Of a DNA stretch of 64,000 nucleotides, positions 1 to 64,000 are shown in pieces. The stretch covers positions 1 through 64,000 of the forward strand of contig JYFJ02001515.1 of assembly GCA_000934665.2 (NCBI GenBank), in the 5' to 3' direction. A program made the translations under genes and the position numbers. Every line of letters starts with the position of its first letter. Positions within the stretch are counted from its first letter, which is position 1. The notes under the pieces are model-generated. The model had not been told where the DNA came from and searched no databases. It saw only the letters and a program-made list of their open reading frames with translations. This stretch comes from Catajapyx aquilonaris. Its lineage: Eukaryota.

Positions 1-3000
1 CCTGTGAATGTCACCACCGGACTCTCGCCAGTTACCAACTTGGCCCTCAACCTGAGCGAGGCCAGTTTGCATTCGGCCCATCGTAGGTTGAGCTTCAATG
101 CAAACACACCCTCGCCAAGGTTGTGTGGACAGAAGAAACTTCCATCAAGTGACCATGGTGAGTGCTTTTTTTTTTTTTTCCTGATTGATCAGCATGATGC
201 GTGTGCTTTTCTTACTTGCGTGTTATTTTTCCTATTGTTATATTGAGTACGTGGACACTTGTCGAGGAAAATAACCTTTAGGTTATGTTGTCCACATTGA
301 TGAGATTTTGTCATTGAAACACTGCGGAAGGAAGTTGTTTCGGTTTGCAAGGTTAAATTGCGGTATGTGGGCTACCATATCTGGGCTCCGACGGCCCCAC
401 TTGGTTTCAGCCGAAGGTCTGCCATCTTGTTTAGCTGATTTTGTGATCAATTGATTTCTAGTGCAAGGGACGGAGAGAGTACGAACAAATGCCTTTCGAA
501 GCAAAGTATGAATGTTTATTTTATTATCACTTTATCAGGTATTGAGGTAATGATAAAATGTTATTTTCTTGACAAGGTGAATGTCAACAAAAGCTATAGT
601 GTAAATGTACTGCACATTTTTAAATACAACCATATACATTCCATACTTATTGCCAAAATGCAGATTATTTTCAACTGGTGCCATGCAGGTCACAATAAGT
701 GATTTATGATAACCGCAGGACTTTGTGAATATTATCATTGTCAACATATTCCAGATTTGCAGGCAGACAAATTCCAACAGAAATCCATTTGAATTGATGG
801 TCAAGTCAGGGCAAGTGTGAGCATAAAATGGCCGACACATGTGCATAACATGCGCAGAAAAAGTCATTCTTCTGCCAGCAACGACTGGCTTCATGTATTC
901 AATCAGTTTTGCAACATTGCTTTCGTCATATTCATTAGTCCGAAAACTATGGTACGGCCGATTTGGATTTGGTACGGTTTGTGCCACTTTTAATTGCAAT
1001 GTTTTCATTTAAACTGACAAGCCCCATGGGAACGTCAGTGTCCAATACAGTGTGTTTTAGTGCTGTGGAAATAGAACATGGAGCATCCCAGGCATGCTGT
1101 ATGGTGCCATTGTCCTGGTATCCCGAAACGGCAGTAAACGTCCAGAAATGTCCCATGAACCGTTGGGGTGGTGGTAAGTAGATTGCACCCCTTGAGCCTT
1201 CCTTTCCTCTCCTTCCCGACGGCGCCCAAATCCTTTACCTCATATACCTTCAGGGGACAAGTCGAGCCACAAAACCAATCGAGTCAGAAATAGGACCTTG
1301 AGAAGATGCGACCCTGAGATTATATGACAAACAAGATTTTCCCTCCAAATAATCCGGATTTAAAAACCTCCCAAAACACATGTTGGACCCCATGTTGCAC
1401 TTTTTTTTGGAGATAGTATGGGGGGTCAGAGTTCAGGCTTCCCCCTTTTTGCATGTTGGACGTGCAGTACAATATGAGCGTGTGCGCGTGTGTAATAGCC
1501 ATCGAGGGTTGGTGGTGGGGGACTGGTCCGTTATTGGCGCTTGGAGATGACAATGATCTTCATGACGGCAGCTGCCCGCTTGGAAACATGTCGAGTCTTC
1601 TACACATGTCCGGGGAAGAACACTGGGGGTCTCTTTTAGCCAAGCTCCAAGCCTAGAAGGGAGGAGGCCCTTTTTTTTCCACCATCTGTAAAGTAATACG
1701 GCGAAGGGCACATATAACGGTCTCCTGACAAGCACGTGGCAACCACCAACCCCCACACGCTCATCCGTGACAACATCCCCCAACCCTTTTGGAACACCCC
1801 CCCTATTGACAATACATGATTAGGTTCGGCGACTGTCGTGCCGCAGGTACACTTATCGTCTCAGACGTATTTGGCAACACTGCTTGGACGTAGTACTATA
1901 TGCCACTACCAGTCGGCGCATCTACTGCCACTATCGGAGGAAAGTAGTACTACATGCTCGTTGGTGATGAGTCACCTTGCGGACAAAGTCCACCAGGGCG
2001 TGCCTCGCCTCCATTGAACCATCTCTAATTGTTGAACCCGAAAATCGCGCGGTCAACACGGACATGCTGTAGACAGTAGAAACCCAGACTTTATTTGCTG
2101 CAACGTTCAGCAGCTGATTCGACGATATCATGTAAAATGAGCCTGCAGTCCCTTTACTTCCTTCCGTCCTTTCTCACTGGAGCAGAAAAAGTAACAGTTG
2201 GTCTTGGCGTCCGTCCCCCCCTTATACGATTGACATGGCGAAAAATTAAGGAAACGGCGTGTGCGCGACCTTTCACCTGGCCCACTTTTTTTTTAAGGAT
2301 AAAAGGGGGGGGGTGTGCACGAAAATATTTCACCCAGCAGTGTGCACCAGGTGGGCTTCATTTCGCCAGGATGTGTATGTAGCATCATGCGTTATGATAA
2401 GGGGGTTAATGGAAACGCTCGAGTGAAGAACGGAAGGAAAAAAAAGAGGGGGGGGGGGTCTCGCAAACTTGACTTTTCAGTACCTTGACCCCCAAAAAAT
2501 TAGTTTCCGTTTCGTGTATTTGGCGCACACCCCTGACCTTCTTACTGGCCAATGTTGGGAAGGACAATAGCGCCATTTCTTCGCCGGATATATTGCGTGA
2601 TGACTCTTTGCACACTGTCACTTATAAACACCCCCTAAGAAGACAATGACCTCAGTAGGTTTTGGAGGGAAATGATGGGGACACATATGGGGTGGAGGGC
2701 ACTATAGAATAACCTCTCCTAGGACAGGCTCTGACCTGTGGCTATAAGGGGTGAAATCTAAAAAAAAAAAGGGGGGGGGCTGGAGGGGACGAAACCGGTT
2801 TACAAAATGCACATGTAAATAAGGCAAAAAAAAGAGAACACATCTAAATTCTTTTATTAAATCTGATTAGGGGGGGAGACGGATCTTCAGAGGATCTTAA
2901 GGTGCTAAATCCAAGACAGTTATTGATGAGAAATCTTGGATTAATTTTCCAACAGAAATTTCATGCAACAAACAGTGTACTTGGCACAGGATTGTACATG

Positions 3001-6000
3001 GATTTTTGTACTGTAAAAATTTCATTTTTTTTTAAAGAGCTTAACAATGAGTCATATTGGACACTGAAGGTCACTAGAATGCTAACAAGGGGGTCGAAAT
3101 ATTCGGATGCAAAAGTAAAATTGGCACTTCAAACGTATCATTGGAGTCCAGATGGAAATGATAAGATTGTTTGAAAGTGTGAGCATCCAGAGGAAGTATG
3201 TCCATCAGAGAGAGTTCTTCCGGGGGACCGGATTTCCCACGGGTTTCGAGTTGTTCCTTCCTGATGGCGCTCACCTTTTGGGCGACATGTGAGTGAGGCG
3301 TCAACCGGGGAACCACCTCTTTTGTGCCCTCCTCATGGGAACCCAGCTATGGACCACCTTCCTTCCGTTCTTACCCCTGGAGGCCAGCCTTAGGTAGTCT
3401 CTAACCTGGGCATTTTTATTTTTTTATTTTTTTTTTTGTTAGCGCTCGGCCTTCCCAATCTTCTCCAGACCACCTTTTCTTGCCCATCCTTTTCCCACCT
3501 TTTCGGACACCGGGGGCCTTTTATAAGGTGTGGGGGTGGGAATTTTTGGACACAATTTTGATGGGGGTCGAGCGTGGGATATTTGGAGGAAATATTTTTG
3601 AATAGACCTTCCGGACCGATAGTTTTCATGGAGGAGGATTTCTTAGCCCATTTGCATTAGTATGCCAGTTGTGGAGGATTATTCTAGCACAAAAGTACAT
3701 CCGCCAGTGTTTTACCCCCACATCCTGATCCGCTTTGGTGCACTCTTCGTGACCCAACCCTTCCCATTCTCACCCATCCAAGGATGTGTAACTCTAGACA
3801 CATTCAAGACGAATTAATTGAGCACTCCCAGCCGAATTCAACATAAAGTCGTTATTCGGTTGCCTGATAATTGCTGCAATTCAGCCTAAAGCAACTGTAT
3901 ACACATTGTTTTTAAGAGAGAACCTGACTTCATGACTAATTGTCTGAAACAATTAGCCAATCAATGGATTTATTCACTTTGTTGTTAATTTTTTTTCGTA
4001 CAAAGGAATGGGCAGGGGATGGGGTAGATTCCTCTACCCAATGTGGGGTAGAGTCCATCTCGTGTGGTTCCCTCGAAGCACCACAGACAATCAAGCTGCC
4101 AACCAAAGGAGGGTCGAGACCAGAGGCTCGAGAGGGGGTTCTTGGCCCAGACAAAATCGTGTCAAGTTTAGTCTTGTAAGCTTCAGTTCGGTGGATGTGA
4201 GTCGCCCTGAACGAGACAGGGTGTCGGGAAAAATAATCCGATCCTTATCAGTGGAAACTATATAGAATCTGCTGAGTATGGCGCACATGTGAATTACATT
4301 AATTTGGCCATCGTTCGTCTTTTTACACACCATGTAGGCTCTCATGTACTGATTCAATTATTGTAATGACTACACTGCAATTTATCCGGATATATTTTGA
4401 CGGAAAAACATTCGCCTTTTTTTTCCCCTTGGCCTGTTACCGCCATTGACACGTACAACAATGACTCGGGGTTCAGGTGGTTGCTATAGTTTCTCCCAAA
4501 CAGTTGTCTTGAAGCTAGTCACAAAACAGAGGTGCTACTTAGCGCAACTGATATTTTGGCTATTTGCAAGGTACAGTAATTAGGTTACAGGATGGTATCA
4601 ATAGTTACTTGAATATTGGGAGAAGTCACACTTTTGCGACTGTGTGACCCGATGTGACCGTTCGTGTTGTCCAATAATTATTTCTACTTATAGGCCATCC
4701 CAACATTTGTAGCTAATTTTTATATTGGACATTTTCTGTGCGTACAATAGTTGTGCAGTGTCTTGACACTCGCGATGGATCATTGAAATTAACTCAACCA
4801 TATGTTAGTCTTGTGTGAAAAATTTTTTAAGCAAGAATTGGAGCAGCCTATTGTTAAGTTGTCCCCCCCCCNCCCCCCCCCCCCCCTCTATAAAAAACCA
4901 GTCCTTCGCGACCCAAACGAGGGTGACATGGATGATCCCACAGGTCGCGGGAAGGTATTGACATGGGAAAAAATTTATTGGGGTTATAAAAAAATGGATC
5001 CAGGTATTATTTATGGATTTTCGTCTATAGTTTGAGCAGTAAAAAATGCGGTTGAAATAGCAATTTAAAAAAAAAAGGTCGAAACTGATTACACATTAAT
5101 ATATTATTGTTGTACAGTACATTTGATTTTTTGTTTCAATTTTACGAGTCAGTTTTTAGGAGCAGACGGATACGGATGTAAACTGATAAAGCTATTAACA
5201 CTTTCATTGCCTAAGCACCCGAGTTAATTTGCCGCTAATTAATCAACGTCCACGGTGCCTCATTAGTTCTGTCGCATGTTCCTTTTCTGACAGCCTTTTC
5301 GTTGTGCATATGTTTGGTATAGTCCCACAATTATTTATTGCGCATTGATTGATTTTTATTTAATGACAATGTTCTGCGATATCTGATTACTTGTTAAATG
5401 ACATGCCCCGGAAATAGTTTCTGCTAATGTCGTAATTTTATACACCGGTTCTTGTGCAACTTTTATTCCACGAACGCACTTTTCGAGGCTGAACAGTTGA
5501 TGCAACCCCAGACGCAACATGAGACAAAACGAACCTGGAAAAAAAAATGCGTTGTTGCCATAATGTGACACTTGCCATTTGCTGGACACCCCCCAATTAA
5601 TCCACATGACGCTTCCATATGGCTCGATCCCCCCCTGATGTTTATTTTTTTATATTTATTCCCCCCTCCCAAATGCAAGGTCTGTCCCCCCCGTTCAACT
5701 TCAATATAATCAAGGGCTGATAACTGCGGCCGCAAATGTAGCGTTTGCTTCTCCCTCCATCTCAACGGCCACTGGGGGTTGGGGTGGGTGGGGTCCTATT
5801 CCAGCCCCGGCTTTGCTGGAAGAGGCATTTCCGGCGATGTAGTACCAACCCATGGCCCGGGCTTGTAGTTGAGGACAAAAGGGTATGGTGCTGGTGGGTG
5901 CTGCATGGTGACCTTTTTTTTCCCCCCGCCTCCCCTTAGCTAGAAAAGACCCAAAAGTGGCGGGATGGTATTTCAGGTGTGGCAGCAAGGTGCTGGACAA

Positions 6001-9000
6001 CACTGCTTGGAAGAAACCCCGGGACTCACCATCTTTATTTTCTTTTCAGGTTTCTTCGAAGGAGGCGACGTCTCGGAGGACTCTCCCATGATGGAGAATA
6101 GGTGAGCTTCTGCAGGAACAGTAGTCGGTAGCAGTAGCTTGCAACCATCGGTGCATGACTCGACAAACACAGGAGTGCAAACCAGTTTTGGGGATTATGC
6201 AGGATATGTACATGGTGGTGCACTGGCCAGTTCAAGACCGGGATAAGACTTGGGCAATGCACCACCCTGCATATCTTGGGAGTAAACAAATCCGCAACCT
6301 ATTGGGCAATGTGCCAACTCGCATCCTGTGACACTTGTGCAAACTTATGTAAAAGAACATGACACCTTCGGACATGTCTATTGTGGTCAGCACCCTTGGG
6401 TGGTCTAGCCTCGAACGTTGGAGCAGCTGCACAGGAGATTAGGGTACCCCCTCTCGCACAAATATTGGAAGTACCGCTAGCACAAAAACAAAAGTGTCAA
6501 TAATATTGGGGAATGATAAACTACCGACGCTACCAGGGGGAAAGTGTGTAGCGTCTTGAGAGACGGTATGAATGGTTGGAAACCCAAAGCTTGTCCCTGC
6601 GATTCTTGAAGGGCAGGTGGTGGGGGAGCTAAGAAACTCTGGGTCGGTTAGAAAAGATGAAAAGACGATGGGGGAGAGAAAAAAAGGAGGCCATCAACAT
6701 CCATCGGCCGCAGGTTGGAGAACCTGTCCCGGGGAAGCGTCTTGAAGGCCGCCTCCACCTGAAGAAGGAATGTGAAGAGGGGAGGAAAAAAAGGCGGATA
6801 TAAAAGAAAAGGTACCTGCTCTGAACCAACCGTTTCTGTGAGGGAGTCCCAAGCTGCGAATATGTTGCGGTCTTTTTTGAGTCCTTGACACAACAGATTA
6901 GGAGACCTCCCCCTCACATTGATAAGGGATGTAAATTGGGGGGGATTACGGACAGTGTGTGGCCTAAACATGGGCGCGACACACACACATACACACACAA
7001 AAAAGAGTTTGTGGCCAAGGAGGCTGTCTGCTGCCGTAACGGTCACGTATATGTCTGGGCTGCTGCAAGGAAATGTATGGGGCAGATGTTGGTAACCATC
7101 CATCCAGAGAGTCGAGAGGGGACTCCTGAGGGATGCTGCAAGGAAGAGAAGGGCTCGTTATGGCCTTCGGGGGGGCCTTCTTCTGGTGCGTGAAAACTAG
7201 GGCCCGGCCGGTTTTGGAAGAAAAGGAAATGAGCCTGGAAGAAGAGACGGGGGGGGGGGGGNNNNTGGGGGGGGAAATGTGGGTAGGACATGAGGATGTG
7301 AATAAAGTCACGTGTGGTGTTATGTTGAAATGTTGGAGAGATATGTACTCGAATACAGAGATAAGAGCGAACGGAATGAGAGTAGGTCAGTTGCGAGTAT
7401 GTAAACAAGCAGTGCACTACTTGTGAATATCTCCTGTATTCAGCAACACGAACTAATGCATTCAGATATACTAGTAGTGGATTATACAGTAAGTTAAAGG
7501 AGTATCTTTACCAGACCAAGCTAAGGAGTATCTTCCAGACTAAGGAGTATCTTAACCAGACTATAGACCAAGCAAACTTCTTGGTCAAAGTCTGGTAAGA
7601 TATACTCCTTAGTCTGGGAAGATACTCCTTATAGTCTGGGAAGATACTCCTTATAGTCTGGGAAGATACTCCTTATAGTCTGGGAAGATACTCCTTATAG
7701 TTTGGGAAGATACTCCTTAGTCTGGTAAGATACTCCTTAGTCTGGGAAGATACTCCTTTAACCGACTGTACATTATTAATACCTGTCGATGATTACAGCA
7801 TCTCAAGGCATGATTGTGATCCGAACAATTTTTTGACCGTCCAACTACAGTGCTGGACATTTAGTGGTGTACTGGTGGCGCGACGATTTGCGGAAAAAGA
7901 GCGAATTGAAAGTGGCGCCACCAGTACGACACCATCAACACTGTACTAGTAGATTCAAAGAGCATGTGCCCTTGAGAAAACAGCAATGCGGGGTTCAAAG
8001 TCCTGGGTATTCTTAATGTAGTAGTACCCGCGCGAGCGTGCAAAAAGACCTTGGTAACGAACTTTGTGAATAGCAAAGACGGGGCACAGAGCAGGTGATG
8101 GGGCCCAAGCATTTATAAGGAGGAGGGGAGCAGCCCTGCGATATAAAAGTGGGTAGAAGGGAGGGGGGGGGGGGTTATGGGGGGCACGTGCCCCTGGGTT
8201 TCTCCCCCCCTCTGTACTGTACCTGGACCATCTGCTTTGGCTGCGCTCTTGAGGGGCAAGGCCCTTTGTAGGCTGTACCCGGCACGCGCTTTGACTCCTG
8301 GGGGATGCTGGAGTATAGGAGGGGGGGACCCCCAAATTCTTCCCTTTCTCTCCTCATATCCAGGAGAGGAGGAGGGGGAGCTGCTCCCCAATCTTTTCTT
8401 TTTACAAAGGAGCCTGCTTCCAAGTCTGCAGGCTTGTCTGGACCACCTTCTCCCCCACCCATGCATCAGCTCCCAATACATTATTTATACACCCCCCAAA
8501 AGCCTACCAAGGGGAGACCCCTAGTGTATGTGTAGATTCTGACATACGTTTACTTATGTATTATTCAGGGGGCGAACCGTACCGGGGCTGCTGGCCATTG
8601 TTGAACGGTGGGGGAAATAATTAATTGTTAGCCTAATTGCGGGGTCTTGATTATTGCAACGTTCGAGGAAGCAGATGGCTTAAGAGGCGTTTCTAATCAA
8701 GTCGGTTCGTTGTAAGGTTCGTCCGATGAAAGGACATGGAGTGGGTTCTCTCCGTGTTAGTGCGGATTTCTCTCAATCCCACATGCACGTTGGTGATGAG
8801 TCAACTTCATCACCAACGTGCATGTGGGATTGAGAGAAATCCGCACTAACACGGAGAGAACCCACTGCCTGTTGGTGCACATTGGTGATGAGTCAACTTC
8901 ATCACCAACGTGCATGCAGTACCGGGTGGAGTCATGGATTGTGACTTATTTATTTGTTGAGGATATTATTAACAGTTGCTTGTCCATCTTTGGGGGGGAA

Positions 9001-12000
9001 AAGTTCACATTTTTTTTTGTTGCATTGTCTGAACCAGAAGACATGTGTGCATGAAAGTATAACATCTGTCACGCGGGTTTGTGAACAAGGTTGCAAAAAT
9101 ATACAGAAAGTCAAAATCGCCAAGTGCCCCCCCCCCCCTTTCCTCCCCATTTTTGAGTGACAATTTGCGTGTGAACCATTTTTCGAGATGTTTAGCAGTT
9201 GCGATAACACACGAGTTTCTGTACCAGGGAGGGAAAAATCTGTCTCTCTCGTCTCCAGGGAAAAACTAGTTACACCCGAAAAATAATGTATGTAGCAGAC
9301 CTGTTTTTCCTCAGTTCTTGAGCGAAAACGAGCGCCTTTTCTTTTTAAACCCGGCAATGGGCCACTCCCTGTATAATGTTGGGGGTTAGACAGTTTTTCT
9401 CACGCTTAAAATTCGCCGCTTATTGGATGTGTCCATCAAAAAAGGCCTTTGCTATATACAGGGGGGATCCGAAGAAGAAGAGGGACACAACCGATTTCCT
9501 ACTCGCCTCAGTGGCCATACATTGTTGGGAGGATGAATTTTTCTGAAACAGGGTTTGGCTCCCAAGAATTAAAAAAAGAGACATTGTTTGAAAACCAAAT
9601 TAATTATTTAGCTGGGTTGAATAATGTCGACTTATTTCCTTTTCCACGGACAACATCCTGTGGGATAATTATATCACACTTTGCACATGCCCTGTACTTA
9701 TCAGTAGTCGGTTTGATAACAGCTCCCTGAGCCCTTGATATTGTTAAAGTAAACCTGAGCGTAAATTTTTGCGTAACCTCGACACATTGGAAAAACCGGT
9801 AAAAGCTGCGGACACACTCCTTTGTTACATCGTATGAGTTAAGGTGGCATTGGTGACAAAAATCGTATTGTCAACCCCCCCCTAAGGTTGAAGGGACGGA
9901 CACTTTTATTTTTGTTTATTTATTGCTACTTTTTATACACATATCCCCCCCCCCCTCTCATGACCTCCAGTTGTGTGTGTCTCTCTCCTAATAATATATA
10001 TACCAAAAAAAAGTTTCCCCCCTCTCATACATCGGATTGGCCAGAAGGTCTCCCGCCCGGACTCCGGATTGGTTTTTGTGATCCAGGGAGGGAAAATGTT
10101 GAACCCTTGAAAGGGGATCCGGATTTGGAGGGAAATATTTTAGGCGGGCTTTGGCTTGGTTGGTCGACCTCCCCAAGGGTGGGGGGATTGCTGAGGGGGG
10201 GTCAGCATACTCTGGGAGATCAACCACCCACCACAGAGTGTGGTGACTTGGAGCTGAGGACACAACATACTTGTGGGGGTCCTAGGTTGGATATGTGTAC
10301 CTGGTGTTACAGGTATATTGTTTGACCTGGGGTTATATATACTAGAATATTGTAATGATGGTTGCGGTGGATTATGGTTTTGTAGGTAAATAATTTTTTA
10401 TTTTTTAAAATGCAAGGCGCATGTCCGGTTAAGCAAGGATAGTAATAAAGTTCGGTCGTTACTTGTGATGTTCATGGAAGACTTACCTTTCTCATTGCAG
10501 CAGAGCGTTCCGGTCTGGTTCACGGTCTCTTCAGCGGAGCGCCAGTTGCACCAGCCCCAGGTCTGTTGAATTCATTTTCCGTGCTTTGTTAGAGGATTCC
10601 AGTGATGTGTGTTTTTAAAAAGAAAGTTGCTTAGAAGCTTGGAAACTCAGTGCATCATGACTCGTGTACTTACATGAGCATTCGTTATGAGCGTTAATTT
10701 TTTTTTCTTCTTCCAGGCGATACCTAGCTCTACGGAGGGCTCAGGGTCACTCCAGTTTTATGCAGGATTTAGATGACGGCTCTGAAAACAAGGAGAATGC
10801 ACAGAGAAGCACTTCTGGGGAAAGACTGGTCACCGGGTTTCCTAGTCCAGCCAAAGCATTCAAAATTGCTCAGGTTTGTGCAAAATAAAAATTATTACGC
10901 CTGATACTTTGCATATCTGTGAATGAGCTTATTAAAATATTTTCAAAATGTTTTTTTTTAGTTTGAGAATGCAGTGAGCAGTCCTGCAAAGGCAAGGGCA
11001 CCCCTGGAGGACTTTGATTGCAACTCGCAGGACAGTGGGTATGCAAATTCGCAGTCATCTCTTGGTGAGAAGGAGGATGCCAAACTTCAAAGCAGGTGAG
11101 TATTTTGTACGGGAATAAAACTTCGTGAGAGAGAAGGTGTAACTTGAGATGCTCTGGGCAGAATAATAATTTAATGTACAAAACACATGCGATTGTTTTG
11201 AAATTTTTGTTGACATACACAGATGTATGAATATATTCAATGGAAAGCCATGAATGTGCTGATTTTTTAAAACCAACCAAATGCTTTTAACTTAATTTGA
11301 GTTTGTACAACCAGGAATTTTGGAGGAAAAAGTAATCCTGGTTGTTGTTATTGCTTTGGTTGTTACTAGCTCGCCTTGTTATGCTAATAAACTGTTGTAT
11401 TTTATGAAGGTATGGGGAACCATTGTCATTCCCAAGCCCTCGACGGCCACTTGGGCTACTTCCGTCATCTCCCATGCGAGAAGTGCCTCTCAACAAGGTT
11501 CTGCTGTCGCCAAGCCAGAGGAAGAGTCCCAAGGCTTTTCCTGGACTGGGACCCATCTCCGAAGCCAAAATTTTTGCTGAGAAGGACGATGGATTCTCAT
11601 ATGTTAGCGAGTTGGACTCAGCAGTGAGTTAACTTGCTGGATATCACAAACAAAATATTTTATTGAGTTAAGGAATCTTGAAAGAGGTCCAGAACCTTAA
11701 TTCAGTAAGGTAATGTCTTTAACTAGTGGAGAAGCTTAATGGGAAATTCCTGATACTGGCCGCATTTATTTTTACTATCAGTGTATGCCTAATTCGTGGT
11801 CCATTTTTTAACTCGATCTGTTTTTTCAGGCTGATGCATCAAAATTCCCGGCTGGCCTTTCCTCCCTCCTCTCCGCACCTATCGCCCCTGGATTCAGCTC
11901 GGGAGAGGCGGTTTTGGAATACGCCGGGACTCCAAATGCCGGGGCATCGAAGCCTTCCTTTCGACGATGCCTGTCAATGGCATATGTTTCGGCTGAATCT

Positions 12001-13002
12001 TCAGTCTCTGCTGCACCAGCCGCATCGTGCTTCAAGCGACCAGATCCTCCAGCAAGGGAATTGCTGATCAAACCGCCTGAAAGCAAGAGACCGCGGAAGT
12101 CTAGCTCATTTCATTATGGTGGTGATGCCTCAGTGGAATCCAGTGGAATTTCAGGGAGCGTAGCCGAGGGAGGGGCCAGCAACCAGATGCATCTCAGCCG
12201 GATATACCAAAGGCATCATTCGGAGAATGAGGCGTCTATCAAGCTGGCACTGCAGCGATGTAAGCTGTCAATCACTTGTAACTGTTTTGTACGTAGGCCG
12301 TGCAGAGACTTTCATTTTGTGCTTCTCATTGCAGCTTCTCAGGACCCTAACCTGATCGGTGATTTTACTCGGACATATGCCCTCCCACGACTTGCTGATG
12401 GACGTCACCAAGATCTCCAGTGCATATCGAGTGATGTGGTGGCTGCCCTTCTCAATGGGGATTTCAACCATGCTGTGTCCTCGTATGAGGTGGTGGACTG
12501 CAGGTATCCCTACGAGTACAATGGGGGTCACATCAGAGGTGCCAAGAATTTATACACCAAGGACATGGTTGTCAAGGAACTATTGGAAAGCGGAGAAGTT
12601 AGGCCGCAAGTCCTTGTGTTTCACTGCGAGTTCTCATCGGAAAGGGCGCCCAACCTGTGAGTTGTAAATTTGTGGCATTAGGAATATCGACTAATGTTGT
12701 TTTTTCCCCTCCTCCGTAGCATGCGCTTCCTTCGTAACAGGGACCGGTCATCAAACAAGGAGAGGTATCCACATCTGCATTTTCCGGAGGTGTATGTACT
12801 GGAAGGAGGCTACAAGTCATTCTACGAGACTCATCCAGAGTTGTGTTTCCCTGCCGATTATGTCTCCATGTTTAACCCCAAATTTGAGGCAGAACTCAAG
12901 CTGTTCAAGGCCAAGTCGAAGAGCTGGACTGGAGGCACTTCCTCAGCCTCGGGAACTGACGGTGGAAAGTTTCTCACTAGGACCAAGAGATATGGATTGT
13001 GA
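1..13002 (+). CDS. cdc25: Cdc25/string-like M-phase inducer phosphatase, 5'-partial, 9 exons visible (~602 aa)
   Basis: Exons <1-157, 6050-6101, 10501-10560, 10717-10873, 10962-11095, 11410-11623, 11830-12259, 12335-12656, 12720-13002; all GT-AG, phases consistent. N-terminal LSPVTNL motif, ENKEN, DSGYANS, DDGF, LSSLLSAPI; catalytic domain LIGDF...VDCRYPYEYNGGHIRGA...HCEFSSERAP...RNRDR...YVLEGGY. The two small exons (6050, 10501) are less certain than the catalytic ones. Confidence 0.95.
7487..7768. mobile_element. Non-autonomous DNA transposon (MITE, Tc1/mariner-pogo-like ends) with internal tandem repeats, in Cdc25 intron 2
   Basis: Left end CAGTAAGTTAAAGGAGTATCTT matches the reverse complement of the right end (CAGTCGGTTAAAGGAGTATCTT) at 20/22; TA on both flanks (7485-7486, 7769-7770); interior is copies of a 21-23 bp unit AGTCTGGGAAGATACTCCTT(AT), ~3 in one orientation and ~8 in the other. 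Confidence 0.75.
8740..8866. repeat. Perfect inverted repeat, 60-bp arms with 7-nt loop, in Cdc25 intron 2
   Basis: 8740-8799 is the exact reverse complement of 8807-8866; loop GTCAACT. The hairpin centre is repeated directly at ~8875-8916. Confidence 0.95.
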
Positions 13003-14661
13003 TTAAAAAGTGTTTTTTATTTTGATCAACTAGGGATGTTTGTTCCAGCGACTTTTATGACTATTTTTTTAAATGCAGCCACGGATGAATGATCTCATGC
13101 CATGTGTTTCAAATAGCAATCCCACTGCCAATTTTTTAAACACTTTTCCTTTGTTTATTTAAAAAAATAATATAAAATGGCGAGCGTGAGAGGGAGTGCT
13201 AACGTGTGTTTCAGGAAATTTTTGGGGGTGAGCTTTGGATGTTCACTATGGTTTGGATGTAACTCAAAAACGGCTCACAAGTGCAATTGAGATTTTTTTT
13301 TTTAAGTGTCAGGATAGAAGAAGTGCAGATGGGACATTTTTTTAAAACAAAATATAGCAGGACGCCAAAAATAAGGAACAAATTTTTTTTAATTAGCAAG
13401 AGTGGGTGTTTGTTGCATTTTATTTTTCCGTGACTTGTGAGAAGGTTGGATTGCCAGTTTTACTTTTTTTTACTTGCCATTGTTAATTTCTTTTTAGTGT
13501 TTTTTTTTTNGCGTACTCAACTTTCTCATAAGTTTGCTTGATGTTGCCAAGTGATTTTGTGTACTCATATATATAAAAAAAGCAAAAGCACAAAAAACAA
13601 TTTTTAAAAAAACTAGTAGGTCTTATTTTGTTAAATATCTTTTTTAAAAAAAACCTAACTGTAGATTACAACTATGTAAAAATGAAAAAAAAAAAGAAAT
13701 TGTGTGCTATTTCTGAATTCCTATTGCGGTTACTCTGGCTCAAAACAATTTTATTCGTGGGATGTAAATTTTCTTTTTTTGAAACAAAACTGACAAAAAC
13801 AAAAACGCACTGAATTTTTATTTGCTCAAAAAAGATCAGTAGCTCAAATTTATATTACTGTATTTTCCAAAAAAAAAAAAAAAATTGTTAAAACGTTGTT
13901 ATGTGGTACATAGGTTTTTCTTCATAAGTATAATATGCATGGTTTATTATGCAAACAAAACAAAACAAAAAAATCACAAGAGCACATCAAGTATAATTCA
14001 TTGTTTATTTCTCTCTTTTTTTTTGAGTTCAGTACGCTTCTTATTTGTTTAATTTCCACAGTTTATCTTGCCCCTATATTTTTTTTTATTGTGAGAATGA
14101 GTAGTGTTGATTGAGGAAGTTTTTTTTTCGGGTTCTATCTGCGCAAATTTTTTTTTAATGATTTTTTTATGTCTTTTTTTTTGAGTCTGCGTGGATTTTT
14201 TGAGTAGATGAGTTGGTGACTTGGTTTCTGTTTTCAACCCATATTTATTTCGAGGGTGGGAGTTGAGTACATAATTATTTTTGTACTAGCACCCGTTGAC
14301 GTGCTAGAGTGAAAAACGTGTGTGAAAATTTTTTGAGTATGGTTTTAGAATTAGGTAAAAATAACGGACTGATGTTGAGCGCGTGTGGTGTGTAAAGCAT
14401 AATCGGATTTCTTTTTAAAACAATATTTTGTGGCAATAGGATGTAAATTAATTTTGTCATGCTGGGAAGCACATGTGGTCATAAATAAATTGACATTATG
14501 AGTGATTTTTTTTTTTAAAGTAAGAAAAAAAATGTCGACTGACGACGTACAGGAAATAAATGCGCTTAAAATTTAATTGCGTTCAAATTCCTTTCAACAA
14601 AAAAAAGTACCCCTTTTGTAGATTTTTATCGATTATGATTTTTTTTCAAATTGGGCGCATA

Positions 14662-14669
14662 TGACGTCA
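14662..14669. promoter_or_regulatory. CRE/ATF-type palindrome TGACGTCA ~60 bp upstream of the PGM3 start
   Basis: Exact TGACGTCA; function inferred from position only. Confidence 0.4.
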
Positions 14670-14730
14670 CATATGCACACGATATGGCAACCATGTCCAA
14701 CGTGTTTCGAAATTTGGCAACGTGGCCATA

Positions 14731-16886
14731 ATGGCGGGCATTTTCACGTCAGCTGTTGAACTCTCTCTGGAAAAATATGCTCGAAAAAGCTGCAAGACTA
14801 TTCTCTATGGGACTGCCGGATTCAGAGACACGTGAGAAGGGGTCTTCTAATTACTTCTAATTACATTTAATTGCAATTACTTTCAGTGTTGAAATTTTTT
14901 TAAAAATTATAATTTAAAAAAAAAATAATTTCACAGGGCTGATGTATTGGAGCATGTCATGTACAGGATGGGATTGCTGGCAGTACTTAGGTCAAAGTTC
15001 AAGAAAGGTAATTATATTGTCGCAATCGATCGTACGCGACACATAACAAATTATCTGCAATTATTTCCGTACAGCCGCTGTCGGAGTGATGATAACAGCG
15101 TCGCACAATCCGGAGAAGGACAATGGCGTTAAGATTGTTGATCCCATGGGTGAGATGCTGGAGTCGTCTTGGGAGGAACTTGCGACCGATTTGGCTAACA
15201 TCGAGTGAGATCCGCATTTTAATTTAATATATGTACTTGTTGTCTAATTACGGTTTATTAATCGCAGGGATCATAAGCTGGGACAGTCGTTATCTGATAT
15301 TGCGAAGAGAAATGATATCAACGTTTCCAATCCTGCCTTGATATTCCTTGGACGCGATACGCGGTAAGATTAAAATAATATTTACATGTGTGCGCCAGTA
15401 TCGTACATATCGTGAGAATAATTATTTTGCGTACACAGACGAAGCAGTACCGGCCTTGCAAAAGCCGTCTCGGCTGGAGTTAAAGTCCTCGGAGGTGACT
15501 TGCGCGATTATGGCGTAGTTACGACTCCGATGGTACACTATTTTGTGACTTGCCATAACACAAATGGCGGTTACGGTGTGCCGACCGAAGAAGGGTATTA
15601 CAATAAGATAGTTGGAGCTTTTAATGCGCTCGTTAAGATGGTAAGGTACCTCTCTCGTATAAACATGTATAAAAAATATAATTTTTGATGTATGACGTAG
15701 GAGAGTGTGAATGGTGATTACATGCCGAAAATACAATTTGACGGTGCCAATGGCGTCGGGGCACTCAAAATGAAGGAGATTAGTTCCAGGCTGGATGGCC
15801 ATCTGAATGTAGCCGTTAATAACGATGGATCTTCCGGAGAGCTGAACAATCAAGTAAGCCTTCAATGATAGCGATCGCACTTTCATTAAACAGCAACGAT
15901 TCCTTCCAAGTGTGGCGCTGACTTCGTGAAGGTCAACCAGAAAGGACCGGAAGGAATCAAAAGAGAGCCGGACGCTCGATGCGTGAGCGTAGATGGCGAT
16001 GCGGATCGTGTGATCTATTATTATTACGATAAAGGAGGCGTCTTTCATATGCTGGACGGAGACAAGATTGCGACCCTATGTGCGTAACATGCCAACGTTG
16101 CGCTGTAGTTACACGTACTAATTTCTGCAATTATTTCTAGTTGCCATGTACTTTGGCGATCTGGTCGGAAAGTCTGGTCTGCAGGACCTCAGCCTCGGGA
16201 TAGTTCAAACGGCATATGCAAACGGCAGCTCCACGGACTACATCAAGTCCTTGGGTATACCAGTTTCCTGCGTTTCGACAGGAGTGAAGCATCTGCATCA
16301 CCGTGCCCTCCAGTTTGACATTGGAGTGTACTTTGAAGCCAATGGTCACGGAACTGTTGTGTTCAGTTCCAAAGCTAGAGAAGCTGCCAAGAAGGCTTCT
16401 AACGCTGCGGAATTACAACTAGCGATGGATGTGATCAATCAGACAGTCGGGGACGCATTGGCTGATTTGCTGATGGTCGAGGCCATACTTAAGTTGAAAG
16501 GATGGAGCATAGACGCATGGGATAAAATGTACCAGGATCTTCCAAATCGGCTGGTGAAGGTGATGGTTGCGGACCGAACGGCCATAACGACTAAGGATGC
16601 GGAGAGGGCTGTCGTTACGCCGCAGGGTTTGCAGATGAAGATAGACCAGTTGGTGGGACAGTACGAGCGTGGACGGTCCTTCGTTAGGTGAGCCTGTCGC
16701 CATATTAATTTCGGTAATATATTAGTTACATTTTGCGCTCTTAGGCCATCCGGTACAGAAGATGTGGTTCGAGTGTATGCCGAGGCAGACACGATTGAAA
16801 ATGCAAACATGTTGGCATACCAAGTCGCACTGGCGGTTCATCAGATGGCCAACGGAGTTGGACAACCACCGGTTTGTCCCCAATGA
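14731..16886 (+). CDS. PGM3: Phosphoacetylglucosamine mutase (PGM3/AGM1), 9 exons, 536 aa
   Basis: Exons 14731-14831, 14937-15007, 15075-15204, 15268-15363, 15439-15640, 15701-15853, 15911-16079, 16141-16687, 16745-16886. Motifs YGTAGFR, active-site TASHNP, ANGVG, CGADFVK, metal-binding [41 protein letters not shown]. Confidence 0.97.
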
Positions 16887-18068
16887 AACATTTTTTTCCA
16901 GACATTCCAGTGATAATCAGGTTCTTTGGGTCTCAATAGTGTCCGGGTGGGATGGATCATTATCATTGAATAATTGTTTGGCTGTGGAACGTACACATTT
17001 TGATAACATGGGCTAATGAACATTTAATGAAAAGCTACAAATCCTTTGCTACGTACTACCAATTGTTGTGTGAACGGATGGGATATAAAACTTGTTGACT
17101 ATCATACCGCTACAAAAACTCAAGCCGTTTTTTTGGGGGGATAAAACCAGTGTTTATTACAAACCCTTGGTGTGGAGTGAAATATTGAGATTTACATCAC
17201 TTCACCTATAAACATTATGCCATTTTTTTTTTTGGGATGGCCGTAAACTTTGGCAACAGAATATTACGGCCCACAGGTAACAAGTTGATACAAAAATATA
17301 AAAACTTGTAGATGACGATGACATTTCTTTGAACTCGATCCAATTAGCTGCCTGCTTTTTTCTAGTATAACTGTAACATTGCTTCTAAAAAAATATCAGT
17401 GCTATGTACAACACATCTCGGACGAAACAGTAAAAATATTGCAGGTGATGAAATGCAAACTGGACGGAATTGCGAAAGACCCCAATTTGACGGGGCAGTT
17501 TTGACAAAATTTTAATTAAACAGCGTCCTTAATGTTAAAAAAAAAAGGGCAGTCAAAATATTACAAATTGACATTACATGACACCATGGTAAGGCTGAAT
17601 GCAGGTAAATCGATATTGAGATTATTCACATCACATTCACGCCTCATTCAACATGTATATAAAAGAAAGTAAAAAGCAAGTCTAACGAGAGCAATTAACT
17701 GGGTTCAAAAGGCTATGAGATTTCTTGCTCCCTTACATATTAATACTAGATGTTCTGGAATGCATTGCTTTAAGAAGTACGGAATGTGACACTTGTCTTT
17801 CCAACTATAACCAAAATATTCATTTAGTTGAGAACCCTTAGCAATGACCTTGCTACGTAATCAAATGCTGCCATTCCGCGAGACAATTCGAACAATACTT
17901 GCACTACTGAAAAATACTCTTTGCAACGACATGATTCTGGCGGTAACATTCGGACGGACTCGGCTGCTCTGACGATTGCAGATAAATTCAGTTCACCGCC
18001 ATGTTTCACGCCATCTGGACGGGACATAAGTCACAACATTTTAAACCACTCAAAATAAGTCTCTTTTT

Positions 18069-21000
18069 TTAAAACCTCCCGATCCAAAAGGCAGTAACGG
18101 AAAGGAGCGCAATGGTGAGCAAAGACCCAATGTTGCTGGTGGATCCTGCCCTGCAGTCCACCAACGCCCTCGCCTTAAGAAACTCGGGACCCAGATAATC
18201 CCTGTAGTTACGCTGATTTTCAGGCACAACTTGCAACTTGTTCGTCGCATCTTGAAAAATCAAATCTGCATACGGAGGCGGGGAATAGTATAAACTGAAG
18301 CCAAAGTCGTCTTGATACTTCCGCCCGAAATACTGCTGCGCGTACGTGAGCAGGTTGATATACGCCTGTACTTCTATGTAATTGTATCCTTGCCCACGTG
18401 TTACGACTGCGTTCGCCTTAACAAGGCCTAAATTGCATCTTTCGTAATCGGTTACAGGGGCACGTGTACCGTCACGGCATAGCAGCTCATAATCGCTTGC
18501 CAGAGTGTTACGTGCCCACCATTCCGCCCGTTTCCCATCCGTAATCTCAGACACAGTGGTGTGCTTTACAAACGCAACTTGACCACCTCCTTCGACTAAG
18601 CATCTGAATGCGCCGAGGTATCCGTAGTAATCCTCAGCCGATGAGCGCTGACAGTATCCGCTGCTGGAACCATGACACAGGTCGCACAGGTTGTCATACT
18701 GGCGATCGTAGATGTACTCGCTGTTGACAGCGCCTGGTACACATGCTTTGGTGAAGTACTGCGAGGCGGCCTGCAGCGAATTGCATCCATATCCACGCAT
18801 CCGTCCGTTTGAGAGCAGGTACGCCATAGGCATGACCCAACCGGCACCGTGTTGGATGCCAGTGTGGCAGGTGTTCTTGTCCTTCAAATAGGTGAGGTCA
18901 GTCGACGGATCCCCCAGGAGAGCCACAGCAACTGCGTAGAATTCAGGACGCCCAAGGTTGTACACCTCGGACATTATGGGAATCAGACCGTAGCGGTAGC
19001 CACCGTTGTACACATCGCCAGCATCAAACACGGCCACATCAGCATCACTGCAACATGCGAGAATGGACATTAAAAATTGAATCCAATGAGACCAATTTGA
19101 CAACTCACCCATTGCGGACGGCCTGCATACAGTGCGTCTGGCTGTAACCCTTGTAGCAGGTCATGTCAGGCTTCAACAGCTGCGCCTTCAGAGCATCCTT
19201 CATCTTGACGCATTTCAGCATCTCCGCCTCGGACACGACACAGAGGCTCATGCGGCCAACTGGACATCTGCGTATCCCCATGATGAGGTCTAAGGATGGT
19301 CCCAAATAATCCTTGAATGACTGCTGGGCTTCTGGCAGAGGATTCAAACCGACTGCCGTGTCTTGGAAAAGGAGGTCACGACGTATACCATACTTTGGTA
19401 CAGATTCGAACAAATGGAAGTCGCCTCCTGCAAGGTAGTTGTAATTGGGGTCCGACTGGTGCAATGAAGATGCTTGTGGGTAGTACTGTGGCTGCGACTG
19501 GTTCAGAGAGTACGACTGGGGATAATACGGGTAAGCAGTTGTCGTCGTGAGGCTTGGATTTGTGTCATACGGGTTGAAGTTACGCCTGTCATACTCGAGG
19601 TTACGGTCACTATTACGACGGTCGTAGTCTAAGTTGCGGTCGTTGTTGCGGCGGTCATTCTGATTGTAGTTGGGATTGCTGGAGTTGTAGTACTGGTTGC
19701 GGTTGTAGTTGCGGTCTGAGTCATACTCAGGGTTGCGGTCACGGTCGTAATTGCCTTGGTAATTGCGATCACGGTTTGAGTTTTGTCCCGAGTCGTAAGG
19801 ATTGCGGTCACGATCTGTGTTCTGTCCAGGATTGTTAGGGTTATAAGGACTGTAAGGATTTCTGTCGCGATCTGTGTTCTGTCCTGGATTGTACGGATTT
19901 CTGTCACGATCTGTGTCTAGTCCAGTATTGTAAGGGTTACGGTCACGATCTGTGTTCTGTCCGGGACTGTAAGGATTTCTGTCGCGATCTGTGTTCTGTC
20001 CCGGATTGTATGGATTTCTGTCACGATCTGTGTCTAGTCCAGTATTGTAAGGGTTACGGTCACGGTCTGAGTTTACTCCAGGATTGTACGGATTGCGATC
20101 TGAATCTTGCCCAGGATTATAAGGACTCCGGTCATAGCCTGTTGAATTGTAGGTGGAGTTGGCTCGTCGCACATCCGAATCAAAAGTGCCTCCGAACACT
20201 TGCACAGCCTTTTCCAGGAACTTCTGGTAGCGCAGTCTTAGAGCATATGGCTTTGCGGATGACGTGACAACAGCATGAGCAGGCGATCGACCCCAATTGC
20301 AGTTGCGATATGATTCCAGTGGTGCTCGTGAGCCATCGTCGCATATTAGCTCGAAGTTGGCTCGATTGACACCCTCTGAAAGAAATGGGCCGAAATTATT
20401 GCTGTTGCTCTTTAGCCAAATATCCACAGATACTCACGGAAATCATCACTCCTGGCAAGCATCTCATCGACTGTGTTGTGTCTCAGGAAAGCAATCTGTC
20501 CCTTTTCAACCAGACACCTGAACGCTCCTTCAAACCCAGCGTACGGATCCCTACTGGTGCATCGCTCCGTCGGGCTGTCAGTTCCACAGAGGCGACACAG
20601 TTCATCCGAGTTGTCGCCAAGTGGGTTGTACTTGTCAGTGAGGGAGTTGACGGCACAGCTGATCCCGAAGAAACTAATTGTGGACTTTACGTGATTGTTG
20701 CAGTCAGTGACAGGCATCCACCCTTGGTCCATCAGCTGGGAAATAATCAGGGCTCAGTTAATTAATTAATTACGCAGTGCGTTAAAGAGGCCAACGGCCT
20801 CAATATGTGTTATTATATCAATACATACCTTTTTGATAGGTACGATCCATCCAGCAAGTGTTCCAACCCCTGCGAAACACGCATTAGACCCTCTTAGATC
20901 CCCCAGTGTCCGCATATTTGGCAGCGCATTCTTCTTGGTCACCGCAACCGCGTAGTAAAACGTCTCTCCTCCCTCATACCTCTCCTGCGCAATCGGAATC

Positions 21001-22092
21001 AAACTGTGGTACCTCCCGCCAATAAACATCTCGCCCGGATCAAGCGTAGTCAAATCCGCCTTGTTCTCATCCAAAAAGTCCATACACTCATCCTTGTTGT
21101 ACGCCTGAGTGCAATTAATCTGGAAAGCGCTTAGACTAAACTTCCGCTGGACATCCGCGTTAGTCATGGCCATGGCAAAATCCTGGCACTTTTGAGTCTC
21201 CTGGTAGTTCACCGTACACCAGACCAGGATACGGTTGTCGTCATAGTTCGGATTCCAGTTCCAATCTTGCTCATCGCCATAACCTGAAAAAGAGGGTTCC
21301 ATTTTAGTCTTTACTTTGAACGTTGGAAGGCTCCCAAGTTCTAATGTTCGATAATTATTGGAATGTTCGAATGTTCTAACGTTGTTCGAACGTTGGAATG
21401 TTCCAATGTTCTAATGTTCGAACGTTGGAATGATCGAACATTCAATATAATTATTGGAATGTTTAATGTTCGAACGTTGGAATGTTCGAATGTTCGAATG
21501 TTCTAATGTTCGAACGATCGAATGTTCCAATGTTCGAACGTTGGAATGTTCTCATGTTCGAACGTTGGAATGTTCTAATATCATTCGAACGTTGGAATGA
21601 TCGAATGTTCTAATGTTCGAACGTTGGAATGTTCTAATATCATTCGAACGTTGGAATGATCGAATGTTCCAATGTTCGAACGTTGGAATGTTCTAATATC
21701 ATTCGAACGTTGGAATGCACGAATGTTCTAATATTATTCGAACGTTGGAATGATCGAATGTTCTAATGTTCGAACGTTGGAATGTTCTAATATCATTCGA
21801 ACGTTGGAATGCACGAATGTTCTAATATTATTCGAACGTTGGAATGTTTTAATATCATTCGAACGTTGGAATGCACGAATGTTCTAATATTATTCGAACG
21901 TTGGAAGTCTCGAATGTTCTAATATTTGAACATCGGAATGCTCGAGTGTTCTAATATTCGAACGTTGGAATAATAGAATATTCGATTGTTCTAATGTTCG
22001 AAAGTTCGGTGTGAGTCACTCCCAAGCGTCCTGTACTTACCCCATGCCGTTTGAATGATGGCCAAAACGACGGCAACGGCCAGCCAGTCCAT
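18069..22092 (-). CDS. Tsf2: Melanotransferrin / transferrin 2, bilobed, signal peptide and C-terminal GPI-like signal, 5 exons, 1016 aa
   Basis: Exons 22092-22041, 21283-20829, 20735-20438, 20375-19109, 19047-18069. Signal peptide MDWLAVAVVLAIIQTAWG; transferrin motifs in both lobes (YYAVAV, AGW, LCxLC, GAFRCLVE, ELxCxDGxR, CNxG); hydrophobic tail AGSTSNIGSLLTIALLSVTAFWIGRF. Confidence 0.93.
19770..20135 (-). repeat. Coding tandem repeat, 39-bp/13-aa unit (DRDRNPYNPGQNT-like) with 117-bp higher-order period
   Basis: About 9 NPY/SPY-containing units in the translation; TCCAGTATTGTAAGGGTTACGGTCACG recurs at 19921 and 20038 (117 bp apart). Boundaries approximate. Confidence 0.9.
21316..22005. 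repeat. Satellite of ~8-bp subunits (GAATGTTC / TAATGTTC / GAACGTTG) filling most of melanotransferrin intron 1
   Basis: Dozens of degenerate 8-mers grouped into recurring longer units such as TTCGAACGTTGGAATGTTCTAATATCA. Boundaries approximate. Confidence 0.92.
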
Positions 22093-22521
22093 CTTAGGTC
22101 CTCAGAGCGTCCAAAAACTGGACACACTAATCGGGACAGATGGACAAAAACTGGACAAACAAACAAAAAAACGGGACACCAGATCCACGCCCAGGTGTGT
22201 TCTTACCTCCGCCCCACTACGCCCTGAACTGCCCTAAAACTATCGATTCAAACTAAAATTAATTTTAAAACATAAATACTGCCGCACTGTTTGTAATCCA
22301 ATCAATGTAAATTTAGGACTATTTAATGCTTAAATATGTTGTTTATTGCACGGTACGTCATCTAAAAACGTGCAGTTTACACTATGTAGCAGGTAGCATA
22401 ACGCATGCGCCGATTGCCACTCTGCAGCCTGATTGGTCCGTTGGTATTGTTTTGAATGGATCATGTAAATTTTTAGTCCTTTGGGGCGTGGGTTCGAACG
22501 CGCCCCGGATTCCGATCAAAG
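22093..22521. promoter_or_regulatory. Probable bidirectional promoter shared by melanotransferrin (-) and TMEM129 (+)
   Basis: Start codons are head-to-head, 430 bp apart; GC box CCTCCGCCCC (~22207), CCAAT (~22298), ATTGG (~22432), YY1-like AAGATGGCG over the TMEM129 ATG. Confidence 0.6.
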
Positions 22522-23907
22522 ATGGCGGGTCCCGAAGTGTACTTCACTCTTTTCTACGTGTTGCTCTCTCTTTGCGTGGTTTTCCCACCGACCGAGTTCG
22601 TCTCGGCGGGTCTGACTGTGCACAACCTGCTGTCCAGATGGATACCCAGCGAGGACCTGGAGTTCGTGCACCACCACATCAGGAGGACGGCCGCGAATGT
22701 GTTTGTCCACTCTTGCATTCCGGCTGGTGAGACGTGGCCCTTTTGTTTAGGATTTAATGGAATATTTGCCACGTAAGAAGATCATGACCGCAATTGTTCG
22801 AAAAAATAATAATTGGCAGATAGTAAAAAATGCATATTGCAGCAATATGCAATGGTTGAAGGTCATACCGATAATTGCGCACGATTTGAAACGTTGCGAA
22901 CGACACAACAATTTAATTAATATCGTACATAACCTGTACTTATTATTTTCAGGATATGTGTTCGGCTTGTGGTATAGCGATCCACGGAATTTTGCGCATG
23001 ACTTCAGCAATTCCGGACCGTTGTGGCATCTGTTCTGTAGCGTTTGTCTTCTTCTGCCGGTGCTGGGAGCTTCAGTGACCTTTTACTGGTACTATGACGG
23101 TTGGCAGAATCATCCGATCTGCCAGGCGCTTGCTTCGTTTTCGCCGGACCGCTTGTGGGGAGCAATTGCGCTGGATATCAACAGGGAATTCCGCCGGATT
23201 GATAAGATCTGTATCCGGACTGGGACAGTAAGTCGTGTCGTTGCGACTGACAATTGGGTCATGAAGGTCGCACCATATGGGTTGAAAGTTGCGCATCAGA
23301 GCGATGTTGCGCTTGTGCTTGTCAGCAGCGATCACCATCAGGTATCCATTGAAACCCCTGGTCGCACCCAGTTTCTCAATATCGAGGTGAAGAGTGCAAG
23401 ATCAGACACATTCCGCATCCGGGTCAATTCGCTCGATCTTAAAGACTTGCAGGATAAGATTCACCGACCTATAGCCAACATCGGGAACATACGAATTGAG
23501 CGATCACTTGCGGACCGATTTCTAGAAGCATTCAAGGAGCTCGTTTATGATAACGAGCATGTTCTGCTGAGGGATGAGGAGGAGTTGGAGCCTTGCATTG
23601 GATGCATGCAGAATACGGCCAACGTTAAGCTGTTCAGATGCTGCGGATCCGACGGAAGGGCTGGGTCATGTGTCGCTTGCTATTGCAGGCCCATGTGGTG
23701 CCTGGATTGCATGGGAAAGTGGTAAGGACTCGTCAGTGCAGATGCCGCAGTATGAATTAACATGTACGTTGCATCTCTTTCAGGTTTGCATCCAGACAGG
23801 ACCAAAACCGCCCTGATACGTGGCTCGGCTCAAAATGCCCATGCCCAACATGCCGAAGCCTTTTTTGTGTTCTCGACGTGTGCCTTATCGACAGGAGAGA
23901 AGAATAA
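22522..23907 (+). CDS. TMEM129: TMEM129 ER-membrane E3 ubiquitin ligase with atypical C4C4 RING, 3 exons, 365 aa
   Basis: Exons 22522-22726, 22953-23721, 23784-23907. N-terminus FTLFY..CVVFPPTEFVSAGLTV..FVHHHIRRT; INREFRRIDK; VVATDNWVMKV; RING CIGCMQ..CYCRPMWCLDCMGKWFASRQD..CPCPTCRSLFCVLDVC. Confidence 0.96.
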
Positions 23908-24151
23908 AAAAAAAATGACAACTTGTACATATGGCATGAGATGAAAATCAATTTTTTTTGAGTTACTGAACATCAACAATTCTCCATTTTTATTTTATAC
24001 AAAGTTTACACCAGCCTGTGGAGATACACAAATAGTTGGGACTGGGGGGGAGGGGATTATTATAAGGAATCATCGCTTCAAGAATATTACAACAGAAGAT
24101 GATGTGACAACATAACATTTCCCCCCCCCTTTTCCATTTTGTGACTCACTG

Positions 24152-25657
24152 TTAGGATCGCACCGAGAAGCAACACAGAGAACTTTTGCTGACGGGTTTT
24201 TCCAGCATAACTCCTTCCTGGAGACTGCAGAGATTCACAGGATTCGACAGAAAGTCTGAGGCTATCTTCTCGAATAGCTCTCCTGCAATCGGCAACGGTC
24301 ATGATAACATGCAGCAAATAGTTACAAAAGCGAACTTGGCGATACTTACTGACATTTTCACCAGACTTGCTGGAGGTTTCCATCACTTCTGATTTGATCT
24401 CTGGAGAAAACGTAATCGCAGTCATTTTAAAATGAAATTATTTACCAGTTGGCCGACTTACCTTCGGCATAATCGGTAGTGGTGTGATAGTCGACTTTCC
24501 TCTTCTTGCGATCCCCTTCCAGGAGATCCTTCTTGGTTCCGCAGAGGTAGACCTTGCAGCTCTGGCATTGCAAAGACAAACAGCTCGTTATTTGATGATT
24601 TTGTCAAACTTTTCACACCATTGTCACATGAAACACCATCAAATCTAAGTCATATTGTTACAGTTATAATTGCCCAAAAGCAGACCAGTGCTGTGCAGGC
24701 ATTTTCCTAATAGAATGTAACGATGCAACGTGACTCATTTCCTGCCAGATAAGCGATTTATAATTACATGCAAGAAAGGAAGTCGTTTAACGAGCAGCAT
24801 CGTATGATGTCAGAGGAAATGCCGACCGTTTTTCCTGCACAATTGTTTCTTGCAGCATGCCAAACTTTGTCAATATTAAGAAAGCGTTTCACTCCGGAAG
24901 GGAAGCGATCTGAGCATATTTTATTACTGGCATTAATTTTCAAAAAATTGTCACCTGTGAAAGGTGATTAAAACCTGTACTAGATATCCTGATTAGACTT
25001 TCGTTGCACACACATGCAGATGCGAGGATATACCCGGTCGACCCATTGAGCTTGAGTAGCGTTATCTTAATCTTTTGATGGAGTTACAGATATTCCTTCC
25101 GATGTACGACTTCGGTGCAAACATCACGCGCGTTTTGTTTATGCTGCGTGACATCACAGGCCTTCAATCGTTACTTTCATTGTTGCGCAGTTACGTAGCT
25201 ATTAGTTCCTTACTGCGCGAACAAAGGTCAGAAATTAATAATTAAATTGAAACCGCACCTCCTCGCACTTCAAAAGCTCGTTGATCCAAAATTGCGCCTT
25301 CTCCCAACTGGAATCATCTGTGAGATCGTAGCACACCACAGCCGCCCTGGCCCCTCGGTAGTAGATGCGGCTCATGGCCTCGTACCGCTCGCTCCCTGCC
25401 GTATCCCATATCCCCATAACCACGGACCTCCCATTCGCATCCACCCGCTTCGCCGCAAACGCCGCTCCAATCGTCTGAAAAAACAAAAAAAAACAGACAT
25501 TTAACTACGTAAAAACTAAGCATCGTACTAGTTGCCATCGGTAATAACGCTTGCCATTTAGCGCAACACAAGTGCGATTAACGACACTGCAAAATGCAAG
25601 AAGACATTACAATTTTTGCACTTATCGGAATGTTCTGTTCTTTGCGTTTGCTTTGTG

Positions 25658-25720
<63 letters not shown>

Positions 25721-25793
25721 GTTCCGGTAGCACTTGTCGGAACGTTCTGTAACTAGTTACGACCATTAATTTTCTTGCATTGACAGTCTATGT

Positions 25794-25843
<50 letters not shown>

Positions 25844-25975
25844 TATTTATTAATTAATTACGTTCTGGTAGGAGTTTTCTCCGGTGAACCTGTCGTGCAG
25901 ATACCTCTCGACCAGACTAGTCTTTCCACCGTACTCCTTCCCCAGCAGAACAACTTTAAGGTCCACTTTGCTCAT
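24152..25975 (-). CDS. RAB24: Ras-related protein Rab24, 5 exons, 203 aa
   Basis: Exons 25975-25862, 25474-25259, 24561-24462, 24400-24350, 24282-24152. Rab24-diagnostic [48 protein letters not shown] (Ser at the usual Gln), LCGTKKD, ETSSKSG; ends CCFSVRS. Confidence 0.96.
25659..25719. repeat. (ATT)n microsatellite, ~20 units, Rab24 intron 1
   Basis: Uninterrupted ATT run. Confidence 0.95.
25795..25842. repeat. (TAT)n microsatellite, ~16 units, Rab24 intron 1
   Basis: Uninterrupted TAT run next to the exon 1 donor. Confidence 0.95.
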
Positions 25976-26519
25976 CCTTCGAGCCTCGTTGAAACCCTCG
26001 ACATGTAACCCCCAAAAAACTTATGGGGTGGGGAACAACAAAAAAATTAGTAAAATAAAATAATTAATAAAAAAAAAAGGAATGAACAAAGATGAGTCTG
26101 CAAACAGCTGAGCAGCAATCGAAAAATTTGAGGTTTGAGCCGACAGGTGGCTCTGGATCCGACATTTTTTTGTTCGCACCCGTTCGCACTGTGGATGGTT
26201 TAATGTAGTTTTAATGATTTATGTAGTTAAAATCGGTTTGTTTTATTTTATTAAATATGATGGGCGTGTATTGTTGGGTTTAAATTGCTTTTTATTGCTG
26301 GTCGTTGACTGATGGCGATTAGGTGCGTTCTGTTTCTGATACATGTTGCTTGCATGTTGCAATGTGCTGGTTGTTCCGTATTGTACTGTACTGTCAGCTC
26401 ATTTTTTTTTCATTTGTACAAGTACATCGTATGTACGAGTGTAATTACTGGCCTGTACATATCATTTGTGCCGGTGTTTGAAGCTGCTACTTGCCCACTA
26501 GCGAGTAACTAAACGCACC

Positions 26520-26600
26520 CATCAATATTGATGACGTCACTAAAATCCCATCCTCCTGATTGGCTTCCTGAACTCGTCGACTCCCAAGATGGCCGCCATT
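26520..26600. promoter_or_regulatory. Promoter-like motif cluster upstream of Rab24, possibly shared with the MGAT2 transcript
   Basis: TGACGTCA 26532-26539, CTGATTGG (reverse CCAAT) ~26556-26563 and CAAGATGGCCGCCATT (back-to-back YY1-like cores) 26585-26600, all within 80 bp. Confidence 0.5.
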
Positions 26601-29600
26601 CACCTGTCACCTATTTGTTACCTCAAAAAAAATTCAAATCGCACTAAACACATCTCATATAACTTGGGACTCCAAACGCTTTCATTTCCTCCCTAAAATA
26701 CATGTGTATGTCCCGCAGCTGGCAACCCGGGTTCTTCCTGCAGCCTCCTGTCAGTTTTTTTGGGCAGTTGTCTGGCCGTGTTCCCCGCCTCCTGCCGCCC
26801 CCTATGTGACTCCCCCCCATCCAGTAGGAGAGCCAGGCCAGAATCGCACCAGCCGTCGGAGTCGCAGCCTGTGTTATCCTTGGGAGAGTTGGTGGTGTCC
26901 CTTTGTATAAATCACGCGCATCCCCGAGATAATTATGCTCGAGTGGACTAGGGGCCGGTGACCCACACCACTGGGGGTGGACACTGCAGCATACCAACCA
27001 GTACTGCAGTAAAAGGACCAACAACACGAGGTATTGTGTGGCTATATATATAAAAAATAAAAATGAAGAGAGCATGCTTCACTAGAAAATATTGACTGGT
27101 CAAATTGGGTCACGTTTCATGGCAACGCGCGATTTTTTTCCGGTCATAAACCGCATGCATGGAGTTTTTGAAGCCGCCGTTTTTTTTTTTCCAGTTTACA
27201 TGTGGTTGCTGTGAGGTGGAACTGGGCATGTTTTTTTAAAATAGAAAAATTGGATCTCAAAGGCAATTTATGGGGGGACCGGATCTGGTTGGTTTATTAA
27301 ATATGGGGCAGTTATTTTGAGAGGTTTATGTGGCATTTTGGTAAATGTGGAAGTGTGTGTCTATAGACATAATCAGAGATTTTGCTTCGATGGCTCGATG
27401 GCAACAACTAAACAGTTAATAACAAAGAATAGTACAGTGGCTGCAGTGCATTGGTATGACCATAAAGCAATGGGACATGTAGAGTATAAATTGCAGTAGC
27501 ACCGTTACAGGTGTGTAGCAGGTTCAGCTGTGTACAACCAGTTCTAAACGTGCCGGGTACTTTTCTCCTTGAACTGTAACATTGGAATCCTGATGGTCAT
27601 ATGATACTCATCATGGTATGATCATGTAACTAGCAGTGTGGGATTTTTCAAAGAAGGCAGTGAATAGCAAGTGCACAATTTAATGGCTGCCAATGTGTTG
27701 TAAAAGGCTAATTAACGCAGGCTTATCTCTTCCCCAGCTTGGTATAGTGTGTGATAATGTGCAATGGCCCAGATTTTGTATGGGAAAATATTCAGCACAG
27801 TTTTTTTTTTTTTGCATATCTGTATTCAGGTGCCCAAAAATCTGGGGTAATTCATGAGGAACCGACCAGAAAGAAGAGGGGCGTCTGCAACAAAAACCTG
27901 ACCTGCTTACTACTAACTGCAGAGTAAATTGTTAGTCCAACCCAATCACAACATCTTTACTAGTGAACGGAGGTGTTGAGGAATTGAAACTGACCAGACC
28001 ACTTGAGCTGAGAGAAAATGGTCACTAGGAAACTAGTTAGGTTTCTTTTTGGTGAAGGAGGGGCTGAGGATGGATGGAGGAGACAAATAATTCCGATGGA
28101 GTTAGATGAAAGGGAAATTGGCTCCCATTGAAACCTCTTTTTTTTTTTACAGTCCTACACACAAAAGAACAGGAGCTCGACCTCCCCCTTTTTTTTCGCA
28201 GAGGGCAATAGTAAAGGATAGGTCTGAAAATAAAGAATCCCAAAGGGAGTTAAGATCCGATTGGATTGGGACCTGATGATATTCCCAATAGCGTTTAAAA
28301 TGCTATTCAACTTAAAAAGGCATTGCATTGAGTGGCCCCGGAATTACAGGAACCGCTGTATGATATTACATTTTTTGTGCATGCGAGTAGGGCTTTTAAT
28401 AAAAGTCCTGCAAGAAATTGGATTTCACCTGAATCATTGCATATATGTCAGTCGTAGGTTATGAAGATAAGGCGGAAACCTTTCCACTGTAAAATATGGC
28501 CAGGCTTTTTAGGTAGTGACCCATAAAATGTTATCCTCTTTTGTCTATACTCCTTGCTGGGAGGGATAATTAGAGCGTGCATTATAGATCAATTCTGGCC
28601 CCTTTTGTATAAAATACCAAGCTTCTTTTTTAGGATACATTACATAATATGCACTCTATGCTAATGAAACCATTTTTTTTTACCTAACTTATTAGTGACC
28701 CTGAAAAAAATATTATGAATTGTAGGTGGGGATAAGGGTTGGCTTTTAACCAATTTCAGGTTATACATATAAAATAGGAGGGTGTGTGCAGCAGGAAGAG
28801 GTTGGGAGGGGGGAGGCTATGGGAACCTAATCTTCATAAAGGACAAGATAATGATCCTTTCCCGGTACCCCCCCTCGTTGTGGCATATTGCCAGGAAGGA
28901 ATCCTAGAGACTGCTTCGAAAGAGACACATTAGGTAATCAGGACTTGCGAAAAAGCCACATCTTATTATTTCAGATGGCACATTTTTGCCTGGAGGAGCC
29001 AAAAAAAAATGCATGAGAAATTTTTTTAAAAATGTGATTGACGTATAAATCAAGAGAAGAAAAAAATTTCGTCACGAAATTAGGATTGTTGCTGTAACCA
29101 TTGTTTTTTATTTTAGTCCGCAGCTTTCTCTGCGAATTTTGGCTTGTTTAGCCCGAAAGTAGTTAGCTCCTACTCTAATTCTAGAGGTTTGGAGGGGGAT
29201 CTATAGATAGGCATTACAGCTCTTACATCCGGTGCTTTTTTGTCACCCGAGGTCGATATCGGAGTTTGTTGGATTAAAAAAAAAATTGGGAAGGAGATAA
29301 TGAAAATCGATAAGTCGCAATCGAACTGTGTAAGCGCATTAAAGGAGGAATCGCAAAATTTCCTGCGAGTTTCGTGCAATTGCAAATCTGGAGGATTATT
29401 TATTTAAAAAACCTTTTTCTTGTGCTATTCCGATACTTGAGACTTTTGCGACCTTTTAACTTCTATAGCAGTCTTTTTTATTATTATTTGGCTTCAGGCT
29501 TTACAAGTGTCGTCTGGAGACATATTCGTTTCGTCTTCATTGCGACCCAATCTTTTTCTCGTGTAACAGCATCTGGAACCTGATTTTTTCCCCCACCTCC

Positions 29601-32600
29601 AGACTCTTTTTTGTACAACTTTTTCCACCATGAATCACTTGAGATGTGGCAGAAAACAAATATGCAGCTTAGCAAAAAAAAAAGCTCGAGAGGATACGTG
29701 CACTGTGCATATAATTGCATCGATCTTTGTACAGGTGTTGCTGGAGAAAAGAGATAGACCAATTTTTTTTCTCTCCTGGAGACAATGAGGAAGAGTCCTT
29801 CATTGTCCTGGAAATCGCTGGAGGAAATGAAGGGGGGGGGTGAGATGAGGAACAATGGTTGGTGCGGCCGGGGCATTTTCTATTCATACGTGTCTGTTTA
29901 CATATTCATGGGGGACGGTAGGGGAAAATGGAAGGAAGAAGTAGAGGGTAGTTAAAGCATGAGTATGTGCCTCCCACGTATTTAATGCTTCAGCAGGTGT
30001 GTGTTTTTGCGTGTAATTGACCTATCCTGGACTTTTCTCTCTCTCTCATTCCCGTTGCGTTGTAGCAATTTTTTGTTTCTTAACATGATGGGAAGGTGAG
30101 GTTCGTGTTTACAGTTTTTGCAGAGTTCGTGCCAAGGGGTTTTGTACTTGCAATGTGCACATTGTAGAGGACAACTATGTGTAGAGGATTTTCTGGGGCT
30201 CTTGATGGGACTGTCCCGAATTAATGTTTAACATTGACACGGGTGCAAACAACAGCGCGTGTTTCCCGATAACAGGTTACGGATGTCATAACACGCAGTG
30301 TCAATTTGCTTTCTGCAGAGAGGATGAAAACAAGTCCATGGCTTTGTAATTAAAGTATGATTGAATGTTTGAGTAACTATGGTGTGAATCTGGAGCCCCC
30401 AACATATAGAGCCAGATGGTGCCACCCAAAAGCATTTTTTATTAGCTGTCCTATGGTATAACAGTTTGTCACCTGGCCGCACGCTACACTTTCACAATAG
30501 TAGTGGTGACACCAAATATGGTGTGACATGAGCCGGTTAATGTTTAAACCATCATGCAATCTAGACGCGGCGAAAAAATTGCACAACTTCCGAGTAAGAC
30601 TTAACAAGAAATTAATAGGATTATCCGTTAATTTCTTATCAAGTCATCATCGAAAGTTCCCATTGCTCTTTTTGTAAATTTTTTACATCTTTTTACAAAT
30701 TTAAATCGCAGAACTTAATTAGGCACTCATTAATACTGCAATTTTCACGCATTATTTAAATGGCATACCAACTTTGCGTATTTTAGGCCAACTTTCTAAG
30801 TTTTGAGTGCTACAACTTTTCTGGACTTGATGGTTTTGTTTACACAACTTGCTGGGGTAAACAAATCATAACTTTTCCCCTGTCCCGTTTGAAGTGGAGA
30901 CTTCTATACATAAGAGTATTACAATGACTAGTTGTATAGTCATGATAACTATTATAGTGGTTCAACACACTTTTTTATAGCGCATAAAAAAAGTGTCTTT
31001 ACGAGAGGCTAACAGCTGCACACATGATTTGAGATTTTTGAATAATCAAAATCCAGGTCTGTTCTGGAGGGGAAAATTTTTTATTCAAGGCCTATCCGTC
31101 GTGGAAAGGTGTCAGAATTAATCATAGCCCGTTGTCACCTCATTCATTGAGACGGTTCGACGTCATCTGAACGAGCAATGAAAATAGTTTTTATGACAAT
31201 TCCAGCGCCACTTTCATCAGTGTAAAACTCGGTGGAGAGACACGAAGTATTTATTGCTTACAAAACTTTTAATTCTCCACAAAATATCTTTTGGCTGGTT
31301 GAGCCCGCAGAAACTTCTTGATGTGTCATTTTCCGGACCATTTTCCACAGGAAAAAAAAGAGAAGTTTTGCAGATTTCACCTGGAGCTAATAATAATGTG
31401 CCACAATCCTCTTTGGTTATGCAACCCACGGTTCCTATTGTGTGTGTGGCTGGTTTTCTGGGAGGGAGATTTCGCCTGCTGAAAAGCCAAGCTGGGGGAA
31501 TCCAACATTGCACTCTCCGGAAATGGCGTGTTTTTTGGGGGGAAGGCCCCCGTAAGGAATAAGACGGAAAGAAAAAGACACGCTTTTTTTTCGCATTTTT
31601 ATCCCCTTTCCCCCCGAAGTCTCCATGGAACTTCCTGTTTGCCTTGCTCCCAAGTGATTAGGAATCGAAGGGGTTTTCTCCAGGGCTCTATCGATCAGGT
31701 CGGCCCCCAGACGCCATCTATACCCGAGCATACACTTTTATACCCAAGCTGTAAGGCGTCACTTTAGAGCCAATTCATGCCCCTAAAAATGCTTGCGGGC
31801 TGACTTACAAAAATTTTGTGCGAAAAAAATATGGCAGGCCCCGGATTTTTTAATTGGATAGATTTAATTAGTTGCCATGCACCACATCTTTGGTCGCTTT
31901 TTTTTTTTTTTGGCAGAGCAGAAGACCGTAAACATACGCCCACCGTGGCAATATTATGCCGCAACTTTTAAAGCCGGATTATTTCCACCTGTCAGTCAAG
32001 TCAGGGTATGGAAAAAAAAGTGCCAGGTTTAACCAGAGTTTTTATTCAGCGGGGACCGCTAATTTTTAAGGGCATTAAATCTAGAGCGAATTGATGAATG
32101 GAATTAAAGCGTGACAACTTGTCAAGCGTGGAGTGTGCAACAATGTAAAGTTCTTCATTTTTATCGGTTGGTTTTTTTTATATTCACACCCGAATTTTTT
32201 TATAAAAAAAAAGTGTGGAGGGGGGCCAACATAATGATATGCACTTGCTGGAGGTTGGGTCGATTTGGCTCGTGTCCAGGAATGATGACATCCTGGACCC
32301 TGTCAGGACACAATAGCAAACGCATTACCTTCAATTGAAAGGATGGGGGGATAATAATTAATCCGGTGTCGAAAAAATGAGAGTTACGGTTTGAATTGGA
32401 CGTGTGATGAAATTGGCGAATTTTTGTGGAGTGCTGGATCGAACTTAGCTATATCTCATTCTGGTGGCATTTAGCTGGAAAAATGGCTCCAATATTAGTT
32501 GAGAGGGTGGGTGATGAGTGACGTGTAGATTGGGCTTCTTTCCAATTTCAGAGCAGCTTTTTTTTTTCTTGCACAGGAATTTTCCTTGAGAAAATCGCGA

Positions 32601-34248
32601 GCCGTTTATTGATTCATCTCAGTGACGACTTGGCTTTTTCTTTTCGCCAAAAAAAAAGAGAGGAACCAATCCTGTCTCATCGCCACTGCTATTGTTGCCT
32701 TTTTATAAACCCAACTTTATCCGGGGCATCCTCTACCAGCTTTTCTCTCGCAGGGATTAAAACGCGGGCTCTATTAGAGTCGAGATAGATCAATTCTGCG
32801 CCGATCAATTTGGATCAAATGGAGTTGAAGACTGCGCTAATTGCTTTCCATCGGATCGAAAATACCGGGGCGCTCCGGATAGGAAAAAAAAACATGGGCA
32901 TGTTTCTAAAGCAAACATTACCCGGATTCATACTGGTTGGCCTTGGGTATTGTTTGGCAAGTACCGGATTATTTATACTCCCTATAATGCAATGTGCTGT
33001 CTCGGTGAAGGTCGTGCTCTGTTATAGTGTCACTGACACAAAAAGTATGATCTTCCGGCCTCGAATCTGCAAGTCAGATATTCATGCGAAAAAAAAAATA
33101 CTGGATCAGTCCGGATTTGACAGGTAGCATCCCCATAAGGTTTAAAACATCCAGAAATCTTTCTGACGTGTGTCCCTGGCTAACTTGGCCGGCTATAAAA
33201 GCGAAAGTCGGTATGGAAATAGTACTTCTAAATGAAGGAGTTGGCCTGCATTCCGGGTGACACTCTGTATAACAAATGGTTGGCCATCTGACATATACAG
33301 TCTGATTCAGAGAGTCCTTTCAGACGGACTCAAAGGAACTGTTTTAGAAGCGTTTAGATTCTGGAGCATGGATGTGGAGCACTTAAAAAATAATGTGATT
33401 GAAAATTTGGTGTGTATACAGGCAACAATAATAAGTAACAAACAATTGGAAAAACCTTGTATTATTCTATACGCATGCGGATGTATGTTTCAGCTGGTAC
33501 ACTCGACGTGACATACATAATCTTTGTGTGCCCTTATCCAAAACATGAACTGCCCTTCCGCTCGTGGCAACTGCTCGTCCACTGATCCAGAAATCACAGC
33601 ACGTAACATAGCAATAAGGAAAATGAAATATTACACACAACAAACAGTATCGCGGCTCATTGATCACCCAACCGTTGCATTAATTTGCGCTAATTACCTA
33701 AAACGGACAGTTCTCTCGACGCAATGAACGACGAGGCTTATACAGAAAATACCCTTACACCTTTTGCGAAGTGATAAATCTACTGACAAAAGGCAGAATT
33801 TGTGTGTGTTTCCCTCAGGCGTATACGACCTGCAATTAAACCAGAGTTATTGGCAAAAAGCAATATTCATATGTCCATAATTGCTTTTTTCCCCTCTCTT
33901 TCAATTGCACCAAAAGTGCGCACAATACCCTTTGGCAGAAATGAACTTTTATATATGAAAAGATCCAATTACGAGCGAATTATGAACGGAATAATTGCAC
34001 CAACCGAGCTGGAAAATGTTATTGAGCTATTGAATTGCAGTTCTCTTTGGGAACGGATTTTATGCATCACCTTGTATCCCAGCAGTGCACTTATTTCAGA
34101 ACAATGACCAAACATTTTTGGGCCAGATCCAAAGAGAACTGCATAGTGTATGTACAGGTTGAGCACAAAGTGTGTAAATGTATATGTTCTCTTTGAAACC
34201 AGTTTTTTTTTCATCTTATTCTTCATATCCTGTTGTCTTCTTGTCCAG

Positions 34249-34352
34249 CAGGCCATGAGAGGATTTTCAGAGGCTGCAGCTTCCGGATGGAGTCTTCCGT
34301 GTCTTCTGCGGCCTCCGATCCTTCTGCTCGGATGGACTTATATCATGCTAAG
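34249..34352 (+). other. Candidate 5' UTR exon of MGAT2 containing an upstream ATG (34255)
   Basis: Long polypyrimidine tract ending CCAG|CAG, consensus donor AAG|GTAAGT at 34352/34353; lies in the long region upstream of the MGAT2 coding exons. Linkage to MGAT2 is inferred. Confidence 0.45.
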
Positions 34353-37300
34353 GTAAGTGGAAAACTCACCTGAACGTTGCTTCCCACGATGGTTCGTTGC
34401 CTGACGCACTCAAGGCCCTAGCTCATGCGAAAAAAAACATACCCAGAGTTTTGCGAAAAAAAAAATATATGTGGCTCGATTTGTACAAGCCTTTTTATTT
34501 GAGAGCTTCCGACTTTTTTTTTTTGGGGACGGGTTTGTGTTATTTATAAAGCGGCTTTGTGGACTGTGAGAGAGGCCTGGGCTTGCAGTGCAAATGATGC
34601 TTGCTTAAGAGCTGATATATCCCTCGGAATCGACCAGTTTGCCTCTAAAAGTAGACCTGCAATTGAAGTGTGCTGGTCCCGATTTTTTTGCGTGCAAATC
34701 AGGGGCTGCAATTAATCGGAATGGGATCCCCCCACCAACACAATCAACGCCTAATCAAGCTCGGAGTGTTCCAGAGCCCTTTTTCTACAACAATGCATTC
34801 ATTATGCACTTTTTTTGGGTGGGGGGGGGGGGGGGGGGNGAAAATTCATGCTAGATGACAATAGCATAAGTCGTCTGTTTTTTTCCTCTCGGGTGTCATC
34901 CACGCGCCTTTCTGTCACACTTCCACAACATTGTTCGTTTTTTCTCTCTCTCTCTCCCCCAATCGAGCACCCAGGAAACGTGCGTTGGGACACAAATGGC
35001 AGAACTTTTGTTGGAGACTGGGAACTAGATATGGCGGATATGTGTTTTTTTTCCACCCCGGGACGTCTGGATCGATTGTCACATTTGCCAGTCGGATGTA
35101 GTTTGCTGGGGGGTATATACGTGCATCATGAGAGTCGACGTGCATGCCGATAAAATATGCTAGGCACGTGGATGCGATGTCAGGTAAAATAATTATGGCG
35201 TCCCTCCTGGTTTGATGGGACGGACGTGATTCAGGTGGGGGGAGGGGCAAAGCCAAAAAAAATCTGCACATTTCCGCTTTTTTTGGGATGGCAGCAGCAA
35301 ATGGCTGGAAAATTTCAGCTTGATGGCATGAATTTTTTTTTACCTCCGTTTCGAGTCCTAAAAGAAACCTGTTGGAATCTTTCGAGGTGGATGGTTCCTT
35401 TTTTCCGTCCGATTGCCGCCCCCTTCCTTTTTTTTTCTTCTTCTCCTTCTTCAATTCGCAATTGGCTGCAGCAGCGATTTTCTCTCAGGGTCTCTTCCCT
35501 TGCTGCCAAATGGAAGCTGTGCCTTTGCCTTGCCACACTTGCCGGAGCGGAAGGCAATCCATTTAACTCCTAATAGAGTTGTGATTGTAAACTTCGGAGA
35601 GCTTGCCAAGACGGAATTTTAATGACGAGCAAGCAACTAGATTTGAAAACCGGGACATAATGATTATCGGAAGGGAGAGAGAGGGAAAAAAAGGGTCTAC
35701 CTCTGATGCATTTCAGATTATTCGAGACAGCTTGGTATGCAGCATTGGGAGAATTTAACGTTCAATTTTTTTTCTGTGTGTGTGTGCAGAATTTTACGGT
35801 AATTTCTGCCCGCCTTTTCAATGCTTTTTAACGAACCACCTCCGGCCTAGTGTTCCTGCTTTGCCAATTTTTCGCATCCGTTTTTCTGGCCATGTAGTCA
35901 CGGATATATAGGCTTTTCTTTTTTTTAAAAAAAAAAAAAAGTTGCCCAATATTTAAATAAAACTGGCCGGTTTATATGGCAGCTCATCTAGGTCGGCCAC
36001 GTCTCGAATACAATGCCTGCCTTACTTAACAATAGTGCGATTAACTACAGGATGAATTTAGATTGTACCGAGTTCAACAATGATAATGTTTTAGTCATAA
36101 AGCCATCGTATACTATCTATTCTGCGTCAAATAACTCGTTGCTGAAACAATGCTGGTGAAGAATTTTAGAGGAGTTTGATCCCGGGTGATGTGTCATATA
36201 TGATGTAGGCATTTATTTTTTAAATATTTGTTAACCCTAATGGCTTAGTACTGTATCAACATATTCGTCAAAGTCAGGTGTCTCGAATTCCAGGAATGAC
36301 TCAGAAACCTCGACAAACACACCTATCCTGCGGGCTGATTGCACACATTCACGCGACGAGTTACGCAATTTAATTGTCCCGAGTTTGACACCAATTGATT
36401 TTGTAAGCAAAGTACTACATGGAGCGGGTATATTCACCGAAGCAGAAAATGATTCGAGGAAAAGAGTGTTGGGTAACATCCTTCAGGCACCTTTTCAAAA
36501 CGGGGCCATAGAAAGGGTTATATCAATGAGCCTTAGGCAATAACCCTCCTGCTGGCAAAGGTCAAATTTAGGCACATCATGTCATGACACAAACAAGAGT
36601 CCTACTTCCATAAGAAATCAATGCGTGCTCAAGGCCCAGTAGAGGACATCCCTAGGGGAGGAAAAAAAGAAGGTGCATCTTTGCATGGTAGATACACATT
36701 CCGAGTTGTTTCAAGGGGATATACGTAACTGTGCCTAATGACCACCGTCTGGAGGCTGACATTGATTGATGAGCATGCATGGAGTATGCGCAATATCGGG
36801 TCAGTGTGATGTCCTTCCAAATATATACAGTTGGGAAAGAAGGAACATGGGGCAGCAAATTGAATCTTTGTTAAGAGGCCCGATTCGAATGACGTCAGCT
36901 CGTCTGGTGCTGACCTTTTTCCTATCCTCTTGGAAATTGCATTTTGGTCTTAGCTGTAGAGCGAATCGATGCTTTGATATTTGATGGAGAATGTCATAAC
37001 GCTGTCGGCTCATCTTTGGGGGAAGTCCCACAGGAGGAGTCAAATGGAGCTTGGAAACAATGGTGGGCCTGCTGGGTTTAGGAACATTTAGAGCTGTTTG
37101 TTGCTGCCCTGGTGCTGTGTTTGGTGCAGTTCACTGGACTGTGTTATGTACTTACCTCGCTCTACTGTGTGTGTGTATGTGTACTGGAGTACAGAATGCA
37201 GGCACGTAAACAAAACCATTGGACCAATATATTTTGTATACGCTAAACCAACACATTTGTTAATCCATGATCAATAATGCAGGCGCAGCATTCCCCTAAC

Positions 37301-40300
37301 AGTTCAGTTTACTGCGAAGTCCAGATTAGCTTTCATTTTTAACTCGTTTTTTTCGACAGGCTGTTAGATAAAAAATGAGGGCTAAGAGGAGGGGTTTTGT
37401 TTAAAAATTTACGACAAAAGTGCGTGTTGTTGACTCTCACGGTCTGGTGTCTCCCGGATTTAACAATTAATTTTTCATGACCAAAAAAAAATGCGTTTTC
37501 ACTTTATATAAGCCTGGGCTTTGATGAAAAGTGGGAAGGATAGTGGGCGTGCCTCCTTTTTTTATTTTACTACACACAGTAATGGAGTAGTCAGTAAATG
37601 CATATTTATGGTCATTAGTCGTGCCTTGAGAAATAATTTTCCCTTGGAAGTTTTTGAGCCACTGTCCGCGCATGTTATTCTGCAACTCCCAGGTCCATTT
37701 GAAGAATATTAATCGTCTCTGTCTGGCCAAATTGGATGCTGCAGCCGGGATGATTTGTTGTTTTCGAGGTTTTCTCTTTTCCCATAGGGGTTTTTTTTTC
37801 TTCTTCTTCTTCCAGAGGGACTTTTGAGTTTAGTTTCGCATAACGAGTAGAAAGCATCAGGGTCCGTTTACTTTTCGCCGCATCCGATATTCACTTGGAA
37901 AATAGCAGACTCCGACTTTGCCGCTAAAATCCTCGATTCCGTGACTAATGCGGAACGAACCGAGTTCTCTTGTACAATTCCGGGTCCTCTCTCTCCCTGG
38001 ATTCCTCCTCCCACAACCCGGATAATTAGTCTGTCAGCAGCGACTATTGAAATGCCTCATTTACTCTGGAAAGAGGAGGTAATCTCGCTTTTCGGGGGAT
38101 GGGGCTTGGTTTAAAAAAAAAAAAAAAAATGTGCTGGATCAGGACGTTGGGGACAGCTTTATTAGTATGAATGCTGATGTGGAACAATTGGGTATTCACT
38201 ACCAGCCACGGAGATTCCCCCTTGGGTCAGTGGTGAATGAAAAAAATAAAAAAGGGGGTTTGGGGGGGAGGGGGGGGGAGGTACTTTTTTTTATTTGGTC
38301 ATGTTGTGTTTGCACAAATCGTTTTTTTCGTGTGCCAACAGGGGAATCGTTACGTTTGTTGTGTTGTCAGGGATGCACTGTACTGTACTGGAATCGCATG
38401 ATGATCAACCCCCCCGAATTTTATATGAAAGAGCAGAGCAGAAATTGCGTGTTGTGCGTCCCTCAAATTTTTGCAGCTAAACATAATGCGGCTGTGTTTT
38501 CAACCGTGTCGCCCATACAAATATGCGAAGTAATATTTTTGTTGCAATTTCCGTCCTATACTCTTTGCATACAAATATACATCCAGGTAGCCTACATACA
38601 CACTATATAGAAGTCAAATAATTGTTCAATTGATAACTTTGCTGTGTTGTCGAATAATACCTCGGATAAAGGGTTAACTTTTTGTGTGTGTAAGTATTGA
38701 TCTCTATTTAGACAACAGTTGCCTTGAATTCAATAACTTATAAACATGGCATGCTGCAGAAATCCATTTATGATCGATATATTGTACAGTGAAGTGAAGG
38801 GAAATGAGCTCTCCTTTTATATGAAAATTGCACCTATAATTTGGTCCACATCTGACGTCAACGTCGCCTCTTTTTGTCATGTATACATCAGACGAGTTCG
38901 AAACGTGGCATGTTTCGTGCCAAATGAAGGATCAGGAGTCTCCCTCGCAGCATCCAAACCCGCCTATCAGTTTGCTTGTGTATATGAAAAACACATGTCA
39001 GATTTATACGGCGCAGAAGTCACGTCACATGACTCTTTTGGAGCTGTCAGAGGAAATCCAACCCCCTCCGCCTCTCTGCTTTCGATCAGACCATACCTGT
39101 CGGTTTTGTTTCGTTTTATATGCAACCCCAACTGTATATATCCGCGAGAGACCAGGATACTCGTCGTACACACACACACACACACACACACAAAGAAATA
39201 GTACGGCCAGATAAAGTGCTGGGGACAAGTTGGATAACAGAGTTTGCTGGGAAGTGCATCCGACTTTCTGTTCGCTTTTTTATATATATATTCGCGAGAG
39301 GACATCTAGCCAACACACAACAAAGTGAGTGATTGTCGTACAGTGAATTTGGTTTTTTGCGTGTGAATAGGGTCCGGGGGTCATAATGTGTGCAGTTAGG
39401 CTTTCATTTGATGGAGAGTTTATATACCGCTCTTTTTATATAGTGTAAGTGCAGTTAGACTTTTTGAGTGTTGGTGCTGCGAATTCACTGGAGTTGGCAT
39501 ATGTAAAGGTTCGAAAGCCTGCAGCGGGAATTAGGCCTACAGTGTGCAGAAATTCATTTATGCACAGTTTCCCCCGCTCCCCCGTGTGCAAATATGGCGT
39601 GTTCAGTTTAGCTGCTGGGAGAGACGTGACGATTTTTTAACATCCGGATGTGGTTGATTCAATAAGAGTTAGGTTCAAAATTTGGGTGCTCGCTTTACAT
39701 CTGTAGGCTTTGGGTGTATGACATAAACCTAATCGAGTTGCGACAGTGTTGTGCGAATTTACATTACTAAACTGTACAGGCTGCGACTGAATACATGATG
39801 AGACGTGCAGGAGGGGTGATTCGATAAATCGTGCTGGCGTACATTATAATAATTAACAGTAGTTTCTGCAAACGTTGTGCCACGTATTCGGGTTACAATA
39901 TGTGATTGTGCTTGCCAACACCTGCTCCTTCACTCAATGCCTCTTTCATATGGAAATGTGGCGATGTATTTTTTTTGTGCAGCTTGCTTTCTGCAAGCCT
40001 TCTGCATTCGCCTTTGAGAATATAGGGCTGTGCACACCATTCTGAGTTTATAGGTAAGTGTGACTAATTTTTGTGAAGTGCATACTCGTTTCCACTGTTC
40101 CTTTCGAGTGCAAATTTTTCTGACTTTTTACTCAAATAGCCAATATATTATTCAAGTACTGTTTTCGTCGGGGTGAGGAAGCATTTCTGTCGACTGGAAA
40201 TTGTGATATACTTCTTATGTTCAGATGGATCACCCCCTTTGCACAAATTTGCAAAAAAAGACGCCCTGAATCTGTTATGCATTCGCACATTTCCATGTTC

Positions 40301-43300
40301 CTTTTCTTACTCGACAGTACTGCATTTCAAAGTGGGGGGGAAAAAAGCAGTATATTGACTATAAAATAGCAGGACTCAATATCCTGTTCGCATTGAATTT
40401 CACTTAAGCAATGCGAAACTAGGTAAAAAAAAAGTGTTTCGCCACTTCGTACGCTCGTATAATAACATTTTGCACAAAGCTCTGGCTGTTCTTTTGATAT
40501 ACAGTACACGTCGACCTGACCTTTTTGCACACATCCGTTTTAACTTATTTTCGTGGCCGCATGTGGCTAGAAGCGACCTCAAAAAGATCGGATTTGAACT
40601 CCCAGCTCTACTGATTAGAGCGACCCTGACACGTAGCCACGCCATTGGCTGCAGATTAGGAAGTAATCTAATTACGATTCTTCTTTTATCACCCAGACAC
40701 AACCCCCTAGCCTTAGTAGTAGCAGTGGGAGAAATAATATATATTTTTGTAGCTTTACTGCAAGGCTGCAAACTTGAGCAGATGGCCATTCGTTCTCCAT
40801 GAAATATCGGCCAATTTCGAGTCGAAAATTCGCGAGGGAACAACCAGGCATACGCAACCATAACTTATTCTATTCCCAATGCATGCTTCTATAGACTTTT
40901 TCCCCCGAAAAAGTACTGGGCCCAGAGTATTATAGCCACAAGAGTTGAGGGTCTCTCAGCAGACGCTTTTCACCTCAGGAATTTCCGAACCCTGAGGCTT
41001 AGTTTCCCCAACCGAATAGGATCACCATTTTTTTTCTGTGTGTGTGGCTTTTTGTCTATCGCGAGCTCCTCTGGTTGGTTTTTTTGGGGGGGCCATACCC
41101 CTGCAAAGAATGCCCGGATTGCTATTGGCAGCACGTAAAAGCTTTTGTTTAGCCGTTTGGCAGCTGGAGCACCATTGTTTACCGGGCTGCCCCTCGCCAG
41201 TAACAGGCTGCTAATAGAAAAGAGTGTAAGTGTTGGGTTAAATGGATTGTTTTTTTTCCCTCTCACTGTGTGTGTCCAGCTGAAAGTGCGACAGTGGCCT
41301 TAGGGACAGTCATCATCTTTCATGGGCTGGTATTTCACTTGGCACGTACTTGGTACTGTGACAACCAGAGGTCGCGGGATGCAGACAAAATTTTTTTTGG
41401 GACGTAATCACTCGGAAGACGGGTTCAAAGTTTGACGAGGTTTCGATCGGAAAGTTGAAAAGTGGCGGAAGTTAATCACCTTCCCGTCTCCCCCTCAATA
41501 AAGAGGGTTCAATAAGTAACGAGGCATTTAATGGGTGAACTAGGAACGATTCTACCACTCCAATCGGTGGCTGTAATGGAATGAACAGAAAGGGGCGAGG
41601 AACTCGTGATCAATTTTGTATGGCGTATAGAGAGAGAGACCAAGTGGCGCTGACCTGCACTCGAAAGTCAAGTTGTGACCTTTAAGTGCACCCATAAATT
41701 GTTTGGGGGTCCATGAATTAAATAGTGGAGCTGCTGCTTTGGGGAGGAGGAAGCCTCCATCAACAGGACTTGCTTTAAGTGTATTGTGTGTGTGTATGGT
41801 GGAAGTTACACCCAGCAACCGGTTGCTAGGGGTAAACAATCCATAACTTTCCGCAGTCTTGAACACTGCTGATGTTGGCGCAATTGTTCGTGAAAATCCT
41901 TGGAATTTGCAAACATGTGTAAACAGGCAGGCCCGATTTGATAGTGAATAGGATGTGGCTTATTGTTTAGGCAAACAAGAAGTTGGCGCCTGGTTAATTT
42001 GCAACATCTAGAATTTATGGGAATCCGATGGTGCGAGTTTCCTCAGCCGTACTTTTTCCTTATTACTGTACTCACATGTTTGAAGCGTGATAGTTTTGCA
42101 CTGAAGTACTTGTAACACGGATTGATCGAGGACGAGTTTGCCCGTTACAGCTATTACACGATTGTGGTTTTGATTATAAACGAATTACTGAAAATTACCA
42201 CTGTTTTGTGTGTTATTACTGTAATATAAACCAGTGATTGCCATGTGGAGTTTGCACGAATATTCCCACACCCATGTTAAGTTTTTGAGATTCCTTTTTC
42301 GAGCTTCAACTCGCAAAAGTGATCCTGCAATGTTGCAATTACTCGCAACATTTCCACTGGTATTTTACACGGAAAATTCTCAGGTTATTGCCTCTTTTTT
42401 TTAACAACCGGAAAAGACCTCTTCAGCAGCCAAGTTACACAGTACAGAGAGCACTCGAAGCTGTCAAGATGGATTATAGATGTAGAAGAGATGAAAAAAA
42501 AATTTGCACACTATTTACAGACGTCCTGAATTTTTTTAAAAAAATTGCCCTCGGAGATCTAATGAAGTGGTACTGTATATGCAACGTCCTTGATTATATT
42601 CTTGGGAAAGAGAAAATAAACAAATGAGCTTGAATGAGACTTGCGTGGGTGGCGATTAGGTTTCTCAAGTCTTTTACAGGCAATATTAATACAGTAGTTG
42701 CATTTTTAACAGTTATGTAGAGCAAGTGATAATTTTATCGGTACAGTGCCCTTCGTGAAGGGGAAAAAAAGCTCTCAAGTATGAAGCGAAAACGCCCTAA
42801 CCGGAAAATAAGTCACGTAATATTATTGTCATTATGGTCACACTTAATGTACTATGCTTTGGCGCAATTTAAAAGCCTTGAATTTCAAGCCCGTTACCAG
42901 TAGTTGCAGGATTATTATTATTGCCCATTTATGACTATACTTTTCCCCCCATTAAATGGTCACAAGTGAGAACGAAATAGCAGCCATTAAAGAAAAAGGC
43001 TACTGGTGAAATTGTCCATTGCTTATTTTGTCAATGTTCAATTTATATGCCAACGAATTTACAGGACACAATTAAAGAAAATGGTGTCGATTCGTCACCA
43101 GCGGGGTTGACATTTTCGCTCGAATGCTCAAAAAATGTTTGGGTAATTTCCACCCCTCCCCCCTCCCCCCCTTGCATTAATATGAACACTCCAGCAGTAA
43201 ATGACACCCGGTAAAATTAATTGCATTTCCGTACGCACGCGTAATTGCGATTGCGTGTAACCACCTGTGATAACTACGAGATTACATATGATTACATGTT

Positions 43301-44610
43301 TGATTACTGTAGCTTCCAGGCAGTGATTAACCCCCTCCAGGGTCCGGTCCTTTGCCCCTCCCCACTCCGGATAAATTTACATCCTGCTGGAATATTGGAA
43401 TTTCGTCCAGAAAATCCTTCCCAACATTCCCCCCTGAAGGGACCGCCCCTAGAGAAGTCAGAAGCTCCATGTGAAGTTGGGGTAATTTCGCAGTGTCCAT
43501 CGACGCGGAAAATTCCAGCATAATGCCCATACGTTTGGAGAGTTTCAATAGGACTTGTGGCTACCGCAAAAGCAATCCCCAGAAAGTCCATCACTACGAG
43601 AGCTGGAGGATCTGGACCGGAACATTTATTTTATTTTCCGGGAGCAAAGGATTGTGTCTGGCTGCTGCACACACACGGCATAATACGCAAACTGCGTGTT
43701 GATAAGTTCTTTTTTTTTTAAAGCCACGCACCGTCGCGTCTCTTATATATTAAAAGGTCATTGGCTGGGATGTTATATGATAGTTCCAGATTTGTGCTCC
43801 TCTGAAATTTTCAGGCTCCCGCCATCATAATCTGATTACACCTTGAAGCCTTTCCGAGCCCCTGCCCAATTAATATAACTTGGCAAATGGGGCTGACCGT
43901 ACTCCCGAATTTACTGGAGAGGTCAGGTAAAAAGAGGGTTTCCTCATTTCCATCAGAAGGAAACGGATTACTCTGGAAGGCTCTTGGGGCAGTCGTTAGT
44001 GCTCCTGGGCAGTAGTACCCCAGAGCTCATTATCTGCTCTCATTTGCACTAGTCCGGGGGCTCAATTAAGGCTTGTTAAGTGCGTCCAGTGCGAGAAAAA
44101 AAAAGCATTCCTGAGGGGTCTATGCCACCGAGCTGCTGCTTTTAGCTTTCGGATCTAGCTCCATTTTATTTATTTAGTTATCAACGTGTTGTACTGCTTC
44201 CATGGATTGGATTATCCCCCCTCTGGAAGCTGCATGATGGGAGGGGTTGTTAGGAATCCAATTTTATAGCCGGTCCGTGACTATTGTGGGCGCCACCACC
44301 AACATAGATGGAATGCTTTTAGAATAATGAAGCTCAAGCTGGCTGCACCCATTTTTTGGGGGGTTTGCAAAAAAAAATTTCAGACATGTCCCCTAGGATG
44401 AAGCTGTGTGCGTGTGATAAGTCTCGGCACGTATTCCGGCGACATCTGCTTCAACTCGCATAATCCGGTCCTTCTCGGGCTTCCGGACACATTCTGAAAT
44501 TCATTAGGGAGGAACCAGGCTGAGAAGAGCGTCAAAGCGTTATGTCAGGTGCTGGAGGCTCCAGATTATCTTAAAAGGTGGCTGGTGTTGACAATTTCCC
44601 TGGGCCAACT

Positions 44611-44800
44611 TTAGTTAACCCGTTGCCAAAATATCAGTATATGAGAGTGACAATCCCGCAGATTTACCACGTAATGATATTCTTCACGCATAGATGGCGC
44701 TGCCTTGCCCCCTGCACACTCCTGCCACCCTCAGATCGTGCGGGAGATAGTGGTACTATCATGTCGGACAAACATCCGGAAAAAAAATCTGAAAAATCTC
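44611..44800 (+). repeat. Copy 1 of a diverged ~200-bp direct repeat
   Basis: Colinear shared blocks with 46553-46735: AACCCGTTG, AGTGACAATC, CGCAGATTTACCAC, ATTCTTCACG, TAGATGGCGC, TCCTGCCAC, TCGTGCG, GAGATAG, GGTACTA, GTCGGACAAACATC. Confidence 0.8.
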
Positions 44801-46552
44801 ACTAATTGGTCAAACAGACAGAAATGTACCGTATAACTGTTTCTTTCGACACACTTGTATCGGTAAACATGTCCGCTATTCCAAGGGCGTGTGTATTTAA
44901 GGAGAGCCAACGAAAACATGTGAAGGTGATTCTATACCAATTGTTGACCATTTCGCAGTCTTACTAACAAACGCTGAGTAGATAAGTACAGTGTGTGTCA
45001 CACGGAAGGTACGTAATAGCACATATTTGTCGTCTAATTCCTTGCATTGTGAAAGACACATTTTTTTTTTGCACATTACGTACAGGGTGTTCGTAGGCAG
45101 CTTGCACCACTTTATTTGTGAATTGAGCAACCCACCCACAGGTGTAGACGCCGGCGACGCTGGTGACGCTGCTGGCAAAGCTTAGGAGGAGTCAAATGGG
45201 GCGTGAAGACATTCCGTGCGGAAATTTGTATCGATTGTTGGACCCTGGGAGGTGCCAAGGCACACACGGGCCGGAGATTTCGGATAGGGGGGAAGGGGGG
45301 GCCAAAACCCAAAAATGCCCCCTCCTTTTTTTTGTAGTTGAGAGGGGCCAGAAAATGCGCATAGTTTGGCGGCGGATAATGGATTTATGACCGTGTGATT
45401 TACCCAGTATCGAGTGAACATGTCACGCGTATAATAATTATCCGGCCAGGCGCATTTTTTTTTTCACCGGAGGTTTTCCGATATGTCCGCAATTCGCGCC
45501 CGAATTGCTGCCTATAATTGGACATGTAATTAGAGACGGATCAGCCAAATTAAATCAGTGGCCATCGGTTTATTAACGTTTTACCAGGGGTATGTACATT
45601 TTTTTCCCCAATGTGGCGTCAGGTATGGTTGAAATAGGAGGTTTTCGTGATTGACTGCATAATACGGGCTTGTTATTTATCCGGATCATAACTAGAGGTT
45701 TCATGTGCTTGACAATTCTCAAGTTGACAGAACTTCTTTGAATTTTTTTTGGCTTGTGATAATTAGTCGCTGATGGGCTAATTGGCAAAGTTGGGTTAAT
45801 GTAGGTTTGTGAAGTTCTCATGATTCGACATGGAGCTTTGGAAGAAAATAAACTTGCATAGTTCAAGGCTGATCACTTGAAATACCGGTAGCGTGGTACG
45901 GTCTCTCTCTGGCTTTTTTTATACAGAGGTTTATTGCTCCCTAATGAGCTGTTTGTTGTTTTAATGTTTACACGGTCGATGAGAAGCTGCTTTTGACTCC
46001 CCGAATTTTGACGTTCAAAGAAGGTGCAGCGACCCGTTTTTTTTTTTTTTTTCAAATTTCAAGAGTATCATTTTTAAAGGAGTACAATAACCGAAGCGGA
46101 AATTGGAGACACGTTAATTAAAAATTAAATTGTGAATCTCTGCTTATTATTCGAGAGTTTGGTAATAATAACAAAGTTGAGCCCATCAGATGCTTATCGG
46201 CATTATGACCCGGGCATATCGTGCTTATTATCACTTTTCGCCATCGCCTTTTTTTTACAAAATTAGCCTGGGCGATGTAATGTGTCTTGCACGTTCATTA
46301 CTCGGCAGCCTGGGCGAGATATGTGCTGGCCTGGTAATTGCAGCTTATCCTAGGGCTTGTTACGTAACCCAAAATGCGGCTGGCTGGGTTGTATAGCTCG
46401 CAGGGGACACACTTTCACCAACGAGAAAAAGAAGTCTCACCGCCTCAAGCAGACTTTCTAGCTACTGGAGAAAGTGTACAGGATGAGTCAGTGAGTCTCT
46501 CCATAACGGGGATTAGACGACAGTATTTTTCTTAATGGGAATAGCTCATGTA

Positions 46553-46735
46553 ACTAGTGAACCCGTTGACAAAATTTGGCCAAAATTAGTATGACAGTGA
46601 CAATCAAACGCAGATTTACCACTTAGTACAATTCTTCACGTGTAGATGGCGCACCCTGTCTGTACATTCCTGCCACTCAGTTCGTGCGAGAGATAGCGGT
46701 ACTAACAGGTCGGACAAACATCTGACGGAGAGAAT
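46553..46735 (+). repeat. Copy 2 of a diverged ~200-bp direct repeat
   Basis: Same colinear blocks as 44611-44800, ~1.95 kb downstream. Confidence 0.8.
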
Positions 46736-47711
46736 AAGCCTATTAGGAGAAACATGCGGACATTTCCTATGCACTTGCACTTTTTTGTGCAGAAATTTAC
46801 CCTCGAGTACATTAATGTTTTTTGGGGGGTATTGCAATAGTCATGTTTTAAGGCAAATTGCGGTTGTTATATCGACCAACTTGTACACAGTTGCCTCGAG
46901 GGCTGCTAGATAACGCTGCGGAGTTGGTTTCTTGTCGAATTTGCAACAGAGAATTGCGCATTTCATGCCCTTTTAGGCAAGAAGGCTAATTACGTGATTG
47001 TAATAAGTGGTCCGTTCTGCAGCGGCCGGGTTGGGAGCGCGAGTTACGCGGTTATTAAGTTTTGCAAAAAAAAAAAAAAAAATGATTATTGTGGTGGAGG
47101 AGAAGAGGACAACTTCTTTTTCACGCATCGATGGGAACCATGCGGCGTGTTACTGTTGCTAAATGCCGCATTTAAATTGACGTTGCGGCGCCTCATTTGA
47201 AATTATAATAGGTATATATATTGTGGGCGCGTGAGAAGTTGCTTAGTGATTCAGACACGCAACATGCTTGGGAATAAATGTGCAGCGAACGGATTTCTAT
47301 CAGGATCTTCTGAATGGTATATAGTCGATTGGTTTGATATATAGCGTGCCAAAGTCTATATATGATTCTCCTGACGTCGATGTAGTGATTAGACGACTCT
47401 TGATAGCACTTATTAGCTGTACGTCTGCTTGTATAACTTGTGACGTCCACACTCACAGGTGCCATTGGTAACATTGAACTATAGTTACTGAGTTGGTAGC
47501 ATGTAATTAAATTGGAAATAGCAACGTCCTCAATGAGGATGTTAGTTGCAACACACACAGGTGTAAAAATAGATTTTGCAATAAACATAAGTGCAACTGA
47601 GCTCCTCGCATAGGTTATGTATTTTGTAATTGAAGTTGATTGAAAATTTGTGATTGTCTTTGCAGGGAAGGATGGTGATATAGGAGAGGGAGAAAGCATC
47701 AAGCGAGGGCC

Positions 47712-50700
47712 ATGGTGAGACGTCGGACAGCTTCCTTTGTGAAGACTGCAGCCTTCCTCTTCGGGATCACTTTCCTGTGGCTGCAGCTCAACGTCACGGA
47801 TCTTAGTGATCAAGGTGAAGGAGGAACCACCTCCAAGGTTGGAGGCTCAGGTGGGCAGGACATGTTGTCAGCCTGAAGCCTCTTTCTAGTCCGCAAAGTT
47901 TTTTTTTGGGAGGAAAAAAAACATGCCTTTTTATGTTAGTGCAGGTTTCTTTGCACTTTTTAATATTCAAAAAAGTGACATGCTAGTGGTACACTGACCT
48001 AGTTGTAGTGGGCAGTTAGCTAGTGGGAAAGTTTGTTTCTATTGTGCATGAATACATGTGCAAGTATGCAAAGGAAGTGTGACTTGCACAAGTGGGTTGC
48101 TGTGATGTCAAATTTTTTAGTGCCATCCAGTCATATAAATTATGATTGGAGGGGGGCCTGCAGTGCAGTTGCTTGTCTGCTATGAACGCGTTTGTCCCAA
48201 ATTGGCCCAGTCGCCATAACTCGTCCAAGCAACCTCCTTTCACTGAGTAGCGCATGAAAATTGGATTAGGGAGAAAGAGTCCGAATGATATTGAATAAAT
48301 GAAATCTTTTATGGTCCCGGAAAAATTGTCAAGCTGAATACAGTCTCGTTGTATAAATAGTGTACTCTCATTTGCATGCATGTGTAACGCTTGCACATAA
48401 ATCTACCTGTAAGCGAGTGTGTTATGAAAAGAGGAATAATTTATGTGTACAGAGTAGGACACTTTCATCTGGTGATAATGAATGGCTGCCATGTTGGTCC
48501 TGATTTCCCTGTAGAAGTGTGGATTCAACTCACGATGATGTGTTGGAAAGAGTTTCTTTTGTAACTGTTACCAGCTTTTTCATTAGCTGGAAAATTTGTT
48601 TACACCACCAACTTTCCATCACGAGTAGGCAAACCTTAACGTGAATTAACATAACTAGCGGGAGATGGCAGCTTAGAAAGCAATCCTATGTAAGCTGCTC
48701 TAGTGTTTATTTAAACGTTCAGTAGCATACATGTTCATGACGAAACTTAATTACTGTGTAGTCGCAGTCAACAGTAATCTGTGACCGTACAGGTCTGCAG
48801 TTTGTTGGACTTGAATGATTTATTACTGGAAGTGGCATGCATATTGTGATAGTTAATATTAGTTACAGCAATGCAATGAGTGACTTTCTAAATGTGTAAT
48901 TATGAAGCTAACAGGTGACTTTCCATATGATTTCACGGGGAGGCTTGAGTTTTTCTTATCGCTGATTTGAGCAATGCTTTCACTTTCAATTCCATCATTA
49001 CCAGGTCTAATGTACCGGAAATAATAATTGTGTAACTTTCACAAGGGTCGCAGTCGCCCTCTGAGACACTGTAATAATTATACAAAGGCCATACCATGGC
49101 TGCCAGACTTTCTAGATGATTGGGAAATAAGTAAGATTTAATTCTGCAATACTTGTCAGAAATTAGCTCCCCTGTGCAGCAGTAGCGCGGATTAAAAACG
49201 TTATTATCCCCTGGCCAATATTGACTTGCTATATCAAAGGTTGCAGCATCCTCAATAATATCAGCTCTGTCGGATGAAGCCGCTATCATTAGCAATTACG
49301 AATAATGAAGCGAGCCATATCCAAACAAACATCCATGCAAAATCCTGCTATATCAGCAATAAAGTAGTCTTAAAGGCTTAAATTATGTCAGTTCATCTGA
49401 CAAAGTATCACAAAAGCTGCTTAAAAACATCTTGTCCAGTTGAATACGGAATATTTGGTGGTGCTTTCTGATTCTCTTAATGAGGAATAATTATTTTCTT
49501 GCTGTTAGCTCCCGTTCTTTTAAATTTTCAGTTGCACTTTTTTTTCCAATTTCATGCCTTCTTAGCTGTTATGCTGTTCAGTCACGTGCAATTGGTCCTA
49601 AGACTGATGACAGCTATGAGGGGAAAATAATTGGCCCCGACGCTTGCACATTCGCAACAAGTACCCCTCTGGCAATGAAAGGCACTCAATAAGTGACGGC
49701 ACTTCAAACTTTTGAGTTATTATCTTCTTGACTAATGAGTGCCTGTAAGTGAAACTGTCAGTACGAGTATTAATCTTTCCAGCAGCTCCTTTGTGGATTA
49801 GTGTGCAGTACACATTTTCGCTTCCTTGCTGGGACTACGTAAGTTTAGGCTGCGTGCTATTTTTGCCTGGGAGTTTCTGAATGATTAGTAAGGCATAATA
49901 ACCGTATGCTGTAGCATAGTGATTGACACTCTTGTCCAACTCTTGTGACATTTGTTTGGATATTTTTACAGGAGGGGGCACCACTGGTGGTTCGAACGGT
50001 GCTGCAGCCGAGTCGGACCCACCGATCAACACGTCTGCTCTGGCTGCCCTGGCTGCTATGCATGTCCCTCGTGCCCTCCACAAGTTCCTGACAGCCCGCC
50101 CTCGCAATGCCAGTCTCCTACCAGATGACCCAACTGTGATGGATGGCGTCCCCAACCCACCTACACCTCGCCCATTGTCTATATATGAGATCCGCCAGTT
50201 AATACAACAGGCCAACGAACAACAGTCTGTTATCAACGAGGACGTGTTTGGTCCTCTGAACCACAATGAGACAGTGGTCATTGTAGTCCAAGTCCACACG
50301 AGGGTCAGTTACCTGCGGCACCTGATTGTGAGTCTGGCCCAGGCGAGAGGCATAGAGCAGACGTTGTTGGTCTTTAGTCATGACTTCTATGACGAGGAGA
50401 TAAACGAGCTCATCAGGTCCATTGACTTCTGCAAAGTCATGCAGATCTTCTACCCATACTCCATACAGACGCATCCGAATGAGTTTCCCGGGCAGGGACC
50501 CAACGACTGTCCAAGAGACATCAAGAAGGAGCAGTGAGTTTTTTTGCATTCATTAACTTCAGCCTTCAAACTAGCTTCCTGGCTTATTTTTGTAACAGGA
50601 ACAATTTTTTACGTACAGCTTAAATGTGAATATAATGAAGCCTAATATTCCACCAGTGATGCTTGGCTGTCCCTTTAATTTTAATGTCAGTTTAATGTCA

Positions 50701-53376
50701 ATAAGTAAGTAACGATTTAGTGTCCCTCTCACATGTCTTTACAATAATTCTTACTAGCCTGTGAAAATGATCTCTATTTTTTCTTGATGTTATGCATAAA
50801 TATTTATGCAATGCAGTGACGTCAGAAAGCTAGCGTCAAAGCTTTATGCATGGCAGTAGTATGTGAAGTCACCTGACGTCACCTAATGAAACACTTAAAA
50901 TGAGTCTTCTCATTGGTGCGAAGGAAAAGGCATCCTTTATGAGACTCTCTTAGGCTTGCTAACTAATGTAAGTGGCATTTGGCTGCTATGAAACTACTAA
51001 CACCCAGACAAATCCTTTGACGGCTGGGCATTGCTAATGAATACCTGAGCCTGCAGAATTAGGTTCTCATTCTCTTTTTATGTGCAGATGTTAAAATTTA
51101 ATCACACCAAGCGTACATTGCAAGTGGATGAAAATCCAGCATGTCTTCCATGATGTTCACAGTGTTATTTTTATCTTTCAGAGCGGCAATTAAGAAGTGT
51201 GTGAACGCTGGTAGTCCAGACCTCTACGGCCACTACAGGGAAGCCAAATTTACACAGACAAAGCACCACTGGTGGTGGAAAGCAAACCGGGTGTTTGACC
51301 AGCTGGAGATCACTCGGAACCATACAGGTTAGTGTAAACACAGCTTTTGGCAGCCCTATGGCAATGTGTGCTCAGAAGCTGCATATTGAAGCTTGCGAGC
51401 TGGTTTAAAATTGCTAGAAATAGTTGAGCACCCTATAAATACTTTTAAAAACATTTTCAGGTCTAGTCTTGTTTTTGGAGGAGGACCACTACGTGGCAGA
51501 GGATTTTTTGTCAGTATTAAAGCTGATGGACAAAACGCGCAGAGCCAGCTGCGAGAAGTGCAACATCTTGTCCCTTGGGACCTACCTGAAAACACACAAT
51601 TACTATGCTGACAGCAAAAAGGTGAGACAATTTTTGCACTACTGCCGGTAAAAAAGTACTTGTTCTGTTAATTTTTTGGGGTTGAAGTGAAGTTTTTTGC
51701 TTTGTGTTTTTGTGGTGGTGTCATACATTTTTTTTGTGGGGAGCGATCAGGACAGACTAACAATGCATGTTGCTTATCTGCGGACAGCCCCAAGTTTGAT
51801 TTATCAGTTGGAAGAGAAAAGAGCGAGTGCCTGACACTTCCGCCACAAACTAATCTCTTCTGGGAATTGTAAGCTGCATTGATTTTGACAGACTGGTTGG
51901 GCCAGTGAATAAAAAGTGAATAGGTTGGGATGAGGGGGCTTTTAAAAAAAAACAAGTGGCTTAATGTGAAGAGACCTGCTTCTGTATTTCCTTTGGGGGC
52001 TGGTTTTTTTTTGCATTGCAGAGGGGCGGCTCGAAAGGCTCATGGCCCACCCTTGTGAGTACCTCATGGGCCTTCTCTTCTGTGCTACCCTCTCTCTACC
52101 AGCACTTTCACAAGGTATTAAGCCTGGAAAGCCTTAATAATTTGTGGGACATGCATGATTAGGTTTTTTAAAAAAATGACACATGTCAACTTTCACTAAC
52201 TCACACTTTGATTTGTGACATTTGTGTGTGTCTGTGCTTGTCTTGCTTGCGAAGCTATGTCATTATTCATTTTTACCCGTTTGCATCAGTCTGGTTTGTG
52301 GATGGTCACAATTTTGCTACCTTGTACAGAATCTGTACATCCTTGTTAGCAGCTAATGGACAGCAGTTCACATGTGTATGATTTATTGGTGGTAGAAATA
52401 TTATTGTATGGACAGTAGAGCTTCCAAAGGCATGAAGGCGTAACATTGCCTACTTATTATCAAGTAAATTTTTTTCAGCATGAAAAGAGTTTAGCAATGT
52501 AGGTACTGTATAATCACCTCATTTATGGTATGGAAATTTGTTTTCGTAGTCACACCTTGCAACAGGTTCATGTGATGACGTTTCATTGCCTTTTTTTAAA
52601 ATACTGGATTGTAAGACTTGCTTCGTGAAAGCGGTCATTTACTACATTTCTGGGCAATGAAATATGACCACATGAATATACCTTTAGTGCACTGCCATAG
52701 ACCTGCATGGATTAATAGTGTCCATTGGCTCACATACTTTCCCGTAAAACTATAGGCAGAGATAACGCCATGGATAAGCAGCAAGCATAATATGGGCATG
52801 AGTATCAACCGCGAGACATGGTCGGAGATAAAGCGGTGCGCGGAATTCTTCTGCACCTATGACGACTATAACTGGGACTGGAGTCTTCAGCACATCTCTC
52901 AGTCGTGCCTGAAGCACAAATTCCATGCCATGGTTATGAAGGGGCCTCGTGTCTTCCACATTGGCGAATGGTGAGTCGCACAGGGAACTTTACATTTGTC
53001 TTATTCGCTTGAGAGGATTGTTTTTATCATGTCCTAATTATGTGATGCAATTCAATAACTGGCACTTTAGTGTGAACTTGGAATAGTCAGCCCGTTATTT
53101 GCATGCAAATGAAGTATTCCATCTGCAGAGTACAATATTAATGCTATGTGTTTTGACAGTGGGGTCCACCACAAGAAGAAGAACTGCGAGTCGACAGCAG
53201 TTGTTGTGAAGGTTCAGTCGCTCCTGAGGGGAGCGGCCAAGTACTTGTTTCCCGCCCGACTGATGTTGGTGCAAGTGACGGCCAACAAGAAGCTTAAGCT
53301 GAGGAAGGGCAATGGAGGGTGGGGGGACAGAAGGGACCACAGGCTTTGCATGAACATGACCAGGCCACATAGGTAG
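47712..53376 (+). CDS. MGAT2: Alpha-1,6-mannosyl-glycoprotein 2-beta-N-acetylglucosaminyltransferase (GlcNAc-TII, GT16), ~479 aa without the cassette exon
   Basis: Exons 47712-47850 (alternative same-phase donor at 47814), 49972-50533, 51182-51327, 51461-51621, [52022-52114], 52756-52970, 53160-53376. Type II membrane anchor MVRRRTASFVKTAAFLFGITFLWLQL; motifs VVQVHTR, LVFSHD, IDFCKVMQIFYP, YGHYREAKFTQTKHHWWWK, LEEDH, SSKHNMG, FCTYDDYNWDWSL, PRVFHIGECGVH, GGWGDRRDHRLC. Confidence 0.95.
52022..52114 (+). CDS. MGAT2: Putative alternatively spliced in-frame cassette exon of MGAT2 (31 aa, or 11 aa via an internal donor)
   Basis: T-rich tract ending TTGCAG; 93 nt, phase 0-0, no stop, RGGSKGSWPTLVSTSWAFSSVLPSLYQHFHK; donor AAG|GTATT; internal in-frame donor CTT|GTGAGT after 52054. 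Confidence 0.7.
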
Positions 53377-56346
53377 TACTAGTGGAAACGATTTTTTTTT
53401 GTTCTCATCCCTCCCCTTCTGCATCACTCCTTCATCTTTTTTTTTTTCCATCACGTTCCACTACAGTTACTTGATAAACACAGCATCTGTGAAGTGGAAG
53501 TGTATAAGTTGCCATCTTAAGAACCTGAGTGGCGTCTCAGTGTAAATGGTCGCTGGCAAAGTCGCACTCGTGAACATTGCCAGGTGCAATTATTTACACT
53601 CGCATCACTTACGTGAGTGGTGATTGAAATGTGTTCATTTTTTTGTTATATTCGGGAGTAGACAAAATGTGGCAGTGGATGTTATGTGGGCCAAAAAAAA
53701 GAGAAACAGTGGTTTTTTTTTTGAAACCAAGAACTAAGCGCCAAAAGCAGACTCTGAACCTAGTCAGTCTTGCTGATTATGTAATAATTTTCATTTGAAA
53801 GGCAATATTCAATGAACCTTTCTCAAATGAATAAGCAGCAAGGTTGGCCTCTCCTCATCCCACCTCCCCCCTCGTCCGACTTCCTATATACCTTACCCGA
53901 AACTAGTCAAGTTTTGCCAGTCAACGTTGCACTTATGCTGCCTTTGGTTCCCACGACTTTTTTCCCATTTCCAGTTTTGTCATGTCCTCTACTAGCTTTC
54001 AATGATTTTTTTTTTTCCTTCTGAAAATATGAGGAAAGATCAGCCCTTAGTTTTATCATTCTCTCTCACACAGTGGATGAAAGGCCCATTGTAGATGAAA
54101 TATTGTTGCTGAAACATGTTTTAGTTGGCATGATCGTTTGATTATTGTTTTTCCGGGCTCAGTGCAACAATTAGTGACTCTTCATTAAAACAAGGTGCTG
54201 ATAGTGTTTTTCCCCAGCCTCTTAAATTCTAGTGATAGTGAATGTGGTTAGGTATAAGTGTGACTATGCACTTTTTGATGCCATACATTTTTGAAATGGC
54301 AATTCTTCCGATGGGGAAAAAAAGTTTCAAACAAAAATTGTGGAGACTTTTTTTTTTTTGGAGTCGTGAGAGGTACAAATGAACAATGGACACCTTTATA
54401 AGAAGTAAGAAATATAATGCTAAAGAAACTATCTAGTTGCCCCATGACTTGGCTTCACTTTTTTTTTTCTTCTCAAACATTGGATATTAGATGTCATAAA
54501 TGGATGTAAGTTATATTTGGATACATCGCAGTGTTACAAGAGAACGTTAATTTTTTATTGCCATAAATGCGCAAGCAGATTTTCTCTCATTTTTTTAGCA
54601 GAGTGTGTGGGGCATACACGATTATATGGAGAACTTTTTTTTTTTCTCTTCCTAAGGCTTTTGTGTTCTTTAAAAAGCAAATGTGGGGATCAATCATACA
54701 GTGCAACTCAAGTACTTGGACTGTGGTTCAGTTTGGCAATGTGTGGGAATAATGTTTAGCGTCTGAATGTTCCTTCTTGTTGGGTTGGTTTTTCCCACAT
54801 TGTTGCCTGCTTGATCACATTTCTTCCCTTGTGCCTTTCCTTCCCGTTCGTTCTCATATGTTGGTCAAAGGTATGTTCAATCCAGTGTGGGTTTCAACAA
54901 GTTTCAAGTCCAGTTTTTTTTTACTTCAGAGTGGTACGATGCGGACACCTTAAGTGTAGATCACTGTCAAGGTGCAGCGAAACCTGTATACAATAGTGGA
55001 ATCATTCCATCCTGCGAAAATTTTATATACTATCAATCAACGCAAAACTAGGAAAGGCATATATTCACATGTCTCCGATCTGGTTCCTGATTTTTCTGAT
55101 TGCCGTTGCTTAAAATGCCGTCCGTTTTTGGGTTAAACAGGTTCCGCTGCATCGGACAAAGATGCATAGGAAATTCTATCTTGCTGCCAGGACCGCAAAA
55201 TTTCACTGTACCATGAATTCTACAGAATCTGAGGCTAAACCGTTGTATTCCCATATACCTTAGCTACTGAGGCCACAAGGTTTAATGAAAGTTAGTTTTA
55301 GGTGCCTGTAAATAACAGCGAAGAAATTGCATGACAGAGTAGTGCAAATGAAAGTCACCGGTTCTCCCCTTGTTAACCTACAACTCTTTCATATAAGTTA
55401 CCACTCCAAGTTCTCATTAAAGACAGGAAATGATGTGTAACTAGTGCTGAAGGAATATTGATACTCTCTGCAATTATGCAAAATTCCATGATCTTGACAT
55501 GAAGAGAGGCCTAGGTTCAAAAGTGGTACTTTCCGACAAGTAAAAATTGGTCTTGGAACTTTTTCAAACCCACCATGTGTAATGTGTACGCTTATTAAGT
55601 TTTTCTCATCTTTTTTGTATTTAAAAAAATTAGTGTGTTGTAACGGGAAGAGCAAAACTGACCAAATATTGAGGCACTTAATGATGACGAAGTTGTTTCT
55701 TCCAATTGCAAACTGCGGTCTACCAATTCATGTGATTGCATTTTATTCACTCCCCTTTTTTTTTCCGTGACGGCCACCTAAAAAAAATTGACGTTTCTGA
55801 GGAATCGGGTGGCTCGAAGCGCACTCTTTATCTCTGCACTTCTGTTTGACAAAAATGTAGAGTTTTAAAATTTATGCTTCATTGGACTGCAGTGTGTATT
55901 TGTGAGGTAAATATTGTGATCAGTCCTACAGTGATACAGTTCTTTTTTTTTTCCGTACTGAGCGTGATCTGACACAGTGTACATGTACAGGAGACAATGT
56001 GGTTTTGTTTTTTTTGTCACCGCTATCCTCTAGCACTGAGTATAATATGAGAAATATCTGGTATTTATAAAAGTGGATAAGTGACGTGTTGAGCTGCTGT
56101 GCGGTTGTTTTTTTTTATAATTAATTCATTTTTGCCAGTTGCAATATTTGTTTGCTTGAAGTGTGATACAAAGAACTTTCACGATAATGAAAATGTGTAC
56201 TCTTGACGAGTCATTATTCGTTTCAGGGATAATTATGTTTTCTTTTCCAATCATCTACATCGTGATTGTTTTATTTTGTGAAATGGAAGTCAAATAATCA
56301 TGCCAAAGAGGTGTGCATTACTTTATGTCATTTTTATTCGAGAACC

Positions 56347-56905
56347 TTAACCCACGTTTGCTTGGTACTGGGATTGGAACATGTTAGCAGCTATCGGCTT
56401 GCCCAGGGAATATTTATGGGCAAAACGGCGAGTAGAAAATCTCATTCGTTTGGTTATTGCGTCGTGCGATATGAATGGCTCGGTGAAGTCGATCTTGCTT
56501 GGCTGTTTGTAAAGAAGGAATACGTAACGGTGCAGTCCAGTCCATCTGGGTGGACCAGACCCACGGTACATTGCCATGACTTGACCCTTGGAAATCTCCG
56601 ATCCCAGTATGTTGACAACCATCCAATGGTTGACTTCCCTGAATATTGGCAGGCGACGGCTCAGGGCATCTGGATCTGAAAAGCCATTCGCTTGGAAAAA
56701 CATGCGATGTTCAAGTGCAATGGGACTGACCTGTCATGCAGAGTGTGTAGAAAGTGTCTGGCTCAGCTTCCCACGTCACACTAGGTTCAGCTGCCACCTG
56801 ATTTGGGGTAAGCTCGTTGCCCTGCTCAACTTTTAAGATGCCATAACTGACTTGCAAGAGTGCGTCAGGTAATTCATCCAGCACATCCGGAACAAGCGAA
56901 TCCAT
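56347..56905 (-). CDS. PEBP/OV-16-like protein, paralog 3 (most diverged), 2 coding exons, 167 aa
   Basis: Exons 56905-56731, 56675-56347. VPDVLD, GNELTP, FYTLCMTDPDALSR, REVNHWMVVNI, YRGSGPP, GLHRYVFLLYKQP. Frame is intact. Confidence 0.9.
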
Positions 56906-57542
56906 TGCTGGTTGTTCAGTGAGAATTCTGCTTGGAAACTAGCGTACTTCAACTGACCGTATTCACAAGTCATGCGCTTGACCTTGGTGTAACTGTGGTA
57001 ATGTGTGGATCCATAAGAGGGCAGTGCATATGCTGTTGGCCTTGTGATGTCACAGTAAACTAGGTACCGTCAGGCCAGTTTATGAACGTAGGCTACTTTT
57101 TAGAATGAACAGTATGCTGCAAAAATTGTCAGAACGCCTCGGAAATACCTCGATGTTTCATAGAGCTGAACTCGCTTGCTAAGTAGGACTAATTACACTA
57201 AAAATTGGAAGCCTGATAATTATAATCTTATCACCAGACAACCTTGAACCGGCATGAACTTTGCTGAAGGAGATTAAACTCGGCTGGAAAAATTTTGATG
57301 AGTGTTATTGCAGTAATGTTGCTGATAAGTTAAACGATAATAACAGCCAACAATACTAGTTATGCAGAAAAAATTGCGTAGATATTGATACGCTTGTGAA
57401 GTTCAGGTGTTGGGAAAGTGTCAGAAGAAAGTAACGGTTGATTTTTTTGGTGCATCAGTTTTATTGCTGGAGTGTTCTACAATCTACAAGCACAGTTCAT
57501 ATTGAACCGCAATAAATCCAGCCTTTGCCTCAGTCAAAGCGT

Positions 57543-58137
57543 CTATTTCGAATAGTTATCAACGTAAGAGTCATATTGTGCCTGATACATGTTTGCAGCT
57601 ACGGGTTGGCCCAAGGAGTACTTCTGGGCAAATTTTTGGGCCTTAAAATTTCTCCTGCTTTCTCTCTCGGCGAAAGGAATGTGTGACTCGGTGAAATTGA
57701 CCTTCCCAGGTTGTTTGTACAGTAGAAATATGTAGCGATGCAGTCCAGTTCCTTTAGGCGGACCCGAGCCACGGTATTCAACTAGTACTTGACCTTTAGA
57801 CAAGTCTGATTCAGGAATGTTGACCACTATCCAGTGACTTATCTCTCTGAATTTAGGGTCATTGCGACTCGGTGCATCTGGATCTGAAATCCAAGAAGTT
57901 CATTTTGGTAATATAGGAATTACTCGAGGAGTATCATTACATAGTAAAGATCGTACCTGTCATGCACAGGGTGTAGAATGTGTCAGGATCAGCTTCCCAT
58001 GACACGGCAGGTTGATCTTTGACCTGGGTTGGGGTCAGCTCGTTTCCTTGGTCCACTTGTACAGTGCCATACTTAACCTTCAGAATAGCGTTTGGAAGTT
58101 TGTCTAGCACATCTGGAACAATCTCATGCTTCTCCAT
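57543..58137 (-). CDS. PEBP/OV-16-like protein, paralog 2, 2 coding exons, 173 aa (short N-terminal extension possible)
   Basis: Exons 58137-57957, 57883-57543. [59 protein letters not shown]. Confidence 0.93.
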
Positions 58138-58935
58138 CCTGGTCGCTGCACCTGTCAGGGGGCAAGTGAGTCAAGTTCACGACAGATTGGCATGAAGCCA
58201 ATGATGTTTCTCAACCGCACGGATATGGATTGAGGTGCGTTTGATACTACCCAGATGGCGTGGAAATTGCCTGCCATGATTCACGCTCAGCCTCTGAATT
58301 AGCATGCATGTACTTATTGCCCGTCTCATTTTGAATGCCGTTTCCTTGACTTCCTGTTGTAGTTACAGAAAATCGCATAGGACTTATTCTCTCCCTTCAA
58401 TTAGGAGAAACACTGCTGTGGAGTTCGGTAGAGTGTTGTACCACTTTATTTCCTTACAGTGCGAGCAGATTCCCTATGTCGCAAATGAACAGACGGAAAT
58501 TTTGCCATGCGCTTCGCATTTTGAAATACGGCATGATTTGTTAGCCCAATCATTCTTCCCGTGACATGCACGTTATCAGCACTTCCTGGTAATTACTCAA
58601 GGCCTGTTCAAGGTTATATAATGCAAATCCTACTCTTGGTTGTCAAATTTATGGATCACAACTGTATGGCAAAATAGTGGTTGCAACAGGATTAAAAATT
58701 AAAATATCTCAGTAATTTTCAAGGGACTGATAAAATGACAGTAATTGGCTGGTGCGAAAGTATGACTGGCGTAAAAACATGGGACTTGTTTAGGCACAAA
58801 TTCAATCATTTACCAACTTTTTCATTTGATTTCTTTTATTCTTTGAAAGGGGGCAGAAAAGTACAACATCTAAACCCTGCACACTGGGCCATAATCAAAC
58901 ACAATTTTTAAATTTCATTTTCCATTATTGCTGCT

Positions 58936-59581
58936 TTACTTTCCTGAGAGCTGCTTGTACAGCTGGGGCACATAGTCGTCCCACTGGGCCTGGTATAAGT
59001 TGGTCGCAACAGGTTCTCCCAGCGCGTACTTCTTCGCAAACTTGCGGATAGCAAAGTTCCCTCGGTGGTCTCCGGAGCGATTGGTCAAGCGGGGCTCGTC
59101 GCACTTGATCTTCCCAGGCTGCTTGTACAGCACAAACACGTAGCGGTGGAGGCCTGTGTCCTTTGGAGGCCCGGAGCCCACATACTCGGACAGAACTTCT
59201 CCCTTGGAAATCTCGGACCCAGGGATGTTCACCACCAGCCAATGATGCCACTCACGGAACTTCGGGGTCGTGCGGCTAGGTGCATCCGGATCTGAAGTAA
59301 AAATACCATTAGAATATATCAGACGGATTCAACAGCCGGAAAAGCGCACCTGTCATGCACAGAGTATAGAAAGTGTCTGCTTCGGCATCCCAGGTGACAG
59401 TGGGCTGGTGCTTGACCTGCGTTGGGGTCAGCTCATTTCCCTGGCTGACCTCATGCGACCCATACTTGACGCTGAGTACAGTCGACGGGAGGCTGTCAAT
59501 CACATCAGGCTTGACGGAATGCTTGTCCATTATCTTCAATGCTTGGCTAGCAAACGTGCGCACCAGGCGACCCAATGACAT
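58936..59581 (-). CDS. PEBP/OV-16-like protein, paralog 1 (canonical), 2 coding exons, 195 aa from the first ATG or 178 aa from ATG 59530
   Basis: Exons 59581-59350, 59291-58936. [43 protein letters not shown]-terminal [18 protein letters not shown] typical of PEBP1/RKIP-like proteins. Confidence 0.95.
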
Positions 59582-59789
59582 CAAACACCTGCAATTAGTG
59601 TTAGTACTGTACACACTTATCCAGTACTTCACAGACAGGTCAAATAAAGGTCGATCAGATTAAACCGATTCCAATCTTGCCTATGTTGGTGTCTAAAGAA
59701 TGACAAGGTCTGTACCTACTCTAGTTAGTGCAAACGGCTTACCAGGTGGGAGTACATTAATTAAAAAATCGAGTAATTAAAAAGAGACG

Positions 59790-60277
59790 CACTTATTTTC
59801 GATGGAAGATGCTAGAAGAACGCCGGCGGGCTCATTCCTGTCGCTGCTAATGCCTGCTCAACTAAATCGACATTATTTTTAAAAATGAAATTTTACATCA
59901 ATCCACATTATTATAACTAAAATTCATATTAAATATAATATTACATTAGATTAATATGTGTATTAATCACTGTTTGTTTGTCAGCGGTCGGAATTTGGTC
60001 GACAATTAGTTGGAAAAAAAAGATGGCGGCCGAACGTGACACTGACGGAACGTGTTTCCTGGAATTTTATTTGGAATAATTGACATTATTTTAATTACAT
60101 GGGTCAATGCAGCAGCAAGGCCGGGTAGGGTGGTTCTTCTAGGAGTAGACTGAAGGTACAGAATGTTTTCTGTGGCGTTTTGGAGCATGTTGATTCGATA
60201 ATTGCGTGTGATTCGTTGCGTGGAACGTTTCATGACTGATTTTTTTTTTCCCAATTAAAATTGTTTGACAGGCCATC
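59790..60277. promoter_or_regulatory. Probable divergent promoter region between PEBP paralog 1 (-) and Rab28 (+)
   Basis: Head-to-head genes, ATGs ~700 bp apart, each ATG just after a splice acceptor (so 5' UTR exons lie here); YY1-like AAGATGGCGGC at 60020-60030. Confidence 0.5.
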
Positions 60278-61393
60278 ATGTCTGATTCGGAGGACGAGGG
60301 TGCGGATAAGCAGCTCAAGTTTATATTGGTGGGATCAGCTGGAGTTGGAAAGGTAAACGGCTTATTCGATTATGTAGAATATTTGGAAAGGCTAAGTACC
60401 AAAAATTATATATGAACGGTTATGCTCTATGTATACATATGTATCTTTTCGTTGCAGACGTGTGTGGCTACTAAGTACACTGAAGATTCATTTGTGAGAC
60501 AGTACCAGGCGACTGTTGGTGTTGATTTTTACTTGAAGAGGGCGGCTACTGTGGGAAACCGTAATGTGACCATTCAGATATGGGACATAGGAGGCCAATC
60601 GCTTTCAGGAAAGATGCTGGACAAATACATCTTTGGGACTCATGTTAGTAAAAAATGTGGATTCGGTATTATTTAAAAGAATATTTAAAATGCAGGTGAC
60701 AGATAAACTCGGTACTAATTATGTTACGATGTGACTTTTCCATTTCCACAGGCTGTTCTCCTGGTGTACGACATCACAAATTTCTCAAGCTTCGAAAGCT
60801 TGGAGGACTGGCTGGAATCAGTGAAGAAGATTATCATGTCTCAAGATCGCCTTCCAGCAATGGCGCTGGTTGGGAACAAATGTAAGGTTGATTGTTCCCC
60901 ACAGTTGGGATGCAATATATATTCGCAACTTTGTTTGAACAGGTGACTTGGAGCACCTTCGAGCCGTCAGACTGGACAAGCACCAGAAATTCGCACAGGA
61001 ACATGGGCTAACTTCACATGTCATCTCTGCCAAAACAGGCGAATCAGTATGTACTGAATGTGTAATGATTAGTTTAGCTTCTGGCCTTCTGTAATCACCA
61101 TTAAGAGCTTAAGAAAGAAGCTGCTGTCATTTATTATTATGAGGTCTAAAGGTTTATTATTTTCTGAATGTTTTTATGAACATGTATAAGACACTTATTT
61201 TTTATTTTCTCGTCTCTAGGTGGCTTTAACATTTCAAAAGGTGGCTGCTGAAGTTCTGGGAATCCGCCTGACGAAGGCGGAGCAAGAGCAGCAACAACCT
61301 GTGGTCAAGGCAGAGATTGTCAACTATCCACCTGAGCACATTCCAAATCCAGGTCACGGCTACGCCAGGACAGCAGTTTGCAATCTGCAATAA
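60278..61393 (+). CDS. RAB28: Ras-related protein Rab28, 5 exons, 222 aa
   Basis: Exons 60278-60352, 60458-60643, 60752-60881, 60943-61046, 61220-61393. [74 protein letters not shown], CaaX-type end CNLQ. Confidence 0.96.
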
Positions 61394-63299
61394 AGTCATT
61401 TGTCCAACTTCAAATTACACATTCCATCGAGGCCAACTGTCAAAAATTTCTAGTCGTCATCTGCTTTATTCTGGTTTGCATTGTTTACTTGCTGCTGAAG
61501 AGGTAGATGGAGAGGCGTGGGAGAATTTAGGAAGATGTCCATGGCATTTAGACATGCAAGAAATCCCTGCTATAGATAAACCAGCTAGAAAGTAGTGGTT
61601 GGGAAAATAAGGGAATGCTGTCAACAAAGCATGAGGACGGATCAAATGAAAATGAGAAAAGTGAAATTTATTTACCAGCCGTTTGGAATGAATTACACAA
61701 GGCGTACTGCTATCATTACATCTACTGTCCGACTCCACCTATCAACGGAGTACTTGAAGTCATGAGTAGCATGAAAGTCCGCAACTTTTCCTCTCAAACA
61801 GCATCCCCTAACCTCGTTAAGAGCAAGTAAAGAAATGTTTTCTGTTCATGGCTTGTTTCTGCCATTACAAAACATTACTATTCTGGGTTGCACCACTGAA
61901 GGTATAGATCGTAAGCTGAGGGTCATGCAAATGCTATCAATTGTTGATAAGTTGCTTCCAACATTATTAATAGCATTTGATTGGCCTTCTGTTGATTTAT
62001 TTTTAATGGTGCATGCTGTCCTTAGCTTAGTAGTTTGTTTTTTTAAAATTGGTTTTCATATTTGTTGGTAGAAGCAAGCCTTTAAAAAAACTTATTGCAT
62101 TGAGTGTAAGAGTCCTCATTATGCATAAAATGCTACAATCTATCATCACATCTAGCACTAAGCACATTGGATCATGCTTTCACCTTAGAAGCTATGCGAA
62201 TTTTTTGACAAAACGCCCGGACATCGCTGCTCAAATCGCTCGGATGTAAACGCATCCTTACTTGATCACATTCAAGGAATTTAAATTTATTTATTTACTT
62301 TTATCTTTATGTGTTTTATTATCTTGTTTGTTTATTTAACTTTTGTATGTGATTTTGTGACGCATTTATTTATTTGTGTGTTTATTTTCCTACTTGAAGG
62401 AAATAATGCATTTGAATACAGGATGGCGATTTTCTTATTTTTATCCACTGACACTGACCATATGATGATGCGAATTTTATAATGGCGTTGTAGTTGAACA
62501 GTGAACATGACAGCAGATTGACCGTCATGAAATGCAGAAGATGAAAATTTAATTAATGCAAGCCTTATCGTCTAGTCATTCAAGTTCAATGAAGTGCGTA
62601 AAATCCACTGAATTCTAGGAGATTCTCCCATGCAAATCAGCCAAGAATAAACAATTTAATGGCAGGGTATGTACTCGTATAGTTCAAATGACCACACCTT
62701 TATTACCACTGTTGTGACTTAATAACAACAACAACAACGGTGATGTCATTTGGACTTTTTGAAGCTAATTTTTTTGGTCTTTTTAGATTTTGTACATCAC
62801 CGTGAAATTGTGCATAATGAGGACTGCACCTATAAGTATTCGTCGTTTGTATGACGTAGTACAGCACATGTACCTGCACAGGTGCAGCTAACGAGAGTAC
62901 TAGTGCATTGCCTTGCATAGCTGCCTTATTTTTATTGAAGATACATTCAACTATTCTAGTCGCCTTATTGTCGTGTTTCTTGTAAGCAAAAAATGATTGT
63001 ATTTTAAAATTCACAAGTGTAATACAAAAAATATTAAACGTTGCCCCGACCCCATTTTTCACGTGCACCTCTCCTATACAAAATGTACATGTACGACTAA
63101 ATTCCAGCTGTCGGCAAGTCGGCAACTCAACAATGCGAAAACGAGCGTCGTTGCGTTTTTCAATTAGTTTAAAACGAAGCTACTACCACAACCAGGTAAT
63201 TTTTGTTTTGTTTATGATGCATTAAACCAGTTAGGCAGGTCTCAATAAGGTGACCTATGACCCACAATTGGTCTATGAAAAGGCCTTCATGTCGCTTAT

Positions 63300-63495
63300 G
63301 ATCATGGTACAGAAGAATTATGATTATGATTGTGAATTACGTACGTAGAAGTACATGATTGTGATTATGAATTATGTACGTAGAAGTACATGATTGTGAT
63401 TATGAATTACGTACGTAGAAGTACATGATTGTGATTATGAATATTACGTATGTAGAAGTACATGATTTATGATTACGATTATGAATTATGATTAA
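63300..63495. repeat. Minisatellite, ~35-bp unit, about 4-5 copies
   Basis: GTACGTAGAAGTACATGATTGTGATTATGAATTA(C/T) repeated head-to-tail with degenerate ends. Confidence 0.9.
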
Positions 63496-63720
63496 GCTTA
63501 TGATAATTAGCATCAACAGGTTGCTGGGACAAACAAAACCTGCAATGTCTTGAGAGAAGTTGGGCTTATAATTATTTGACCTTGACGTAATATTATCTCA
63601 AGTGCCATTTGTCGTGTTAAAGCTTTAATAATTATTATGCACATTTAATTAGCGTATGACCATTTTTTCCACCCCGTCATCATCGCAATTGAAAGGTACC
63701 GCGAAAACTGAAAATCCAAG

Positions 63721-63760
63721 ATGGCAGCTATGAATACGTCATCTTCCAAGGAAACATTTG
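63721..63760 (+). CDS. Possible first coding exon of an unidentified downstream gene
   Basis: CAAGATGGCAG start context like other genes here; MAAMNTSSSKETF then G|GTTTAA possible donor; too short to identify. Confidence 0.25.
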
Positions 63761-64000
63761 GTTTAATTCATTAAATTAAACCGTGTTCAATTAAGCATGC
63801 GATTAATTGGCAATGTGCGGATCATACCCTGGTGTTTAATTAGTAAATTGTTAATTACCTACCCATGTGATGACGTCCGTATGGCACCGCTCTCGCCTGG
63901 AAATATGTCTCACATATTTTTTTTCTTTCCTTTTGTACTCTGTTGGTTTTGCTGAAGAGCTGTTTCGCCTGCCAAAAAATTTTGGCGAAAAGAAGTGGGT

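Follow-up and report, generated by a model that had tools for sequence, protein, structure and literature searches.

MGAT2 isoforms in insects and other animals

Insect N-glycans are mostly of the paucimannose type, with few complex structures, and glycans become committed to the complex type at the GnT-II (MGAT2) step. In RefSeq and GenBank, the long MGAT2 isoforms of insects share one junction, located after ...YY[GA]DSKK and before [AV]E[VI]TPW, at which a frame-keeping insert with the core (P)SWxFQ[VI]LPSLYQHYQK is found. Annotated examples are the Schistocerca isoforms X1/X2 (510-523 aa) versus X3 (487 aa) and the Tribolium madens isoforms X3 versus X4, and further long isoforms are annotated in Zootermopsis, Cryptotermes, Lycorma, Ischnura and Cloeon; the long isoforms of these species are mostly automatic predictions. 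The Diptera other than Drosophila in the set carry inserts of 58-281 aa at the junction, which comprise more than one optional exon and end in a related core (QVLPTLYSIYQK; ...VLP[ST]LYSIYQK).

Mgat2 of Drosophila melanogaster (CG7921) is alternatively spliced, giving the products p63 and p91 (Tsitilou & Grammenoudi 2003, BBRC 312:1372, as cited in PMC7619574), and the length of the dipteran inserts would fit the size of the p63-p91 difference. According to PMC7619574, activity was obtained in Pichia from the short p63 only (data not shown); among the papers found on CG7921, this one alone addresses the isoforms. Human MGAT2 (5VCM, 5VCR and 5VCS) is the corresponding GT16 GT-A enzyme; it shares the EED motif and the catalytic base and has no insert: its sequence is continuous over the junction, between chain positions 278 and 279 (about K306 and V307, by offset).

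The MGAT2 gene of Catajapyx aquilonaris

An MGAT2 gene is encoded in the window, i.e. the whole 64-kb stretch of Catajapyx aquilonaris DNA that was analysed. Its main features are the following (a slash marks the exon-intron boundary; exon limits in the second line are approximate and the cassette is bracketed):

47703..53376, + strand: MGAT2/GnT-II (GT16) gene, coding part, found by tblastn with four insect MGAT2 proteins and by Pfam PF05060
47703-47873, 49995-50533, 51195-51327, 51461-51621, [52022-52114], 52756-52970, 53160-53376, + strand: MGAT2 exons
51461..51621, + strand: constitutive exon 4, ending ...YYADSKK in phase 0, donor AAG/GTGAGA
51622..52021, + strand: upstream intron, 400 nt, 3' end T9-GCATTGCAG
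52022..52114, + strand: cassette exon, 93 nt, 31 aa, phase 0-0, weak donor AAG/GTATTA
52055..52114, + strand: conserved cassette core VSTSWAFSSVLPSLYQHFHK, profile match with E 3.8e-6 and 24.6 bits, ending exactly at the donor
52115..52755, + strand: downstream intron, 641 nt, with four GCATG, of which two are TGCATG
52756..52970, + strand: constitutive exon 5, beginning AEITPWISSKHNMG and containing YDDYNWDW

PF05060 (curated cut-off 27) scored 48.2 bits on exon 4 and 111.7 bits on exon 5. Exon 4 contains the EED (DxD) motif within LFLEEDHY, which is the metal/donor motif of MGAT2 (PMC7014118), and the Asp of YDDYNWDW in exon 5 aligned to human D347, the catalytic base (PMC7014118). With the Pfam match, the EED motif and the catalytic-base Asp all present, the gene is, judged by its sequence, a GT16 MGAT2/GnT-II gene. 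Three of its exon joints are present in spliced contigs of one sequencing run (X1).

A probable frame-preserving cassette in the catalytic domain

The cassette lies in a phase-0 intron located by tblastn between exons 4 and 5, i.e. between ...YYxDSKK and [AV]E[VI]TPW. Exon 4, with EED, precedes it and exon 5, with the catalytic base, follows it, so that this intron splits the catalytic domain. The translation of 52022-52114 is free of stops (RGGSKGSWPTLVSTSWAFSSVLPSLYQHFHK, 31 aa). The acceptor AG (CAG) follows a T9 tract and was graded strong, and the donor matches 6/9 consensus positions versus 8/9 for the neighbouring constitutive donors, which fits an optional exon, since optional exons typically have weak donors. 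The original prediction had proposed a frame-preserving cassette exon in the MGAT2 catalytic domain, and the sequence agrees with all its coordinates, frames, splice signals and motif locations; the open phase 0-0 frame, the AG/GT signals and the homology described below support the cassette exon.

A profile of 28 distinct cassettes found in other insects (29-40 aa) was compared with the 3512 six-frame ORFs of at least 10 aa in the 64-kb window. The sole significant match was the 93-nt ORF (E 3.8e-6), the runner-up having an E of 0.22. The profile aligns with the last 20 residues of the cassette only, at mostly identical positions, and the core has a one-residue insertion here (FSSV versus FQ-V/I in the others). 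The basic helical start that most insect cassettes have (KEALRAMKRH-like) was found neither in the exon nor in the rest of the intron by tblastn and profile search. Another junction-plus-cassette-like tblastn match in the window, at 44056-44208 (E 0.05), contains two stops and has a profile E of 2.2, and was treated as a chance match.

Homologous cassettes in other insects

Both flanks of the junction could be aligned in 195 homologues, and 127 of these carry an insert of at least 29 aa (29-281 aa) at exactly the exon 4/5 junction. A shared core, W-x-[FY]-..-[LVIM]-P-x-[LMF]-[YFS]-..-K, ends 119 of the 127 inserts directly before [AV]E, and the same core motif is present in the cassette of the window. 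According to the taxon names given by the sequence sources, the insert-bearing species belong to at least 11 orders (Orthoptera, Blattodea, Phasmatodea, Hemiptera, Thysanoptera, Odonata, Ephemeroptera, Coleoptera, Hymenoptera, Diptera and Lepidoptera), which bears out the expectation that a homologous peptide would be found at this position in other arthropods. Short and long forms are both annotated in Schistocerca (P0016 versus P0017), Tribolium madens (P0027 versus P0028), Euwallacea (P0031 versus P0033), a satyrine butterfly (P0359 versus P0360), Anopheles gambiae (P0079, P0088, P0107) and Uranotaenia (P0068, P0074, P0089).

Introns often contain short open frames between an AG and a GT, and the cassette peptide matched no Pfam family, as would be the case for a chance intronic frame unrelated to MGAT2 isoforms. 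This reading is nevertheless already contradicted, and hardly credible, because the only profile match of the window falls on the right strand, in the right frame and in the right intron, and ends at the donor, and because inserts at the same junction almost all share its core. The 93-nt segment is thus very probably a real optional MGAT2 exon, common to many insects. It had been described as a hidden exon, a description that is not supported, as X1/X2 isoforms with this exon are annotated in many insects and the alternative splicing of Mgat2 in Drosophila has been in the literature since 2003 (cited in PMC7619574).

Second cassette exons were searched for by tblastn with 12 long isoforms (from Hymenoptera, Diptera, Lepidoptera, Lingula and a psyllid, and P0233) in the 1134-nt interval between exons 4 and 5, where the known core alone was matched (best E 0.004). 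A homology search with the 65-aa stop-to-stop frame around the cassette gave no candidate protein of 35-114 aa.

Search beyond insects

When the cassette profile was compared with 149 cluster representatives, four were matched at E < 0.01 (a count that includes P0074). These four are all insect sequences, from one mosquito, one psyllid and two clusters of Lepidoptera. In P0210, which represents a third cluster of Lepidoptera, the profile missed a cassette that the alignment of the flanks shows. No insert was present in the representatives or cluster members that their sources name as an amphipod, a millipede, a sea spider, nematodes and a sea cucumber, except for 8 extra aa in one amphipod model; this is a thin sample with one isoform per cluster.

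P0233 carries a 45-aa insert ending LWAAKLFSSVLNVFKK, which is below the profile threshold and may be a distant relative of the insect cassette.

Transcripts and the relic alternative

Transcripts were checked in the assembled contigs of X1 (share 0.26, kind not on record), which are spliced. One spliced contig connects 51621 directly with 52756 (GT..AG ends) and skips the cassette, in agreement with the skipping junction that had been predicted; its exon 5 part is 30 letters long, one below the 31-letter bridging rule, and its depth is 3.5. No contig of this one run covers 52022-52114, which says little, since assembled contigs drop minor isoforms. Given the skipped joint and no contig over the exon, it is homology alone that predicts inclusion of the cassette in Catajapyx aquilonaris.

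These transcript data would also be expected if the exon were a relic, i.e. a descendant of the insect MGAT2 cassette that is now unspliced or mere splicing noise, its open frame being due to luck or to the recency of the loss. The weak donor GTATTA points the same way, as do the N-terminal half, unlike that of other insects, and the extra residue in the core: with its start missing and an insertion in its core, the exon could be decaying. On the other hand, all 31 codons are open, neither splice site is damaged, a strong pyrimidine tract precedes the acceptor AG and the last 20 residues are mostly identical to the profile. Furthermore, psyllid cassettes of 29-31 aa that also have no basic start are annotated as expressed isoforms, so the basic start may not be defining, and the missing cover in assembled contigs carries little weight. 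We regard a relic as improbable.

Internal donor and putative regulatory motifs

A second donor and several short motifs lie in or around the cassette:

51756..51761, + strand: ACTAAC (STAR-type core)
51764..51769, + strand: TGCATG, 258 nt upstream of the cassette acceptor, adjoining the ACTAAC at 51756
52055..52060, + strand: internal GTGAGT, candidate alternative donor CTT/GTGAGT, 7/9 consensus positions
52152..52157, + strand: TGCATG, 38 nt downstream of the cassette donor
52195..52200, + strand: ACTAAC (STAR-type core)
52704..52709, + strand: TGCATG, 52 nt upstream of the exon 5 acceptor

From these elements a switch between three isoforms (0, +11 and +31 aa) could be constructed, in which two donors compete and Rbfox together with STAR proteins (HOW/QKI) makes a neuron- or muscle-specific choice. 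By consensus count, the internal donor is indeed at least equal to the outer one. The internal GTGAGT, however, sits in a 4-aa stretch, LVST, that is absent from the cassettes of other insects, inserts of 3-28 aa occur at the junction in 0/195 homologues, and the +11 aa form would contain none of the conserved core. The 33-nt isoform of the original prediction is therefore not supported.

The motifs, which were chosen post hoc, were evaluated in the 1134-nt interval against 5000 dinucleotide shuffles and sliding windows. At least three TGCATG occurred in 3.8% of shuffles and 4.1% of sliding windows, at least two ACTAAC in 2.5% and 1.7%, respectively, and both together in 0.08% and 0.3%. This joint rarity, with the TGCATG at +38, speaks for the three-isoform switch. 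Against it, the single motifs are weakly above chance (P about 0.04 for TGCATG and 0.02 for ACTAAC, after post-hoc choice) and do not appear specific to the cassette: TGCATG is enriched over the whole gene (10 copies in 5.7 kb, 8 in introns, compared with 0.48 per kb in the window). A bipartite STAR (QKI/HOW) element consists of an ACUAAY core and a UAAY half-site within about 20 nt, but no TAAY half-site was found within 20 nt on either side of the ACTAAC at 51756 or 52195. A full-text literature search returned no paper joining Mgat2 with Rbfox1 in Drosophila. The three-isoform switch as a whole is considered unlikely. Since an Rbfox site in the proximal downstream intron is expected to promote exon inclusion, and the TGCATG at +38 fits that position, Rbfox acting through this site is a reasonable candidate, and only a candidate, for a regulator of cassette choice.

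Proposed role of the long isoform

We consider it probable that 52022-52114 is the orthologue of an old, alternatively spliced insect MGAT2 cassette; the long form may be a variant of the enzyme that is subject to regulation. Skipping of the cassette gives the canonical MGAT2 enzyme, and inclusion would add 31 residues near the position of human K306/V307. The Schistocerca long form was modelled with AlphaFold2, with a pLDDT of 43-53 over the insert (residues 332-367); a helix (324-340) is followed by a low-confidence stretch (346-357) and a short helix (357-364) leading into a strand (367-372), and the rest of the model superimposes on human MGAT2 5VCM/5VCS with a TM of 0.84-0.86. The insert has a variable, probably flexible first part, followed by the conserved aromatic/hydrophobic SWAFSSVLPSLYQHFHK, which would run straight into the next beta-strand. 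The long form could have an altered, probably lower, activity or acceptor access, and the ratio of short to long form would then tune complex versus paucimannose or hybrid N-glycan output. This functional reading is based on one 'data not shown' remark concerning the Drosophila enzyme in yeast (PMC7619574) and on a model of low confidence.

The 15-residue core is kept from mayflies and damselflies to bees, beetles, moths and flies, and such conservation implies a function. The role of the long form is a question posed by the whole insect family rather than by this locus specifically. A wider and more detailed reading, in which a pan-insect insert about 400 million years old lowers GnT-II activity or changes its acceptor access, with its inclusion set by neurons or muscle through the TGCATG immediately beyond its weak donor, seems to us unlikely in its entirety; if it were true, the splicing of one exon would help to set the amount of complex N-glycans in insect tissue. 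For annotation, the gene model of the window should include both a short and a long isoform.

Comparison with known systems

The cassette of the window occupies the same junction and ends in the same core as the annotated insect long isoforms, from which it differs in its length (31 aa versus 35-36 aa), in being without the KEALRAMKRH start, in its extra LVST, with the GTGAGT, and in FSSV instead of FQ[VI]. The dipteran inserts are much longer. As in cassette exons that Rbfox activates through a downstream (U)GCAUG, the cassette of the window has a TGCATG 38 nt past a weak donor; the enrichment of TGCATG here is modest and gene-wide. An optional in-frame insert of 20 aa (GLIVFLKELFGYAKPEHLQD) also distinguishes the isoforms X1 and X2 of MGAT2 in the brachiopod Lingula anatina, at exactly the same junction; it does not clearly resemble the insect core and may have arisen independently at the same intron. 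If the regulatory role proposed for the insect cassette is true, the brachiopod insert at the same intron would suggest that this loop has repeatedly served to control the enzyme.

MGAT2 gene and optional exon

The window is eukaryotic DNA with approximately 42% G+C, and it encodes MGAT2 in six exons. Pfam PF05060 was matched on the exons flanking the cassette (a 93-nt in-frame segment between exons 4 and 5), which confirms the assignment. The following features are present at this locus:

~47.7-53.4 kb, + strand: MGAT2 (GlcNAc-transferase II, CAZy GT16), six exons, located by tblastn with four insect proteins
51461-51621, + strand: exon 4, ending on a complete codon at ...YYADSKK, with donor AAG/GTGAGA
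52022-52114, + strand: cassette, with acceptor T9-GCATTGCAG, stop-free peptide RGGSKGSWPTLVSTSWAFSSVLPSLYQHFHK and outer donor AAG/GTATTA
52055, + strand: internal candidate donor CTT/GTGAGT, inside the cassette
from 52756, + strand: exon 5, first residues AEITPWISSKHNMG

On re-reading of the sequence, the exon coordinates, frames and splice signals of the original prediction proved exact.

Homologues were sought first with exon 5 as query and afterwards with the junction region taken from a locust long isoform, and the 195 MGAT2 homologues with both flanking exons aligned were counted. The junction is uninterrupted in 65 of them and carries 1-2 extra residues in three, while in 127 an insert of 29 to 281 residues occupies precisely this position. 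A shared core, W-x-[FY]-..-[LVIM]-P-x-L-Y-..-K (typical form PSWGFQILPSLYQHYQK), closes 119 of the 127 inserts, directly before [AV]E[VI]TPW. The eight exceptions comprise one aphid with a diverged core, two models continuing beyond the core, which are probable cases of intron read-through, four forms from Anopheles with another optional exon and one evident misprediction. Furthermore, a cassette profile built from 28 distinct cassettes of 29-40 aa was run against all 3512 stop-to-stop frames of at least 10 aa in the window; its sole match was the frame 51965-52159 (E 3.8e-6; runner-up E 0.22), the aligned part being VSTSWAFSSVLPSLYQHFHK and the alignment stopping at the donor. Judged from this match, the insert and core counts and the annotated isoform pairs of other insects, the cassette is very probably a real, old optional exon of MGAT2. 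A homologous peptide is thus present at the junction in other arthropods, namely insects, and the exon, which had been described as hidden, is already annotated there.

RNA at the locus

A single public sequencing run (X1) contains part of the locus, at a proportion near the exonic fraction. Its contigs are spliced, with GT..AG joints at 51327/51461, 51621/52756 and 52970/53160. The second of these corresponds to the exon-skipping form, a junction that had been predicted; it was found in one contig, which reaches 30 letters into exon 5 at depth 3.5, just short of the bridging rule. No X1 contig covers the cassette (52022-52114), yet this was not counted against inclusion because contigs lose minor forms, and inclusion in the mRNA of Catajapyx aquilonaris is predicted from homology. 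X1 contigs also run about 1.5 kb beyond the MGAT2 stop (53455-55000), with three small indels relative to the window; they represent a long 3' UTR or else a transcript next to MGAT2.

Internal donor

A 33-nt form (+11 aa) had also been proposed. By consensus count, the internal GTGAGT (7/9) at least equals the outer donor (6/9), so this form was a reasonable idea. Inserts of 3-28 residues occur in none of the 195 homologues, the 11 added residues are the unconserved part of the cassette, and the GTGAGT lies within a four-residue LVST stretch that is absent from the cassettes of other insects. Use of the 33-nt isoform therefore appears unlikely.

Rbfox and STAR motifs

All predicted TGCATG and ACTAAC positions were confirmed. 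Three TGCATG occur in the 1134-nt interval between exons 4 and 5, versus 0.48 per kb across the window. For these motifs, picked beforehand, chance figures computed post hoc from 5000 dinucleotide shuffles and from sliding windows were, respectively, 3.8% and 4.1% for at least three TGCATG, 2.5% and 1.7% for two ACTAAC, and 0.08% and 0.3% for both counts jointly. The MGAT2 gene (47700-53400) has 10 TGCATG in 5.7 kb, eight of them intronic, a density about 3.6 times that of the window (31 in 64 kb, + strand); being frequent gene-wide, the signal is therefore not specific to the cassette. One TGCATG lies 38 nt downstream of the weak cassette donor, and a site shortly 3' of a donor is a good placement for an Rbfox enhancer. 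A bipartite STAR element consists of a core and a second half-site within 20 nt; no such half-site was found within 20 nt of either ACTAAC. The literature searched yielded no link between Mgat2 and Rbfox1 in Drosophila. Rbfox/STAR regulation of the cassette is, on these motifs, a hypothesis.

Position in the enzyme

Both flanks of the junction align to human MGAT2 (5VCM), which places the insert between chain positions 278 and 279. With the offset set by the catalytic base D347 (PMC7014118), this corresponds approximately to K306/V307, about 45 residues past the EED motif and 40 ahead of the catalytic base. The AlphaFold2 model of the locust long form (TM 0.84-0.86 versus human structures) is uncertain in the insert (pLDDT 43-53), which shows a helix over its basic first part, a low-confidence middle and a short helix over LPSLYQHY running into the next strand; the loop directly before the insert is likewise of low confidence. 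From the model confidence and this helix-to-strand pattern, the cassette would extend a flexible surface loop, with its conserved end anchored to the fold.

For Drosophila MGAT2, one publication reports that splicing yields a p63 and a p91 form and states, as data not shown, that only the short form was active in Pichia (PMC7619574). On the strength of that statement, it could tentatively be suggested that activity or access is changed, and probably reduced, in the long form, and the isoform ratio might then tune complex N-glycan output, as originally proposed.

Neighbouring genes and composition

Other frames were detected in the window:

11812-12660, + strand: rhodanese-like domain frame (E 2.2e-6)
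16122-16691, + strand: phosphoacetylglucosamine mutase (AMG1/PGM3) domain III frame (E 5.2e-49)
18069-21410, - strand: transferrin-like, three long open frames (Pfam Transferrin, E 3.5e-64, 5.6e-20 and 3.6e-24)
22751-23725, + strand: Tmpp129/TMEM129 frame (E 2.8e-83)

The transferrin-like frames appear to form one transferrin gene whose exons are unusually long. AMG1/PGM3 contributes to the synthesis of UDP-GlcNAc, and MGAT2, about 30 kb away, consumes it; the proximity is probably a coincidence. The + strand has more G than C and more T than A in almost all 2-kb bins, and the cumulative GC skew climbs steadily to 1.92 over the whole window; one possible cause is an asymmetry between the strands arising in transcription or replication.

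Taxonomic breadth

According to source names, the insert is present in Orthoptera, cockroaches, termites, stick insects, many Hemiptera, thrips, a damselfly, a mayfly, beetles, sawflies, ants, bees, wasps, flies and mosquitoes, to which cluster look-ups added butterflies and moths. Short and long forms are both annotated in Schistocerca, Tribolium madens, Euwallacea, Anopheles gambiae, Uranotaenia and a satyrine butterfly. The cassette of C. aquilonaris is a new member of a known, annotated family of alternative exons, and the original interpretation is supported in part; interest for the locus itself is modest, and what merits further work is that the core is conserved across insects.

In a further profile search, covering 1.84 billion cluster representatives, 149 of the best 150 matches were scanned with the cassette profile. 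Among these representatives (one isoform per cluster), the cassette was seen in insect clusters only, and no insert was found in amphipod, millipede, sea spider, nematode and sea cucumber representatives or members. One protein (P0233) has a 45-aa insert, the end of which is faintly similar to the insect core. In Anopheles MGAT2 (P0071, P0115, P0116, P0120, P0107), two or more distinct optional exons serve the junction: inserts from a single exon measure about 97-105 aa if the conserved core is lacking and 61-94 aa if it is present, and combined inserts measure 216-234 aa. Finally, the MGAT2 isoforms X2 and X1 of the brachiopod Lingula anatina (P0217 and P0365) differ by an optional 20-aa insert whose position coincides exactly with that of the insect cassette but whose sequence is unrelated to it.
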